Source of the DNA: Phallusia mammillata
Lineage: Eukaryota
Direction of reading: 5' to 3'
Length of the DNA stretch: 64,000 nucleotides
NCBI GenBank assembly: GCA_965637545.1
Contig: OZ281497.1
Coordinates: forward strand, 17,732,001-17,796,000
Positions 1 to 64,000 of this stretch are shown here, one piece after another. The stretch's first letter is position 1, and each line of letters begins with the position of its first letter. Made by a program: the position numbers and the translations under genes. The notes beneath the pieces are model-generated. The model was not told the origin of the DNA, made no database searches, and worked only from the letters and a program-made list of their open reading frames with translations.

Positions 1-536
1 AGTGGTTAGGTTAGTTACATGCATGTAAGCATTAATTACCAACATTTATTCGTTACCCGATAACGCATACAAGTGTATGAGTGCGCGAGCTTGATTAAAG
101 AAACGCTCGGATTGAAACCTGATCCGCGTCCGGCTTTGCCACTAATAAAGCAGAAACGCCGTTGCGTCTATTGTTTGTTAAAGCCGAAGCTTGTGGGAAC
201 AATGTTTTTGATTGAATGTTTAATTTGTATGAATAAACCAAAACACTTTATTTTGCATGTGCGCCACAATACAACGAGTTTGAGTTCAACAGCAGTTTTT
301 ACGGATCGCCAATAAACTTAACAACACTTTCTGTTGCGCTTAATACCAAATGCCAATATCTGGTTTATTGTATCTGAGAGAGACAAGCAACTTTTTTAAG
401 CAAACACTTGTTTTGAAACTTATTAAATGAATCATCCATGTGGTCGATAAATTCGTGGCATCAAAAATGGAAGTGTTGGGATTGCGCAGTGGTTTGTTGT
501 TTTAACGTCCGTCCTGAGCCTACTGTTGTGTTAGAG

Positions 537-753
537 CGGTGGTCGGCAACCGCCGGTCCGCGAGGAGTTCGTTACCGGGCCGTATAGGTTTTCAGGTTAA
601 ATCTTATTAAACATTTTGCCCATGTATGCCGGGGATGATAAACTAATTTAGGCGTTTTTATTGCTAAATATATGTAGTTTTTTGAAGACCGGTCCGCGAT
701 AAAATTTTAGTTTCAAAAACGGTCCGCATTGCAAAAAAGGTTGCCGACCCCTG
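537..753. mobile_element. Non-autonomous hAT-type MITE, same family as 50370-50604
   Basis: Termini cggtggtcggcaacc / ggttgccgacccctg. Flanking 8-mers tgttagag (529-536) and tgttacag (754-761) match 7/8. Internal sequence closely matches the copy at 50370-50604. Confidence 0.85.
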
Positions 754-954
754 TGTTACAGTGTTCGGACCATACGTCAGTTTCATATGATCTTTATTTC
801 TTAAACCACTGGTTCATAAAAGAAAGCTGAACTCTTGACATAATAACGGAAGGAATTTATTGACTTAATAACGGGGAAAAAGGAATAGCTGTGAAAATGA
901 AAGGGAATATATTTTCCATTTTATCGTGTTTATTTGAAAAAGAATGAACCCTAC

Positions 955-3900
955 CTCTACGAATGAACCCTGTTTCCTCCACACACTGAAAGCAAACCAG
1001 CCAGGAACGCAGATCATCGATGTCAATGACAAACACCAGCCAATAACGTTTGCCCATAACGGGTACTCGTAGTCGCCCTGTTTCAGGGGTTTGGAGTTGA
1101 TGCAGTAAAACAGGAAAATGAACTGCAAAAAATGTATGTAGATTTTGGCCCATCTGAACGGGTTTTCAATCAGCATCCTAACAAAGGACTTGTGCCGCGT
1201 GTGTGAGAGTATGAAGAATAGGCGCCTTGCATGCGGCATCCGTTCGAGATAACATAGCTATATTTGGTTACATGTCCTCAGTAGAGCCCACGCGCTATCG
1301 AAGTTTTCCACAGGCCGTTTTGAAATGATAAAGTACGTCTTATAACAAAAGCATGGAGAGTGATCCATAATGCTTCTGCTGTGTATGTTCGCTTAAAACA
1401 AAAGCATTGCCACTAACGATGACAAAACAGCAACGTTAGTGGATGGTTATTCGGTGTAGCATCACGATTTGAACAAAGGGCACACTATTTTACATTCTTT
1501 GAAGTAACCACACAGAACAGAAGCGCAAGGCGTTTTGTTTTCGTACTTACAAGGTGCGTACAGCTCCCAAGGGAATGACGCACGATATGTAACCGCATAA
1601 CCATCACCGCCCATGCAATATTACTGCTGTTTTCAGCCTACATGACTCACTGTTTCTTTGAGAAATCAATGGTCATATTGATATGTTTCAAAGCAAGTTT
1701 GCCTGGAAACCAATCACGTTGCATTTCGCCAATCGCATGTTTCCTCCCTGTAAAAGCGTTGTTATGTCTCGGTGCCACGATAAATAAACGCATTCCTCCA
1801 AACAATCTAAACCAGTGGCCCACTGGTGGGCCATGGAAGCATTTTGATTGGGCCACAGACCAACCAAATAGAAAGCTTTTTTTAAGAATTTACTATCATT
1901 TGTGTCACTACACTCAATTTTACAAGAATAATGGCTAGGGGAGGAATTGAGAAGGAATGTTTTTATTTTGTTTTTTGTTCTGAACCTATTTTATAGTTGT
2001 TTTCTTTCTATCTTAAAAATTTACTGGGCCACAGAATTTTTTGGCAATGAAAGTGGGCTACGAAAGAAAAAAGGTTGAGAACCACTGATCTAAACGCACC
2101 GAGTTGAAAAGTAATTACAGCTTTTTATATTTGCTCCTGAAAATCTTTATGTGCACGTGTTGGTTTGCTCCTAAAAACAAAACCTAATTGCAGAGGACAA
2201 ATATTGATTCATTCGCGAGAAGGTGCTCGCGCTGTATCGTCAAATACCAAAATTGGCTTTATTTACTGCCTGTAAAAATCTTGGACATGTAAATAGATAA
2301 AAAAAAAATCGGCGCACATAGATCATTTGACAAACTAAAACACAAATTGAGCTGTCAAGGAATCCCGCTTGTCAAATGACGCCTCAGTTCGTGTTTTAGT
2401 TTTCAGTCAACAACTGGGTTGTTTCGCGGAATGTTATCAGTAGGATAAGGCTTCACATAGACAGAATGATTACTGAGAGCTACTGCGTGGGGGTTGCATG
2501 GGAAACGCGTCGGATATTTTGACTTCTCACAGCCGGCCGTTCGGCGCAGAGGAAGACTGGAATTTGACATTTCGCAACACCCTTCAGTTTAAACCTTAAC
2601 AGTCAGGATATAAGCACCCAAAACAACATGCGCAGTGTATTATATTCTATATGCTACGACCACTTCTTTCACGACAGACTTTCCCATGTAATAAACGCGT
2701 TTAAACCATAAGGTTGACCTTATAAATAACTTTTTACGGTTATTTTCTGCCATTGCAGTGTAATATATGTTTGATTGTTAAATTATACATAGGGATGTTA
2801 TCTACTTTTTGACAATTTATGACATTATCATTTTTTAAACATAAATGTATTTTCTATTCACACACATAATTAAAAATTGAAACACACCGATTTTTAGTAT
2901 GTAGGCTTAATTAAGTGTGATTCAATTTCCACAGATGCTACAGTAAGATGTTTTGTATGTATTACTTTATATGCCTATTTGAGAATGTCCGAAAATTCAA
3001 AGAAAATAGACAACTAATATTTAAGATGCATATGTGTTCAGTATATGTGACAAATGGAAACTCTTTATCATACGATAAAGAGGCACAATGAAAACAGTGG
3101 CTGATCCATTTTTGAATCAAACACTTAAGTAGTCTGTTCCATACAAAGTAGGCGTGTAAACACGCGATCGAGATTTATAGTTAACTGCAGCAAGCAGGAT
3201 AAAGAACGGGAAAAAAGCGTCACACATGCTGAACTCGTTCGTCACATCTTGTATATACGTACCGTCGCCATTCCAGGGGTGATGAACTTATAGCAGTATT
3301 TGAAATAACCAATCGGGAAATAGCCAATCATAGACTCGATGTTGCCATAGAAACGGTCGGCCCCGTAAATCCAGCCAATAGCAATTGCTTCAAAGAACAC
3401 CAACCAGAGAAGAGATATACCGCTGGCGGCGTACATATTTAGCAGCTCGAAAAGGTAGATACCACCCTGTTTGTAGAAAGCAAATATCGATTGATACTCA
3501 AGATGGGTGCTAGCTCTGTTCTTATAAATAACTGAATTCGCTTAATACCATTTGGGCCTAATATTTTGTTCTAGCGCGTTATCCAGATAAAAAAAAGTAA
3601 AACACTATGCCAAGTTGAAATTTGTAAACGCTTTGTGTGCCAGTAAGTATAAACGTGTGGAAAATATTGTACTAAACGAACATTTGTGAGTAGAGGCAGC
3701 CCAAGAAGCAAAAGGGTTCCGGCAACGATTGCAGTAAGCTTCTCCTGTCCGTACTTGCCGCGTTTCATCCGCGGAACAACATCCGCGATGGTCGACACCC
3801 CACACTCCACACAAGCAAACTGCAAACAAATGTGGTTGTTTGTTGACAGTCTTGAGGAATTTGATCATAAATAACTTTAAAACGACAACAGACGGCCCTA

Positions 3901-6900
3901 AAGCAGCTTAAACGAGGGACCTTGCGTAAAAGTGCTTTAAATGTCATCAACAATTTTTTTTGTTATTTTGCGTTTTAAATAACAAAGTGTTCAATGCAAA
4001 ATAACGGATGGCGCCGACATGTTTAAATACGCAAAAGGAAAATAAATCCAATTTTGGGAAGCGGGGTCCGAACCCACCTTCTCATTTCAAAAAGTTTCTG
4101 AAAAATGAAAAAAATTAAAACAATACGCTTTACTATCTCACCTGTGTGTCGACTCCCACCAGAAAAAGTGTAGCGAAAAAGAGGCCAGACCAGAGCTTCG
4201 GCATCGGCAAAAGCGACAAACCAACAGGGTACACAAGAAACACAAGACCGGGACCTGAAAAAACATAGTCATGTTATTACAAGGATCAAAGCGTCTTTAA
4301 GACATATTATAGGCAACAGTAGTATTAAATTTCGCCTATGTACGCGAAATCTTTGCAAGGCGTAAACTAAGACTTACAGTCACAGATTTTATTTGTACAA
4401 CATAGAGGTGACGCTAGACTTACGCACTGTGTTGTTGAATTGGATATCTCTTAAATTCCAAATCAAACACTGCAAAACGCAGCGATAATTTCAACCCACG
4501 TTTATCTTATTAATTGGCAATTTCATAATTGGTTGTATGGGTTTGGAGCAAGACAAAAGTAACAGTTTTTTTTTATCAAGTAGTAAACTATTACAAAACC
4601 CCTCCCCAAACAAAAGAAAATATTGTTTGGTAAAAACAAACTTGTCTTTAACAACTAGCTGTACTAGCCGTAAGTGCACAAAACGCGCAAACAATCTTTA
4701 TTTATATCACAAAGTAAGTTTGAAATTCAGAATATTCATGAATCTGTTCAGGACTCAAAATTTCCATCAACAAATATAAGTTCATTGTTACCATTATCGT
4801 ATTTAGGGGCGGAATTTTCCACGTGATAAACAAAGACTGACAAATACGAGGTAATTTGTGGAACGTACCTCCAACAGCTACTTGGCTCACATCCTTATCC
4901 TGGATAAATGCCATATGCCCAAGTAAACTGAATATTACCAAAGATGAGAACAATGAAGTAAGACTGCATGTACTGGATAAGATAACGCATTGTCTGTAGA
5001 AAAATACGGTACTGATAACATCAATTCGAAGTTACGTGAAAACCCTACATTATTTTTGTCCTGACGTTGGTGAAAAAATAATGTTCATATTACTAATTCC
5101 TTACGTCAAAAGCAGACAGCACAGGGATTTCATATAAATTGGTCACCTGTAGCAATTGTTGTTAAACTTGTTAAAACTTCCGAAAGCGATCAAAACCGTA
5201 AAGCAGATTCCGTATGAAAAGAAAATTTGACCTCCTGCATCGACCCACACCTGGACGACAGGAAAATGACGTCATATCAGCTGACGCGCTTAAGGGCATA
5301 AATTATTCACGAATTTCAAAGTAGCTGCATAAAACCTACTTGGGCCTCCTTCAACTTGGTAAAATTCGGCTTTAGCAGATACTCGATTCCCGTTGAAGCG
5401 CCCTCGAGTGTCAAGCCCCTTACAAGAAGCACTGCAAGGAGGACGTACGGGAGTGTTGAAGTGAAGTACACGACCTAAATGTGTAAGTTGGAATAAGTTT
5501 ATCATAATGATCTCTGGCACAACTTGCTAGTTTGAACTACCTTTCCGCTCCAGCGAGTGCCTTTGAATATGCAAAGGTAAATCACGAGCCACGAACCAAG
5601 AAAACAAGCCACCAAAGGCCAATTTGTAATTGTTCCTATTTCGGAGAGACCTGATGACTGCTGTAGCACATTTCGCCTGAAACAACAAGTTAATATAATT
5701 AATTTTCATACCTCAAGCAATAAGTAGACAACTATAAAGGTATTTTTATACCTCCAAAATTCTGATTCGGGCGAAACTGCCAACGCCGACATGTTGGCGT
5801 CGCTGCTGTTGACCATAATATAGGTGTCATTGCCCCCTGTGGTTTGGTTTTCTTGGAATCCTGGTAGTCGACAATCTGGACTGTTCCACCATTGCCCTGT
5901 GGGAAATCATTGTATTGTTGCTAACACACTCCGTAACAATGGTACGCAGTAGGTACTGCAGATGTCTTGGATCAATAAAACAGCAAAAATTTTGCTATTT
6001 GAATATACCAGGCCATGAATGCGATACGCGTTTGAATGGGTACGGCAGAATACAATATTCTTTTTCGTTTTTATGAATTTTGGGCTGGTTTCAATGCTTC
6101 GTATTTGTTTTTGTTTTTCTTTTCTTTTTGGGCGTTGGTTTTAACAAACAACAGACACATCGCTTGCAAACCCAGACCATTACCCTGAAATATAGTTCCA
6201 GCAATGTTCACTTCACTAACATTGTAACTTACCACAAAGCGTCCAGGGCAGTTCTCCGGGAAACAAGCAGTTAAAGAAATAGTAAACTGACCAAGCCATG
6301 ACCACCATGTTGTAGGTGCTGAACACGAGATTGACGAAAGTGCATCCGTATCCGATACCCTGCGGTAAGTTGTAGATTTTAAAATGTTTTATATTCTTTG
6401 ATTGGTTGGTTGCAGTTAAACTGCTATTTTGGCACCAGTTTACCGCATTTACGCTCTATGACTCTAAGCCGATAAGTACACAAATGGGCGTTTTTTTTCG
6501 ATCAGCTTGTAGTGTAAAATATTTATTTAGTCATCATAGCGGAACAAAATTGCGAGAATATAAGTTGGGTTTGTATTTTCGAACACAGTGAGATTTGGTT
6601 GACTTCCAAAGATGGAGATTTGTTTTCAACTAACTAACCTTCATGGAAGGAAGAATCTTCCAGACTTCAACCGCGCCCAGTCTTGTGTACTGACCGATCG
6701 CAACTTCGAGGAAAAACATTGGGATGCCACCAACCAGCATGATAAGGAAGTACACCAGCAGGAAGGCACCTGAAAAGTTCAGTTGGTTTAAAACACACTG
6801 CAGTGTTTTTCGGATTGAGCATAAATAGGGAGATGTTGTGTAAACAATGTTGTGTATAAATGACAAATTGAGTGTGGGTCGATACTTACCTCACCCCTAA

Positions 6901-7807
6901 ATGTGTTTTCTTTTAGGGGTACTGTTTTTAAAGGTAAAACAGAAATTATTTAAAGCACGAAAACAATCTTAACAAAAATGTTTGAAGCTATGCACTGTGA
7001 TGTTTAAACTCTTTTAAATGCAGAAAATACCAAAAACTTATTCGTTGTTCCATTGGACGAGGACAAATTCGTTGCAGCGAGGATTGCCCTTACACATGCA
7101 CTCCTTACGGCAAATGAACTCTCCACAACAGAACTCGCAAACCAATTGGGAAAAGCAAATCGACCAACGGCAAATAGCACGCAAATTAAAATCAAAAGTG
7201 AAAAAGGGCGACCGAAACGTGTCGGGACGATGCAGAGCCGTTGTGTCCATCCGGCCCATGCAGTGGCGTCCGGGCGCGGGCCAGCAGTCCTCTCTTACCT
7301 CCGCCGTTTCGGTAACACAAGTAGGGGAAGCGCCAAACGTTCCCGAGGCCAACTGAATAGCCGACCATTGCAAATATGAACTCCCACTGTTTTCCCCACG
7401 TTTCCCTGTCAACAGAGCAGTTATATACATGCACCGGCAAGGCCGCTACATACAGCGGCTGCTGGTCGGCCGAAAACGCTCATGTTATAGTAAGAAAAGG
7501 AAGAAAACCAGAAGATTATACCTTGTGTTGAACTTATAGTGAAATTTTGCGTCCACACGAGCTTACTCGAAAACAAATAGTGTGTACAAAAACACTACAC
7601 AAAACAATAGGAGATTGGAGGTATGGAAGAAAATCTTACACAGGTAACACGCTTGCCTAGTTAAAATGCTGAAATGGGACAAAGGATTCTTTCCTTCAGC
7701 CCACTCGACAAATCAACTCACCTCGTGCTGTTATCCTCTTCGCTGCTAGACTTGGAGCTGTCTATCTCCTTCTCATCGTAGATGACTTTGCACGTTTTTT
7801 CACTCAT
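955..7807 (-). CDS. SLC6A: SLC6 (neurotransmitter:sodium symporter) family transporter, GABA/taurine/creatine-like; spliced, final exon not located
   Basis: In-phase GT-AG exons: 7807-7722, 7405-7299, 6769-6639, 6359-6233, 5896-5752, 5676-5541, 5474-5340, 5250-5147, 4993-4869, 4254-4142, 3819-3682, 3466-3263, 1122-955. Motifs include RETW...[66 protein letters not shown] and [12 protein letters not shown]. The terminal exon after 955 is unresolved. Confidence 0.93.
1813..2087. mobile_element. hAT-type MITE in SLC6 intron
   Basis: Perfect 8-bp TSD atctaaac (1805-1812 and 2088-2095). Right end aaggttgagaaccactg; left end cagtgg is partly deleted. Confidence 0.85.
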
Positions 7808-9688
7808 TTTTACGAGGCTAATTATGACTGCAGAAAATTAGGTTTCTAAACACTGATTTGGTAAGGAAAATTTTACCTGCAAAATAAAGAATGTTTATGT
7901 GGACAATTTTTCGGAATGGTGACAGCGGGAAGTGACTTTGCTTTCCGTTTATAGATAAAAGGCACCAGCATGGTAAGATCCACTGGGAAATTCATTCAGT
8001 TAAAACACAGTTTAATCAGTTAAACAAACAATTAGAACAAGAACATGCGGTTGAGGGCCACCATTTGTATGTACCGTACAGCCAGCATTCCAGCAACAAA
8101 AGCTACACTTTGTTTCTTAAAGTAACCACAAAATTCCACATCATTGTAAAGCTGCTTCCCGTACGTTGGTTATTGGTAGCCGGTTACTAGGCATCGTGAT
8201 CGTCGTTTAACACTTTTATACAGCGGCCCAATTACTGACTGTTGGAGTGTTGGATAAAGCGCGGGACCCCATTCAAGCTTTCTCTTTGTTTCATTTCCAC
8301 TGAAGCGGTTAAACGGCAATCACGTTGTTTTTAAACGGTAACTTTTTTTCGGTCCATGAAAAAGGCAACGCACACTTTTTTACGTAACCGCGTTTTCGTT
8401 GGTGCCTCGTGTTAGAATTAGACCAAGATGAAAATTGGCTGAGTAGAAATCCCCCCACACCAAACCACATGGTCGTAAACGCTTCCTTTTCAAGCTTCTG
8501 AATAATGTTAACTGCTTGCTGACAGCCATTCTCTGCTTAAAAAGGTAACGAAACGTAAGCTATACTGTCTGCTGGCTTCAGCTGCTTAACGGTTTAGTTT
8601 ATATGTATCACGTTGAATACGACAAGTAGACAGCTGTCATGAGCTTAATGTATCTAATATCAACAGAAAGTAAGCTTAAAAACCTAAACGACAAAACAAA
8701 TAGGCTACTTTCCATAAAAAATGTAAAGATCTTGTTACATTTCGAAATTTTTCCGTTACGGACATGCGTCATCCCTAGGCAAGGCTTTAAAGAATTGCCA
8801 CAATTTTCCAATGTGAAACCGTTGAACAAAGTGTTTCCTGGCTGCCTTTTTCTATTTTTTATTGAGGGGAGCGTTGAGTGCCGAAAGCACACACACGCGT
8901 ACACACACACTGGCACAAGCGGACACTATTGCTTCTGATAAAAATGACATATGGCTTCACACAACACATCTGGAGACCATCACTAGTTTTGACAGAAATA
9001 GGTCTTGAACTCGACCTCATGACTTCAGAAATTACCAAACAAAGTTTAATTCATCAACAAAGCGCATGTAAATACTCCACTGTATGACCATTCTTATTTT
9101 GAAGATTTAGAAAAGACGGCTTGAAGTTAAAAACATTTTTTTTTATTTCAAACCTTCCGTACAGACTCCATAAACGTATAGTTTGTTTTCCTAGTCACAA
9201 ACAATAATTAACGTCTTTGTGACACTAAATAGCTGGGTTGCATAGATTACTTATGATCAAAACTCCGAATCATCTGTAAATACTTGCCGCACTTAAGATT
9301 TTCCTGTTAACTTGCAAAGATATATTTAAGAGCAAGCAGTTCGACGTTCAAACGAGATATATCTGGAATCAATTAATATATAACCTGTTGCTACCAGGAA
9401 TAATATTAACTTTATAGAGCTCTTTCTGCAAAACTGTGTAGTACGTCGAATCGTAGGTGCTAAGTACAATTGCTTTCATTAGTGTTTGCCAAAAAATTAA
9501 TTTGAACGACACCTATTTTGTAAAGGTCATTTAAACACCTGTGTTTAAAAACATGTACAGTATTGTTTGATAATCCGAATCAAATAAAAATATAGTTCCT
9601 ATAAGTTCGCATGGAGTAGCTCTGCCATACGTTATCTCGTTGGATGACAGTTCTTCCTTTTTGGCCTAAAAGTAAGTGGTCCTTTGAG

Positions 9689-9790
9689 CAGAGTTGCAAG
9701 CGGGCCCGAAATTCGAGCCCGAACCCGACAAGCCCGAAGCCCGGCCAGAACATAATCGTTTTTGAGAAGTCCGAAAGTTTGATTAACAGG
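9689..9790. mobile_element. hAT-like element end with cccga subterminal repeats, related to 49990-50179
   Basis: Starts cagagttgcaagcgggcccga, matching the reverse complement of the 50179 end (cagggttgcaagcgagcccgg). No matching other end was found. Confidence 0.5.
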
Positions 9791-10429
9791 CCTATAATAT
9801 AAAAGACACAATGAACAATAATAGACAATGACCTTTGGGTGCAAAAGTAACTGTTAATATTCTTTGTCAAGAATATGTCCACTGTTTTGGTGATGAAAAT
9901 ATGCCAGGCCAAGCATAAAGGTACTCGAAAGCAAGGAGTTTGAATAGCTATCGAGATTGTTTTGGATTTAAACAGAACATGCGGAAGGACTTTTATCAAC
10001 ACTGGTTTATGTTTTGAAAGGACATAATGCACAATAACTACAGACCGATAAACGTATGACACACTTGTGCATAAGAGCAGGAACAAAACACCTTCATTAC
10101 ATTATTGTTAAAACTTTTGCACTTTTGCGCTATGGATAAAATCCACTGCACCACATGAAGATACTGGCACTTGTAGTGGTTTTATTTTGCAGACAATAAC
10201 AATGTGAATTTATCGGAAAATACTATTTGCGAAATGTATTTATATTTGATTCTGAACATCGCTGGACGTGCACTAACGTTGGAATGACCTTTGTAAACAG
10301 GTGTAGGTAAAAGTCATTTTGTTGGCAAATAGTGGTAAAACCAAACATCTTTCGTTTGAACTTTAAACTGGTCTCATGTTAATTTGGAATTTTAAACGTA
10401 AGTGGACACATTATTACCACACGTTTTAG

Positions 10430-10680
10430 TCATCACATTTTTTTACCTTTTTTTCTTTTTCGTCGAATTGGCCATGATGCTGTTTGCTAATGTTTAAGAA
10501 TCAAAAGCGATCCACTTTAATTTGGCATGCGGGTTTAACCATTATGCCACACGTTGTCGCCGCATTTTTTACCCTTTTTCCTTTCGCCCCAAAACTGCAA
10601 CGGTACTTTTTGGTAATGTTTAAAAATCAAAAGCGATCGACTTTAATTTGGCCTGTTGGTTTAACTATTGTGTAATTACT
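10430..10680. repeat. Degenerate tandem duplication, ~126-bp period
   Basis: taatgtttaa(g/a)aatcaaaagcgatc(c/g)actttaatttggc occurs at 10488 and 10614; the flanks also align. Confidence 0.8.
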
Positions 10681-11332
10681 TCTGTTGGTCCTTTTTCCAG
10701 TTGGGATATGATTTTAGCACTGAGCATTTCGCATTTTCAACCAATGTTTAACTTAACAAACCTCAGATTTTAGAAATGGGATGACTTGTCCTCAATTGTG
10801 TCTACCAAGCCAGTCAATGTTGAATAGTTGTTCACATATCCGGCTATGAGTTTTGTTAATGTTACGGAATTATTCTGGGCCCGAACCCTGCAATATCGGC
10901 CCACCACCAAAGCCAAAGATACCGCGCACTGGTTTAAGTTTGGACGGCTTAACTTTATTGAAACTATAAAATCAACAACGATAAATGTAGCTACGTTAAA
11001 ATGCAACAACACGTGGCGACCTTTAACCAAACAACACCTCGCGTTACATACCTTTCAAAAGACGTTAAGATATACAAGAAAAAACAAAAGAAAAAATATT
11101 TTTTGTCTACATTTTTTAACTGGTACATGATACATCGAAAAGCCTGTAGTACTGGCCTGACTCACTAGTTTTGACAAGAAATTTCCATCAACTTACACAG
11201 CTTCGAACACAAAATTGATGAAGCACTGTTATGCAATTCGTTAAATAAAAAGATGATTTTTGCAAAAGAATCATTTTTGTTTGCAACAATAGCAATAATT
11301 GAATCTTATACGTATTAAACTGATAATTTCAA

Positions 11333-11426
11333 AAAATCCCAAGGTTTAAAACGTTTTTCCCAAGATCCCAAGTTTAGCACTGAAATCCCAAGATCTTGGG
11401 AAAAATCCCAAGGAGTGGCAGCCCTG
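11333..11426. mobile_element. Probable hAT MITE end with clustered tcccaag subterminal repeats
   Basis: Five copies of tcccaag plus one inverted copy, ending in gtggcagccctg (reverse complement cagggctgccac). The other end was not identified. Confidence 0.45.
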
Positions 11427-12632
11427 GTCAAAATGGAATTAACACTTTAGGCTACTAGATGTTTCCAATCTAGATGGCTCATGGGCCATTAACTGTGATA
11501 AACACCGCTATTTTGTTGAAATGAAAAAGCTCGTGGCTTTACTATCTTACTTGCGTGTTGATCAATGTTTTTTTTATTTCATAACAAAGAAAGCAATTTT
11601 TTGCGCATCTTAGTTTTGTCTGTGATGTCACAACCTGCGCATAGGTCACTGATATGCCTAACCATGGCTCTTGCAAGAGAATAATATTTAGGTAAATTGA
11701 ATCCTAAAGCTGTAGTGGACTGGTAAAACTAAAAATTACTTTTAGCAGCTTAAGGTTTGGCTTTGCTGAGGTGTTAAATTACCTTTAGCAATTGTATTCA
11801 TCTTGGACCGCGGAAAATTACGAAACGTCATTTATGTAAATGAAATGGTTTGGAAACCACTGACCTCTGAAAAAGTCAATGCGGCCTACATAAGTGTCAA
11901 TAAAATGTTGGTTGGCCTTCATGAACTTTAACGTTCTCTATCCCTATGCTACACTAAAACAGTAGTCATACAAAATCTAAACGGATTTTTAACTTTACGC
12001 TTTAATGATCAGAACACGTTTGTATTATTTCATCACAATAACAATGTATCACAAAAGTTAAATTTGATATTTTAGCTTTGATATTTAGATTTATGATATT
12101 AGATTAATATTTTTTTATTTGCTAATAACGCCGCGGGCCACAGAAAATTGCCTTGCGGACTACACGGTATTGAACATTCTTTTAGTTAGAGTCATTCGAT
12201 GGGCAAAATTGCCATCTTGGATCAAATCAGATTAGCTGAATCTTCAAAAACATATCAAACTGACACTAATCAAAACATGCTTCATATCTATAGTATCGAA
12301 TGCAAATGATTTCTCCGCCATGTGGTAAATGTTGCTATAACTTGCGCTGGCAGCAGAAAAGGCAGCTAAATGTGCAAAGTAAGAGAAGACTGACATCAAT
12401 AGAAATAGACATTATTAATGTTTTACATTGTCGTTATTTTTTGGTTCACATATTTTTTTTGGTTTAAATCAAAGTATTTCACCGCGGTTTTGCAAATCTA
12501 TCGCTGCTAGAGTTCATTTACAGAAAAATCCAGTAACGTCGCTTTGGCGTGACCAAACGACATGACGCAAGATCATTTATCATCACTAGAGGCGCTGTGA
12601 AGCCAAGAACTCAAACTTGTCCGAATGGTCTG

Positions 12633-12822
12633 GCGCGCCTGACCCACATACAAGCATAAAAAAAACCTTGATCGGGATTCTTCCCCGGGATTGTCCTGGG
12701 TTCGAACCCCGTGAAAAAAAAAAAAAAAAAAAAAGTTAAACAAGAGGGAGACAGGCGCCCGACCCATAACCAGACATAAAAACTTGATCGGGATTCGTCC
12801 TGGATTTAAAACCCGCAAAAAA
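12633..12822 (+). repeat. Two ~85-bp direct repeats with a tRNA T-arm-like motif and an A21 tract (possible SINE remnant)
   Basis: ggcgc..gaccca..cataaaaa..ttgatcgggattc..gtcctgg occurs twice. The first copy has gggttcgaacccc followed by A21 (12714-12734). No A-box or full cloverleaf. Confidence 0.4.
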
Positions 12823-12852
12823 GAGTTTATCAAATATTCTGAGGCACTAGAC

Positions 12853-13166
12853 CGAAGGTGGGCAACCTTTTTGCATGCGCGGGCCGCAAATGTAGTGATA
12901 CATTGCGGCAGCGGGCCGCAACGATGATCATTCAATAACATAGCAGTGCTAGGCAAAGTCAAACACAGAATAATTGTGTCTTTGTGCGTAACAATGCCTC
13001 TTCTTAGTAAGAAACTAATAACTATCAACGTTTAATGTAACAACCTTTTGGTATAAATTGGGCTTTAACACATACAGTTCGTCCGCCGATAAAATAAAAT
13101 ACGAGTCGACCGCTCAAAAGTTGCTCGCGGGCCGGATGCGGCCGGGCCGTAGGTTGCCCACCCCTG
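12853..13166. mobile_element. hAT-type MITE
   Basis: Termini cgaaggtgggcaacc / ggttgcccacccctg. TSD cactagac / cgctagac (7/8). gcgggccg subterminal motifs. Confidence 0.8.
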
Positions 13167-13507
13167 CGCTAGACCATCACAATGATTAAAAACCTGGTAC
13201 GAACTCGCAAAAGGATGCAGTGTTCCCAAAACCGAAAACAAGTTTGCAAGTACAATAGACGTGTCAAACATGTTGAAACAACCTTAAAACTAACGTCGTG
13301 CGCGCAGCAGTGGCATTTTCGCACTCAAATAGGACGGTAAAGCACAGGACAGAAGTACTGCAACATAATTTATAATATTTTTGATAATGTCGTCGAACTC
13401 GCCACGCCTCTCAAAAAAAACTAAAAACTAAATATGTAATCAACTAAAACCCAAATTTCAAATGTTGTAAACAACACAAACGATGTTTAGGAAGTTGTTT
13501 TCTAGAC

Positions 13508-13828
13508 CCAGGGTCTGCAAATACTTTTTGGCGCGTCCATAAAAACAGCTCATAAAGTCTCACGATCCAATGTACACAATATCATTTTGTTCAATATATT
13601 TTGTTTTGTGATATTTTCACGGTCCATGAAAGGTTGAGAATCCACTGGATTAAACTATCAACCGAGATACTGCACTGACAATCGCTGCAAAGGTTGCCGT
13701 CATACTTGAACTTACACAAGCAATAGGTATTTAGATTGGGTTTCTCGGCAATTGTGCAAACCTAAAACAAAAAATGGTCGTTATATTTACACGTAGATTT
13801 AGACTTTTCGCAAGTTTGAGGACCCCTG
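13508..13828. mobile_element. hAT-type MITE, possibly composite
   Basis: Left end ccagggtctgcaaata, right end aagtttgaggacccctg, flanks ttctagac / ctctagaa (6/8). An internal second end, aaggttgagaatccactg, lies near 13630-13647. Confidence 0.6.
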
Positions 13829-15499
13829 CTCTAGAAAGCCTATTTTAGCCTATATGTGTGTAACCCAGGGGGGTTCAAAAAAGAGAATGTAGGGCTAAGG
13901 AGATTCAACGCATTTACGTGGTCTCACAAAGCGCAAAAGCCCTTGTCTTACAACAGGGGTGTCCAAAGTGCGGCCCGTGGACCAAAGCGCAGGCTATGAC
14001 CCGCTATAATTTGAATTAAGATTTCGGGTTGTTGCGACTTCACGCAAAAGCATTTTTACGGAACTTAGTTTACCGGTAAAAAGAAAGAATACATGGTGCT
14101 GATTGCTGACGCAACAAAATTAAATGCCGTTCTTTTTTGTGTTAGAAAAGTCCGGTTTAAACCTTTGCAAAAAAACGTTGGCCCACGGGCGTCTTCACCT
14201 GATAAAAATTGAAATTTGATGATTGGCGTAGGTGGGTACTGCAACCGATTCGATGATTGTATGCAAAAAGTGTACGCAGGCCGCACACAAGCTAATCGAC
14301 GATTTTAAGCACGAAATACAAAAGTACATACCTTTTGGTTTACATGACTATATCTCTGGTAAAAATATCGGTTTCTTTCGCATAGTCTAACGCTCCTGTT
14401 TTGGCCGTTAGCCAACATATGTAGCGTTGCTGGTCGATTACCCCAGGCATTTAGCCTACATAAAATCACCCATAAAAGATGTCTCGCATAAACCACCGTT
14501 TTTTTTTTACAAAAACGCTTCTTGACACAAAAATTAATAAAAAATTAAATAAACACAAAAACAATTGTGTCGGCTATAAGCAATTTATTAAGGGATTGAA
14601 CTCGCGGTAGAAAAAAATCAAATGACTGACAAACAGAGACACAATTGCATATCCCTGTTCCTATGCCCTGTTTCCGTCCAAATATCAACAAGGGTTTCAC
14701 AGGATTTCACTCGGATGGCGTTAGCGGTCCGTGGCGAAAATTGTTATGATTGCTCACTCGCCATTGGCTGGCGGGTTTAAAGGCCACTTTTTCTCTTCCA
14801 CCATTGTTCGGCATCTGTCGACGAGACGGGGGTGATTGTTGCGTGTTGCGAGCGTATAATGCGCCGTCTTCGTAATAGAGATGTTGTGTGTCAGTTGTTT
14901 TCAGTACGACTGCAAGTCTGCAACAGGCTAGCGCTGCTGCTGCGAAATGGTCTTTAGCTGTTTGGTTCGAAAAGTTACATTGTTCGTTTGTTGTTACACT
15001 TTCCAGTCTGAACCTTTGCCGCCAAACAGAAAAAGTAGATGTGACAAAATACTTTGCTTCAAAAAGTGTGCTTATAAGGGAAAGGGACCATAAAGGATCA
15101 TAAGTGTTCAGTGCTGCTAATACAAACTATAATTTACATAATTTAGTCAGCTGGAAGGTTTTGTCAGATAAAGTCAGAACAATTCAGATGTTTAGTGATT
15201 AAGTTGAGGATTAAGCTATATCTAAACTATAACTATATCTTTAGTGCAAATAGAAACACGGATTTAGTTATTTGACTGTTGTTCTTGAATCATGTATGGT
15301 GAAAACCTTTAATATTGTGGTAAATCGGAGCAAACTAACACCTAATACAAATTTGACAGAATTGCTTTGAACCACTGTGTGATCTGGTTATGGTTATAAT
15401 ATAGTTTGATAAACAAATCTATCTTTGGGTACAACTACTATAAAGTAGAGAGTTCAAAGGTCCCTACACTGTATATAGCATCTCCTGTTGGATGCAGAA

Positions 15500-18400
15500 A
15501 TGGAATATGGGACTTTTCAAATACTTTGGATAGCATTGAGTATGTTGGTGCTTGCAACAAAACCTACATATGTATCTTCACTAGCTTTAGGTAAGTTTCG
15601 TTTTTTAGTGTTTTGTTGTATCATTGTAGTTTGCAAGTTTTTTTCATTTTAGTGTGTTTTAATTTTCTGAATAAGCATCTTAAAAAGTCAATAAAGTCTT
15701 TGTGTAGTGTTGAGGTATTTGTTGTACAATTAAAAACTTGCAAACATGCATTCATTGTTAGAAACAATGCTCTGCACTTAGTAAGTTTATTGGTGTGGGA
15801 ATCTCACTCCCTCAAAGTGTTCTAAATTCCCCTCAACTGAACAGATTGCGCTAAGACAATGCAGCTGAATCGCGCAGTGTCCACGCGTGTCAGTACATTT
15901 GCGGCAGGGGGATTAGCTCCTCACATGAAAGGGTTTCCCGACTTATCGCTAATTGTGTGCCGCAAATTCAAAAGAAAAGTGCCCCCATTTGTGGAAAACG
16001 CCCAGTTATTCTTGTTGCCGCTGTTTGAACAACTGTAACCCTGCGCGGTCTCTGACACTTCTACATGAACGAAACGATTTGGTTCGCAAACACCGGATGT
16101 ATTCGCCTACACATTGGCTTCCTATTGATCGGATCAATAGATGTTATTTGGGGTTGAATAGTTTTCGTAGATAACGAAATTTTTACACAAATTTTGACAG
16201 AAAATCTGTCCATTGCCCCGTTAGACGACAACGTTGCGTTAGCTATTTGATTTGCAACTTCTACCATGACTGTTTTAATTTATGCTTCCACATGAGTGGA
16301 ACTGTTTTCTAAAGCTGCAAGATGTTATGCTATTGAGGCATAGCACCACGTTAAAAACGATTAAAGCCAATTCAAAACAAACATATCAAGACAAGTGTCT
16401 GTTTGCCAAACAGAACAACGCAATCGGAGAAGACGTTTATTTTGGTTAGGCGACGATCTAACGACCACTAAGTAGTTGAGGGGATAATATTGTTGCCGAT
16501 TGACTGTAACGTCGCACTTAATGGCCAATCGAATACGTTTGTTTTGGACGCTTGTTTCTCTTCTGCGTGGCGATGCCTCCGGGGGCAACGAAAGCGTTAC
16601 TGTCGGTAACTACGTTGCGCGACTGCCTGAAAAGATAGACCCAACTGGCCTGTCATTAAATCGGCATGGAAAGGCGTATTTGGTTACAAGCAGCAACGCT
16701 TGATAACAGGCTTCTATTCACCCCACCCACTTTTAAACAACTCACTGGCATTTTATTCACAAAGCGTTACAACGTACTGTTGTAACTTTGTTTTCTTCTC
16801 TGTGCTATTTGGGTTCCTTCTGCCTGTTTGCTCAGGGGCTCCTCCACATTAACATATGGGCCCTTAAGAACCCTTCAGTCATCTTAATGCTCCAAGTCTG
16901 ACCTAAATACTAGATGTCCATGGCAGTTCTGTATTAATGTCTTCACTTAAACGAATATAGAAATGCTATTTCAGTAATTTTGTCAATTGTTGCTAACCGT
17001 GTAGTGTTCAATATGTTAGCAATGTATTAACAATTTTATGGAAAGATACAACAGAAATATACATAAAAGCTTTCCTACAAAACACTGAATGTATCAGCAT
17101 TTACTTTTTTCCTGCTTACATTGTACATTTGCTCTATTCTTTTAGGCTCATGTGAATTTGAAGGTCAGGACCCTCTCTGCAGTTATCAACAGAGCACTGA
17201 AGATAACTTTGACTGGCAACTTCAAGATGATGGAAAAGGAGGTGGCTTTATGCAAGTGCAAACTCATTTACACAGAGTGGGACAAACTGCCAAGCTTACA
17301 AGTCCCGAGATAAACCAGCAGGTCCTAAACATACCTTGTTAAAAATATAATGTAATATCAGTACTCATTGATATGTTTTTGCTTTTTGTTAAGCTGAGAA
17401 AATAAACTAGTTTGAATGTGTAACAGCTCCACCAATAATGTAAATCATTCTCATTGAAGTTAAAATTGCTGACTTGTGGATTGTTATTGTTCAAAGGGCA
17501 CTCACTGCTTTTCCTTCAATTTTACCAACAAAGCCATTGGCGTGCCGAGCAGCAACAATGGCACTTCAGGTTCAACTGGCCCGCCAGGAAAACTCAATGT
17601 GTATGTGCTTGATGAAACAAACAGCATTGAAAAGCACCCAGTTTGGAGCAGCCCTGACAAAGAATATTCAAGCTGGCAGCCAGTTTTCCTGGCTCTTAAT
17701 CCACAGGGGTACCAGGTGATTCTTCTGTGCTTACCAGCTCTTTTACAAATTTACCCCATGAATTATTAATATTATGCACTTCATGAGATCATATTAGACA
17801 TGCTTGGTGCGAAATATTACTTGTTATGCAGTTTTTCTATTTAATTTACAAGTTATACTAACAATATATATGCTTTACAGGTACAATTTGAAGCACTTGT
17901 AATGGCATCTCGACCTGGGGAAATTCAACTTGATGATATCATGGTCAAATCATCAGCGTGTGGTAAGAAGCCTTTCGTGAAATTATGCAGTTTTGGTAGT
18001 TGTCAATGCTAAAAAATACTTCCAAATCTTTTAGAGTCTGCACCACACTTTCTTCGGTTTGGCAATAAGGAAGTTAATGCTGGACAAAACCAGACCCTTC
18101 AGTGTTTATTGTGGGGTTATCCAAGTCCTGATACCCAAGTTCTTTTACAAAAGTCAACCGGTGAAGTTTATCAATCTACTTCGGTGCAGGAGTATGATGA
18201 CCACCTTGGTGTGATTTTTAGGTAAGTGAATTATTTTCGGTTTTACTTGTATAGGCATTATAAAACTTTACACATTTTGTTTTGTAGCTTTATGAATGTG
18301 GCACTTAATGATGCTGGCTACTACAGGTGTGTTTCGGGGAATGCTACAAGTGTGGGCGTATCAAATTTTGGTTCTCTAAGTGTAAAAGGTATGTTATTAA

Positions 18401-21400
18401 ACTATTACACAATAGCTGGTGATGTTTTTTCATCAGGTTCGTTTGACATAATGCTTTGGTCTCAGACACCATCAACGATTTTCTTTGTTTAAGCCACAAT
18501 GCTGTGTACTGTGATACCCTGGCATTGTTTTTCATTGTGACATAGCTTCTTTCAATCTAATGTGAAGATGTTGTCGGTTAAAATGGTTTCCGGCATGAAT
18601 TCTGCTACATATATTACCATATTGTTTTTACTGTATATAACGTATTATGTTTTTTTGTAGTTCCACCAATACCCAGACGTGGACCAAAAGTTGAGGAGCC
18701 GGGAGCGACCAGCTTCAAAATAACACTTAATGCTGATAAATTTATCGGAGATGGCCCAATTGCTCAAAAAGTTCTACACTACAGACCAGTAAATGGTGAC
18801 TGGTCAGGTCAGTTGCTTAAATATACATGTTATTTTTTGTGATGAAAAAAATAAACCAAACAATCATGCTGTTAACTATGTTTTCTTGCTATGTTGGAGC
18901 AGCCAGTTCTGGTAAGTTGGTGTATTCAGCTCAAGCAAATTCACACTCACTGCTTTGTTTATTTGTTTTGTCACCAAGTTGCAAAGTCACTCCACTAAGC
19001 ATGTGTTAACTGTAAACAATTGTTCAGTTTTAGAAACACGTTTATTTACACTTGAAAAATAGTTGTGAAGTAGCTTTATTTTGTAATGTGTGTCTTTGTA
19101 TGTGTGCCAGATTTAGTTTGTTTATAACAATCAGTGTCAATTTAATTTTGAGTATATTTTATGTTTTAAACATTAACACTGAAGTCCAGGTTGGAAATCT
19201 TGTACTTAATCAAAACGTGAAAATCTTTGTTAAATTGGCCTTAAGGGAACCTTTGTGAACGCGCACGATGCTTGGCCCGTATGTAATCATTGTGCAATGT
19301 TTACACAGTCAAAGAGCGACTGGCTTATGTAGGGAGATTGGGAAAAGGCCAATGAGGGACATTCAAGCACTATGTACAGAGTATAACATTATTACAATTC
19401 TACTTAAGAATGGTCGCCAATTTGCAGAGACATTTCTTTCAGCCATGACACTTTTAGCATAAAAATGTGGTTCTAGTTTTCTATTAGCAACCTTAATCAG
19501 CTTATTACGTCTTTCCACGCCCTCTTAACCCGTGTGTTTTACCGCACATTTTTGCTTGTCTGATGAGTTACATACGCATCCCAGAACTTTGGTGTGCCAT
19601 CGAATGAATACGTAATTAAATATGTACACTTGATCGCTAGCTCTTAAACCTTTATTACTTAAGCTTTAGGCAACATGACGCACCTCGTTCTTTGTTTAAA
19701 CGAGTAAATTTCACATGCGTTTTTATAGGTGAGCCATAACTCACTAGGCCAGGTAGTCTGAAAAATTACCACTTTGAGCAAAGTTTAATGTTTTGCACGC
19801 CAGTGAGAATGGTGCCACTGTGAAAAAGACAGACAATTCTAAATTTGTCTTTCAGTCCTTAGTTTAACTACTTCCAGCAGTAATACGTACAGGTCAACCG
19901 CCCACTCGTTTTCCAAACTGTTACAGTGTCATCGGCTGTGTACAAACACGTTTTCGCTTAAACCAATATTGACTCTCTGTCTTTGCCACACAGACGTCCA
20001 TCACATTACGGAGGACGTATACGAATTGTGGCATCTTCAGCCAGACACAAGTTACCAGCTTTCGGTGACCTTAGTACGGGCTGGGCCAGGAGGCGATGGA
20101 CCGGCTGGACCTAAAACCATCAGCAAAACAAAATGCGGACCGCCGGTTCGGTCGGTTACTGGTGTGAAGTTCGAACGACTTGGATCCGACAAAATTCGCG
20201 TCAAATGGACTGTAAGTCGTGGTTTTATTAATTAAGAAGATTTTTTCCAACGTTTTTTCCCTGAAATCCTAGGTACCAGATATAAGTGTAACACAATGTC
20301 GCCGTTTTTCATACGTGGTCAAATACCGAAAATGGCCGGACAACGACACAGAATCAACTGACCAACAGGCCGAATATGACACCATCCCTGTAGAGGTCAG
20401 TATACCAGACCCACCTCGGGTTGCCAGATTGATTGTAAATGATTTCAAGTTTGCATTTGTTACTGTCATCGCTCATGTGGAATGATGTACTGGGCTACGA
20501 ATGTGTTTTTAAAACAGGCGTAAGCAGGGTATAGCAATTTTTGTACCAGCCGCAAATGAATATGTAAACGAGAACACTTTCACTTCCTCTTTCAGTAACA
20601 TAAAAACTCCCATGAGGCCAGGTCATAAAAAATATTTCTATATGATTGTCATGTTAATACCCTTGCCACCGCAAAATTCAATTCCCCACTGGTTTAAACA
20701 TTGTAATGGAAATACGTGGCAAATATGTCGAAAATGATGGCAATAAAATGTAGGGCAACTTCCTTGGGCTATTTTCTGCCCCACATTGAGCTAAGATATT
20801 TTGTGCTGGTTTTTACCACCAGTGTAACCATTTATTTGTATTATTGTAATAGAATCGTAATGTGGCAATGCTTCGTGGCCTTGACCCCTACACAATGTAT
20901 GGCATCAAAGTGGAATTAAGCAACATCATCGCCTCACAGGAAACAGGCGAATGGACGGTTCAAACATTGGAAGGAGGTAAGAGTCCTTACATGCTCAAGT
21001 CCCACCTGCGTCTGCTGCTGTACAACGGTTCCATTCATAAAACGACATGCTTGGAATCGCAACAAAGGCTTACGCGTATTACCGCACTGTGTGTATTCTA
21101 TTGGGTCTCAGATCCTATGAATGGATTAACGGTGTTTGGTTGTTAGGCTTTTATGTGAAGACAGGTTTTGTTGCTTTGGAGTGCTTGTAGACTTCAAATG
21201 ATGTATAACTGTGTTTCACTATTACCTTATTACTTCCCAACACTTTTGTAATTGAACTAACTGGGAGGTCTAATTTAAGTTGTTTTAGTACCACTTTTAG
21301 TACGGTTTTACGATTTTAAACTGTTTTTTTTTGTCATGTAGTGCCCGGCCCAGTACCCCAGGATTCGTTTCATATTGTCCACTTCAACGAAACAACTGTC

Positions 21401-24400
21401 ACATTGGTTTGGGATGAGCCGCTCTCACCGAATGGAAAACTACGCAACTATAACGTAAGTCATACATTGTGTATCTGTCCAAAGGAGTTTTTTAAGAGTA
21501 TTGTTGGCATAGACGGAGCTATTTACAGAAGTCATATCTTATGGTTTACTAAACCATGTAGCGTAAATCTCATGAAGTATTTTTTGTTTAACCTATTGAG
21601 GGTCAAATTGTCACAAGGTTATGTTTGCGCACACCTGTTTTGTCAAGCTTTAGGTCACAGAAAACCTCAGACTTTAGCTATTTTGATTTACCCATGATAA
21701 GTGGTATCTCATCATCGAACTCATTGAAGGATTTTAGGTGTCTAATAACATTTGATGGTAAACTTCACGCATCGCTCACCAAAACCACAATTTGTGTCGA
21801 TTGCGTTTATTTGGTTTCCTTTTCTTCTACACCTGTTATCAACACACCAACCAAAGTCGATCCTTCAACTCTAGCTCTGTTTGTTAACAATTTAGCTTGA
21901 ACCCTCAGACACTGCACATGTTCGGTATGCGCTTGGCAGACTGACCAACTTTTAAGTAAATCATCCAAATTACGCAGGCGCCGAATTAGCATAATTGACC
22001 ACTAGGTGAAACAGAAGGCCCACTGTTCGGGCAGTGCTGAAGTTTGCCAGTTAGCCCATCCCATACACCTACGCAAATCGGTAGAGTTGATTTGCCAATT
22101 TCTTTACAATCCATTTTAGCTTGACCGACTGTAAGAGTTAGTATGTTTTATTATGTCAAGCTATTTCTTGTACTAATGTATTAAAACTGTGTAGGGATCT
22201 GAAAAGTGATTTTTTAGGGACATGACTAAAATTCGAATAGTTGGTGCTACGACAAAACAAGGACCAAACACCAAATGCGAGTCTCCAAGTAGGCCCATAT
22301 AGCTTACAATCTGCTACGCGGAGTGCGCGCTCCGTATTGACAATAAAGCCGCCGTTTCACTGTCAGGCTGTCAAATTTAAGACTCCAGCCAGGACGCTGT
22401 GACTTCTTTGGTTAATGATAAACTACTTCTCTCGTTCGACATCAAAGCCTTCTCTATTGGGCGCACTTCCGTCTCCAATTTACAGGTTGCGGTTTAATAT
22501 TGTTCTCCTATCGCCTCATTTCGCTGCGCAGTCGCTTTGTTGGCCATTGGTTTTGTTGGGCGAGGTGTGAAAGCGCTTTATTGCGATTTTTGCTTGAGGA
22601 AATTCGCTCGGCAATTAATTGAGTACATAATATTCAATACCTTTTATGGTTCAATTCTGGACGATTTTAATCGAATGATGAGGGTCCACCGAACGTGCCT
22701 CTGTATAATTTGCCTCAACAAGACCACAGACTCCCTTGTAAGGCTCAATTAAAACATTCCAAGGTTGTCCCACATTCGAACAAATCACCACACACGGCTG
22801 GACTTTGTTAGCAATGTAGGCTTTGAGGTGTTGGAATGTCGATAGTAAACATCACCTACTAGTTTTCCTGACGTTTTTCTGTGTAGTGGAACATGCTGTG
22901 GTCGTGTCACACTCTCATGACACTGCGGTATTCGCCTGCTATTAGGGTTTTTACATGATCTTTTTTAGCACTTTTACTGGTTCTTAGTTACTGTCATATT
23001 TCAAATGTTGTGACAACATTTACATTACGATGTTAAAAACTCATGATGACTAAAATTACTTGTATTTACATTAAATACATCGCACAATAAGGTTCATGTT
23101 AAAAACTTAATTTGATTGACAGATGCAACGTGTTTTAATCAGCAAAACTTTAAACATTATGCGGTATAGCTTCAGTTTTGCGTACATCACATACATTACA
23201 CAAAAACTCCTAGGTTGCATGGTTTTAAATAATTTGCGTTTTCCTTCAGGTTCTGTACAAGGCAGTTCGCTCCAGCGACCCGCAAATGTCCATCGAAAAT
23301 GAAACTGGATTTCGGGAGGTCGAGGTGTCTGGACGCCGCGTGACCCTCGCACTGGCACCTGGAACCGACTACATATTTCAGGTCCGCGCCAAGACGTCAG
23401 CCGGTACTGGCCCCTCAACTGAAATTACTGGTTCTACATCGATTGCACGTGAGTATCTGTTTGTTAAATACACAGGTTGTCATGTTACAGCGTACTTCAT
23501 GTGCCTGTTTAAAGTTCATCATTTGTAATTCTTTAAATAAATGAAGTTTAAAACTCGTATGGTAACTGGTAAGTTGGTTGTTCCATTGTATGTGTATAGC
23601 GATTAACTTGATCCGTTGGCAAAATGTACAAGTCGATGTTTACGAATACACCTTATGTGCGCAAACATCTCGGCTTGTTATGATCGCACACGTTGCACTT
23701 TTCAGCCTGAGCACGTTTGCCTTAAAAACATGAACCCACCTAATCGCTCGCTTTGTCCGTTATCGAGAACCGCATAGCTTCAGGGCAGCGTCGTAGTGCG
23801 CATCTTTTAAACCGGGAATGCGCAGCAAATCTTGTGTGAGCGTGCATGGTTTAAATGCCTTCGCACTCGGCCCGGCCTCTATAAACTGTTTTGTCATGGA
23901 AGCAAGTGAAGCGTGAAGCCCAGTTGATTCACCTAACCGCACTCTGACCCAACAGAGTTTTTTCTGTGTTGTAAATAGCGCGATTTTGTTATCGTGTGCA
24001 AATGATTGAATTTAGCTTTAGGCCTGCCATTGTTGTTTAACGTTTTTTAAAAACTCAGCTTCGGCTTTCGAAAATGTTTGTTTAGCGTCAAACAATACGA
24101 TGTACTGAGAACCAAAATCCGATGCGTCGTTCAAAAATAGCAAATTTAAGGCTTGTCTGTGGTTTTTAAACCATTTTTAAACACACATAGTACACACTGC
24201 ACGTTTTATCACCTTTAAATGGAGCATCTTGATTACCATTGGCGCTCGTGTATCTACCAACTATATCATGGGCTTCGGGTGACTTGCTATGACTGGCATG
24301 CCTGACCTCTGCGTGGAAATTCTGCACCTATTGCCTTGTATATGTGATCCCGCGATACTTTGGCAGCACGACCATTGGAAAAATCGCTCGTGTGAAATTC

Positions 24401-27400
24401 GGCAGCAGGATCAAGTAGCTGCGATTCACGTCGCAAAACGATACTAGCTGTCGGTTTCCGGGCTTGCGACGAAGTGAGCGTGGTTTGCCCAGCCACTTGC
24501 GATAAGCGCCATGCATGGTTGAATGCGAACTATCTGTCAAGGGTTGCGGCAAGTAAAGACCGTTTGGTGTTAAAGGACATGCCCCAATTTTGGAATATAG
24601 CTTTGTTTAACCATTGATTGACTGCGCATTTACGGCAGAACTGTACTACATCCCCTAAAAAACATTTAAAGGATACATTTCAGTTTTGTGTTTTTTGAAA
24701 CAATCAGGCCTTGTTTTTAAAGTAAAAACACACTCCTAAATTTGAGTTTAGTTTTACGATTGGTAGCATCGGTTGTGGCTGTAATGTATTGGGAGATAGT
24801 CTACACCACGTGAACAACACGAGGGTGGGGCTGCAACGACGCTTGCCCCCCTTTCTTGCACGCCACGCGGTCCGACGAACACGACTTATCACACACAAAC
24901 GCCACTGTTTATTTTGGAAATCCACGGTCGACTGAACCCGGCTCGTCGCCCTGTGTTCCCTATTCACATTTTGCCACGGGCGCATGCCTTATTGCTGTTC
25001 GCGCCCTTTGTTTGCATTTGACTGTTTGGGTCAAGGCCGCCATGTTTGACTTGGGCACTGGGTCAATTCCACGCTCTGACAATACATCGGCCGTAGCGCC
25101 GCAAAGTAACATGTAAGTGATGTTGCCGCCTCACTCAATATACGTTCAGGCTTTGTTTTCCCGATGACCCGAAATAATTTTGGCGCATCGAACGTGGGCT
25201 GTGAATTGTGTCACGCTTATTGTGTTTTTAACGCGGCATGGCCTATGACCTTTCAGTGTCGCAATATTGCGTGTACATAGATCCGAATACAATGTTTTTC
25301 CTTAACCCTTGTCCTATGCTTTGCTCTGTTGCTAGGCTTTCCCGCATTTCATGTTCGTTCAGCATAACGGCTTCGACAACAGACGTTTTCATTAGTCGTA
25401 CAAAGTACATCGGCGTTTCCCCCCTAGCAATTCAATCATAGGGTTTTATACCATATCGCCTTATCCCTTTCAAAAGTAATCCCTGGCTCACGACAATTAA
25501 GGGCAATTCTCATAATCGCCGAAAGCGTGTGACCTAATGGGCAATTTTGTGGATGGCAGCTCAACAACACATAACACTATTATCCACGCTTAAGGAAGCC
25601 AATTTTCCGCATTAATATCCTTATTTTTATTCCCGCAGCACCAACCATGCCGCAATACCCACCCCAGACTGCCAACTCCACCGTGACCACTCCGACCACC
25701 ATAGAAATCCTACTCATCCCAGCCGAGGGCAATGGCGCCCCCGTATCCAATTATTACATCATAGTTGAGGACGTTACACCAGGGGTGAGTTGTCAATGGT
25801 TGTTGTGTTTTGTGTTGGCTGGTGGACATGGTGTATCTTTTCATGTTGATGTGTTAATCAGGAAACGTGCGGTAACGCCTGTGTTTATTTTCGCAATGCA
25901 GGCACTTGTGGCAGGCGGCAAGAAGACTCGTTCAGCGGCCAAACGAAACACAGGCAAAGGTAAAAGTTGCAAACAATTCACTTTACTTTATACTGTGGAA
26001 ATTGACTACAAACAACAAACCGCTATGGACAGCCGCTATTTATTAAGGCGAAATATATATTTCTGTTATTAGAAGAAACGATTTATGCTTTTTATCTGTT
26101 TTTATGAAACAGTCCAATGTTATCCTGATCAGAAGCAAGAATCTTTCTCTTTTTTTATACATTTTATTGTCTGCGGGAGATTCGTTTAATAACAAAACTG
26201 TTTCAGCTATGGACAGCTGTTGATACTGTGTTCTAGCTTAAACGGTCTTTTGTTGATTGCAGGCAAACGTCGCCGAAAGAACAGAAACCGGAACAGGCGG
26301 GACGTTGTCAAGGCAATAGTGGATGTATTGGTTCGCCGCAGACGCCAGGCTGTGGTTAACGTGGCAGATGACAAACCCAAGGCGTGTTTCGCTGACCCTG
26401 TGTCGTTCGACGATGCGAAAAAGAATAACGCTTCGTCATATGCTGGCGCCAGGTTCTCGCCAGATCAAGTCACTCAGGTAACATAGGTTTCCATTGGGCA
26501 CACTGGGATTTGGTTGAATTGTCTTTGGCACTAAGTGTACATTGACGCACAAAAATTAACCTTGAGTCCTCTTGTTAGTTTCCATCTCATTTTCCATTCA
26601 TTTCCAGTTAGGAGACTTAAAATGGTGTACAATACTGTTAATCCTCAAATCAGTTGCCTGTGTTTTACTGACTTTTGCCAACCTGTATCTGCTTGTAGGA
26701 GATGAAATTCGTCGTTGGTGACAATCAGGTTCACAACGGTTTTTCGAACCCACCCCTAGACCCGAACCGGGATTATAATATTTACATCAGGGCAGAGAGC
26801 AAAGTGGGCAACGAAACCAAAGTCAGCTGTGTATTGGCCGCTACCAAAGGTAAATCTCCTTCATAGCTCTTTATAAAACTACCAAAAAGTATATGTATGT
26901 ATTTCTATGTATATCTTAGATGGAAGTTTAATGAGGAACGTTATTGCCGAAAGGTTTTAATATTAAAGCATGTCGCTTTTAAAGTTTATTTGAGCCATTA
27001 TTTTTCTCATTAAACTTATGAACAAAACCATGTATAGTGTTCTTAGAAGTAAAATATTTAAAGGCAAGTATCCGATTATCTTATAGCTTCCCAACCTCCC
27101 CCAACCACCCCTGCCCCCGGTACAGCAACCCCAGCTGATGGGGACTCATCAATGGACCCAACTGACCCCAACAATAATGAGGTCATTGTTGTTTCCGGCG
27201 GAGGTGAACCTGGTGAAAGGAATGGTGAAGATCAGGATGTAATGTTGTTTGCAGCGATTGGAGGAGCTGCTGTCGGACTTCTTATCATATCTATTGCCAT
27301 TGTTCTTGTCATTTTGAAGTACAAGAGGTATGAATAGGTTGGGTTAAACTTTGTTTAGTACCAATTCAACGTGATTACTAGCCCCACAAAACACTTATTG

Positions 27401-30400
27401 CGTACTTATATTGATATGAAATTAGTATACAATTCAACGTGTTTACGAAACCTTATGGAAACACATTTTTTCGTACTTAATTTACCGAAAAATTTACGTC
27501 TATTCCTTAAATGTTTTCGATGTAGTAACTTGCTCAACGTGTATAAACGAGGTGATTAAAGCATCATTACAACACAAAGGTCTTAGTATCGTTGCTACAT
27601 TCGTTTATTAAGCCTGTTATCTATACTAAACAGGCAGAAGAAAAGTTCACGCAAGGACGAGGTGGTGAACCCGTTTGAAGTTCGCATGATGATGTCTGAT
27701 ATCAGTCCAGCTCATACTTACCTGCAGAGTAACAATTCACAAGATGCACCAGTTGAACGTCAACAGCTCATGCCAGTCCCCGACGTTGTGGGCTACGAGG
27801 CACACGGTATGTTTAATAGCATAACATACAGCGTTACCTAATATATATTAAATTTGAAACAATGTGTTTGATTTACCTGGGTTTTAGTGTGAAACTGTTC
27901 TTTAACTCACGAAATGTGTCGTGTTTCTTAATAACACCATTTTTAATAACACATGAGCTATTAGCGTGCGTGTTTCCACCTAAGTTTTTACAAACTGGGT
28001 TTCAAATCAGCTTCGTGTAGCCAATGATAAAAAAATTTCGTCTTAAATCCTGTTAAAGTTAAAGAGTATGAAATTTTTTTTTCTCAGTCATATGATTTAT
28101 GGTTACCTGAAGCTGGTTTGCAAATCCTCTGTATTTGGCTGCACCTACAAAATTGCTGTTAAGTATTGGTTTGTTTTAACCCTACTTTTGTATTTTTGCT
28201 TTCATCAGGATTCCACCAGTTGTGTAAGTATCCACATCTACGTCGAAGTTGGCCTCGTAACGTTTTTGTGTGTTCGTAATTGTGTGCAATTTACGTTTTG
28301 CAAATGTGCACCCCAGTGTGAATCGCATGCTGCTGCTGTCTGTTGTGGCGAGTGACGTAAACGCTATGACGTAGAAGTTAGCGATCGGCTTTGTAGAACC
28401 ACGTGATATTAGATAGTTGCGCTAAACAAGGTGTTTGCTTGGTAAATGGGGTTTTGCTAAAGTATGTAGAAAGATAACTAACATTAAACAGTTTTTACAC
28501 ACAAAGTGCTTACAGTCAATGACTATTGTTCGCCAGTTAAACTTTACAGCAACAATTATTGTAGACATATTTCGAACCGATCATTAGCACTTACTCTATT
28601 ATTGTTTAGTTGTCAAAAAGTAGATCTGCAACAATTACTGTGACCCCTTATATCATTCAAACGGCAATTACAGTTACAGTAATGCAACATTACTTCGCTC
28701 ATTACGTAAAAGCCTGCATTGTATCGTCACAAGGGCTTTTACGGATAAGCCCTGAAATGTGGCAATTAAGCAAATCCAGCAGGTTTGCCCGACAGACGCG
28801 AGGTACTTGTTCGCACTTAGTAGCTACACTTGCCAGCCGTCTTCGTAAGCTCGCGTAATTGCTCGAGCCGCGTTTAATACCGTAATTGCTACCGCGTGCC
28901 ATTCCACTGGCCAATGCTAGTATGGGTTACAGTGAACCTTTTCGGTATGGAGTATATGTCCAGACGCCAGTTTAAGTGTTGTGTCGTGCTGTGTAACGCA
29001 ATCCGTTCGTTCGATTGCCGATTGATTTGTCTATTTGTTTGTCACCTTTGATGTTGATCACAAAGGTTGACAACACAACCGATTGATTATTTTTTATGTT
29101 TGACCTGATTTTCGAATCGATTTTCTGTGTATTATAATTTGCTTCACACGCTATAGAACATATCCGCATAATTCGTTCGGCTTTTTGTCGCACGGAAGGT
29201 GTTTTAAAACCAATTACGTTTGTTGTGATCAAAAGAAAGGTTTATCACACTAATTCAATGAATTTGTTTATACACCTCAACCCTTTTTAGCTTTTTTACC
29301 AGAAACCACTGATTTTGCTCAGTATAAAATACTTTTAAACACAAAATAAGGACAAGCTCAATCAACAATCTAATCACAATTAATGCTTCATTGAATTTAT
29401 TTCAGTTTTTAACAAAGATATTTTTGACACAGATGTGATGGAAAAAGGATCAGAAAACGGTGGCACTGGTTACGGTGGCGCCTCTAGTGACGAGCGTTTC
29501 GCTGTTCGTGTCGACGATTTTCACGTTCACGTATCACAGATGAAAGCTACTGGTGGTTATGGATTCCGCGAGGAATTTGCTGCTTTGCCAGACGGTCAAA
29601 CGGCTCCATGGACGATTGCGGAAAACCCACAAAACAGAGTAAGTTGTTTTTGCTTGAAAACAACGTTTTTGTTGTAAATTCTCCTTTTCACACACAGGTT
29701 TAAGTTTCGAAAAGTTTGGAAATATTTGAAAATCATCGTTAATATTTAAGGGGAACTTTAACCCATTGTGAAACGATACATTAGTCTTTGCTCCCAACAA
29801 TGAAAAATTGTGCTTTAAATCGCACCAGTGGTCCCCATTTGTGTTTGTTTGGGGTGCACTATGTTGGCATATTTATCACTTTTTTAATCGAATAAAAAAC
29901 GTCATTTTTCATAGTTTGTCCAAATAAACAATTTAAATTGAATAAATAATTAATGGCTTAACAGACTACAGGAATCACACTGCACTATTGTAAATTCCAA
30001 GTTGTTTGTTGTTGTGCACTCGTCTTAAACGCTGATGATTTCATATTAAACCCAGACGAAAAACCGGTACGGCAACGTGATGGCATACGACCACAGTCGC
30101 GTTGTGCTCGACCCAGTGCCAGGACATGAGGATGAATATACGGGAGATTATATAAACGCTTCGTTCGTCAACGGCTACCGTTCCCCTGCGACATACATAG
30201 CAACACAAGCCCCTACTGACGACACCGTCAACGATTTCTGGTGGATGATATGGCAAGAAGGCAGTAGTATTATCGTCATGGTGACCAACCTCGTCGAGCT
30301 GAGCAAAAAGAAATCGGTCAAGTATTGGCCTGATGAGTGCGACACTTATGGAAGTGTGCAGGTTTCACTCAGCTCTGAGGAGCGAACTGCTGACTATGTC

Positions 30401-33400
30401 ATCCGTTCGTTCATCTTGCAACAGGTAAATTCAAATCAACTACATGCATTTTTTGTTTACAGTTTTGTACTATATGTAGTATGGTTGAACTGAACGGGCG
30501 GTGCATACGTTTATCGGTTTAACAGTCAACTTGTGTGTTTACAGTCTGGAGGTTACGATGCGCGTGAGGTGAAACAATACCATTTCACGTCATGGCCGGA
30601 TCACGGTGTCCCATCCCGACCAACCAACCTATTGTCATACATAAGAAGAGTAAAGTCGTACGAGCCACCAGGTAATTTCACTGACCCTAAATATGTTATA
30701 TCAACCTATGTTTTACCTCATTGCTTTAGTTTGAAAAATGGGTGATTCGCTTCCTCTATTTATCTTACCATGCTCAATGTACGTTTTAGCACAATAACGA
30801 TAGTAAGGGGCAAGGCTCTGGTACATTTTATAAATATTGAGACCAACCTTAAAATGTAGCAGTAATTACACTGCATCGAGTGACCAGTCATGTTACCAAA
30901 AATGTGTATTATTTGACGTGCACAGCTTTTTTCACCTACTGTTCATCATGTTACCTCAGGTCAAGGTCCTACTGTGGTCCACTGCAGCGCAGGTTCGGGT
31001 CGCACTGGTTGTTACATCACAATCGACATGATGCTGGATATGGCGCGTGAAGAGGAGATAGTTGACATCCACAACACTGTACGCGATCTGCGGACTCGAC
31101 GAATCAACATGGTACAAACCGAGGTAAGACCTTCGTCGCTTGACCAAAGTTCAGCATTTTGTAACGCTTTTGTATGCTGATTCAGGAGCAGTACGTGTTT
31201 ATCCATGAAGCGGTTCTCGAGGCTTTGTTGTGTGGCGAAACTTCTGTTAGCGCCGAAATGCTCGTTCAACATTATGATGACCTCATCACTGTCGACCCCC
31301 AATCCCACTTTGCTCCAATACAAGAAGAATTTGAGGTGAGATAAAAATACCTCTTTGTTGATTTGTTCAGTTTGGGGCTTTCGTGCAAGATCTGTAAAAT
31401 CATAATCTTTGCCCTTGAGTTGGAAACACACATATTTGGGTTGAAAATACACGAAAATGGCATAATATAGCATAATATAAGATGCTTCTGGTTGTTATTT
31501 TCCGTCATGTATTTTTCCCAAAATACAAACCAAGAACAACGTTGTTTTTTGGCAGACATTGAATGTGATCACGCCCAAGTTGAGCGAAGAAGAATGCACA
31601 GTGGCTCGTTTGCCTCGTAACAGGGCCAGTAATCGATTTATGGACGTTTTACCAGCAGACCGACATCTCGCCTACCTTTCCACACCTGATCCTATGGATC
31701 GAGACAATAACTACATTAACGCCGTATTTGTCGACGTGAGTACAAAAAATGTCTGATTTACCACGCGCAAAGAAACGCTTACCAAAACTTTGTGTAAAAC
31801 GAATACTCACCTATGAGCTTGAACCTAAACTGCGTTTTTGCGTTTTACAGAGTTACACGACGCAGAATCAGTTCCTGGTGACGCAGATGCCCCTTCCTAA
31901 TACAGTGAATGATATTTGGAGACTTATCTATGATCACAACTGTAACTCGATCGTCATGATGAACGACCAGACCGAACATGACGAGGTGTGTTACGTCACA
32001 AACCTAGTTTTTGTCTGTGAAACACGTGCTCAAAGCAAATATTTCAATGTAAGGTGAAAGATTCATGGTAAAATGAGAGTGAGAACAATTCGACCCCAAA
32101 TTGAACGTTAATAAAATGAGTACACTAACAGTATCAACCTCTATGTTTAAAAACAAGGTCATGTAGCAGACAAAATTAATTTTCCAATCTCGGTCACACC
32201 ATGTGATCCCTCGTGGCTTCATAACGCCTCGTTCTTTTGACGCAAATACTCCCATGACAATCGAATAAATCCAGAACATTGTACAACAGCACATTATTAA
32301 CATCACAAGCAAAGCCGCGAACATTAAAATCGCATCGTCATGCTTGCCTTCTGTCGCCCTAGTGATGCCATAATGCTGTGTCACCCGCTGTTAATGAGGT
32401 GCGGGATTTCCTCCCAGTTGGACGTCGCACATTAGTTTGGTTCTGACCGGATTTTGCGCTGAGCTAAGCATGTCACCATGGAACGGATTTTCCCAGCACT
32501 TTGCTAAATGTGCAGGAATGATCACATTTATGTTATTGCTTAGTCCGTATCCCTGACTATGTGAATAACCCAATTAATAATAGAATTTTAGTAACGTATT
32601 AAAAATCATCAAAATATAACAAACTCATTATACCAAAAGGGCGAAAATTGTAATTTACGCGTTGCAAACAAATTGTCCCTCACCCGTTGTTTTTCGTCGC
32701 ATAATTTGAAATCAACACTCTCAATCATGTATAATGCCAACGGCGTATTACATATAATTTCAATGGCCCTTTTTACAGAATTGCCTTCAGTATTGGCCTG
32801 AGAGCGGCACGAAAACATACGGTCCATTTACTGTGGAACTTCTCACCAAAGACGATGAGGTTGATGTTGTTTCTCGTCTCTTCAAACTCCAGAACATGTC
32901 CAGGGTAAGCCTCATAAATTCTCTACATTTTGCAAACCCCAAAACTGATTTCATATTTTATAAATGAACCATTTATTTTTCGATAATTTAACAGTTTTAT
33001 GTATTGTATTCTCACAGCAAGGCGAGGGCTTCCGTTTGGTGCAACAGTTCCAATTGACAAACTGGCCGGGAAGTCAACCTGTTCCCTTCTCCCGAAATGC
33101 AGTGCTTCGTGTTGTGCAGCTCGCCACCAAGTGGCAGAGTGAGTGTGCCAGGAACGGCGACCGCGGACGAGTAGCTGTGCACTGTGTGTAAGTAAACGAT
33201 TCCACGTTTGAACACTTTTGACGTTATTTGATATAGCAGAAGCACTATGTGTCGCAATCTTCTTATATGTATATTATCACTGTGAAAGTAAACTCACAAA
33301 ACAGATACGCGAATGCTTAACACACAGTACAAGGTGTTTTTCAGTACAATATTAGCAAACTTGTATAAATACCAGTCTTCAACGTTGATTGTAGCAATGC

Positions 33401-33932
33401 AAGAGGTAATGGAATCATATTTATAAAACCTGTTTGTGTGTATACAGGGCGGGTGCTGGTCGCAGTGGAACCTTTGTGGCTTGTCACAACATGTGTGAGC
33501 AGATGAGACAGGAGTTCAGTGTCGATGTTTTCAACATTGTGCAGAGGTTACGCAACATCAGACCACAGCTTGTCGAAACCCTGGTAAATTGGGCAAATAG
33601 TTGTGCAATTGTGCAGTGTTTTTTGTTTTTTTGATAATGTAATAGCACTGGATAAAAATATAAATAGCACCAAAATTCAGCTTTTATAGCAGTAGAAAGA
33701 CCCTAAATTGTAACCTTTTGTAAAAATACTTAATGCTAGATGAAAAAGAACGGCATCTTATTTGCAATCCTAGTTTTTCTTGGCTGAATGACACTAATGT
33801 GAAGTTATTCGCCCCAAACTTGAATCAAATACCCTTTAAGACAGTTCTAGCATTTAACTGACCACTGCTTTTGTTTTGTAGGAACAATACCGTTTCTGTT
33901 ACGAGGTGGGCATTGAATTCGCCGACCAGTAG
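15500..33932 (+). CDS. PTPRM: Receptor-type tyrosine phosphatase, R2B subfamily (co-orthologue-like to PTPRM/K/T/U): signal peptide, MAM, Ig, 4 FN3, TM, D1, D2
   Basis: 29 in-phase exons: 15500-15590, 17146-17321, 17497-17715, 17881-17962, 18035-18221, 18288-18388, 18661-18807, 19994-20211, 20273-20395, 20853-20976, 21342-21454, 23250-23448, 25639-25784, 25902-25959, 26263-26477, 26699-26849, 27087-27327, 27634-27806, 29433-29638, 30056-30424, 30545-30671, 30960-31123, 31186-31335, 31556-31735, 31851-31985, 32779-32904, 33018-33187, 33448-33583, 33882-33932. Motifs: MAM CEFE..C.Y.Q...NFDW; Ig [15 protein letters not shown] and DAGYYRCV; D1 [22 protein letters not shown]; D2 VHCVAGAGRSG. Confidence 0.96.
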
Positions 33933-34995
33933 ACGTATACTGATATCAACGGCAAAATTTATCACAAAGCATCCGCAAGATGGCAGTATCGGTCCAGTGG
34001 TGTGTGGATGGTTACGGACGTCAGTAAAATCACAATATCAATTTCGACCAATTCGGTTGTGTGCCAAATATGTTCGTTGCCATAAAGGGTTGGAAAGCAA
34101 ACTCCCATTTTTTTTACTTCTCACATTAAGCTAGTTGCTCATGAAATATTTTAACCGGTTTATTGCTGCAGTTCATACACGGGCAAAACACGCATGTGCA
34201 TGAATGCTAGAAGATATGCATTTGGGTTAAGGACCCTAAACATCTGATACTATTTTGTTCAAGCCATTGTAGCCTTTAATGGGCGATAAAAAATTCATGA
34301 AATCGACCAAAATCGTGTGAGGCTATTTACAGAAGCGTTTACAATCAATTTCAACTGGACCAAAATGCCGATTTATTATTGTGCGTTGACTGCAATTAAC
34401 CAGCAACCCAGAACTTCCTTTACCATTGTGATGAAAAATTTGTTTTTCTCAATCACGGTGGTTTCCCGTGCAACCGCCTACTGTGACGTCATTGTTGTGT
34501 GTGCGGCTGCAAGTAGGCTGTGCTGTGGGCAGGGGTTGTCTAAGACTCAAAACCATATGCTTGTCGCTTTTAGCTATGCCAGCTGTTTGTTTAAATCGTG
34601 TTATGCTGGTCTCAGCCGGAACTGAGTCCACTTTGTTTGTTTTCGTGAATTTTATTTCATTTCTAATCAGTTTTTTTTGTTTCTGCGCTTGTCAACGTGG
34701 AAGTTTTTTGCCTTGTTTATTGTTTGGTGAGCAAGCTTCGCATGAAATATTTCGTCGACTCTGTTTTACGTGACTGCTGCAACTACGGTGCACGCTTGGC
34801 GTTAGAAAAATGCAATCGTCTTAATGTACCGCTAATAATAAAAATCCTCGATTCAGAAGACTCTTCTCTTGTCGTCACACCCAAACAGGTCCTGTACACT
34901 TATGCTTGTCCCGAATATAAGAGATTAATTTTACGGTCGTCAGGTTTCTTTTTATTTAGATCCTCCAAAAAATTATATATAATACATTTATTGTG

Positions 34996-35147
34996 TACGG
35001 TGACCCATAAGGGCAAAAAGTTTAAATCGCGAGATATATTTTAAAATCGACAACTACATTCCGATCGGGATTTCAATGTTCGACGAACGGCATTCAAAAT
35101 TCGCCGACCGGGATTTCAATTTTTCCCTATCGGGATTTCTATATTGG
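34996..35147 (+). mobile_element. Left inverted repeat of a putative composite element, partner of 41826-42007
   Basis: The terminal 21-mer tacggtgacccataagggcaa matches the reverse complement of 41987-42007 at 19/21. 35039-35076 is a perfect 38-nt inverted match to 41919-41956. It has four ~22-bp ccgatcgggatttcaatattcg-like subrepeats. Confidence 0.8.
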
Positions 35148-35817
35148 ATGAGAGAAGGTTTTATTGCAATATCCTCCAATAACGTGTATATTTTGCTCCT
35201 AGGTTTGTGACAAACTGAACAAAAGAAGATAAAAACTATTAGTATTACCGTATTTATTCGGTTGTATATAAATTTTCCGATTTGTATAAAGCGACTTATA
35301 AAGATTTTACCCATCCATCACACCGATATTATTTCTACACCCATACTTTTGGATTGGTTTCGCTTTCCAAACACTTTTGCTATACGCTCTGCTGGGTCAA
35401 TTACTTGCGTGATACTATGTAGCAACATAAAGAAGTTTTAGTACCAAACATCACAAAATGCGGCTTACATTATTTTTGGAACCTTAACAGCCACATTGAC
35501 AATTAAGTAAGTACGGCTTTTGTCTGATTTTAGACGTTAACTGAATTAAACAAAAGCAAATACAACTCGTCGCAAAGCATTTTGGTAATTACGCTATAAA
35601 AATTTAACTGGGTATAAGGCTCGTAGTTAGGCATTAATAAATTTTTGTTATTTTAGGATCCGAATTTTTTAATTTTAGCATCATAAGTGTCGTATAAACC
35701 AATAGACAACCTTAGCAAAACATATATTCCCCGAGTAAACACTCTTGTTAGTATTTATTTACAGCTATTTTACAGTAAACCGCAAAAACCACCAGATGAT
35801 TGGGAAAAATTGTGCAT

Positions 35818-37431
35818 TCAGTCGTTTTTCTTGAGTTTTCGAAGTTTAATGTTAATGCCGTTTTCTGATCGCAATATAAGCCTTGGGATCATCCTGGGTT
35901 TTGGAGTTTCCTCGTCAACAAAAAGTTCGAATTTGCGCAGGATCAGACTTATTGTCACTTTCAATTCGTTCATTGCAAAAGTTTTGCCAATGCAATTGCG
36001 AGGACCGGCTGAAAACGCAACAAATGCTGTCGGGTGCATTTTCGCAACATTTTCGGGCAAAAATCGATCTGGATCGTACTGTTCCGGATTATCCCACACC
36101 TCTTGATTTCTATGAACGGCCCACAGATTAACCAGCACTGTGGTGTTTGGATAAACATCCATTTTACCACCCGGACTGCCTTTGTTAGCAAAAGTCATTT
36201 TTTCTTCCGGTGACCTTGCGATGACCTGTACAGGAGTATGCAGTCTTAAGCTTTCTTTGATGCACATCGTCAAGTATAATAGCTTGTTAATATCACCCCA
36301 TTCCATCTCTTCTTTGTCACCCATAACATCAAAAATCTCTTCGCGACAGCGTTGTTGGTAACCAGGATGTCGTGCCAAGTTGTAGAGAATCCACGAAATT
36401 GCGCTGGATGTTGTGTCATGCCCTTCAAACAGAAATGTGTCGACCTCATCTCGTATCTCACTGTCGTTTAAACCCTTCCCTTCGTCATCTTTCGATCGCA
36501 ACAAGATATCAATAAAGTCCAAACGGCCTTTCTTCTTTGTGCCAATATCATTGTAGTCAAAATCCAGCGGTTTCTGGTCTTCAGGTGTCAAATGAGACAA
36601 AGCAACTCTTCTTTCTTTGGTAAGTCTTTCTGCTTCCGAATGCACGTAATCCAGAGCTCGTTTAAATCGACGCCCAGGCGGACTGAGCCAAAACACCCAG
36701 TCGATTTGTAATAACACGCTGTTAACACGATCCACAACAATTTCAGCCAGATCAGTTACCGCTTGCACGTAACGATTTTCTGAATCCATCTGGCAGTTAG
36801 TTTCCGTCGACATTGCGCACTGAAGCATGACGTCCAAGGTCATCTGGGCTACGTCAGAGCTCACTTCGATCATTGCATTTTCTTTTCTTGCCTCCCATTT
36901 GGCTATCATAACTGAGGCGCAGTGATTGTAGACTTTCATGTAAGATTTCAGGACTTGGAAGTGAAAAGCGGACGTCAACAGCTTTCGATGACGTTTCCAC
37001 TTGTCTCCCGATGACGTCAGTAAACCGTCACCAATCCAAGGTCGCAAATATCTGTAGACAAACTCATCTTTTGGGGCTGAACTCAATAGTACTGTGCCGA
37101 CCGTAGTTGGCCTGTAGGGCTCGACAAACACTTTTACAGGTCCAACCCAAGTCACTAACATGTCTCCGCATTTTCGTACCCAATCAAGTCGGCATTTAAA
37201 ACCTTTCTCATCCGGTGTAAGAAGTTGCAAATGACCCCAGAACGGATGACGGGGTGGTGAACATCCTCTACTACTTAAGTCTGCGCTTTCCCTGTACGCT
37301 AAGTACAGAGGGCGTATCCAATGCTGGAAAATGTACACGCATGCTAAAAGGAACACGGTATCGCCAAGTAGAGAAGAAAAAATGTAACCAGTCCCACTAT
37401 TCAAGAACAACGGAGGCAAATCTGAAAACAT
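35818..37431 (-). CDS. CYP4: Cytochrome P450 family 4 (CYP4F-like), single coding exon, 537 aa
   Basis: Uninterrupted ORF from ATG 37431 to stop 35818. N-terminal hydrophobic anchor, PP..HPFWGHL, I-helix EVDTFLFEGHDTT, KESLR (ExxR), DPDRFLPE, heme motif FSAGPRNCIG. AATAAA on the minus strand at 35754-35759. Confidence 0.97.
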   Translation of the reverse strand: MFSDLPPLFLNSGTGYIFSSLLGDTVFLLACVYIFQHWIRPLYLAYRESADLSSRGCSPPRHPFWGHLQLLTPDEKGFKCRLDWVRKCGDMLVTWVGPVKVFVEPYRPTTVGTVLLSSAPKDEFVYRYLRPWIGDGLLTSSGDKWKRHRKLLTSAFHFQVLKSYMKVYNHCASVMIAKWEARKENAMIEVSSDVAQMTLDVMLQCAMSTETNCQMDSENRYVQAVTDLAEIVVDRVNSVLLQIDWVFWLSPPGRRFKRALDYVHSEAERLTKERRVALSHLTPEDQKPLDFDYNDIGTKKKGRLDFIDILLRSKDDEGKGLNDSEIRDEVDTFLFEGHDTTSSAISWILYNLARHPGYQQRCREEIFDVMGDKEEMEWGDINKLLYLTMCIKESLRLHTPVQVIARSPEEKMTFANKGSPGGKMDVYPNTTVLVNLWAVHRNQEVWDNPEQYDPDRFLPENVAKMHPTAFVAFSAGPRNCIGKTFAMNELKVTISLILRKFELFVDEETPKPRMIPRLILRSENGINIKLRKLKKND

Positions 37432-38819
37432 CTTAAGCACCTGTTAACAACATATTTGCATTTTAAAAACCATAACATAAATGTTTCTTGTGGAGTTTTG
37501 TAGTGTATAGTACTTGGTGTAATTTCATATTGGCAAAGCCGTTTGAGTAAAAACCATTAGAATTTATGATAAACCTAAACCAGGGCTACTCAAATGGCGG
37601 ACCGCGGTCCATATCCGGACCTTTGGGGCGTTGGATGTGGACCTCGACGGTCTTTTAATTAAATGCGACCGCATACACTATATTGTGTGTTAAGTTCTTG
37701 ATCGTTGCTATGTAGGGACAGTTGACTCGAATGCGCATAGCGATTCTCGGAGTACTGTGAGGAACCTGAAGTATTTCCAAAATCTTTAAAGGTCAGATTG
37801 TGCAATTAACTTTCTGACAACAAAATGGTCCTTTATTCCACTACACTGTTAACAAAACGGCAATTGTTTGCGCACAATTGCATCTATGACGTAATAAACT
37901 GTATTTTGTATGTCGTTGTTGAGCCTTATGTTGCCGTTATAAATCTAATATATTGTCTTACGAATATCAGCTAGTAATTGAGTCTCATTTATTTCACACG
38001 CGAGCCATAAAGATCGCCTATTCTAAAGTAAAGTACAACGCCACTAGGGCTATTATCAAACAAATAATTATTTGAATATTGCAAAGTGTTGCAAACAACA
38101 CTGTTCGCAGATGACACTAATCTCATCATGACTGACAGGAGTTTAAGCAATCTGCAAATCAAAATAAACCAAGAATTAAAAAAAAATAGTTCAATGGTTA
38201 AGAGTAAATAAACTGACCCTAAACATTAGCAAAACATCTTACATGCTTGTGACAAAGCAGCCAAAAAATGATAACTTCTCGCTTCATCTTGGCAACAACA
38301 CTATATCTCGTCAATCAAAAATAAAATATCTAGGTGTTATTATAGATGACAAATTTAACTGGTCCGGGCACATAACTCAACTTCAAACACAACTTGCTAA
38401 ATATTCTGGTCTAATGTATAAACTAAGAAAATACGTTGATTTAAAAACCCTTAAAATTTTATATCATAGCCTTGTCTACTCAAAACTGCAATATGCCATC
38501 AGCTGCTGGGGGAGTGGGAATGCACCTGAACTTCACCAATTAAAAGTGTTGCAAAATAATATCTTGCGAATTATAACCTATAACAAAAGAATCTGCCACA
38601 TGACACCTATTTACAGAAAACTAAAAACTTTAAAACTTACCGATATCAACAAACTTCAAACAGCACAAATTATGCACAAATTTCATCACCATAAACTCCC
38701 CTCAACATTCGATGAGTTTTTCACAAAAATTTCACAGGTTCATTCCCACTCCACGAGACATGCTGATGGCGAAAACCTCTTTATCCCTAGATTTCAAACA
38801 ACCCTCGCCCAAAAGTCTC

Positions 38820-39553
38820 CCAGATTGGAAAGTTTTATTTTTGCGCGGAGGATATATTTTTTGTCAAAATAATTGCGCGGATTTTTGCGCGGAATTACAA
38901 TTTTCTGCGCGGATCGATATACTTTTGATTGACAGGTGGATTTAACGATTAACGTAATTTGTATGTAACGCCTGCAAGACTATCCAGCCGACAAAAAGAA
39001 CAACTAAATAAAGCAACAAACACGACGAGTCTTCAGTTTTGCTCTATTGCGCACGCAGCTGTTGCGCTAGATTCTACAATTTCTCATTTTCATAACGATT
39101 CATACATTTTGCTCATTTGTTTTGTGGGGGATAGTTTTTGATTGCCAAACTGCTCTTAACTGTTTTTAATTATTTGTCACACAGAAAACATTATTTCATG
39201 TAACTTGCCCAGCCGACAGTCACTTTAATAGTCAAACTACGTCCTAAAAATACAGATAAATGTACTTTTAACGACTACGTTAGCGAAACAGAAATGTTAT
39301 TTCAAGCGTGACGATCGGTAAGTTTTGATGTGCTTGACTGATTTACGTGGATTGTTCGCGAAATAAGGCTTGTGACGACATAGAACTTCATTGTAAAACG
39401 AAAATATAAAAGTTTAAAGAAAGTTTATTATAGTTACCTACAAAAGCTGTGCTAAGTTGCGCGGACAACATTTTTTTTTGCGCGGATTACACGTAAAAAG
39501 CCTAAATTTGCGCGGATTACAAGGGGAAATCCAAAATATTCTTTCCAATCTGG
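38820..39553. mobile_element. 734-bp MITE inserted in the LINE ORF
   Basis: Perfect 13-bp TIR ccagattggaaag / ctttccaatctgg. Perfect 8-bp TSD aaagtctc (38812-38819 and 39554-39561). Seven tgcgcgga subterminal motifs. Removing it restores the LINE frame (QKSL-HYRG). Confidence 0.92.
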
Positions 39554-39854
39554 AAAGTCTCTACATTACCGTGGTCCAAAAATTTGGAACAATATTCCTA
39601 CCAAAATTAAAAACCTTGGTTTACACTCATTTAAAGTTCAATTCAAGGCCACCTTATTGCAAAACTATCAATGTTGAAGGTCAAACCTGGTCAAACCAAT
39701 ATTGTTTACAAATCAAACCACGTGAATGTATCCTTGACTCCCTTATCAGTAGTTGGTTGTTATACGCACAACGGTTCGTGTTTAACAAGTATGTGATTTT
39801 GATAGTGTAATGCAAAGTTTGGATTATTTGTCTCGTGTTCATTATTTACACATG

Positions 39855-39858
<4 letters not shown>

Positions 39859-39888
<30 letters not shown>
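39859..39888. repeat. (TA)15 microsatellite
   Basis: Read directly from the sequence. Confidence 0.95.
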
Positions 39889-39892
<4 letters not shown>

Positions 39893-39930
39893 TATTTTTT
39901 TATCTTTATCCTTTGTCACAACTGTGCTGT

Positions 39931-40190
39931 TTTTTTAATTACTTCGACATCTTTGATGTTGTGTTACTTCGTGGGTCCATTTGTTGTTGTTGTTGTTTTA
40001 ATTACTTCGACGTCTTTGATGTTGNNNNNNNNNNNNNNNNNNNNNNNNNNNNNNNNNNNNNNNNNNNNNNNNNNNNNNNNNNNNNNNNNNNNNNNNNNNN
40101 NNNNNNNNNNNNNNNNNNNNNNNNNNNNNNNNNNNNNNNNNNNNNNNNNNNNNNNNNNNNNNNNNNNNNNNNNNNNNNNTTGCTTCGCGG
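39931..40190. repeat. Minisatellite (~64-bp unit) running into a 156-N assembly gap (40025-40180)
   Basis: ttttaattacttcgac(a/g)tctttgatgttg occurs twice immediately before the Ns. Confidence 0.75.
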
Positions 40191-41191
40191 CTCCGAAGTT
40201 CAACACCACACTGCCAATTCTGCTGCATTGTCTTGTATTTTTTTATCTTCCTTAGTTTATTTCCATTACTTTTTTTCTTTTGTGCAACAATAATCTTGTA
40301 ACTTTATATGTTTAATTACGTTGTTTTGGGGGCATCTTGACTCGAAAACCGAAAGGTTAATCGATGCCTCCCTACTCAATTTAATATTTGCGTTTGTGGG
40401 TAAAAATAAACCATTGAATTGAATTGAATATTTGAAATATTTAATTATTTGGAAATTTATCAAATAATATTTTACACAACTTTAAATTATCAAATATTTT
40501 TTTCCTATGCAGTAAACCTTGATGTAGGTGCAAAATCAATTTAATTGAATACATTGGTGACATTTTTATGAAATGAAAATTAAACAGAAAAACTACAATA
40601 TCTGTGGAATTACATATCTCTACAGATGTATTATTTTAAACAGAAAAAATAGACTAGATTTAATGAATAAGAGCTTACAATTTTTGTTTAGTATTTTCAA
40701 CTATCCTTATGTTTAATAACGGCTGTTGGCCTTATTTCCCCTCATATCTATTTTTAATTGTTTGAATCGAATGGAAAACAAAATTATTTGATTATCTAAA
40801 AACCTTTATATGATAACAGCCCTAAATGCAACTGCATTTTATATAATTAGAAATATACTTAGCAGAAGACTAGTTAAATAATTATTCCATTAATGGAGCA
40901 TCTGGCATAGATACATGAGCTACAGCGATCTACAACGCAAACACAGTGGAATGTATTAGTCCACTGTATATATACAGAAGACGAGTCAGCAATATTTGGA
41001 AAAAAGACATTTACTCGAAACAAGAAGTGGCAAGTTACACTCGACTTGGCACCGATATTAGTCTTGAACTTGCAGTTGTAGCGAAGCATGAAACATTGCG
41101 TGCAAACCAAATACGGGCTTGTAGACCTACGTGGCGCTATGCATAGTTTTCCCCCCTTGTTACTTTAGTAAAAATACCAAGTTCTTGTTAC

Positions 41192-41446
41192 TTTAATAAA
41201 AAACAAAGTGCCTAGGATGTAGAATAAAACGTCATTTTATTCAAACAGACGTTTCGACAAAAACAATTGTCATTATCAGTGAAAATATTTCAGATATTTA
41301 TCATCAGGTATTTTCACCAGAGCCACTATATTGCCAATATAGTGGCTCTGTTTTCACTGATGATGGCAATTGTTTTTGTGGAAACGTCTGTTTAATAAAA
41401 TAAGTACGTTTTATTCTACATCCTTGGCAATTTGGTTTTTATTAAA
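41192..41446. ncRNA. Long palindrome with two inverted minimal type-I hammerhead ribozyme motifs, probably derived from a Penelope-like element
   Basis: Arms 41192-41285 and 41351-41446 are inverted copies. A perfect 15-bp hairpin lies between them (41318-41350). Plus strand 41357-41388 reads CTGATGA-T-GGCAAttgttttTGTG-GAAAC-GTC; minus strand 41279-41248 reads CTGATAA-T-GACAAttgttttTGTC-GAAAC-GTC. Flanked by the 13-bp direct repeat aagttcttgttac (41179-41191 and 41478-41490). Confidence 0.6.
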
Positions 41447-41825
41447 GCTACTATTAAAGTCCGTGTCTTGTGTACCTAAGTTCTTGTTACATAATTCAAA
41501 TGTTCCTTTGGCAGATATACCGTGTTATGTCATGAAATGAAGTAACAGTCGTTGTGTCAATAGCGAGAAGTAAATCAATGTTTAGTGCCCAATTCAAGCT
41601 TTTGTTTTGCTGACAGAAAAATTCGGCTTGGACAAATGTGTTTATCTTGGACCCCGATTCTCCCCATTAGCTACAACCAAAATAGGCGAATACATGTTGC
41701 ATTTGCATTACTTATGCAGATGTGTCCGGACCATTAGTGTTTTTACTTTTGCTATCTGGACCTTTCACAAAACTAATTGAGTAGCTCTGACCTAAACCGT
41801 TCGTGTTCTGAAGCTAATTGATCGC

Positions 41826-42007
41826 CGAATATTGAAATCCCGATCGGGAAAAATTGTAGTGCGATCGTCGAATTTTGAAATGCCGATAGTCGAATATTAA
41901 AATCCAGATCGGCGAATGTTGAAATCCCGATCGGAATGTAGTTGTCGATTTTAAAAAATATTTCGGGATTTAAGTTTTATCGCAAGTTGCCCTTATGGGC
42001 TACCGTA
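41826..42007 (-). mobile_element. Right inverted repeat of the putative composite element, partner of 34996-35147
   Basis: Ends ttgcccttatgggctaccgta and has five ~22-bp subrepeats. Outer flanks are attgtg (34990-34995) and attgta (42008-42013), a 5/6 match. Confidence 0.8.
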
Positions 42008-42922
42008 ATTGTATGACCTTACAGCCTCTGGTAGTTTAGTCTGGTATCATTTGGGCATGGTTATACAAGTATAGCGTCACAATTGTAATGAGAAATCTGA
42101 ACTATCGTTCCGTAAACATTCGTAGAAATCTATTAGTGGTACAAATAACCTTTCCCAAATTCCAAATCGTAGTATTAGCCATTACAGTGGATTATGCCCA
42201 TATTAGTTTTGCTAGGGCATTACGTACTAGCCATAAAAAGTTGGAAGTCCTTGTTGTCTTGGCAACCAACATCATGATACTGGATAACTTATGACGAACG
42301 ACAACAGGCGATGATTACACGGCCCGAAACGATTTACTACGTCACTTGTGGAATACTTTGCGCGGCAAATCATTGTTCGATGAGATTCCACTTATTAGAA
42401 ATCGATAATTGTTAAGCGCTCTTGGTCGATAAGATAAAACGTCAGTTCGGGTTAACTGAACTCGGACGCAAACACATTTAAACGACGCACATCGAAACAG
42501 ACAGTTGAAAAGACAGAATGTGCACTGGGGTATAGAAGTATATCGGTGTGCACATTAGTACCGCTAATTGCGATTTTTAGTGTATTCAATGAAATGTATC
42601 AAGTCAGTTTTTTTAGAAGACAGTTTTGCAATCGTTTCGTTCCGCAAATAGTTTGAGTTTGAAAATCGCCAGAGTTGTCAGGTTAGCTACTAGTCGTTGT
42701 GTCGTCGCTTTCATTACGACGTGTAAAATTTTGGACAATTTGTGTTTGTGCTATGAAATTTGCTGGAGAATATTGTCAAATAATTACATTGTTATTTCAA
42801 CATTTATATGTTTTCGCAGCATATTGTGATACAAATAAGGTCTTAATTAAAAGGAAATATGACGGTGCTCTTAACAATAATAAGCTTTCTTCCAAAAAAT
42901 TGTTTCACAATCCACTAAAAGT

Positions 42923-45900
42923 ATGAAGGTTTTCCATTTTCTATTACTGCTTATGCTTACAGGTAAAGGAACATTATTGCAACCATAAAAATGTTTTTTT
43001 TAATTACAAATTATACATTTTTCAGTGTCCACTGCATTTGGGCAAGAGGACCCCGAAGCACCCCCGGCTGATCCTGAGAACCCTGAAGAGCCGCCTACTG
43101 AGGATCCAGGACCCACGGAACCCCCACCACCACCTTGTGAGGGTGAGTTTTACGCACCGGAGGGGAGCATCAGTTCACCGGATTACCCCCAGAACTACCC
43201 CAACAAACGTAACTGCATCTACAGAATATTGACTGACAACATTATCAACGTAAGTTAGCATTTATGTGTAGATTTGATTCAAATATATATTGCACAAGTT
43301 TTAAATTTGATAGGGTTACAAAAAATATGAGCGACCTAGTTTCTTTCTTATCACATTTAGTTATAGAAGGGAAAAAGGATCAAATAATTTACAAGTTTTG
43401 TTTGCAGTTGATGATTTTAATAGTTTCTCATGATTTAATTTTTTTTGGATTTGTTTTCACCCGTTATCGTAGATCTACTTTGAAACATTCGACCTGGAAT
43501 TTAGTGAGGAATGTCGCTACGACTGGCTGGAGTTTATTTTTAATGCTACGAAACGCGTTAAGAGTTCTCAAAAGTAAGACTATTGGCTGCTTCCACAGCA
43601 GTGACAGGTGCATAGCGAAATCGATTTGTCTTGACGAAGGATACTCAAAAAATAACACAAAAACATCCAAAAAAATGTATTTGCCATAAATTTGTAAACA
43701 AACAAACTAACACATAAACATCGGGAATTTAAACTCTTCAGAAATATATCGATTTTGCTACACACCTTGTATGTGTCTGTTTTAGATGTTGATATCGTGT
43801 TTTATTTTTGATGTTAAGTTGTATTTCGAATCGTTTGAGATCGAGGAAAGCGAGGACTGCACATACGATTTTCTAAACATTGTCTTTAACGCCACCTCGC
43901 GGAACCCAGATACAAATAGGTATAGTTGCCAAGCAACCGGCACGACATGCGGGGTGACCTAGTTCGCTTGCTATGCTTAAAAACATGTTCTGCAATAAAA
44001 CAAGTTGCGATAGGCAGTTTCTTGACGCAAAAACGTTGAATTTTCCGTCACTAGCACTTTGCCACAGCTTATGGAGTAACGCTTTGCGGTTTATGCGACT
44101 AACAAGTTGATGGTTGCCGCTTCGGGGGCTAAGCCACAAATCGCCCAAGTAGTTCTGTATCTGCCATTAACCTTTACGCCGAATAAGCTGCAATGCTTTA
44201 TTCCGTAACGCTGAAATAGTCATAGTGCTTTGCCCTGTGTTAAAAATTGAATAAAAGGTGTGCGTGTTATATGAACATTTTGTATAATTGCCATGGGTAT
44301 TTATATTTTGCGTCAGATATTGCGGGAGAGGACTTGGCAAGGTGAATGATGGACACTTGCGCGGGAATGGTCCACTGATTGTTGGCTTCGTTAGCGATGA
44401 TTCGGATAACATGAAAGGCTTCAAGTTTGATTTTAAATGTAAGCTTCAGATATTTATCTTTCAATGAACCTTAAAGTGGCTGCTACCAACAGTCTCCTAG
44501 TGAATATTTTTTTCTACTTTTATTTGCTTTGTGTCGTTGTGTTAGAGGCAAAACACATTCATTTTGAAACGTTATGAAAATGTGTTTTCATTGTGTTTGT
44601 GCATTGGGGATTAAATTTGTTTGTTTTCAGTTGAACTCGAAGGTCCAGACCCGTGCGAGTCCGGTCCTTGTCAGAACGGGGGAGAATGTCAAACGTTCAC
44701 TGGATATTACAAGTGTTCCTGCCCAAATGGCTACGCAGGATTTAATTGCGAAATAGGTGTGTAGTAGTAACAAAAAACAAAATATTTTTGATTATTTGTT
44801 CTTTTAATACATTTCGTTTTGTTGCACAATGACCGGACAAAGGCAAATTTTCAATATTCGAACTGTCGCCTGATTGTCGAAAAATGTTACATGTTACAAA
44901 AAAGGAAAAAATAGCTCATTTAATTTACATTTTCCTTGGCATCATAAACGAAAGCTCAAAAATCTTAATTTGTGTGTCGTTGTGTACAGACAAGGATGAG
45001 TGCGCATCAATTCCATGCCAGAATGGCGGGGAGTGTGTCGATGAACTTGATGGCTATACTTGTGAATGTATCAACGAGTTTGACGGAACCCACTGCGAAA
45101 CAGGTAACCAACTTTATCGAAAGAACATGCAAAGGATGAAATATATATTTCTAATGTTATTTTTCAGCACCACAACCTTGTCTTTCTGATCCTTGTCAGA
45201 ACGGTGGGATTTGTGTGGACAGAGTTACCGATTACGTGTGTTCTTGTCCGAAAGACTTTCATGGCGACCACTGCGAGGAATCAAGTAAGCCTGATAAATA
45301 TTTTGCAACAGTGTGAGTTGCACAAATGAAGTATTTTGTTTAACCTTGGCTGATCGTGCTTTTTCAAACCCTGAGTAATTGTTCAAAAGGTATGCCATCT
45401 GCATGGACAAAAAACAGAAAAATGCGGTACAACCGTATGCCTATATTCGTGTTGAAATTTATTTTTTATACAGTTCGAAACTATTCATCATAGTATATTC
45501 AGTTTAAGCTGCAGATAGTGCACAGTGTTTCGAGCTAAAAATTCTCATCAGTGCAGCTGGTGACGAGAGATATGCCGTATTGACTAGTGTTGCTGCACTG
45601 TACCTTATATAGGTCGAAACAGTGTGGATTGACTGCAGCTTATCATTTATTGGCTTAATGCTTTTACATATTCAGTTTATTATGTACAAATAACCAATTT
45701 GTGAAACATAACCCAGTTCCCACTCCGCCTCCTCCACCAACCACCACAACCACTACTGTTGCCACGACAACAATCCATCCTGAAGCTCCTGATGCATCAA
45801 CCACTGAAACACCAGGAGGTGATTCGTCTGATCCTGCTGATTCTGTTGATCCAGCTGATCCCGAAGATGTTGGAGAACCTGGAAAAAAAGATGACAATCT

Positions 45901-48900
45901 CCCACCTGCTGACAGTAGGCATTTTCTCAGATGTTATATAGTTTTTTTGGGGGATAGATCTTGTATGTTGTTGTTTCAGATACCGACAATACCGCTGATG
46001 GAACAGGCAAGCATTCCAAGTATGTTTTTTGTGTGTCTATCGATAAATGTATTCAAACTACTTAACTTTTGCAACGATTTCTTCAGCGTTGACAATCCTA
46101 TCATAAGTTTGCGTTGACAGTCCTTTATAAACAAGAAAATAATATATTTTAGCTAAAATTTTTGGCAAACACTATGTTGTTATTTTAAAACTTCACAATT
46201 TTTCAGTTCTGCGGTAATCGCGGCTATCGTGATCATCGTCATTATAGCTCTAATCTTGGCCGCTATCTTTCTTTGGTATTGGTGGAAGTTTCATAAGAGC
46301 AACGACACTGAGGAAATCAAAGCGCCCCTCGATAAAGAGGTGACACTCATTAACATGAAGACGAACTCCGAACACGGAGAAAGTAAGAAGAAAAAATGTT
46401 GTCATTATAGTCAACCACGTAACAACTATGTAGCGCTCCTCTGGCAGTTGTATTTTCGTACGTACGTTTCGACGTCGTCTACAGGTCGCCTTCACCAGGG
46501 TAAATAACACCATGATGCACGATAAGCAAAGAAAAAAGAACCAAACGCAAGCACGTCACAACGCGATGAAAACACTGTGCAATAACAAATGAATCGACCT
46601 CTTAACCACATAATTTACAAACAAACGTGGCAAAAATATGTAACGATGCGACAATATACAGAAACTTTCATTGAATGTAATGTTTTGGGGCAGATAAAGA
46701 AGGTAAACGTCATTCCCGCACGACATCCATCAACAGTGTGACCATGAAGGGGAATTCAAAGAGCTCACACGACCAACTTCTTCACAAACTGAAAAAGATG
46801 TCCGCTGGTATCATAATGGAAGAAGTCCCTTCCGAACCGCAGGTACAGGCTGTGTAGTAAATGTTCAATTCTATATGTTATCTTGGGTTTTTGACCTGTT
46901 ATTAGACATCATTACTTTCAATTGTCAACTATTTATTTTTTTCTACCCTCAGAGAGTACATGCATTCAACAGTCCAAATCACCCTCAACAAGTCATGGGA
47001 CCCACCGCGTACCCCAACCCAAACGTACCCCACAACCCACATCTGCAACAGCAACAACAGGAAGCACTTAGCAACGGCACTTACCAAGCACAACATGCTC
47101 CCCCAGACCATTCAGCACTAAAGTGAGTTATTCGACACAAACTTTTGTTTTCCAATTTCAAAGCTTCACAAACAAGGCGATCTGTCATACTCTTTAAGTG
47201 ATTATAATGGACCCTTTATTCATTGCTGATCTTGAATATAATCCATCTCTTGATCGGAAATTCCACAGCTTTTGTGTGTAAATTGGCTGTTAATTACAAA
47301 ATCAATACCGCAGGAGAATCTCCATTCCTGTATCGCAGAACGAGATGAGTCAATTGGACAAGAGGCAGCTCAACGAGCCCTTCTACGCATCACCGACAAA
47401 AGGTGTCAACTTATCATCGTTAGTCGTGTGCTACTGTTTTGTGAATATGCGATTCGCTATTTATTCGAGTTTTTGCTTGTATTATGTTACAGACTGTTTT
47501 ATGGTTCGAGATGTATTGTAATACAAGAACATTTATACAACAGAAAAATACGCTTCATTGTTTCAAATATCTTTCGTGTAAAACAAACACATTGGTAACT
47601 TCTACCATATTTTTACCGCTTTGTATTGAAATGGGTAAACCTCACTGGAAATTGCTCATTCTTAATCAGTGCTGGATTAACCATTAGGCAAAGTAGACAC
47701 GTGTCTACAGGCCAGTCAAACATCCAGGCCACTTTAAACGATTTGGCAACAGCAGACCCTTAATCCGGCACTGTTCTTGATACTCTTGTGTTAATTTCTG
47801 TAGGTAATTACTACCCAGCACAATATGTATCACCTGATGCAGCGGTTCGCCTCTTTAACCAAATGAAGCAAACTGGATCTCCAAACTTTGATTTTCGCAA
47901 CGCTGTTTCGCAATGTAAGTCATCATCGTAAGCCTAACAAGATATCGAACAGTCATAATAATTTGTTTTGTGTTGCAGTTGGCCCCAACGACTACACCAA
48001 AAACCCGCACGGCAGTTTTGTTCCAAAAAATCCTCCAATCACAACAGTCGCAAATGTTCTTCAGCCAAGGCCCCCAGCACAATTTCCTCCACACAACAAC
48101 CCGGCGCCCTTCAAGCAGACTCAACTGCCGCATGCCACTGTTCCCACGCAACCTTTACCGGTCAACCCTCCTAGAAATTACGACGTGAATCAAACGATGG
48201 AGCTCAGTCCCGAGGAGGCAGCAGGAGTGGTCAATCATATTCTTTCGTCTAAGCCCAAGAATAGCTTTGTGACCACACAGGTATTTAGAGTCTTTGTCGA
48301 TTTTAGAAAAACGCAAAAATCAGTACAATTCGCAAAACGTTATTGCGCTCGATTGATACGCGTTTCATGTTGTGCAACATCAAGGAAAGCAGTAGTTACG
48401 CAGCGAATTTATTGTGTTAGTTATTGTGTACGGCTATCTTCAATCATTTGTCAACACACACCGCAGTATTTGATAAGCGCTATTAAAGAAGAGCAAATGT
48501 GTACTGTTCATTCCTTGTTACAGGAAGCCATGGATATCCTTGACAACGTTCGTAAAGATCTCTATGGGAAAGAACCGCCTCCATTAAACCGTGAAAAAAG
48601 TGTGTTTCTGAGGCCGCACGAGGTAGCAAAAATGATGAACTCTTTCCACAAGCGACCCCGCTATGAAGATGACACAGAACCGAAAAACGAAACAACAAGC
48701 TTTCAAAGCTCTTACGGGTTAGTTCAACACCGTGTTGTTAGCTTCTTTCATTTTTTGGTTCTTGCACTCGAAAAATTTTGTGCGCGAGGGACGCATTTAG
48801 TAGCCCTGTAACACCACGTAGAGTTACAACCAGATCATTTGTAACAGTTGTTAAACACGCTGCTGAAAAAGGCAATCTCAGTGACATAAAACAAGGATTG

Positions 48901-49976
48901 TGAAACGTATTGTACTGCCGGTGTGTTTGCTGGGTTATGATAAGAATTTATTTGTGTAAACATGTTTTGGTATATGTGACCAAATTTTCCTATTTCATGT
49001 TAGCCCTTCTGACACTGAAAACAGACATCGAAAATGGAATCGGGATTTCAGGGGGTGCACCCCGATACGAGAAGAAACCGGAACAGATAAGGATGCGGAT
49101 GATCACAAACATGAACATGAGCAGCAGCACAACAAACCAAGGTTGGCAAATGATGCACTATTTAAGTTTAAACATGAATAACCCGTCGTATGTTTTTGCA
49201 GCAAAATCTACGAACCTGAATCGAAAGAACCAGCAAAACACGATCGACTTCGAAAACGCCCGAAACGCTTTCCGTCAGCTCGAACCCTTGATCCTGATGA
49301 AAAAGTGCACGACTGGTTAAAAAACTCTCCGAAATTTAAAAAGGTAATAGACTAAAACAGTATGCAAAATACTTATAAGTATACCTTTACGCTGTAAATT
49401 TCATGTCACAGAATCATAGTTGATTACTGTATTCAATCCTTTACTCTTTCAGGCCGGGTACAAGCCACGTCGCCAGGGTTCGCCAGCGAGCACTGTCCCC
49501 ACTGAGACTTACACTGTGGTGACGAGACCAATGCCGGCAAAGCAAAACGAACATAAAACGTATGAACCCACAAGTAGTTCCTATATATATATACATGATA
49601 TCTAAACCGAATTTTGCTTTGTTAAGTGTTGACTAAACTTTTGATGTTTTTTTTTCAATAGTGGGACGAAAGGTAGCCCTGTCTCTAATGACGACGGAGA
49701 TAAAAGTTCAGCCATGGTTCAGAGAACAATTAAACAAACAAGACGAGTTCTTCCCGACAGCAAACCGATGTTGCCTATCACAGGTAAACATCAAGCAAGG
49801 AAATAATTCGTGAAAAATTCCTCACTCGTTTTGTTTCAGAAAACAAAGCCAAGTCTCTTGTTGAAAAACTAATCAAGGCCCCGGCCAGAAGCAACCAGAA
49901 TGTGGTTGGACCAGGTTTGACCGTAGAAAGAGAAAACGCCTTTGTTGGTGAAGGAGCTGGACTTGACTATTTTTAA
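42923..49976 (+). CDS. Type I membrane protein: signal peptide, acidic/Pro linker, CUB, 3 EGF (one cbEGF-like), Pro/Thr mucin stalk, TM, ~590-aa low-complexity cytoplasmic tail
   Basis: Exons: 42923-42962 ([13 protein letters not shown]), 43026-43249, [43473-43573 or 43819-43919], 44317-44438, 44631-44756, 44990-45103 (DKDEC...), 45168-45284, 45676-45914, 45980-46019, 46207-46382 (TM), 46694-46842, 46953-47122, 47314-47402, 47804-47914, 47979-48280, 48524-48717, 49004-49141, 49202-49343, 49453-49559, 49662-49783, 49840-49976 (ends GLDYF*). All junctions are in phase except 45284 to 45676, which needs a 3n+1 exon (candidate 45474-45492). Confidence 0.82.
47667..47773. mobile_element. 107-bp hAT-type MITE in an intron
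   Basis: TIR cagtgctggattaa / ttaatccggcactg (13/14). TSD ttcttaat / ttcttgat (7/8). Confidence 0.85.
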
Positions 49977-49989
49977 ACAATCTACATAC

Positions 49990-50179
49990 CAAGGTTGTAA
50001 TTCGAGCTCGGGCTCAAGTGAAAAAAACGACATACTTTGGGACTGACTTCACACGCGGCATCATTTTTACCATAATTTTACAAACTGTGGGGCCGAAATC
50101 GGGCCTTGTGTTTGAAATAATCGGGATCGAGACACTTTTCGGATTTGTACTTCTTGGCCCGGGCTCGCTTGCAACCCTG
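49990..50179. mobile_element. hAT-type MITE starting 13 bp after the CUB-EGF stop codon
   Basis: Ends caaggttgtaa / ttgcaaccctg. Flanks ctacatac / atacagac (6/8). gggc(t/c)cg subterminal motifs. Confidence 0.65.
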
Positions 50180-50369
50180 ATACAGACTTTCGCAATTCCT
50201 ATGCTTTACTGCCATTGGTAGTAGGCCGGTATTGTTTGTAGAGGCTCTATGAGCCCAATATTTCCACACGAACTAAAACAGAGCAAACCCATTTATATGG
50301 GTTGCAAAGTGGAAACTGTCTCTGTGCCCCGCATTAGCGCATGCTCAACATACGTGTGATGACCTAAAC

Positions 50370-50604
50370 CAGTGGTCGGCAACCGCCGGTGCGCGGCCCG
50401 GTATCGGTCCGCGAGGAGTTCGTTACCGGGTCGTATAATTTTTAATGTTAAATGCTATAAAACGTTTTGCCCATGTATCCCGGTCATGATAAACTAATTT
50501 AAGCGTTTTTATAGCTATATATTTGTGTTTTTTTGAAGACCGGTCCGCGATAAAATTTTAGTTTCAAAACCGGTCCGCAATGCAAAAAAGGTTGCCGACC
50601 CCTG
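50370..50604. mobile_element. hAT-type MITE, same family as 537-753
   Basis: TIR cagtggtcggcaacc / ggttgccgacccctg. TSD acctaaac / aactaaac (7/8). Confidence 0.88.
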
Positions 50605-51114
50605 AACTAAACAATAATGACAACATTTCCAATTCCACCAATTTAAAGCCACAAACATGTTGGTTAATGTAAAATAGCAACTGAGTACACATGTTGAAAC
50701 AACATTTGTGTTTGTCTATCCCCGACTATTTTCGACAATCTGTTGTTTTCTTGTTCGTCATTAAAACTGTTCATCTTAAATTGTGCTTCTTAATTGCAAA
50801 GCCTAAAAACAGACGAGTACATTTTATTGGAACGCACAAGTGCAACAAAACAAAATAGAGTTTTTAAACAGCAAAAAACAACCCGAGATAAATAAAATGT
50901 ACAAAGCAACGTACAGTTAGATTTCATTCATCCATTATCTTCACAAAAACACACACTATAGTCTTACAACTCCATAAGTGCAAAGCGTTTGTTTAAATTT
51001 GTCGGTATGAAACGTTCATTTTAATGTTAACATAACAGCAATACCCCTGAAAAAAGTGTTTGTATAGTTTGCTTGCGATAGGGACAATAATAATTCACAT
51101 ACAGTCGACCCAAG

Positions 51115-52868
51115 CTATATTCTCTGAGTACTGCGGTGTTGGCGAGATTCACGGGACGCAGGACGTTGGTTACCAGGTAAGGCAGACGGACGTTGGTGAT
51201 GAACACGTTGGTTGTTCTCTGTGATATATCCAAAGTTCATGTAACTCCGGTTTTGAGATAAAGGCGGTGGTTGATCCTTTTTCGCCTGTTTCCTCCCAAT
51301 GCGACAGAAAATACAAACACAGATGAAGGAAGCGATGAATGTAGCGGCGGGGATTGCCAGCGATAGGATAATAAGCAGTAGGCTGTAATTGCGTTCAATG
51401 ATCACCTATAGTAAACATATGTCACTTTATTGGTACGGCTGTTACAATCTTATTTAAACTTGCAATAAAAAAAACTTCCTACTATAATGATATAACACAC
51501 CGTGACGATAGAAGACACTTCTGGTTAAACTAAAACAAATCCATTTTTGATTCCTAAAGTGACATCTGGCATACTTTATGACCATCTTGCGTAAACTTCG
51601 TGACCAAACAAGCACAAAGGCTATACTTTTGTTATGTTTACATACATCAACAAATCTCCATCATACAATACTGCAGTAAAAGTTCCTGTTTACCTGTGAA
51701 GGGTTATTTGGATTGTACATACAGGGGTATGACACATCTGTATCTCCAAACTCTGATAAAAAGTTGTCGATTTCCATCGTATTCTGCTTTTTGTGCCTTT
51801 TACACACTTGCGTTGAACACTGAAAATGCAAATAATAAGTTGCATTTAATTTTCAGGTAGACTTGTAAGTTGCGTTATTTTTTTGGCCTAAATTAGACGT
51901 ACAATACATGCAAATTTCCATGTACCTCGCACTTCCCTATCAAAAAAGGCTATGTAATTCCGACGGGCATGTTATTTTACATTCCTCTTATGGGCGTCAA
52001 ACCAAATGGCGCAACAACATCAAAGTTCTACCTTTGGAACAATCTCAAATCTTACTTTTTTGTCAACAACTTTTTAAGTTAATCTCTAATGTAAACTTCT
52101 ATAAAGACTTAGTTGAATGGTTTTCAGGCTTTTCTTGATACTGTTTGAATTGTGTATACATAAGTATACTTACGTCACTGTTTCCAGAAACAGCCATTCC
52201 CTCGTCTCTATGAATCATTGACTTTATTGTCGAATTTTCCTAAAATAACAACATTATTAAAAATGTGCGGTCAACAAAAAACGATCACGGTAGAATTTAA
52301 CTTACATATGGGCCATCAATGTTGTATTGAACGAAAATTTGCAAACAGGGAAAACTTGATTTGCAGTAGGGACTGTTGTCATTGTTTAAACCCGAACATT
52401 TGCACTGCCGGTATTCCAAGATTTCGTAACGAAGAACATTGCATCTTGTTTCCTAAGTACAAATATAGGTGAAGTTGGCCTTACATAAATCTAGTGTGGT
52501 TGCTGGTCATATTTTACAAGTTTTTTACGATTGGCGGAAAAGCAAAGTAATGTTTTTTTTACATTACATGTTAAACCGGTTTGTATAATGCAAAAGAGAA
52601 CAGACCATTTAGATTATTGTGTGTAAAACTGTCAAACATAAAGAAAGCTACCATTAAACTGAGCATACAGGTGTTATAACCATAAGCATTCTAAAAATTG
52701 CCCATTTGCAATTGTTTTCTCACCTTGTAATTAACTGCTCGAAGCCCTGGCCTGGCAAACAGCAAGCCGTCAACAATCAAGGCTATTCCACTTACCAAAC
52801 ACATTACAACTGCTATAGAAATCACACACGGAGCACCCTCGCAAGTTTTGCGTTTAGGTGGTCGGTAT
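51115..52868 (-). CDS. KCNMB: Two-TM protein resembling BK (Ca-activated K+) channel beta subunits (KCNMB/CaKB family); first exon not located
   Basis: In-phase exons 52868-52724 (TM1), 52452-52306 (ETRCNVL...CKC...YCKSSFPCLQIFVQY), 52239-52174, 51819-51694 (CSTQVC...YPCMYNP) and 51405-51115 (VIIERNYS plus TM2). This matches the KCNMB pattern E.xC...C.xC...C..S.YPCLQV.V...CSY.P.C...F.C.Y.P...VIL.K.Y. None of the three middle exons appears in the ORF track. Confidence 0.72.
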
Positions 52869-55049
52869 CTAAAGTGAATACTCATTTTTCTTTCTATTCC
52901 TGCAACTAAAACAGTGTTTTCAGCACCTTCGCAAGTCGCATACTACACGGGAAATGCGAACGATTATTATTTACCTACTAGCTGCTCGTAGCCTGAAGCG
53001 ACAAAGCCACGAGTTTACCAGTCACGTCACAATGAGAAGGGAAACATTCGAGAATCTCTTAGTTGTCATAATACCTGACTTCTAGAGGGATGTTAACCCT
53101 TGACATTAATTAACATAATATTTTATTTAAACAAATTTCTTTTATGTTTAGTATCAAATAATTTTGTTCAAAAATTGACTTTCTGTCCATAACAGCAATT
53201 TTGTTGTTTAGAAACTTACGCAAAACAAAACATAAATCCTAAATCTAAAATCCTACGCTAGTGTGCATGGGTATTCAGCACTAGTTTTAGCATTGTATTC
53301 TATTACATTTTTACACATAAATTATGCGGTAGTGCTCATTTCTAGGCGATGAACAGCGCAATGTATGATTTGTACTTTGTGTTGGCATTGGCCGAAGCGG
53401 AGATTGTGAATCAGTCAATTGGCAGGCCGGAAATATCCGCAACAACGTCATTTAAACTGATTAGGTTAGATTGCGGTTATAAAGTTCGTTTGTGGACATT
53501 ATAAGTTGTTGTGGCTAAAAAAAACTTTAAATCACCGCAATTTGCAACATCAAATTGATGATTTTGTTGAGAATGATTTGAGATGACTATAAGCGAAGCA
53601 CACACCGGTACGAAATTCGAGCTAGCATGCCATAAATTAGATGTCACTATAACGTTTCCATCGTTTTTAGTACAGTTAGCATTTTAGTATATAGCACTCA
53701 AATGTTTCAAAATAAAACAAAAATGATTCTGATCATACAAAATGCGCTCAGCGTATTGATTGAATTGTAGGCCGCGGCTGATAGTTTTTACCTTTAACAG
53801 TTGTTTGTGCGGCATAAAGTCGAGTGTCGTTAACATTTTAAAAGCATACCCATATAATGTCCAGACCCTATGTTTTTATTATTATATCGCATTAAAACTT
53901 TCTTTTCATGTGCAGGAATTACATTGCAACATACACTCTGCTGAGTGCAATTATTTATATGACTAACAACTATTGATAAACAGTTTTATCAAGTAGCAAC
54001 AGAAAGAATCTTTACACAAACAATAGTTTTTGACTTTATAGCGAAAAGTTTTGACATGTTGGCACATTTAGTGTGGACTTTTTGCTTTAAAATACAATCA
54101 ATAAACTGTGGCCCATTATTTAAACTTTGCTGCTTGCAATTCGAGCGGTTTTTATTGTACTGATTCAGTTTTTACTTGAACTGAACAGAATAAGTTTGAC
54201 GCCACTTTTACAATTACCTAACATATAACGTGTTCTCAATTATTTTGCTGTATCTTGCTCGTCTGCAGTATTTTAAAGTGAAGGAAGTGGCATTTGCTGG
54301 TTACCTAAAACAGGAATATTTTTTTATTTTTCACGAAAAAAAACGCAGTAACAAAAGGAAGGGGAGAAAAAAACATAAGGGTTTACAAGAGTACGATAGT
54401 GTTGCAACCAAGCGACGTGTCAGGCAAGAATGTATTACAAAAAAGGGAAATAAAACGTTAAACAAGGTATACTGCATTACAGACTGGATAATGGAGCAAC
54501 TGATTACGAAAATGTCGGTTTTAATGGAACAGTCTTTTTGTTTGTATATTCTACACACACAAAAGAGGCGCTTCTTCGTTGGTTTTCACATATTTTTGCA
54601 TTTCAGCATTTTTTCAAAAAGCTTTAACACATGTCAGTACAAAGTAATACTGATACTGGGCTAAAAAATCTAGGATACAAATTTTGTAACAATACACATG
54701 CAAGTTTGCACAGGTGTTGAAAAATAATCTTAATGGTCGAATTAACGCGATAAAATAGTTTTCAAATAAACTAGTCAGACGAGAGCTTCAATAAGCAAGT
54801 TAACAAACACACGACCATGCGCAAAAGTAGAAAACAAATGTACAAAAGGGGTGAATAAATAAATTGGACATGGAAAATATGCTCAAAAATGATATAAAAT
54901 CGGTCAAAAAACAAACAAACCGGTATTATCCACACATGCAAATAAATCGGTTTGTTTTGTTTAGTCAATTAAGAAACAAGTGCCAACAACACAACATCTG
55001 TAGTTCTCCCACAAACTCTTACTAACGATCACAAGATTTTAAGAAATGT

Positions 55050-57999
55050 TTAACTGCCAGAATCGTCGCGTTCTGAATGAAGGTGACTCAGAATTTCGCC
55101 AGGCGAGGATGGAACTCGGGGCAAACTCGGCTCCTGATCTTGGTCTAAAACATCAAACAAGGCCCCTGGGTTCGAATCCCGCATCTCCGGGGTGTTTTCG
55201 GAAGACGACTGGATCATACCGGGTATCTCGACGGCTTTTTCCTTGACAGGGGAATCTTCATCTTGTGACACATCGCTTGTTACGACAGCTGGTGGGGAAG
55301 TGTCGCTCGGACCGGCGGTGTCGACGTCGCCGGCTTCAGAATTGTCGGCGATAGAGTCTGCCTTTGTTTCAGCTTCTTCATCCAACTTTTTTGCAGCCTT
55401 AAAAATATGTGGCTTGAATAAGGTCGACAAAACCAAGTTAATCGACCTTTCAACACTCATTATCGATGGCAAGCGCCCATCCGGTATTATCCCCAGTGAT
55501 TATTCGACATCATATGTAATCGCGAGGTACGGTAATAAATGTAATAGCAGAGACCAAATTGATTATAGCCACCCCAGCGGTTAGATTGAAACTAATCCGA
55601 CTCTCTGCGAAACCAATGTTAAGTATTTTCATTTCGCAATAGCAGAGTAGGGCTTTACAATGGATGTACGCTTGCCAACAGCTGGTTGACTACGTCTGGC
55701 AACCGCAAGGTCAAGCCTGACATAAAATCAATGAACGTGTGCTTAGGCTCGCTATATATTTGGCATATTTATAGGGTTTGCCAATATTCCCACCAGGGAT
55801 TTGTGGTTAGTAGACAATACATTGTACAACACTGAAAAAAAAAACCTTAAAATGGCATAATACCTGTATCTCAGCCAATTTTGTCTTTCTGTGTTCAACA
55901 AAATCATCAAACAGACTGGGCCATGCCTCGTTGTCATTGTAGTTTGACAAATCATCCTTTAGGGCCTCAGTAAGATACAGGAACATGCTCCAAGTGTCTC
56001 GGGATATACCCCTGACCTGAAATAAGGAAATACAGTTAGAGGAAATTGTATCCAGTTTGTGTAATTAGGCCTAAACTAGTAGTTTAGATATCTGTTATCA
56101 CCATCTTGCAACAGTTACAATGGCAAAGCAGAGTGTGTTGTGCCCTTTACACGACAACAACCAAAACTGCATAAATTTTACAATAAATTTCAACTGCTTG
56201 AAGTAAGTCTGAGCTGTATATTGAGCTGTAACATTTTATTTTCACAGTTGACTACCTGTAATGTTTTCTGTTGCTTTGTGTTCTAATAATGCTAGTCACA
56301 GGAACAACAATTAAAATATAATGCTTACATTATTATCGGTAAGATATTCTATCCATGAATCCAACAAATTGGGAGGATTTCTTGAAAATACTACATTCCA
56401 CATGGCGATTGCAATGTCACATGGTAATGATCGTTGACCCTGCAGAACAAAAAACCTTACACATGTGCACACATTGACAAAATAACTATACAGGATTGCC
56501 ATGTATAAAATAGTAGAGTGGCAATAATTATGATTTTTGCATTTAGACTGTACATTTCTAAAATCACGGGTTTACATTACCTGGTCAGCATCCAGAGCAA
56601 ACTGAAAAGTATATCGATACAGCTCCTTAAAGTTGGAAAGAGCCTCAGATTCAATGTGCTTTAATGCTGATTTTAAGGAAGAGATAGAACTGCATTGTAG
56701 TGTTATGAAACCATCAATAAACTCCTTCCTGTTTGGTACAAAGTGGAAATTTGTGAGAAACTAATTCATATACATCCATCAGTTTCATGCATTCATGTCA
56801 AACAAAACCAAACTTTCATTTATGGGCTTGAATGTATATAATATCACTTAACGTTTACCAACAGTGAGTTGCCATATAATCCTAGTTTTATGTAATTGGA
56901 TAAAAGTATCACCTATTTGTCCACATTCAATTATTGCTTAACTTACTTTGTAAATTTGCACATTGTTGAGGCTTTAAACTTCCATGCAAGGGCTAATACA
57001 ATAAATTCAGTGGGATCAACATCTAGGTCTTGACAAAACTTCTCAACACCATCCGCCAATATTTCCTCATCTACAGAATCATCACAGTAATGTTCAAAAA
57101 GTGCCTCCACCTTCTTCAGGTCAAAAACTTCCATGGGTGTCTGAACTTTGTCCAATTGCCCAGGCGTTGTAGTAGCTGACGGAGAGGTTGGAGATGTCTT
57201 TTGCACACCATGTAAGGAAAAAGCAGGAAACCTAAAAACCACAACATAAACTGAAAATGTTCTCATTAGGTCATCATAAAAACATATAATGCAACTGTCC
57301 CTCCTATGAAATATGTTTAAATTCTCACTAATACAAAAAATATATAGCTTCATGCATATATTGTTTGTTATGTCAGTGTTTTACCTAGCAGTTTGGTCTC
57401 TGTTTATATTGCTCGGGTGGGCAGTACGTACATCAAGTGTTTCTGGTCTATGTGGTCCTGTCGATAGTTGTCCTACAAAAAATAACAAAGTGTTAAAATC
57501 TTAAACCTACTTTCAGTACATTATTGAATAGTTTGCTGCAATATCAAACACACTATGTAACAAATTGTTCATTGTAATTGTACACAAAGTTAGTGGCAAC
57601 AAAATATACTTATTTATATGGTGCGCTTACTGTACCAGTTTTAAAATAATTTTACTGTTATAGATGTTACATGATGGCACAGTCACAAATGACAAAACTG
57701 TCTTAACTGCATTACTGCAATACAGAGCAAAAGACCTACAGGCCATAACAGTAAAAAGTCAAAGAATACAATGACAACATATATACAAAACCTCTTACTC
57801 ACTACAAAGCAACTAACTACTGAATAGAACAAACAGTGTTAAGTCAATTCACACCTGATGACTTCTGACCACCGCAGGAATGAAGGTCACCAGGTAACAC
57901 ATTCTCTCTTAAACGTTTATTGGGTTTTGGCTTCTTGTAACAAGGTCGCATTCGACCATCTTCGTCAGTGCCACACATACACTGGCATTTGTTTCCCAT
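55050..57999 (-). CDS. DCUN1D3: DCN1-like protein 3 (neddylation E3 co-factor)
   Basis: Exons 57999-57855 (MGNKCQCMCG, an acylation-type N-terminus as in DCUN1D3), 57472-57385, 57231-56947, 56728-56581, 56439-56329, 56015-55865, 55397-55050. Motifs DGVEKFCQDL, LALAWKFKASTMCKFT, FKELYRYTFQF, GQRSL, GISRDTW, EAWPSLFDDFVE. Confidence 0.9.
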
Positions 58000-59265
58000 A
58001 GCGAATAAATTTGACAACGAAAACTGCTGAAACTATGCTGGATAACATAAGAGTTAGGAGGCCATTTTCATGCAGTTCGTTCTATTCTAAACCTCCTCTT
58101 TACGTCACAGTTGCTTTTGTCTGGCAGTCGCATAGTCAGCTGAGAGATTGTCGCGATGCCGTCGGCGTTTAGGTGTCGCCATTTCACTATATGCATGATA
58201 ACAGTCTGTTCGGAATATAAGCAAATTTCTGCAGTGGTTGCGTATTCGTTCTTTTTGCATAATGTTAATTTATGCTGCGTTTATGTTTATTCCTAAATCG
58301 ACCCAACGAATGCTAACAAACCTGGGTACAGGGGCCTGGAGAAACGTTTAAAAGTGGTAACAGCATGTGGTTTAAGGATTTCAGGCTCACTTTGCTTAAA
58401 ACTAAACCACCTCTCAGTTCCAAGCTACCGCCGACTGGAGCACAAACCAGCTAAAAGTCTCCAAAGGGTTTGATCTACACCTGATTTACCATTATTAATT
58501 CTCCAAGAGCCATACCATACTGTCTTGTTATCTTTTTTTTTTCGACAAGCGTTTGCACCCTAACCGATCTTGTTTGGGTTGCATGTTCACATATTAACAC
58601 TTCCTGGTTAGTTAGTGTAAACGCCCTAGAGTCGCCGCAACTTTATTGTTGTCACACTAAATCTAATTTGAGCATTAAGTTCAGCGACCAAAATGCTGCT
58701 GCGAACATTTGAGTTATTCATAATCTAGATATAACCCCAGATGAAGAGCTTCGAAATCGACTTTATCTACAACGTCAAATCATTCTCTCGGAAGTTGGAA
58801 TATTTGTCATGGCTGCAAATGTGACACGTTTCGCAATTTTTAAAACATTGAAAGATTCCAATGCTTACTGTACATTGTAAACAACAAACATGATTCCTGG
58901 TAATACGCCGCGTGACATACACAAAAAATGGAATAACAGCAAACTGCAAAAGTTTTAACGTATCAGTTGGTAGGCTAATTAGTTCATCACCTCAGTATGG
59001 GCATTGGCCAAATCAATGGTAATCTGAAGACTAAAAACCATATCAAACATGTAAGTGCACAATGAGTATTTGCAAAACTGGTAAAGAACGATCGTTAAAT
59101 GTACAAACTAAAACTAAAAAAAAAAAGTTTTCCGCCAGTTAAAAAATAACAACATTTTGTTTGTTTCAGTGGGACTAGGTAGTCGTAAGTTTGTGCGAAA
59201 TCTACATAGTGGCAGCGAGACAGGATGCTTTGTATCAGCCTTGTATTGTAAACTTCCGCGCAAGT

Positions 59266-61118
59266 TTAACGCCTCGTTGTGCCACCGAAACCTGATGCTG
59301 TTCTTGAACTTCCTGGTGAAGAGCTTGACGACCTCGACGAAGAGCTACTAGAGCTTGACCACGAACTTCCCCCTCCCCCTCCCCATCCACGGCGACTTCC
59401 CCAACCATTGCTAAAACCACCATAACCGCCACCATATCCATTTCCGTAACCATTGCCATATCCTCCGTAGCCATAGCCTCTGTTGTGGTTGTTTCTGTTA
59501 AGAATTTGTTATAACGACGTGACATTTTTAAACAGACATTGTGCTTGCCAAGCATGTGTCTTTGGCGACTGTTTAGCTTCTTTATATGACACAGGAAGCA
59601 ATTGTGTGGACTGCATCCAGCCAAGAAACACCAAGCAATTACTAACAACTCCTGAATGAACCATATGGACTAAGTTACATTATGAAACATTCATTTTATA
59701 ACAACCCCAGTTAGTAACAAACTACAAAACATATTTGCAGGCATTTTAATGACTGACCTTGAACCAAAGAAATACCCTGCCAGGCTACCCAAACCCATAC
59801 CACTCCAAAAACCACCAAATGGACTGGCATTGGCATTTCTTGTACCAGTTTGTGTGCCGGTATATGATGACTGAGAGTTATGTTCCCCTGTATGTGTTGC
59901 ATCTTGGTATGAAGGAGGGTCTAAAAAAAGTACCATAATAATAGCCATACATACTAATAGGGGTCATTTTTTGTCCTCTCCCCATGTGCTGCCATACCTC
60001 TTGTGTATTCTGGTTTGAATCCATAAGTTGGTGGGGCAGAAGGGCCATGATGCTGTGATGGGTAAGGAGGTCCTCGCGAAGGAGATGGCCTTCTTTGTGA
60101 TGAATCAACATCATCATTTTGGGTTGTCATTTTACGAATCAAGAACACAATGGCAAAAACAATGATGAAAAATATAAACCATGATCCACCACCACCAACG
60201 CTACTGGAGTATTGCTTGCTGGGTTGGTAGTAACTGTTCCAACTGTTTTGATGGCGTTTTTGACCAGCTTCTGTCAGATCAATTGTGTACTCCAACCCAC
60301 ATGAACCTACCATAATTAATATTATTTATGAATCTAGTTGCAACCCATCAGTACAGTTTACAACACAAAATTTTGAACTATTTTTAATTGGCTTCAATCC
60401 TAACAGTGCTACAAACATTTCTACATTTTATTATATATCTTACCCTTTAGAACATATGGGTCATTTGGATGGTTATAACCCTCACATGAAACCTGAATTT
60501 TTCCGAATCTGTAGGAGTCATCCATATCAGCTTTGCATTCCCATTGTACATCAAATCCATCTGAACCCACATTTTTGCACTACAAAAAGACAAAATATTT
60601 TTTACACACTGTTTACATATAATTAATATGGTATAGTATGCCGCAAACAAATTCTTTATGCAACTGACAAAAATATGCGATCCTAGGTACAAAAGAGAAT
60701 CACTATTTTTAATTCCAGTTTCAAAATCATACAAATGCTAAAATAAAGGACAAACCTGGACAACTGATGGTGTAAACTTTGAGCAGCCAGCTGTGCCACC
60801 AACACATTTCATCTGGGGTACAGGTGAGCTTCGCCTTCCTGTTGTCATTCGGTTTGGGTACAGGGTAATTGCTGACACATCACGTAACAAAACTTTGTCA
60901 TCCTCTGCAAAAATCACTTTTGTTTACTCCATATTATTTATTGTTGTCTAAACCTAATTACAACTATTAAAGGGTATGCCAGTTAAAAGACTTTCAATGA
61001 TCAATCAATTCACTTTAATCGAAAAAAAACAATGGAACTTACCACTTCCCATCCATCCTTTGGTGACTACCACAAACAAACATACAACAACAAGTATCAA
61101 AAAACATTTAAATTCCAT
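59266..61118 (-). CDS. SARAF: Store-operated calcium entry-associated regulatory factor (TMEM66)
   Basis: Exons 61118-61043 (signal peptide), 60904-60756 (VLLRDVSAITLY...CVGGTAGC), 60579-60444 (DVQWECKADMD...SCEGY...DPYVLK), 60306-59998 (GSCGLEYTIDLT plus TM), 59920-59758 (GGFWSGMGLGSLAGYFFG), 59494-59266 (ends RTASGFGGTTRR*). Confidence 0.95.
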
Positions 61119-61705
61119 TACTTTACTTTTATCTCACTGATTTACTAAGACTTCGTGAAAACCTGCATTATACAACATGATATAATGACAAACCTCTAAA
61201 GCAAAATGGCTGTCGGTGAAAATAAAAAAGCGAACACGTACCACTGAAACTTACGAAACTTTAGTTAAGTATTTATTTCAATTTTACCAAAACGTTCGAT
61301 CAGAAATCTATTGGTTTCGTATTGCAAGTAATTTTATATGCCGCAATTGGGACACGTCACAACATAACTCAAGCTCTTGTAGCTTGCTTGCATCAGCTTA
61401 AAGCTGATTCACGGAAAGGAACGTACCAAAAGTGCTGGTTGTTTGTTTTTTAAGTTCGGTCACGCGGAACAGGATCATATGTTAGTTATGACGTCACAAT
61501 ACTCCATGATCACAAATGTTTTGAGCACGTGGGCACAGGGCAGAAATATTGACGTTTGCCATTAATTGAACATTTAAAATTGAGGATATTGTTTATTTGT
61601 TACAAACAACCGCCCTTTTTCGTATTGCTTTTTGTATCGCTTGATATGGATGATATTTGTTAATTATGCCTGCCTTAGGTTCGCACTTTTAACGATTTTA
61701 CGACA
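61119..61705. promoter_or_regulatory. Probable bidirectional promoter region between SARAF and cactin
   Basis: Divergent ATGs are only 587 bp apart. A palindromic CRE/ATF site, TGACGTCA, lies at 61489-61496. Confidence 0.55.
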
Positions 61706-64000
61706 ATGGGTAGCCGACATGAAGAATGTTATGATGAAAGACCAAGGCACTCAAAAAGCAGTAAAAAGTCAAAGCACAAAAAGAAATCGAAACATTCTGA
61801 TAAACATGAAAAAGCAACTAAAAAGAAAAAGAGCAGACAAAGATCAGAATCAAGTGATTCAAGATCATCAAATGAATCATATTCATCATCACCAGAAAGG
61901 TTTCATTATCATTTACATATTTTATGTCTAATTTTAAATGTGCGGAAACTAACATTTTGTTTACCAATCTTGCAGACAAAGTTCAAGACAAAGAGAGGAG
62001 CAGAAATCCCGATTGGAAGCAGAAAAGGAGAGAATGAAAGCAGAAAAACTGAGACAGAAAGAATTAATGAAGGTGTGTCAGTTGATTTTCCAATTTACCT
62101 GGGTTAAAAACCACTAACCTGTTTAATTACCACAATATGTTTGTACTTGAAGTAGTTTCTTTGTTTGGTCTGAGTGTTTCAGACAAGCTAAATGGGTATA
62201 ACTTAGCATTTGTTTAAATCTTTGTTTAACACTGTTTGATGGTTAGCAGATTTTGATCTAGCATTAAGCATTGCTGCTAATTATTCTATTGTGCAGATAA
62301 ATAATAATAGTTTAGCCTGACCTGTTTCCTAAAACCATTTCCATTCGGTTTAGGCTTTGGAGACACCTGAAGAAAAAAGAGCAAGAAGACTTGCTAAAAA
62401 AGAAGCAAAAGAAAGACAACGAAGAGAAAACATGGGATGGGACAAGGAATATATGGGGTATGCTATCTGAACTGTTGTCTATTTGAAACCGATTTCTTAT
62501 ACTTGTGTTTTATGTACAAGATACACAAATGCTGACAATCCTTTTGGTGATGGAAAGCTGTTGGAAACATTTGTGTGGAACAAAAAGCTTGAGAAGGAAG
62601 GTCTTAAGGATCTTGACCTTCATGAAAAAAAGAAGCTAATTTTCCAAAAACAAGAAAAAAACAAAATTGAACTGGCCAAGGTGTGTTTAATGCACTGAAT
62701 GACAAAGGATCGCATTTTCACACACAATAATTCGCATATGTTTTTTACATTTAGGTAAAGCAGTTGAGATTAGAAAGGGAGCGAGAAAGACAACAGAGAG
62801 ATGAAGAAATGGAATTACTACAACGAGAACGTGAAGCAGAAAACTTTAAGGTAAACCATAGGGACTTTAATAAAAGAATGATTATTTGTGTTTATGATAT
62901 GTGTTTAGAATACCGAATCCATATAGTCTCAGCACTCATTTAAAAGCTTTTATCTTAGGTGTGGGAGGGTCAAGAGGACAAGTTTCACCTTGAACAGGCC
63001 AAATTGAGATCCCGCATTCGAATTCAGGATGGAAGAGCAAAACCCATCGATCTTCTTGCTCAGTATGCAAGCAGTGCACAGGAAGGAGCTGAAGATATGT
63101 CTGGTGTTGAAATGCATGAACCATATACTTATCTTAATGGACTTACAATGTCTGACCTTGAAGATTTACTGGAGGACATCAAGGTGTACATTGAACTAGA
63201 ACAAGGTTGGTTTACCCAGGATCTTGTTTCCCTTACATGCTCATCCATATTTGTAGTTGTTATTTGCTGTTAATACTGTACTGTGTAGTGAGTGGTTGCT
63301 TAAAAGTGATAAAAGTACCATATGTTTTAAGGAAAAAATGCAGATTTTTGGAGGGATATAACTGTTGTTACCGAGGATGAACTTCAAACATTGCGAAAAA
63401 TACAAGCAGAAGATGAGGTACAAACCCATAATACAAATAGTCTTGGACATGTTGATATGGCTTTTCCACATTTTTATTAAAACATTTGTATGTTGATTTT
63501 AATTTAAGGGTCATTCTGCACGAGATACCAGAAGGGAAGGCATTAACAAAGCGGTAACAACTGATGTTGCTGCAATGTTCAGAAGTAAAACTCATTCACA
63601 ACTTATTGCACTGCGTCAACAAATCAATGCTAAAATTGAATCAGGTTCCTCGGTTTCTCTATTATTTTGTCTAATTTCAACATTTGATATGTTTTTTGTC
63701 CATCAATTGATAAAGGAAATTACTTTTATAACAAAACAACTAGTATGTAATTTTTTTTTAAATTAACCTGTGTAGGTGGTTCAAGTTTGGATGTGGGATA
63801 CTGGGAATCCTTACTGACCCAATTAAAGGCTTTCTTGGCAAAGGCTCGGTTACGAGACAGGCATCAAGAATTGTTGAAAAACAAGCTTTACAAGCTAAAA
63901 CTTGAACAACTTCAAGAACAGGTCACAGAAGGTCAACAACAACCATTATTCCCAGCATTACAACAGGTGGCTAAAAGTACCATAAGATTCTTAACAACAT
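61706..64000 (+). CDS. CACTIN: Cactin (spliceosome C complex subunit), 5' part; continues beyond the window
   Basis: K/S/R-rich N-terminus, then spliced motifs ETPEEKRARRLAKK, YTNADNPFGD..LLETFVWNKKLEKEG, QEDKFHLEQAKLRSRIRIQDGRAKPIDLL, HEPYTYLNGLT..DLEDLLEDIKVY, EGINKAV, LDVGYWESLLTQLKAFLAKARLRDRHQ. Confidence 0.95.

What the first reader, a model, noticed from the sequence alone, without database searches (positions are those of the whole stretch)
34996..42007. Intact intronless CYP4 enclosed by long inverted repeats: candidate cargo-carrying (Pack/foldback-like) transposon
Seen: two inward-facing inverted repeats (34996-35147 and 41826-42007) with 19/21 terminal identity, a perfect 38-nt core and 4-5 internal 22-bp subrepeats. 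Outer flanks are attgtg / attgta, or alternatively TA on both sides. Removing the later hAT insertion (37581-41797) leaves a ~2.8-kb unit: left IR, ~670 bp with a polyA signal, the complete 537-aa CYP4 ORF, only ~180 bp of upstream DNA, then the right IR. Every other gene here has 4-28 coding introns; this one has none. Inference: a processed or captured P450 mobilised between TIRs, perhaps using the right IR as promoter. That would be a route for spreading detoxification or lipid-hydroxylase genes.
Basis: partly seen in the sequence, partly recalled or inferred. Interest (0 to 1): 0.82.

Follow-up and report, generated by a model that had tools for sequence, protein, structure and literature searches.

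The report
P450 gene inside a transposon-like inverted-repeat pair
In a sea-squirt genome, an intact single-exon fat-oxidising enzyme gene (CYP4) lies between two matching inverted repeats that look like the two ends of one low-copy jumping element, but I could not show that the gene ever moved with them.

Summary
Two inward-facing repeats (34996-35147 and 41826-42007) share a 19/21 terminus, a perfect 38-nt core and 22-bp subrepeats, and occur only here in the 64-kb window. Their outer flanks are ATTGTG and ATTGTA (chance about 0.006). Neither repeat has a second end of its own.

Between them lies a complete 537-aa CYP4 ORF with all P450 motifs, and a later hAT-type insertion (37581-41789) with a perfect 8-bp duplication. 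The N gap (40025-40179) lies inside that insertion, so it does not touch the gene or the repeats.

Public contigs from three DNA samples keep the left junction. The repeat has about ten copy-equivalents, not thousands. The outside flank is single copy, while the interior is about 3-5x.

The extra CYP copies encode Phallusia mammillata protein P0001 (92% aa identity). They are also intronless in DNA and are the mainly expressed form. dN/dS is about 0.12 and dS 0.19 over 157 codons.

Best reading: one old, apparently fixed Pack-TIR/foldback-like element with a whole CYP4 gene inside (about 0.55). Mobilisation as a unit is unproven (about 0.3). "Freshly processed" is not supported, because intron loss predates the duplication. 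Earlier notes of this scan did not record this repeat or this gene on other DNA.

The parts
34990..34995 (.). Left candidate target-site duplication, ATTGTG
   Evidence: 5/6 identical to 42008-42013, chance about 0.006. The alternative is a TA duplication if the element starts at CGGTG.
34996..35147 (+). Left inverted repeat: 21-nt terminus, 38-nt core starting at 35039, 21/22-bp subrepeats at 35061-35141
   Evidence: The junction with the left flank is present in contigs of three DNA samples (pieces 34000-35068).
35148..35817 (-). 670-bp 3' flank/UTR of the CYP4 gene. Minus-strand AATAAA lies at 35754-35759, about 60 nt after the stop codon.
   Evidence: sequence. Depth is about 2-4x single copy, and another copy has a 93-nt skip at 35227-35321.
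35818..37431 (-). Single-exon CYP4 (CYP4F-like) gene, 537 codons plus stop
   Evidence: The motifs EGHDTT, ESLR, PDRF and FSAGPRNCIG are read in the translation. dN/dS is 0.115 against the paralogue over codons 381-537.
37432..37580 (-). 149 bp upstream of the ATG. A possible splice or trans-splice acceptor (ttgttaacAG) lies at 37441-37442, 9 nt before the ATG.
   Evidence: sequence only, not tested.
37581..41789 (.). Later hAT-type non-autonomous insertion with nested repeats, flanked by the 8-bp duplication ACCTAAAC (37573-37580 and 41790-41797). It contains the N gap 40025-40179.
   Evidence: In one search, 27-36 contigs per DNA run end at 37581, and depth there is 60-100x.
38080..38872 (+). 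5'-truncated LINE-like reverse-transcriptase tail nested in the hAT insert
   Evidence: FADD motif read. ORF 38243-38872 has no Pfam hit. Contigs end at 38080.
41798..41825 (-). 28 bp between the hAT duplication and the right repeat. With 37432-37580 this makes the original 177-bp upstream spacer.
41826..42007 (-). Right inverted repeat, with 5.3 copies of the 22-bp subrepeat
42008..42013 (.). Right candidate target-site duplication, ATTGTA

Best explanation
The region 34996-42007 is one old, non-autonomous, TIR-bounded DNA element of Pack-TIR/foldback-like build. Its internal sequence is a complete single-exon CYP4 gene with about 670 bp of 3' and 177 bp of 5' flank.

It sits in the intergenic DNA between a receptor-type tyrosine-phosphatase gene, whose transcript ends near 34857, and a CUB-EGF gene that starts near 43025. 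Both neighbours are on the + strand.

Each 152/182-bp arm has a unique terminus, a conserved core and 22-bp subterminal repeats. By analogy with other TIR elements, these subrepeats would be binding sites for a transposase supplied in trans; that step is inferred.

The gene is one of roughly four genomic copies of a lineage-specific intronless CYP4. The other copies encode Phallusia mammillata P0001 and are the mainly expressed ones. The window copy stays intact under purifying selection. A hAT-type element later inserted 150 bp upstream of its ATG and separated it from the right arm.

Shown: the repeat pair, the TSD-like flanks, the absence of second ends, the low copy number, the fixed left junction, the intact constrained gene, and intronless paralogues.

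Inferred: that the pair inserted as one element. How the gene got inside is open: capture by gap repair or template switching, or insertion of the gene into a resident element. Whether the unit later moved is also open.
For: - The repeat pair is unique in the window with sharp termini.
- The flanks match 5/6, P about 0.006.
- No second end exists for either arm beyond chance: best 14/25 against a shuffle mean of 14.5.
- Summed depth in the repeat bin is 8.7x, 6.5x and 10.7x the flank in three DNA runs, against 59-100x for the hAT end. The outside flank 34000-34984 is exactly 1x, while the 3' flank and CDS are about 2-5x.
- The left flank-to-repeat junction is present with 0-4 mismatches in three samples from three studies.
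- The gene is p450 at 5e-108 and 92% identical to P0001 with no gaps.
- The paralogue contig, with the listed differences applied, translates exactly to P0001 over codons 381-537.
- dS is 0.19 and dN/dS 0.115. Arm-to-arm distance is 0.156 over the best 78-nt ungapped arms, so the arms and the gene duplication could be of similar age.
Against: - No other IR-CYP-IR locus, empty site or transposase-bearing relative was seen.
- The duplication is imperfect (5/6), and a TA reading is also possible.
- Neither 6 bp nor TA assigns a superfamily, and 9-10 bp, as in foldback/Mutator elements, is not present.
- The arms are only 73-86% alike, with indels.
- Depth figures are sums over contigs and give only rough copy numbers.
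Confidence: 0.55

Rival explanations
1. Multicopy version. All or most of the roughly four CYP4 copies are IR-CYP-IR units that spread by transposition, so the element amplified the gene.
For: In runs X1 and X4 the depths fit two arms per CYP copy: the repeat bin is 8.7-10.7x and the interior about 3-5x. The repeated segment stops inside the arm, because the outside flank is 1x. Another copy of the 3' flank exists with a 93-nt skip. Arm divergence (0.156) is close to the paralogue dS (0.19).
Against: The same depths fit a separate small repeat family plus paralogues that share only the gene and its flank. In X2 the repeat bin (6.5x) is lower than two arms per copy would predict. No flank of any P0001 copy was read. 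The P0001 RNA contig ends at 35823, where the graph branches, and no RNA contig lies on the window's 3' flank.
Confidence: 0.3
2. Two independent insertions or remnants of the same low-copy element happen to flank an ordinary resident single-exon CYP4 gene in inverted orientation. The flank match is chance.
For: Intronless genes are often noted in this genome. Foldback-type elements exist in it (other notes, unchecked). The duplication is imperfect.
Against: Each copy would need to have lost its other end: no second end is found. The outward-facing termini and the 5/6 flank match (P about 0.006) would both be coincidence. With only about 10 arm-equivalents in the genome, two landing 2.8 kb apart is unlikely.
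Confidence: 0.12
3. This is not a transposon. It is a local inverted duplication or a boundary of segmental duplication, and the repeats are by-products of rearrangement.
For: A large spacer-less palindrome is noted a few kb before the window (unchecked). The interior is multicopy.
Against: The arms have sharp ends with a distinct terminus, core and tandem 22-bp subrepeats, a TSD-like flank, and about 10 arm-equivalents genome-wide. These are features of TIR elements, not of simple inverted duplication.
Confidence: 0.06

Closest known systems
Ssk-FB4, a multicopy Pack-TIR of Drosophila melanogaster (Tan et al. 2021, PMC8277862)
   Same: An almost complete protein-coding gene lies between long, internally repetitive inverted arms of a non-autonomous element. 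The gene family is low copy, and the copies are transcribed and evolving as protein genes.
   Different: FB4 arms are about 700 bp with 9-10-bp duplications, and three loci with distinct duplications prove transposition. Here the arms are 152-182 bp, the candidate duplication is 6 bp (or TA), only one locus was seen, and the host is a tunicate.
Pack-MULE / Pack-TYPE elements of plants (PMC8903248)
   Same: TIR-bounded non-autonomous elements whose interior is host-gene DNA rather than a transposase.
   Different: Plant Pack elements mostly carry gene fragments of a few hundred bp and have 9-bp duplications. Here the interior is a whole functional-looking gene with its flanks.
Foldback-like elements with internally repetitive TIRs (Galileo, P superfamily, PMC3573991; Tetris, PMC4079207)
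   Same: Long arms made partly of short tandem subrepeats.
   Different: In those elements the arms dominate the element. Galileo has 7-bp duplications (from my own knowledge). No match of that length is present here.
Vertebrate CYP4F/4B/4T omega-hydroxylases and the Ciona 'leukotriene-B4 omega-hydroxylase 3-like' protein P0004
   Same: 41-49% identity over the full length. CYP4 I-helix and heme motifs are present. The gene is sister to Ciona P0004 in the tree (98/96).
   Different: It is single-exon, whereas a Clavelina homologue has at least 8 coding exons. It sits on a long stem branch of 0.77. The substrate is unknown.

Membership tests
Pack-TIR (criteria of Tan et al. 2021, PMC8277862 Methods) | The internal sequence is flanked by two TIRs of the same element that include the element's termini (at least 10 bp). 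| tested here: met
   The arms are homologous to each other and include a 19/21 terminus. No family consensus exists to compare with.
Pack-TIR (criteria of Tan et al. 2021, PMC8277862 Methods) | The internal sequence is 100-5000 bp of host origin with no transposase. | tested here: met
   About 2.46 kb after removing the hAT insert. The only long ORF is the CYP4.
Pack-TIR (criteria of Tan et al. 2021, PMC8277862 Methods) | A unique parental copy at 90% identity or more that is not itself flanked by TIR elements. | tested here: inconclusive
   A paralogue about 93% identical in the CDS exists at about 3x depth. Its flanks could not be read.
Pack-TIR (criteria of Tan et al. 2021, PMC8277862 Methods) | Not a retroduplicate, that is, not an intronless copy of a multi-exon parent. 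| tested here: inconclusive
   The nearest paralogue is also intronless in DNA contigs over 35822-37281. The structure of the Ciona sister gene is not available.
TIR DNA transposon in general | A target-site duplication flanks the whole unit. | tested here: met
   ATTGTG and ATTGTA, 5/6, P about 0.006. It is imperfect, and a TA alternative exists.
TIR DNA transposon in general | Several copies at different loci with different duplications, or an empty site. | not testable with these tools
   Only summed depth is available. No whole-genome search is on hand.
Foldback / Mutator (FB4, NOF/Rehavkus type) | A 9-10-bp target-site duplication. | tested here: not met
   The flanks ATTTATTGTG and ATTGTATGAC do not match at 9-10 bp.
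Foldback / Mutator (FB4, NOF/Rehavkus type) | Long arms built of tandem subrepeats. | tested here: met
   22-bp units, 2.7 and 5.3 copies, though the arms are short (152-182 bp).
Cytochrome P450 family 4 | P450 fold with the heme-thiolate motif FxxGxRxCxG and the CYP4 I-helix EGHDTT, and 40% identity or more to named CYP4 proteins. | tested here: met
   Pfam p450 at 5e-108. FSAGPRNCIG and FEGHDTT are read in the translation. Identity to CYP4F/4B/4T proteins is 41-47%.
Processed retrogene | Intronless, with a poly(A) relic, its own flanking duplication, and a multi-exon parent. | tested here: inconclusive
   The gene is intronless. No A-tract or duplication is seen in 35148-35817. No close multi-exon parent exists: the next relatives are 49% identical or less. 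A distant Clavelina homologue has at least 8 exons.

The most novel reading that the evidence does not exclude
A low-copy foldback-like DNA transposon in a tunicate carries a complete, selectively constrained CYP4 gene and has amplified it to about four genomic copies by transposition. That would be transposon-driven spread of a whole enzyme gene in a chordate relative, comparable only to Ssk-FB4 in flies.
Probability: 0.3. Interest if true: 0.75.

Novelty: new member of a known kind. Interest (0 to 1): 0.5.

Why it matters
Gene capture by cut-and-paste transposons is well documented in plants. In animals it usually involves fragments; Tan et al. 2021 list 370 cases in 100 genomes and one well-proven multicopy whole-gene case.

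A TIR element that encloses a whole, constrained P450 gene in a tunicate would be a rare animal example. If the other copies prove to be enclosed in the same way, it would show a direct route by which lipid-hydroxylase or detoxification genes multiply. The case is cheap to settle with the existing genome assembly.

Tried and rejected
- Exact-protein look-ups of the window CYP4, P0001 and Ciona P0004 for genomic context: none is on record.
- Scan of metagenome contigs for the repeat core: 0 hits.
The best 25-nt matches inside the unit equal the shuffled expectation. Rejected.
- A 9-10-bp (Mutator/foldback) or 7-8-bp (P/hAT) duplication: not present.
- A recent retrocopy: rejected, because the 7%-diverged paralogue is also intronless in DNA.
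- Other CYP4 copies or repeat copies in the window: none.
- Full-gene dN/dS was not possible, because only 27 of the 111 differences were printed.
Full report
**What is there**

The repeat finder, a pairwise alignment and blastn all show one inverted pair. The left arm is 34996-35147 on the + strand and the right arm is 41826-42007 on the - strand. They align over 181 columns at 73% identity with two indels (E 1e-27), and the best 78-nt arms are 86% alike.

The 21-nt outer terminus matches at 19/21. It has no other match in the 64-kb window at up to 3 mismatches, and 100 shuffles gave none. A perfect 38-nt core starts at 35039. It is followed by 21/22-bp tandem subrepeats, 2.7 copies on the left and 5.3 on the right. 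Similarity stops sharply at both outer ends.

The six bases outside are ATTGTG on the left and ATTGTA on the right. The chance of at least 5/6 is 0.006, both by base composition and from 200,000 random position pairs. Because the arms begin with TA, a TA duplication with the element starting at CGGTG cannot be excluded.

**The gap and the nested insertion**

The N run at 40025-40179 lies in tandem-repeat DNA inside a later insertion. It is not in the gene or the arms. I did not fill it.

That insertion spans 37581-41789. It has hAT-type ends (CAGGGCTACTCAA) and a perfect 8-bp duplication, ACCTAAAC, at 37573-37580 and 41790-41797. The matched ends tie the two sides of the gap to one insertion, although its true length is unknown.

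In public contigs, 27-36 contigs per DNA run end exactly at 37581, and depth there is 59-100 times single copy. So it belongs to a high-copy family. The insert holds a 5'-truncated LINE-like reverse-transcriptase tail (FADD motif, ORF 38243-38872) and other high-copy repeats.

**The gene**

The ORF at 35818-37431 (-) encodes 537 aa. It scores Pfam p450 at 5e-108 and carries the CYP4 I-helix (FEGHDTT), ESLR, PDRF and the heme loop FSAGPRNCIG (translation).

Its best database match is a Phallusia mammillata protein, P0001: 537 aa, 92% identity, no gaps. Everything else is 49% identical or less. In a tree, the window protein and P0001 are sisters (100/100) on a long stem of 0.77. Together they are sister to Ciona P0004 (98/96).

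A more distant Clavelina homologue has at least 8 coding exons in 3.2 kb. So multi-exon CYP4 genes do exist in ascidians.

The neighbours are multi-exon genes on the + strand:
- On the left is a receptor-type tyrosine phosphatase with two phosphatase domains. Its RNA contig ends at 34857, just after an AATAAA.
- On the right is a CUB-EGF gene that starts near 43025.

The unit is therefore intergenic, tail-to-tail with the phosphatase gene.

**Evidence from public runs (contigs only, laid on 34000-39900)**

1. Contigs from three DNA samples of three studies run from the left flank into the arm (34000-35068) with 0-4 mismatches. They break only at the 38-nt core. The left junction is therefore shared by all three samples, and no empty-site branch was listed.
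2. Summed depth in the bin that holds the arm is 8.7, 6.5 and 10.7 times the flank. That is about ten arm-equivalents, not thousands.
3. The flank up to 34984 is exactly 1x. The 3' flank is about 2-4x and the CDS about 3-5x or more. The repeated segment therefore begins within the arm.
4. A second CYP sequence, 5-10% different in DNA, lies at about 2.7-4 times single-copy depth. Its genomic pieces (35822-36453, 36424-36768, 36668-37281) overlap without interruption, so it too is intronless.
5. Applying the printed differences to the window reproduces P0001 exactly over codons 381-537, including all 7 amino-acid changes. The paralogue is therefore the P0001 gene, and the organism is P. mammillata or something very close to it.
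6. Over those 157 codons dS is 0.19, dN is 0.022 and dN/dS is 0.115. The distance between the two best arms is 0.156 over 78 nt, which is a similar age.
7. In a likely RNA run, the P0001 form makes a 1561-nt colinear contig at depth 34. The window copy gives only one 245-nt perfect piece at depth 3.4.
8. RNA-like runs hold only 0.10-0.26 of the window copy's words. This copy is weakly expressed at best.

**Interpretation**

The pair behaves as the two ends of one element. It is unique and outward-terminated. It is flanked by a TSD-like match. The family is also small.

I therefore read the region as a Pack-TIR/foldback-like non-autonomous element with a whole CYP4 gene inside (confidence about 0.55).

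First, intron loss predates the duplication, so "freshly processed" does not hold. I also saw no poly(A) relic or retrocopy duplication. Second, mobilisation as a unit is not shown. The depth pattern fits "every CYP copy has two arms". It fits equally [quoted passage not shown], which is the one-off capture route that Tan et al. 2021 find typical of single-copy Pack-TIRs. I put the multicopy reading at about 0.3.

The rivals are two independent remnants (about 0.12) and a non-transposon inverted duplication (about 0.06). Both are disfavoured by the termini, the flank match and the low copy number.

**Comparison with known systems**

The closest case is Ssk-FB4 of Drosophila. There, an almost complete gene lies between long, repetitive foldback arms, and three loci with different 9-10-bp duplications prove transposition. 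Here the arms are shorter, the candidate duplication is 6 bp or TA, and only one locus was seen. A 9-10-bp duplication is absent, so I do not file it as a foldback/Mutator element.

Other notes of this scan report NOF/Rehavkus-type foldback Mutator elements in the same genome. I did not test any link to them. The superfamily is unassigned, and no transposase lies in the window.

**Limits**

There was no whole-genome search. The single read-laying run did not reach the right arm. Contig depths are only rough copy numbers. dN/dS covers only the C-terminal 157 codons. The possible acceptor AG at 37441-37442, 9 nt before the ATG, and any promoter role of the right arm are untested.

Earlier notes of this scan did not record this repeat or this gene elsewhere.

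Noticed in passing
window 37581-37661 and 41789: The hAT-type ends belong to a high-copy family (about 60-100x depth). Most other copies diverge after the first 81 nt (19-22 contigs per run leave at 37661), so the 4.2-kb interior here is mostly nested foreign repeats.
   Followed up: partly
window 38728-39556: A very high-copy repeat, about 140-245x single-copy depth. Other copies join 38807 to 39556. The boundary at 38820 is marked by 10-11 contig ends per run.
   Followed up: no
window 41191-41447: Nested palindromic element (51- and 50-nt arms, 86-88% complementary) inside the hAT insert. It is the subject of another note of this scan (s1-395783).
   Followed up: no
window 34836-34857: The 3' end of the tyrosine-phosphatase transcript. 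A 2416-nt RNA contig stops at 34857, about 16 nt after an AATAAA and 138 bp before the left repeat.
   Followed up: partly
window 37441-37442 (minus strand): A pyrimidine-rich tract followed by AG lies 9 nt upstream of the CYP4 ATG. It could be a cis- or spliced-leader trans-splice acceptor, in which case the gene would have an upstream non-coding exon or an outron.
   Followed up: no
window 35039-35851 in run X2: Window-specific contigs in sample X2 have depth 17-18 against 30 for the flank, while one CDS piece has 49. This could reflect heterozygosity or copy-number difference at this locus in that individual.
   Followed up: no
window 35227-35321: Another genomic copy of the CYP4 3' flank, at single-copy depth in all three DNA runs, skips or replaces 93 nt here.
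   Followed up: no

What the first reader, a model, noticed from the sequence alone, without database searches (positions are those of the whole stretch)
43473..43919. Mutually exclusive duplicated exons swap the ligand-binding core of a CUB domain
Two paralogous exons are each exactly 101 nt, phase 0 to phase 2, with valid AG/GT sites. Exon A (43473-43573) encodes [34 protein letters not shown]; exon B (43819-43919) encodes [34 protein letters not shown]. Either joins 43249 to 44317 in frame (...YCG); including both or neither frameshifts. They encode the F-x-L/I-E and C-x-Y-D segments, which in Ca-binding CUB domains hold the acidic Ca ligands and the ligand-contact loops. One gene could therefore make two receptors with different specificity, a small-scale Dscam-like switch.
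Basis: partly seen in the sequence, partly recalled or inferred. Interest (0 to 1): 0.75.

Follow-up and report, generated by a model that had tools for sequence, protein, structure and literature searches.

The report
Two alternative exons in CUB receptor
A sea-squirt gene for a membrane protein has two side-by-side versions of the exon that encodes the calcium- and ligand-binding loop of its CUB domain, and only one can be used per message; this is a sound but ordinary case of a well-known splicing device.

Summary
Exons A (43473-43573) and B (43819-43919) are each 101 nt, phase 0 to 2, with AG/GT sites, and 16/33 residues are identical. Either one completes a full Pfam CUB domain (73 and 79 bits). 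Using both or neither shifts the frame into early stops.

- **RNA:** the one transcript contig available is spliced 43249|43473 and 43573|44317. Exon A is used and exon B is skipped.
- **Exon B:** I found no RNA for it. It is 22/33 identical to the matching exon of a Clavelina lepadiformis gene, while introns no longer align and synonymous sites are saturated, so it must be translated.
- **Relative:** the syntenic Clavelina gene also has an A-like exon followed by a B-like exon. Its A-like exon has AT where the GT donor should be.
- **Binding residues:** both versions keep the invariant Glu and Asp of the calcium site and differ at the residues beside them.

Best reading: a genuine pair of tandem-duplicated, mutually exclusive exons, kept exclusive by reading frame. 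Different ligand specificity is plausible but untested, and "Dscam-like" overstates it. Earlier notes of this scan (unchecked) list other such pairs in this genome.

The parts
42923..42962 (+). Exon 1: start codon and first part of the signal peptide ([13 protein letters not shown], ending in phase 1)
   Evidence: Read from the sequence: ATG at 42923, donor cag|gtaaag. Inferred; no RNA covers it.
43026..43249 (+). Exon 2: end of the signal peptide, an acidic and Pro-rich linker, and the N-terminal third of the CUB domain ([38 protein letters not shown])
   Evidence: Acceptor tttcag| at 43025 and donor AAC|gtaagt. The 3' end 43190-43249 lies in the spliced contig of run X1. 24/38 and 21/38 aa identical to the two Clavelina genes.
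43473..43573 (+). Exon 3A, 101 nt, phase 0 to 2: [33 protein letters not shown](K)
   Evidence: Included in the spliced X1 contig with exact GT..AG joints 43249>43473 and 43573>44317. Isoform A scores 73.2 bits on Pfam CUB and AF2 pLDDT 95.8.
43819..43919 (+). Exon 3B, 101 nt, phase 0 to 2: [33 protein letters not shown](R)
   Evidence: Isoform B scores 79.1 bits on Pfam CUB and pLDDT 96.8. 22/33 aa and 71/101 nt identical to the Clavelina gene-1 exon, with mismatches concentrated at third codon positions (p 5.7e-5). No RNA evidence; the X1 contig skips it.
44317..44438 (+). Exon 4: C-terminal third of the CUB domain ([40 protein letters not shown]), with the partner Cys and the third acidic Ca ligand (Asp99)
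   Evidence: 44317-44411 lies in the X1 contig. Asp99 is invariant in A1 and A2.
44631..44756 (+). Exon 5: EGF-like domain 1 ([19 protein letters not shown]...)
   Evidence: Splice sites read. tblastn with Clavelina P0120 gives 59% identity.
44990..45103 (+). Exon 6: EGF-like domain 2
45168..45284 (+). Exon 7: EGF-like domain 3
45700..46400 (+). Approximate region of the Thr/Pro-rich stalk exon and the transmembrane exon ([25 protein letters not shown]). Exon borders were not determined.
   Evidence: Open frames. Inferred only.
46696..49785 (+). Cytoplasmic-tail exons with motifs shared with the Clavelina genes (RTTSINS.TM...KLKKMS..IIMEEV; TLDPDEKV; RTIKQTR). Borders were not determined.
   Evidence: tblastn of P0101 and P0120 against the window.

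Best explanation
**What it is.** This is a pair of tandem-duplicated, mutually exclusive exons in a single-pass membrane protein. The protein has a signal peptide, an acidic linker, one CUB domain, three EGF domains, a Thr/Pro stalk, a transmembrane helix and a cytoplasmic tail. The genome is an ascidian's.

**How it works.** Each mRNA takes either exon 3A or exon 3B as the middle third of the CUB domain. That third holds one long beta strand, the loop with the Ca2+/ligand residues Glu47, Tyr54 and Asp55, the next strand, and a glycosylated surface loop. Because each exon is 101 nt (3n+2), a message with both or with neither is frame-shifted into an early stop and would presumably be removed by nonsense-mediated decay. 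Only one-exon messages make protein.

**What differs.** The two proteins keep the Ca2+ site but differ at 18 of 34 positions:
- residue 48 next to the Ca-ligand Glu is Phe in A and Glu in B;
- residue 53 next to the conserved Tyr is Arg in A and Thr in B;
- the net charge of the segment is -2 in A and -6 in B.

They therefore probably bind partners with different preference or affinity.

**Shown:** the anatomy, the frame logic, exon A splicing with exon B skipped, coding-type conservation of both exons, and a confident CUB fold for both.

**Inferred:** inclusion of exon B in this species, decay of the out-of-frame forms, and any functional difference.
For: - **Anatomy and frame:**
- **Domain:** both isoforms are full-length Pfam CUB.
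- **RNA:** one 256-nt contig of run X1 joins 43190-43249, 43473-43573 and 44317-44411 at exact GT..AG borders. The genome has no contiguous retrocopy that could explain it.
- **Closest relatives:** two tandem Clavelina lepadiformis genes. The downstream CaKB gene is shared. Clavelina gene 2 has an A-like exon (L013:17425-17525) followed by a B-like exon (17790-17890), each 101 nt, in the same order.
- **Selection:** introns do not align between the species, and dS is saturated while dN is 0.20-0.62. Mismatches fall on third codon positions: own_B vs Cl1_B p 5.7e-5, own_B vs Cl2_B p 9e-4, own_A vs Cl2_A p 0.005.
- **Binding residues:** Y21, E47, D55 and D99 are invariant in both 30-sequence CUB alignments.
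- **Fold:** AF2 pLDDT 95.8 and 96.8 with the same strand pattern. The isoform A model, the only one searched, matches solved CUB domains at TM 0.8-0.85.
- **Role of the residues:** in C1s CUB1, Glu45, Tyr52 and Asp53 are the Ca2+/lysine-binding residues (PMC4222235).
Against: - No transcript containing exon B was seen. Only one low-depth contig (4.4) from one run covers the region, and ten other runs of this species, listed as RNA only by guess, held next to none of it.
- In the Clavelina reference the A-like exon has AT instead of GT at the donor, and no in-frame canonical donor exists. Clavelina gene 1 has no A-type exon at all. The A type can therefore be lost.
- A likelihood test on 34 residues cannot reject two independent duplications.
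- The Clavelina models that use the B-type exon are automatic and partly wrong: P0120 starts with tail exons of the neighbouring gene.
Confidence: 0.75

Rival explanations
1. Exon 3A is the only exon used in this species, and exon 3B is a leftover copy that is no longer spliced.
For: The only transcript contig includes A and skips B. B's donor gtatag looks weaker than A's gtaaga.
Against: - B is the better-conserved of the two: 22/33 aa and 71/101 nt identical to Clavelina gene 1, with a codon-position pattern (p 5.7e-5), while introns are saturated.
- It keeps both splice sites, an open frame and every invariant CUB residue.
- Contigs drop minor variants, so one contig cannot show absence (notes).
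Confidence: 0.1
2. Exon 3B is the working ancestral exon. Exon 3A is a younger or dispensable alternative with little separate function, on its way to being lost in some lineages.
For: - Both annotated Clavelina proteins use B-type exons.
- Clavelina gene 1 has no A exon.
- The Clavelina gene 2 A-like exon has an AT donor.
- A-type exons evolve faster: dN 0.49 against 0.20-0.35.
Against: - A is the form found in RNA here.
- A-type exons in both species keep the frame, the length and all invariant CUB residues, with a coding-type mismatch pattern (p 0.005).
- The Clavelina A-like exon is no further from B-type exons than the expressed A exon is.
Confidence: 0.12
3. The choice is actively directed by competing RNA pairings (a docking/selector type of switch), not by frame and decay alone.
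For: - In Clavelina a 23-nt stem (-21.4 kcal/mol; 1 of 80 shuffles as good) pairs the acceptor of the A-like exon with a site in the A-B intron.
- In the window a weak A/U-rich analogue flanks exon A: 43440-43456 with 43659-43675, -12.8 kcal/mol.
- A single-copy 150-nt hairpin lies in the B-to-exon-4 intron.
Against: - No intron sequence is conserved between the species.
- The window's exon-flanking stem is within shuffle expectation.
- Whole-intron duplex energies are no better than shuffles.
- The hairpin has no counterpart of similar strength in Clavelina.
Confidence: 0.15

Closest known systems
Tandem exon duplication-derived mutually exclusive exons (the general class surveyed for human genes in PMC8373072)
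   Same: The exons are adjacent and homologous, with equal length and phase. One of the pair substitutes for the other inside a folded domain. The pair is retained in a distant relative.
   Different: It lies in an uncharacterised ascidian CUB-EGF membrane protein. I found no paper that pairs 'mutually exclusive exons' with 'CUB domain'. Only one of the two forms has been seen in RNA.
Ca2+-binding CUB domains of C1s/C1r/MASPs, cubilin, PCPE-1 and neuropilin
   Same: Full CUB fold and the conserved Tyr/Glu/Asp/Asp signature (Y21, E47, D55, D99). In C1s CUB1 this signature binds Ca2+ and a ligand lysine (PMC4222235).
   Different: There is one CUB domain, followed by three EGF domains and a membrane anchor. 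Identity to any solved CUB is only about 30%. The ligand is unknown and Ca2+ binding is untested.
Dscam1-type exon clusters with docking and selector RNA pairing
   Same: Alternative homologous exons recode part of an extracellular binding domain, one per message.
   Different: There are two exons, not dozens. No conserved docking or selector element was found. The 3n+2 exon length explains exclusivity without any pairing.
Clavelina lepadiformis unnamed proteins P0101 and P0120 (GCA_961645235.1)
   Same: Same CUB, three EGF, stalk and tail architecture. CUB identity to isoform B is 65% and 60%. Same neighbour gene, CaKB. Gene 2 has the A-like plus B-like exon pair.
   Different: Clavelina has two tandem genes where the window has one. 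Gene 1 has only the B-type exon. The A-like exon of gene 2 reads AT at the donor.

Membership tests
CUB domain (Pfam PF00431) | Full-length match above the curated cut-off | tested here: met
   Isoform A 73.2 bits and isoform B 79.1 bits, profile 1-110 of 110, cut-off 21.4.
CUB domain (Pfam PF00431) | Beta-sandwich fold like solved CUB domains | tested here: met
   AF2 pLDDT 95.8 and 96.8. The isoform A model, the only one searched, gave Foldseek TM 0.80-0.85 to neuropilin a2, TSG-6 CUB_C and PCPE-1.
Ca2+-binding CUB subclass | Conserved Tyr, Glu, Asp, Asp (C1s Tyr17, Glu45, Asp53, Asp98) at the right spacing | tested here: met
   Y21, E47, D55 and D99 are invariant in 30 aligned CUB domains, for both isoforms. 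The residue roles come from PMC4222235. The mapping onto C1s numbering uses the alignment ranges and my own recollection of the C1s sequence.
Ca2+-binding CUB subclass | Ca2+ is actually bound, and ligand binding depends on it | not testable with these tools
   Needs protein expression and a binding assay.
Tandem-duplicated mutually exclusive exons | Adjacent homologous exons of equal length and phase with intact splice sites | tested here: met
Tandem-duplicated mutually exclusive exons | Each exon is found alone in spliced transcripts | tested here: inconclusive
   Exon A alone: yes, one contig. Exon B: no transcript found. Only assembled contigs of small runs were available.
Tandem-duplicated mutually exclusive exons | Joint inclusion or joint skipping is absent or unproductive | tested here: met
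   Both cases shift the frame into early stops. Actual absence in RNA could not be measured.
Tandem-duplicated mutually exclusive exons | Both copies are under protein-level selection or conserved in relatives | tested here: met
   The pair is present in Clavelina gene 2. Codon-position tests give p 5.7e-5 for B and 0.005 for A, and introns are unalignable. Caveat: the Clavelina A-like exon has an AT donor.
Docking-site/selector RNA switch (Dscam type) | Conserved intron elements that pair competitively next to each variant exon | tested here: not met
   No conserved intron sequence. The candidate stems are species-specific, and the one in the window is not above shuffles.

The most novel reading that the evidence does not exclude
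The A/B exon pair predates the split of two ascidian orders. It is a regulated switch that gives one CUB-EGF receptor two ligand preferences by changing the residues beside its Ca2+/lysine-binding site. A stem that masks the acceptor of exon A helps to set the choice.
Probability: 0.2. Interest if true: 0.5.

Novelty: new member of a known kind. Interest (0 to 1): 0.33.

Why it matters
This is a natural experiment on a common recognition module. The same CUB scaffold and the same Ca2+ ligands carry two different sets of neighbouring residues. Expressing both ectodomains could show how the residues around the conserved Glu, Tyr and Asp tune what a Ca2+-binding CUB domain binds.

For genome annotation, it shows that the ascidian gene models miss one exon of the pair. 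The Clavelina model uses only the B type, and the transcript found here uses only the A type. It adds one more case to the exon pairs of this kind that earlier, unchecked notes of this scan report in this genome. It does not reveal a new mechanism.

Tried and rejected
- **Word search:** a search with the 112-aa isoform B found nothing in the permitted length range.
- **More orthologues:** two further word searches, with P0120 and with the CUB part of P0101, found no orthologue beyond the two Clavelina genes. Other hits were driven by EGF repeats. Conservation therefore rests on one relative.
- **Exhaustive search:** multi-CUB proteins dominated the list, and only two single-CUB hits were useful.
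- **Paralogues:** the own genome has no close paralogue and no retrocopy.
- **RNA runs:** both run searches gave one run with a small share (X1) and two DNA runs. Ten other runs of this species, listed as RNA only by guess, held next to none of the words. The DNA control X3 laid only repeat fragments, so it added nothing.
- **Tree:** a bootstrap tree run timed out. The topology test was inconclusive.
- **RNA pairing:** whole-intron duplex folding was no better than shuffles. Rfam found nothing in 42800-44600.
- **Other ways to enforce exclusivity:** steric hindrance is rejected because the A-B intron is 245 nt. Incompatible U2/U12 splice sites are rejected because all sites are GT-AG.

Full report
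**1.

- Exon A is 43473-43573 and exon B is 43819-43919.
- Each is 101 nt, starts in phase 0 and ends two bases into a codon.
- Exon A is bounded by cgtag| and |gtaaga; exon B by gttaag| and |gtatag.
- The exon before ends at 43249 (|gtaagt), and the exon after starts at 44317 (gcgtcag|).
- The two exons share 52/101 bases and 16/33 residues.
- A tblastn of isoform B against the whole window finds exon A at E 1.4e-7. It finds no third copy and no second CUB domain.
- Joining up+A+down or up+B+down gives an open frame. Joining A+B gives a stop inside exon B, and skipping both gives a stop in the next exon.
- Each isoform matches the Pfam CUB model over its full length, at 73.2 and 79.1 bits against a cut-off of 21.4.

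**2. The gene**

From open frames and splice sites, and from tblastn with the Clavelina proteins, the + strand gene runs as follows.

| Part | Coordinates |
|---|---|
| Signal-peptide exon | 42923-42962 |
| Exon 2: acidic Pro-rich linker and first third of the CUB domain | 43026-43249 |
| Exon 3A or 3B | 43473-43573 or 43819-43919 |
| Exon 4: last third of the CUB domain | 44317-44438 |
| EGF exon 1 | 44631-44756 |
| EGF exon 2 | 44990-45103 |
| EGF exon 3 | 45168-45284 |
| Thr/Pro-rich stalk and transmembrane exon | near 45700-46400 |
| Cytoplasmic-tail exons | up to about 49785 |

It is a single-pass membrane protein with one CUB domain. Only the exons around the CUB domain have RNA support. 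The other borders are inferred.

**3. RNA evidence**

Two run searches found two DNA runs that hold the region fully and one run, X1, with a small share. Laying X1, two runs of the same study and one DNA run on 42800-45400 gave one X1 contig of 256 nt at depth 4.4.
- It lies on 43190-43249, 43473-43573 and 44317-44411, with joints 43249>43473 and 43573>44317 at GT..AG.
- This is a spliced message with exon A included and exon B skipped.
- The genome holds no contiguous copy of this junction-spanning sequence, so the contig is not a retrocopy.
- No contig contains exon B.
- This is one low-depth contig from one sample, and assembled contigs drop minor forms. It shows that A is used, not that B is unused.

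**4. Relatives**

The exhaustive protein search was dominated by multi-CUB proteins. It gave two single-CUB hits, P0101 (65% identical) and P0120 (60%). Both are unnamed proteins of the ascidian Clavelina lepadiformis. They lie in tandem on one contig, followed by a CaKB (BK-channel beta) gene on the other strand. The window has the orthologous CaKB gene at 51268-52885 on the minus strand, so the locus is syntenic with Clavelina gene 2.

In both annotated Clavelina proteins the middle CUB segment is B-like. At the DNA level:
- Clavelina gene 2 has, between its flanking CUB exons, an A-like exon at L013:17425-17525 (ISFNTFSLENSQNCRYDFLEFVFEASNLSSVPR), followed by a B-like exon at 17790-17890.
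- Each is 101 nt, and the order is the same as in the window.
- Clavelina gene 1 has only a B-like exon, and its introns are too short to hide another.

Two further word searches found no other orthologues, so this is the only relative I could examine.

**5. Selection**

Introns of the two species share nothing longer than chance words. The single 13-base hit lies inside exon B. Synonymous divergence is saturated in every pair, and dN is 0.20-0.62.

| Pair | Identity | Third-position test |
|---|---|---|
| Window exon B vs Clavelina gene-1 exon | 22/33 aa, 71/101 nt | p 5.7e-5 |
| Window exon B vs Clavelina gene-2 B-like exon | 19/33 aa | p 9e-4 |
| Window exon A vs Clavelina A-like exon | 16/33 aa | p 0.005 |

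- Exon B is at least as conserved as the constant first CUB exon (24/38), and mismatches fall on third codon positions in all three pairs.
- An exon that was never translated would not keep this pattern across such a distance.
- Exon B must therefore be translated. It cannot be read in frame together with A, so it must replace A in some messages. This is the main argument for mutual exclusivity, and it is an inference.

**6. One duplication or two?**

- A-type exons of both species share T5, L8, R15, E20, F21 and the junction Lys. B-type exons have S/T, I, T/K, N, I/V and Arg at those positions.
- The order is the same, with the A type first.
- Against this, the two Clavelina gene-2 exons share S2 and S26.
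- A likelihood comparison on 34 residues or 101 bases cannot reject independent duplications (delta lnL 0.3 and 2.4).

I favour one duplication before the species split, but it is not proven.

**7. A caveat from Clavelina**

The A-like exon there has a good acceptor and an open frame. At the donor position, however, the sequence reads aaaa|ataacg where the window has aaaa|gtaaga, and no other GT gives the right phase. This could be a recent loss, a polymorphism or a base error; I could not check reads. Together with the absence of an A exon in Clavelina gene 1, it shows that the A type can be lost. The Clavelina A-like exon is no more diverged from B-type exons than the expressed A exon of the window, so any loss is recent.

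**8. What the swap changes in the protein**

In alignments of either isoform with 29 other CUB domains, Y21, C27, E47, D55, D99 and G106 are invariant. By spacing and by the alignment ranges to C1s, E47, Y54 and D55 correspond to C1s Glu45, Tyr52 and Asp53. In C1s, Glu45 (with Asp98 and Ser100) contacts the ligand lysine, Asp53 is essential to the Ca2+ site, and mutating Glu45, Tyr52 or Asp98 strongly alters binding (PMC4222235). The residue-by-residue mapping also uses my memory of the C1s sequence.

Both isoforms fold with high confidence, at pLDDT 95.8 and 96.8, with the same strands. The isoform A model, the only one I searched with Foldseek, matches solved CUB domains at TM 0.80-0.85.

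The swapped residues 39-72 cover most of strand 36-45, the loop 46-55 with the Ca ligands, strand 56-60, the loop 61-69 with a conserved N-A-T sequon, and the start of strand 70-73. The isoforms differ at 18 of 34 positions:
- residue 48 is Phe in A and Glu in B;
- residue 53 is Arg in A and Thr in B;
- residue 56 is Trp in A and Phe in B;
- the surface loop is KRVKSSQK in A and SRNPDTNR in B;
- the net charge of the segment is -2 in A and -6 in B.

The Ca2+ site is kept and its surroundings change. This fits, but does not show, a difference in ligand preference.

**9. How exclusivity is enforced**

- The frame rule is enough on its own.
- The A-B intron is 245 nt, which is too long for steric exclusion.
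- All sites are GT-AG.
- I looked for RNA pairings. Whole-intron duplexes are no better than shuffles.
- The best exon-flanking stem in the window, 43440-43456 with 43659-43675, is weak (-12.8 kcal/mol).
- In Clavelina a 23-nt stem covers the acceptor of the A-like exon and pairs with the A-B intron (-21.4 kcal/mol; 1 of 80 shuffles as good).
- The positions in the two species are analogous, but the sequences are not conserved. I treat this as a lead only.

**10. Comparison with what is known, and verdict**

Tandem-duplicated, mutually exclusive exons are a well-described class, and in human genes they are the best-conserved kind of alternative splicing (PMC8373072). I found no paper that combines 'mutually exclusive exons' with 'CUB domain'. 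The seven papers that hold 'mutually exclusive', 'tandem exon duplication' and 'CUB' did not look relevant. In the one I opened, 'cub' occurs only in a journal DOI in the reference list.

Earlier notes of this scan, which are unchecked, name the genome as Phallusia mammillata. Twenty notes in this genome matched the words 'mutually exclusive', and seven of the eight shown describe other exon pairs of this kind. This fits the view that the present case is one of many.

This is a well-founded new example of a known device, in a domain where it does not seem to have been described. The functional claim is reasonable but untested, and the Dscam comparison is too strong.

Noticed in passing
window 44065-44214: A roughly 150-nt near-perfect hairpin lies in the intron between exon 3B and exon 4 (46-nt arms, -57.2 kcal/mol, z -4.0). 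It is single-copy in this genome, has no Rfam match and has no counterpart of similar strength in the Clavelina intron. It could be an old palindromic insertion or a structure that shortens this intron.
   Followed up: partly
L013:17526-17527 (Clavelina lepadiformis, gene 2): The A-like exon has AT where the GT donor should be, while its frame and acceptor are intact. This could be a recent loss, a polymorphism or a base error.
   Followed up: partly
L013:10001-19448: Clavelina has two tandem CUB-EGF genes where the window has one. The annotated protein P0120 begins with about 115 residues that match cytoplasmic-tail exons (window 49206-49785), so the Clavelina model probably fuses the tail of gene 1 to gene 2.
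   Followed up: partly
L013:17414-17436 with 17657-17679: A 23-nt stem (-21.4 kcal/mol, 1 of 80 shuffles as good) would mask the acceptor of the Clavelina A-like exon.
   Followed up: partly
window 44846-44885 and 42985-43005 / 43436-43457: Contigs of DNA run X3 at very high depth (up to about 4700) match only these short intron pieces. They are probably fragments of high-copy repeats.
   Followed up: no
window 51268-52885 (minus strand): A CaKB (BK-channel beta subunit) gene is orthologous exon by exon to the Clavelina gene next to the CUB-EGF pair (tblastx E 4e-40). This confirms synteny.
   Followed up: partly
window 40025-40179: A run of 155 N lies upstream of the gene. I left it as it is.
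   Followed up: no
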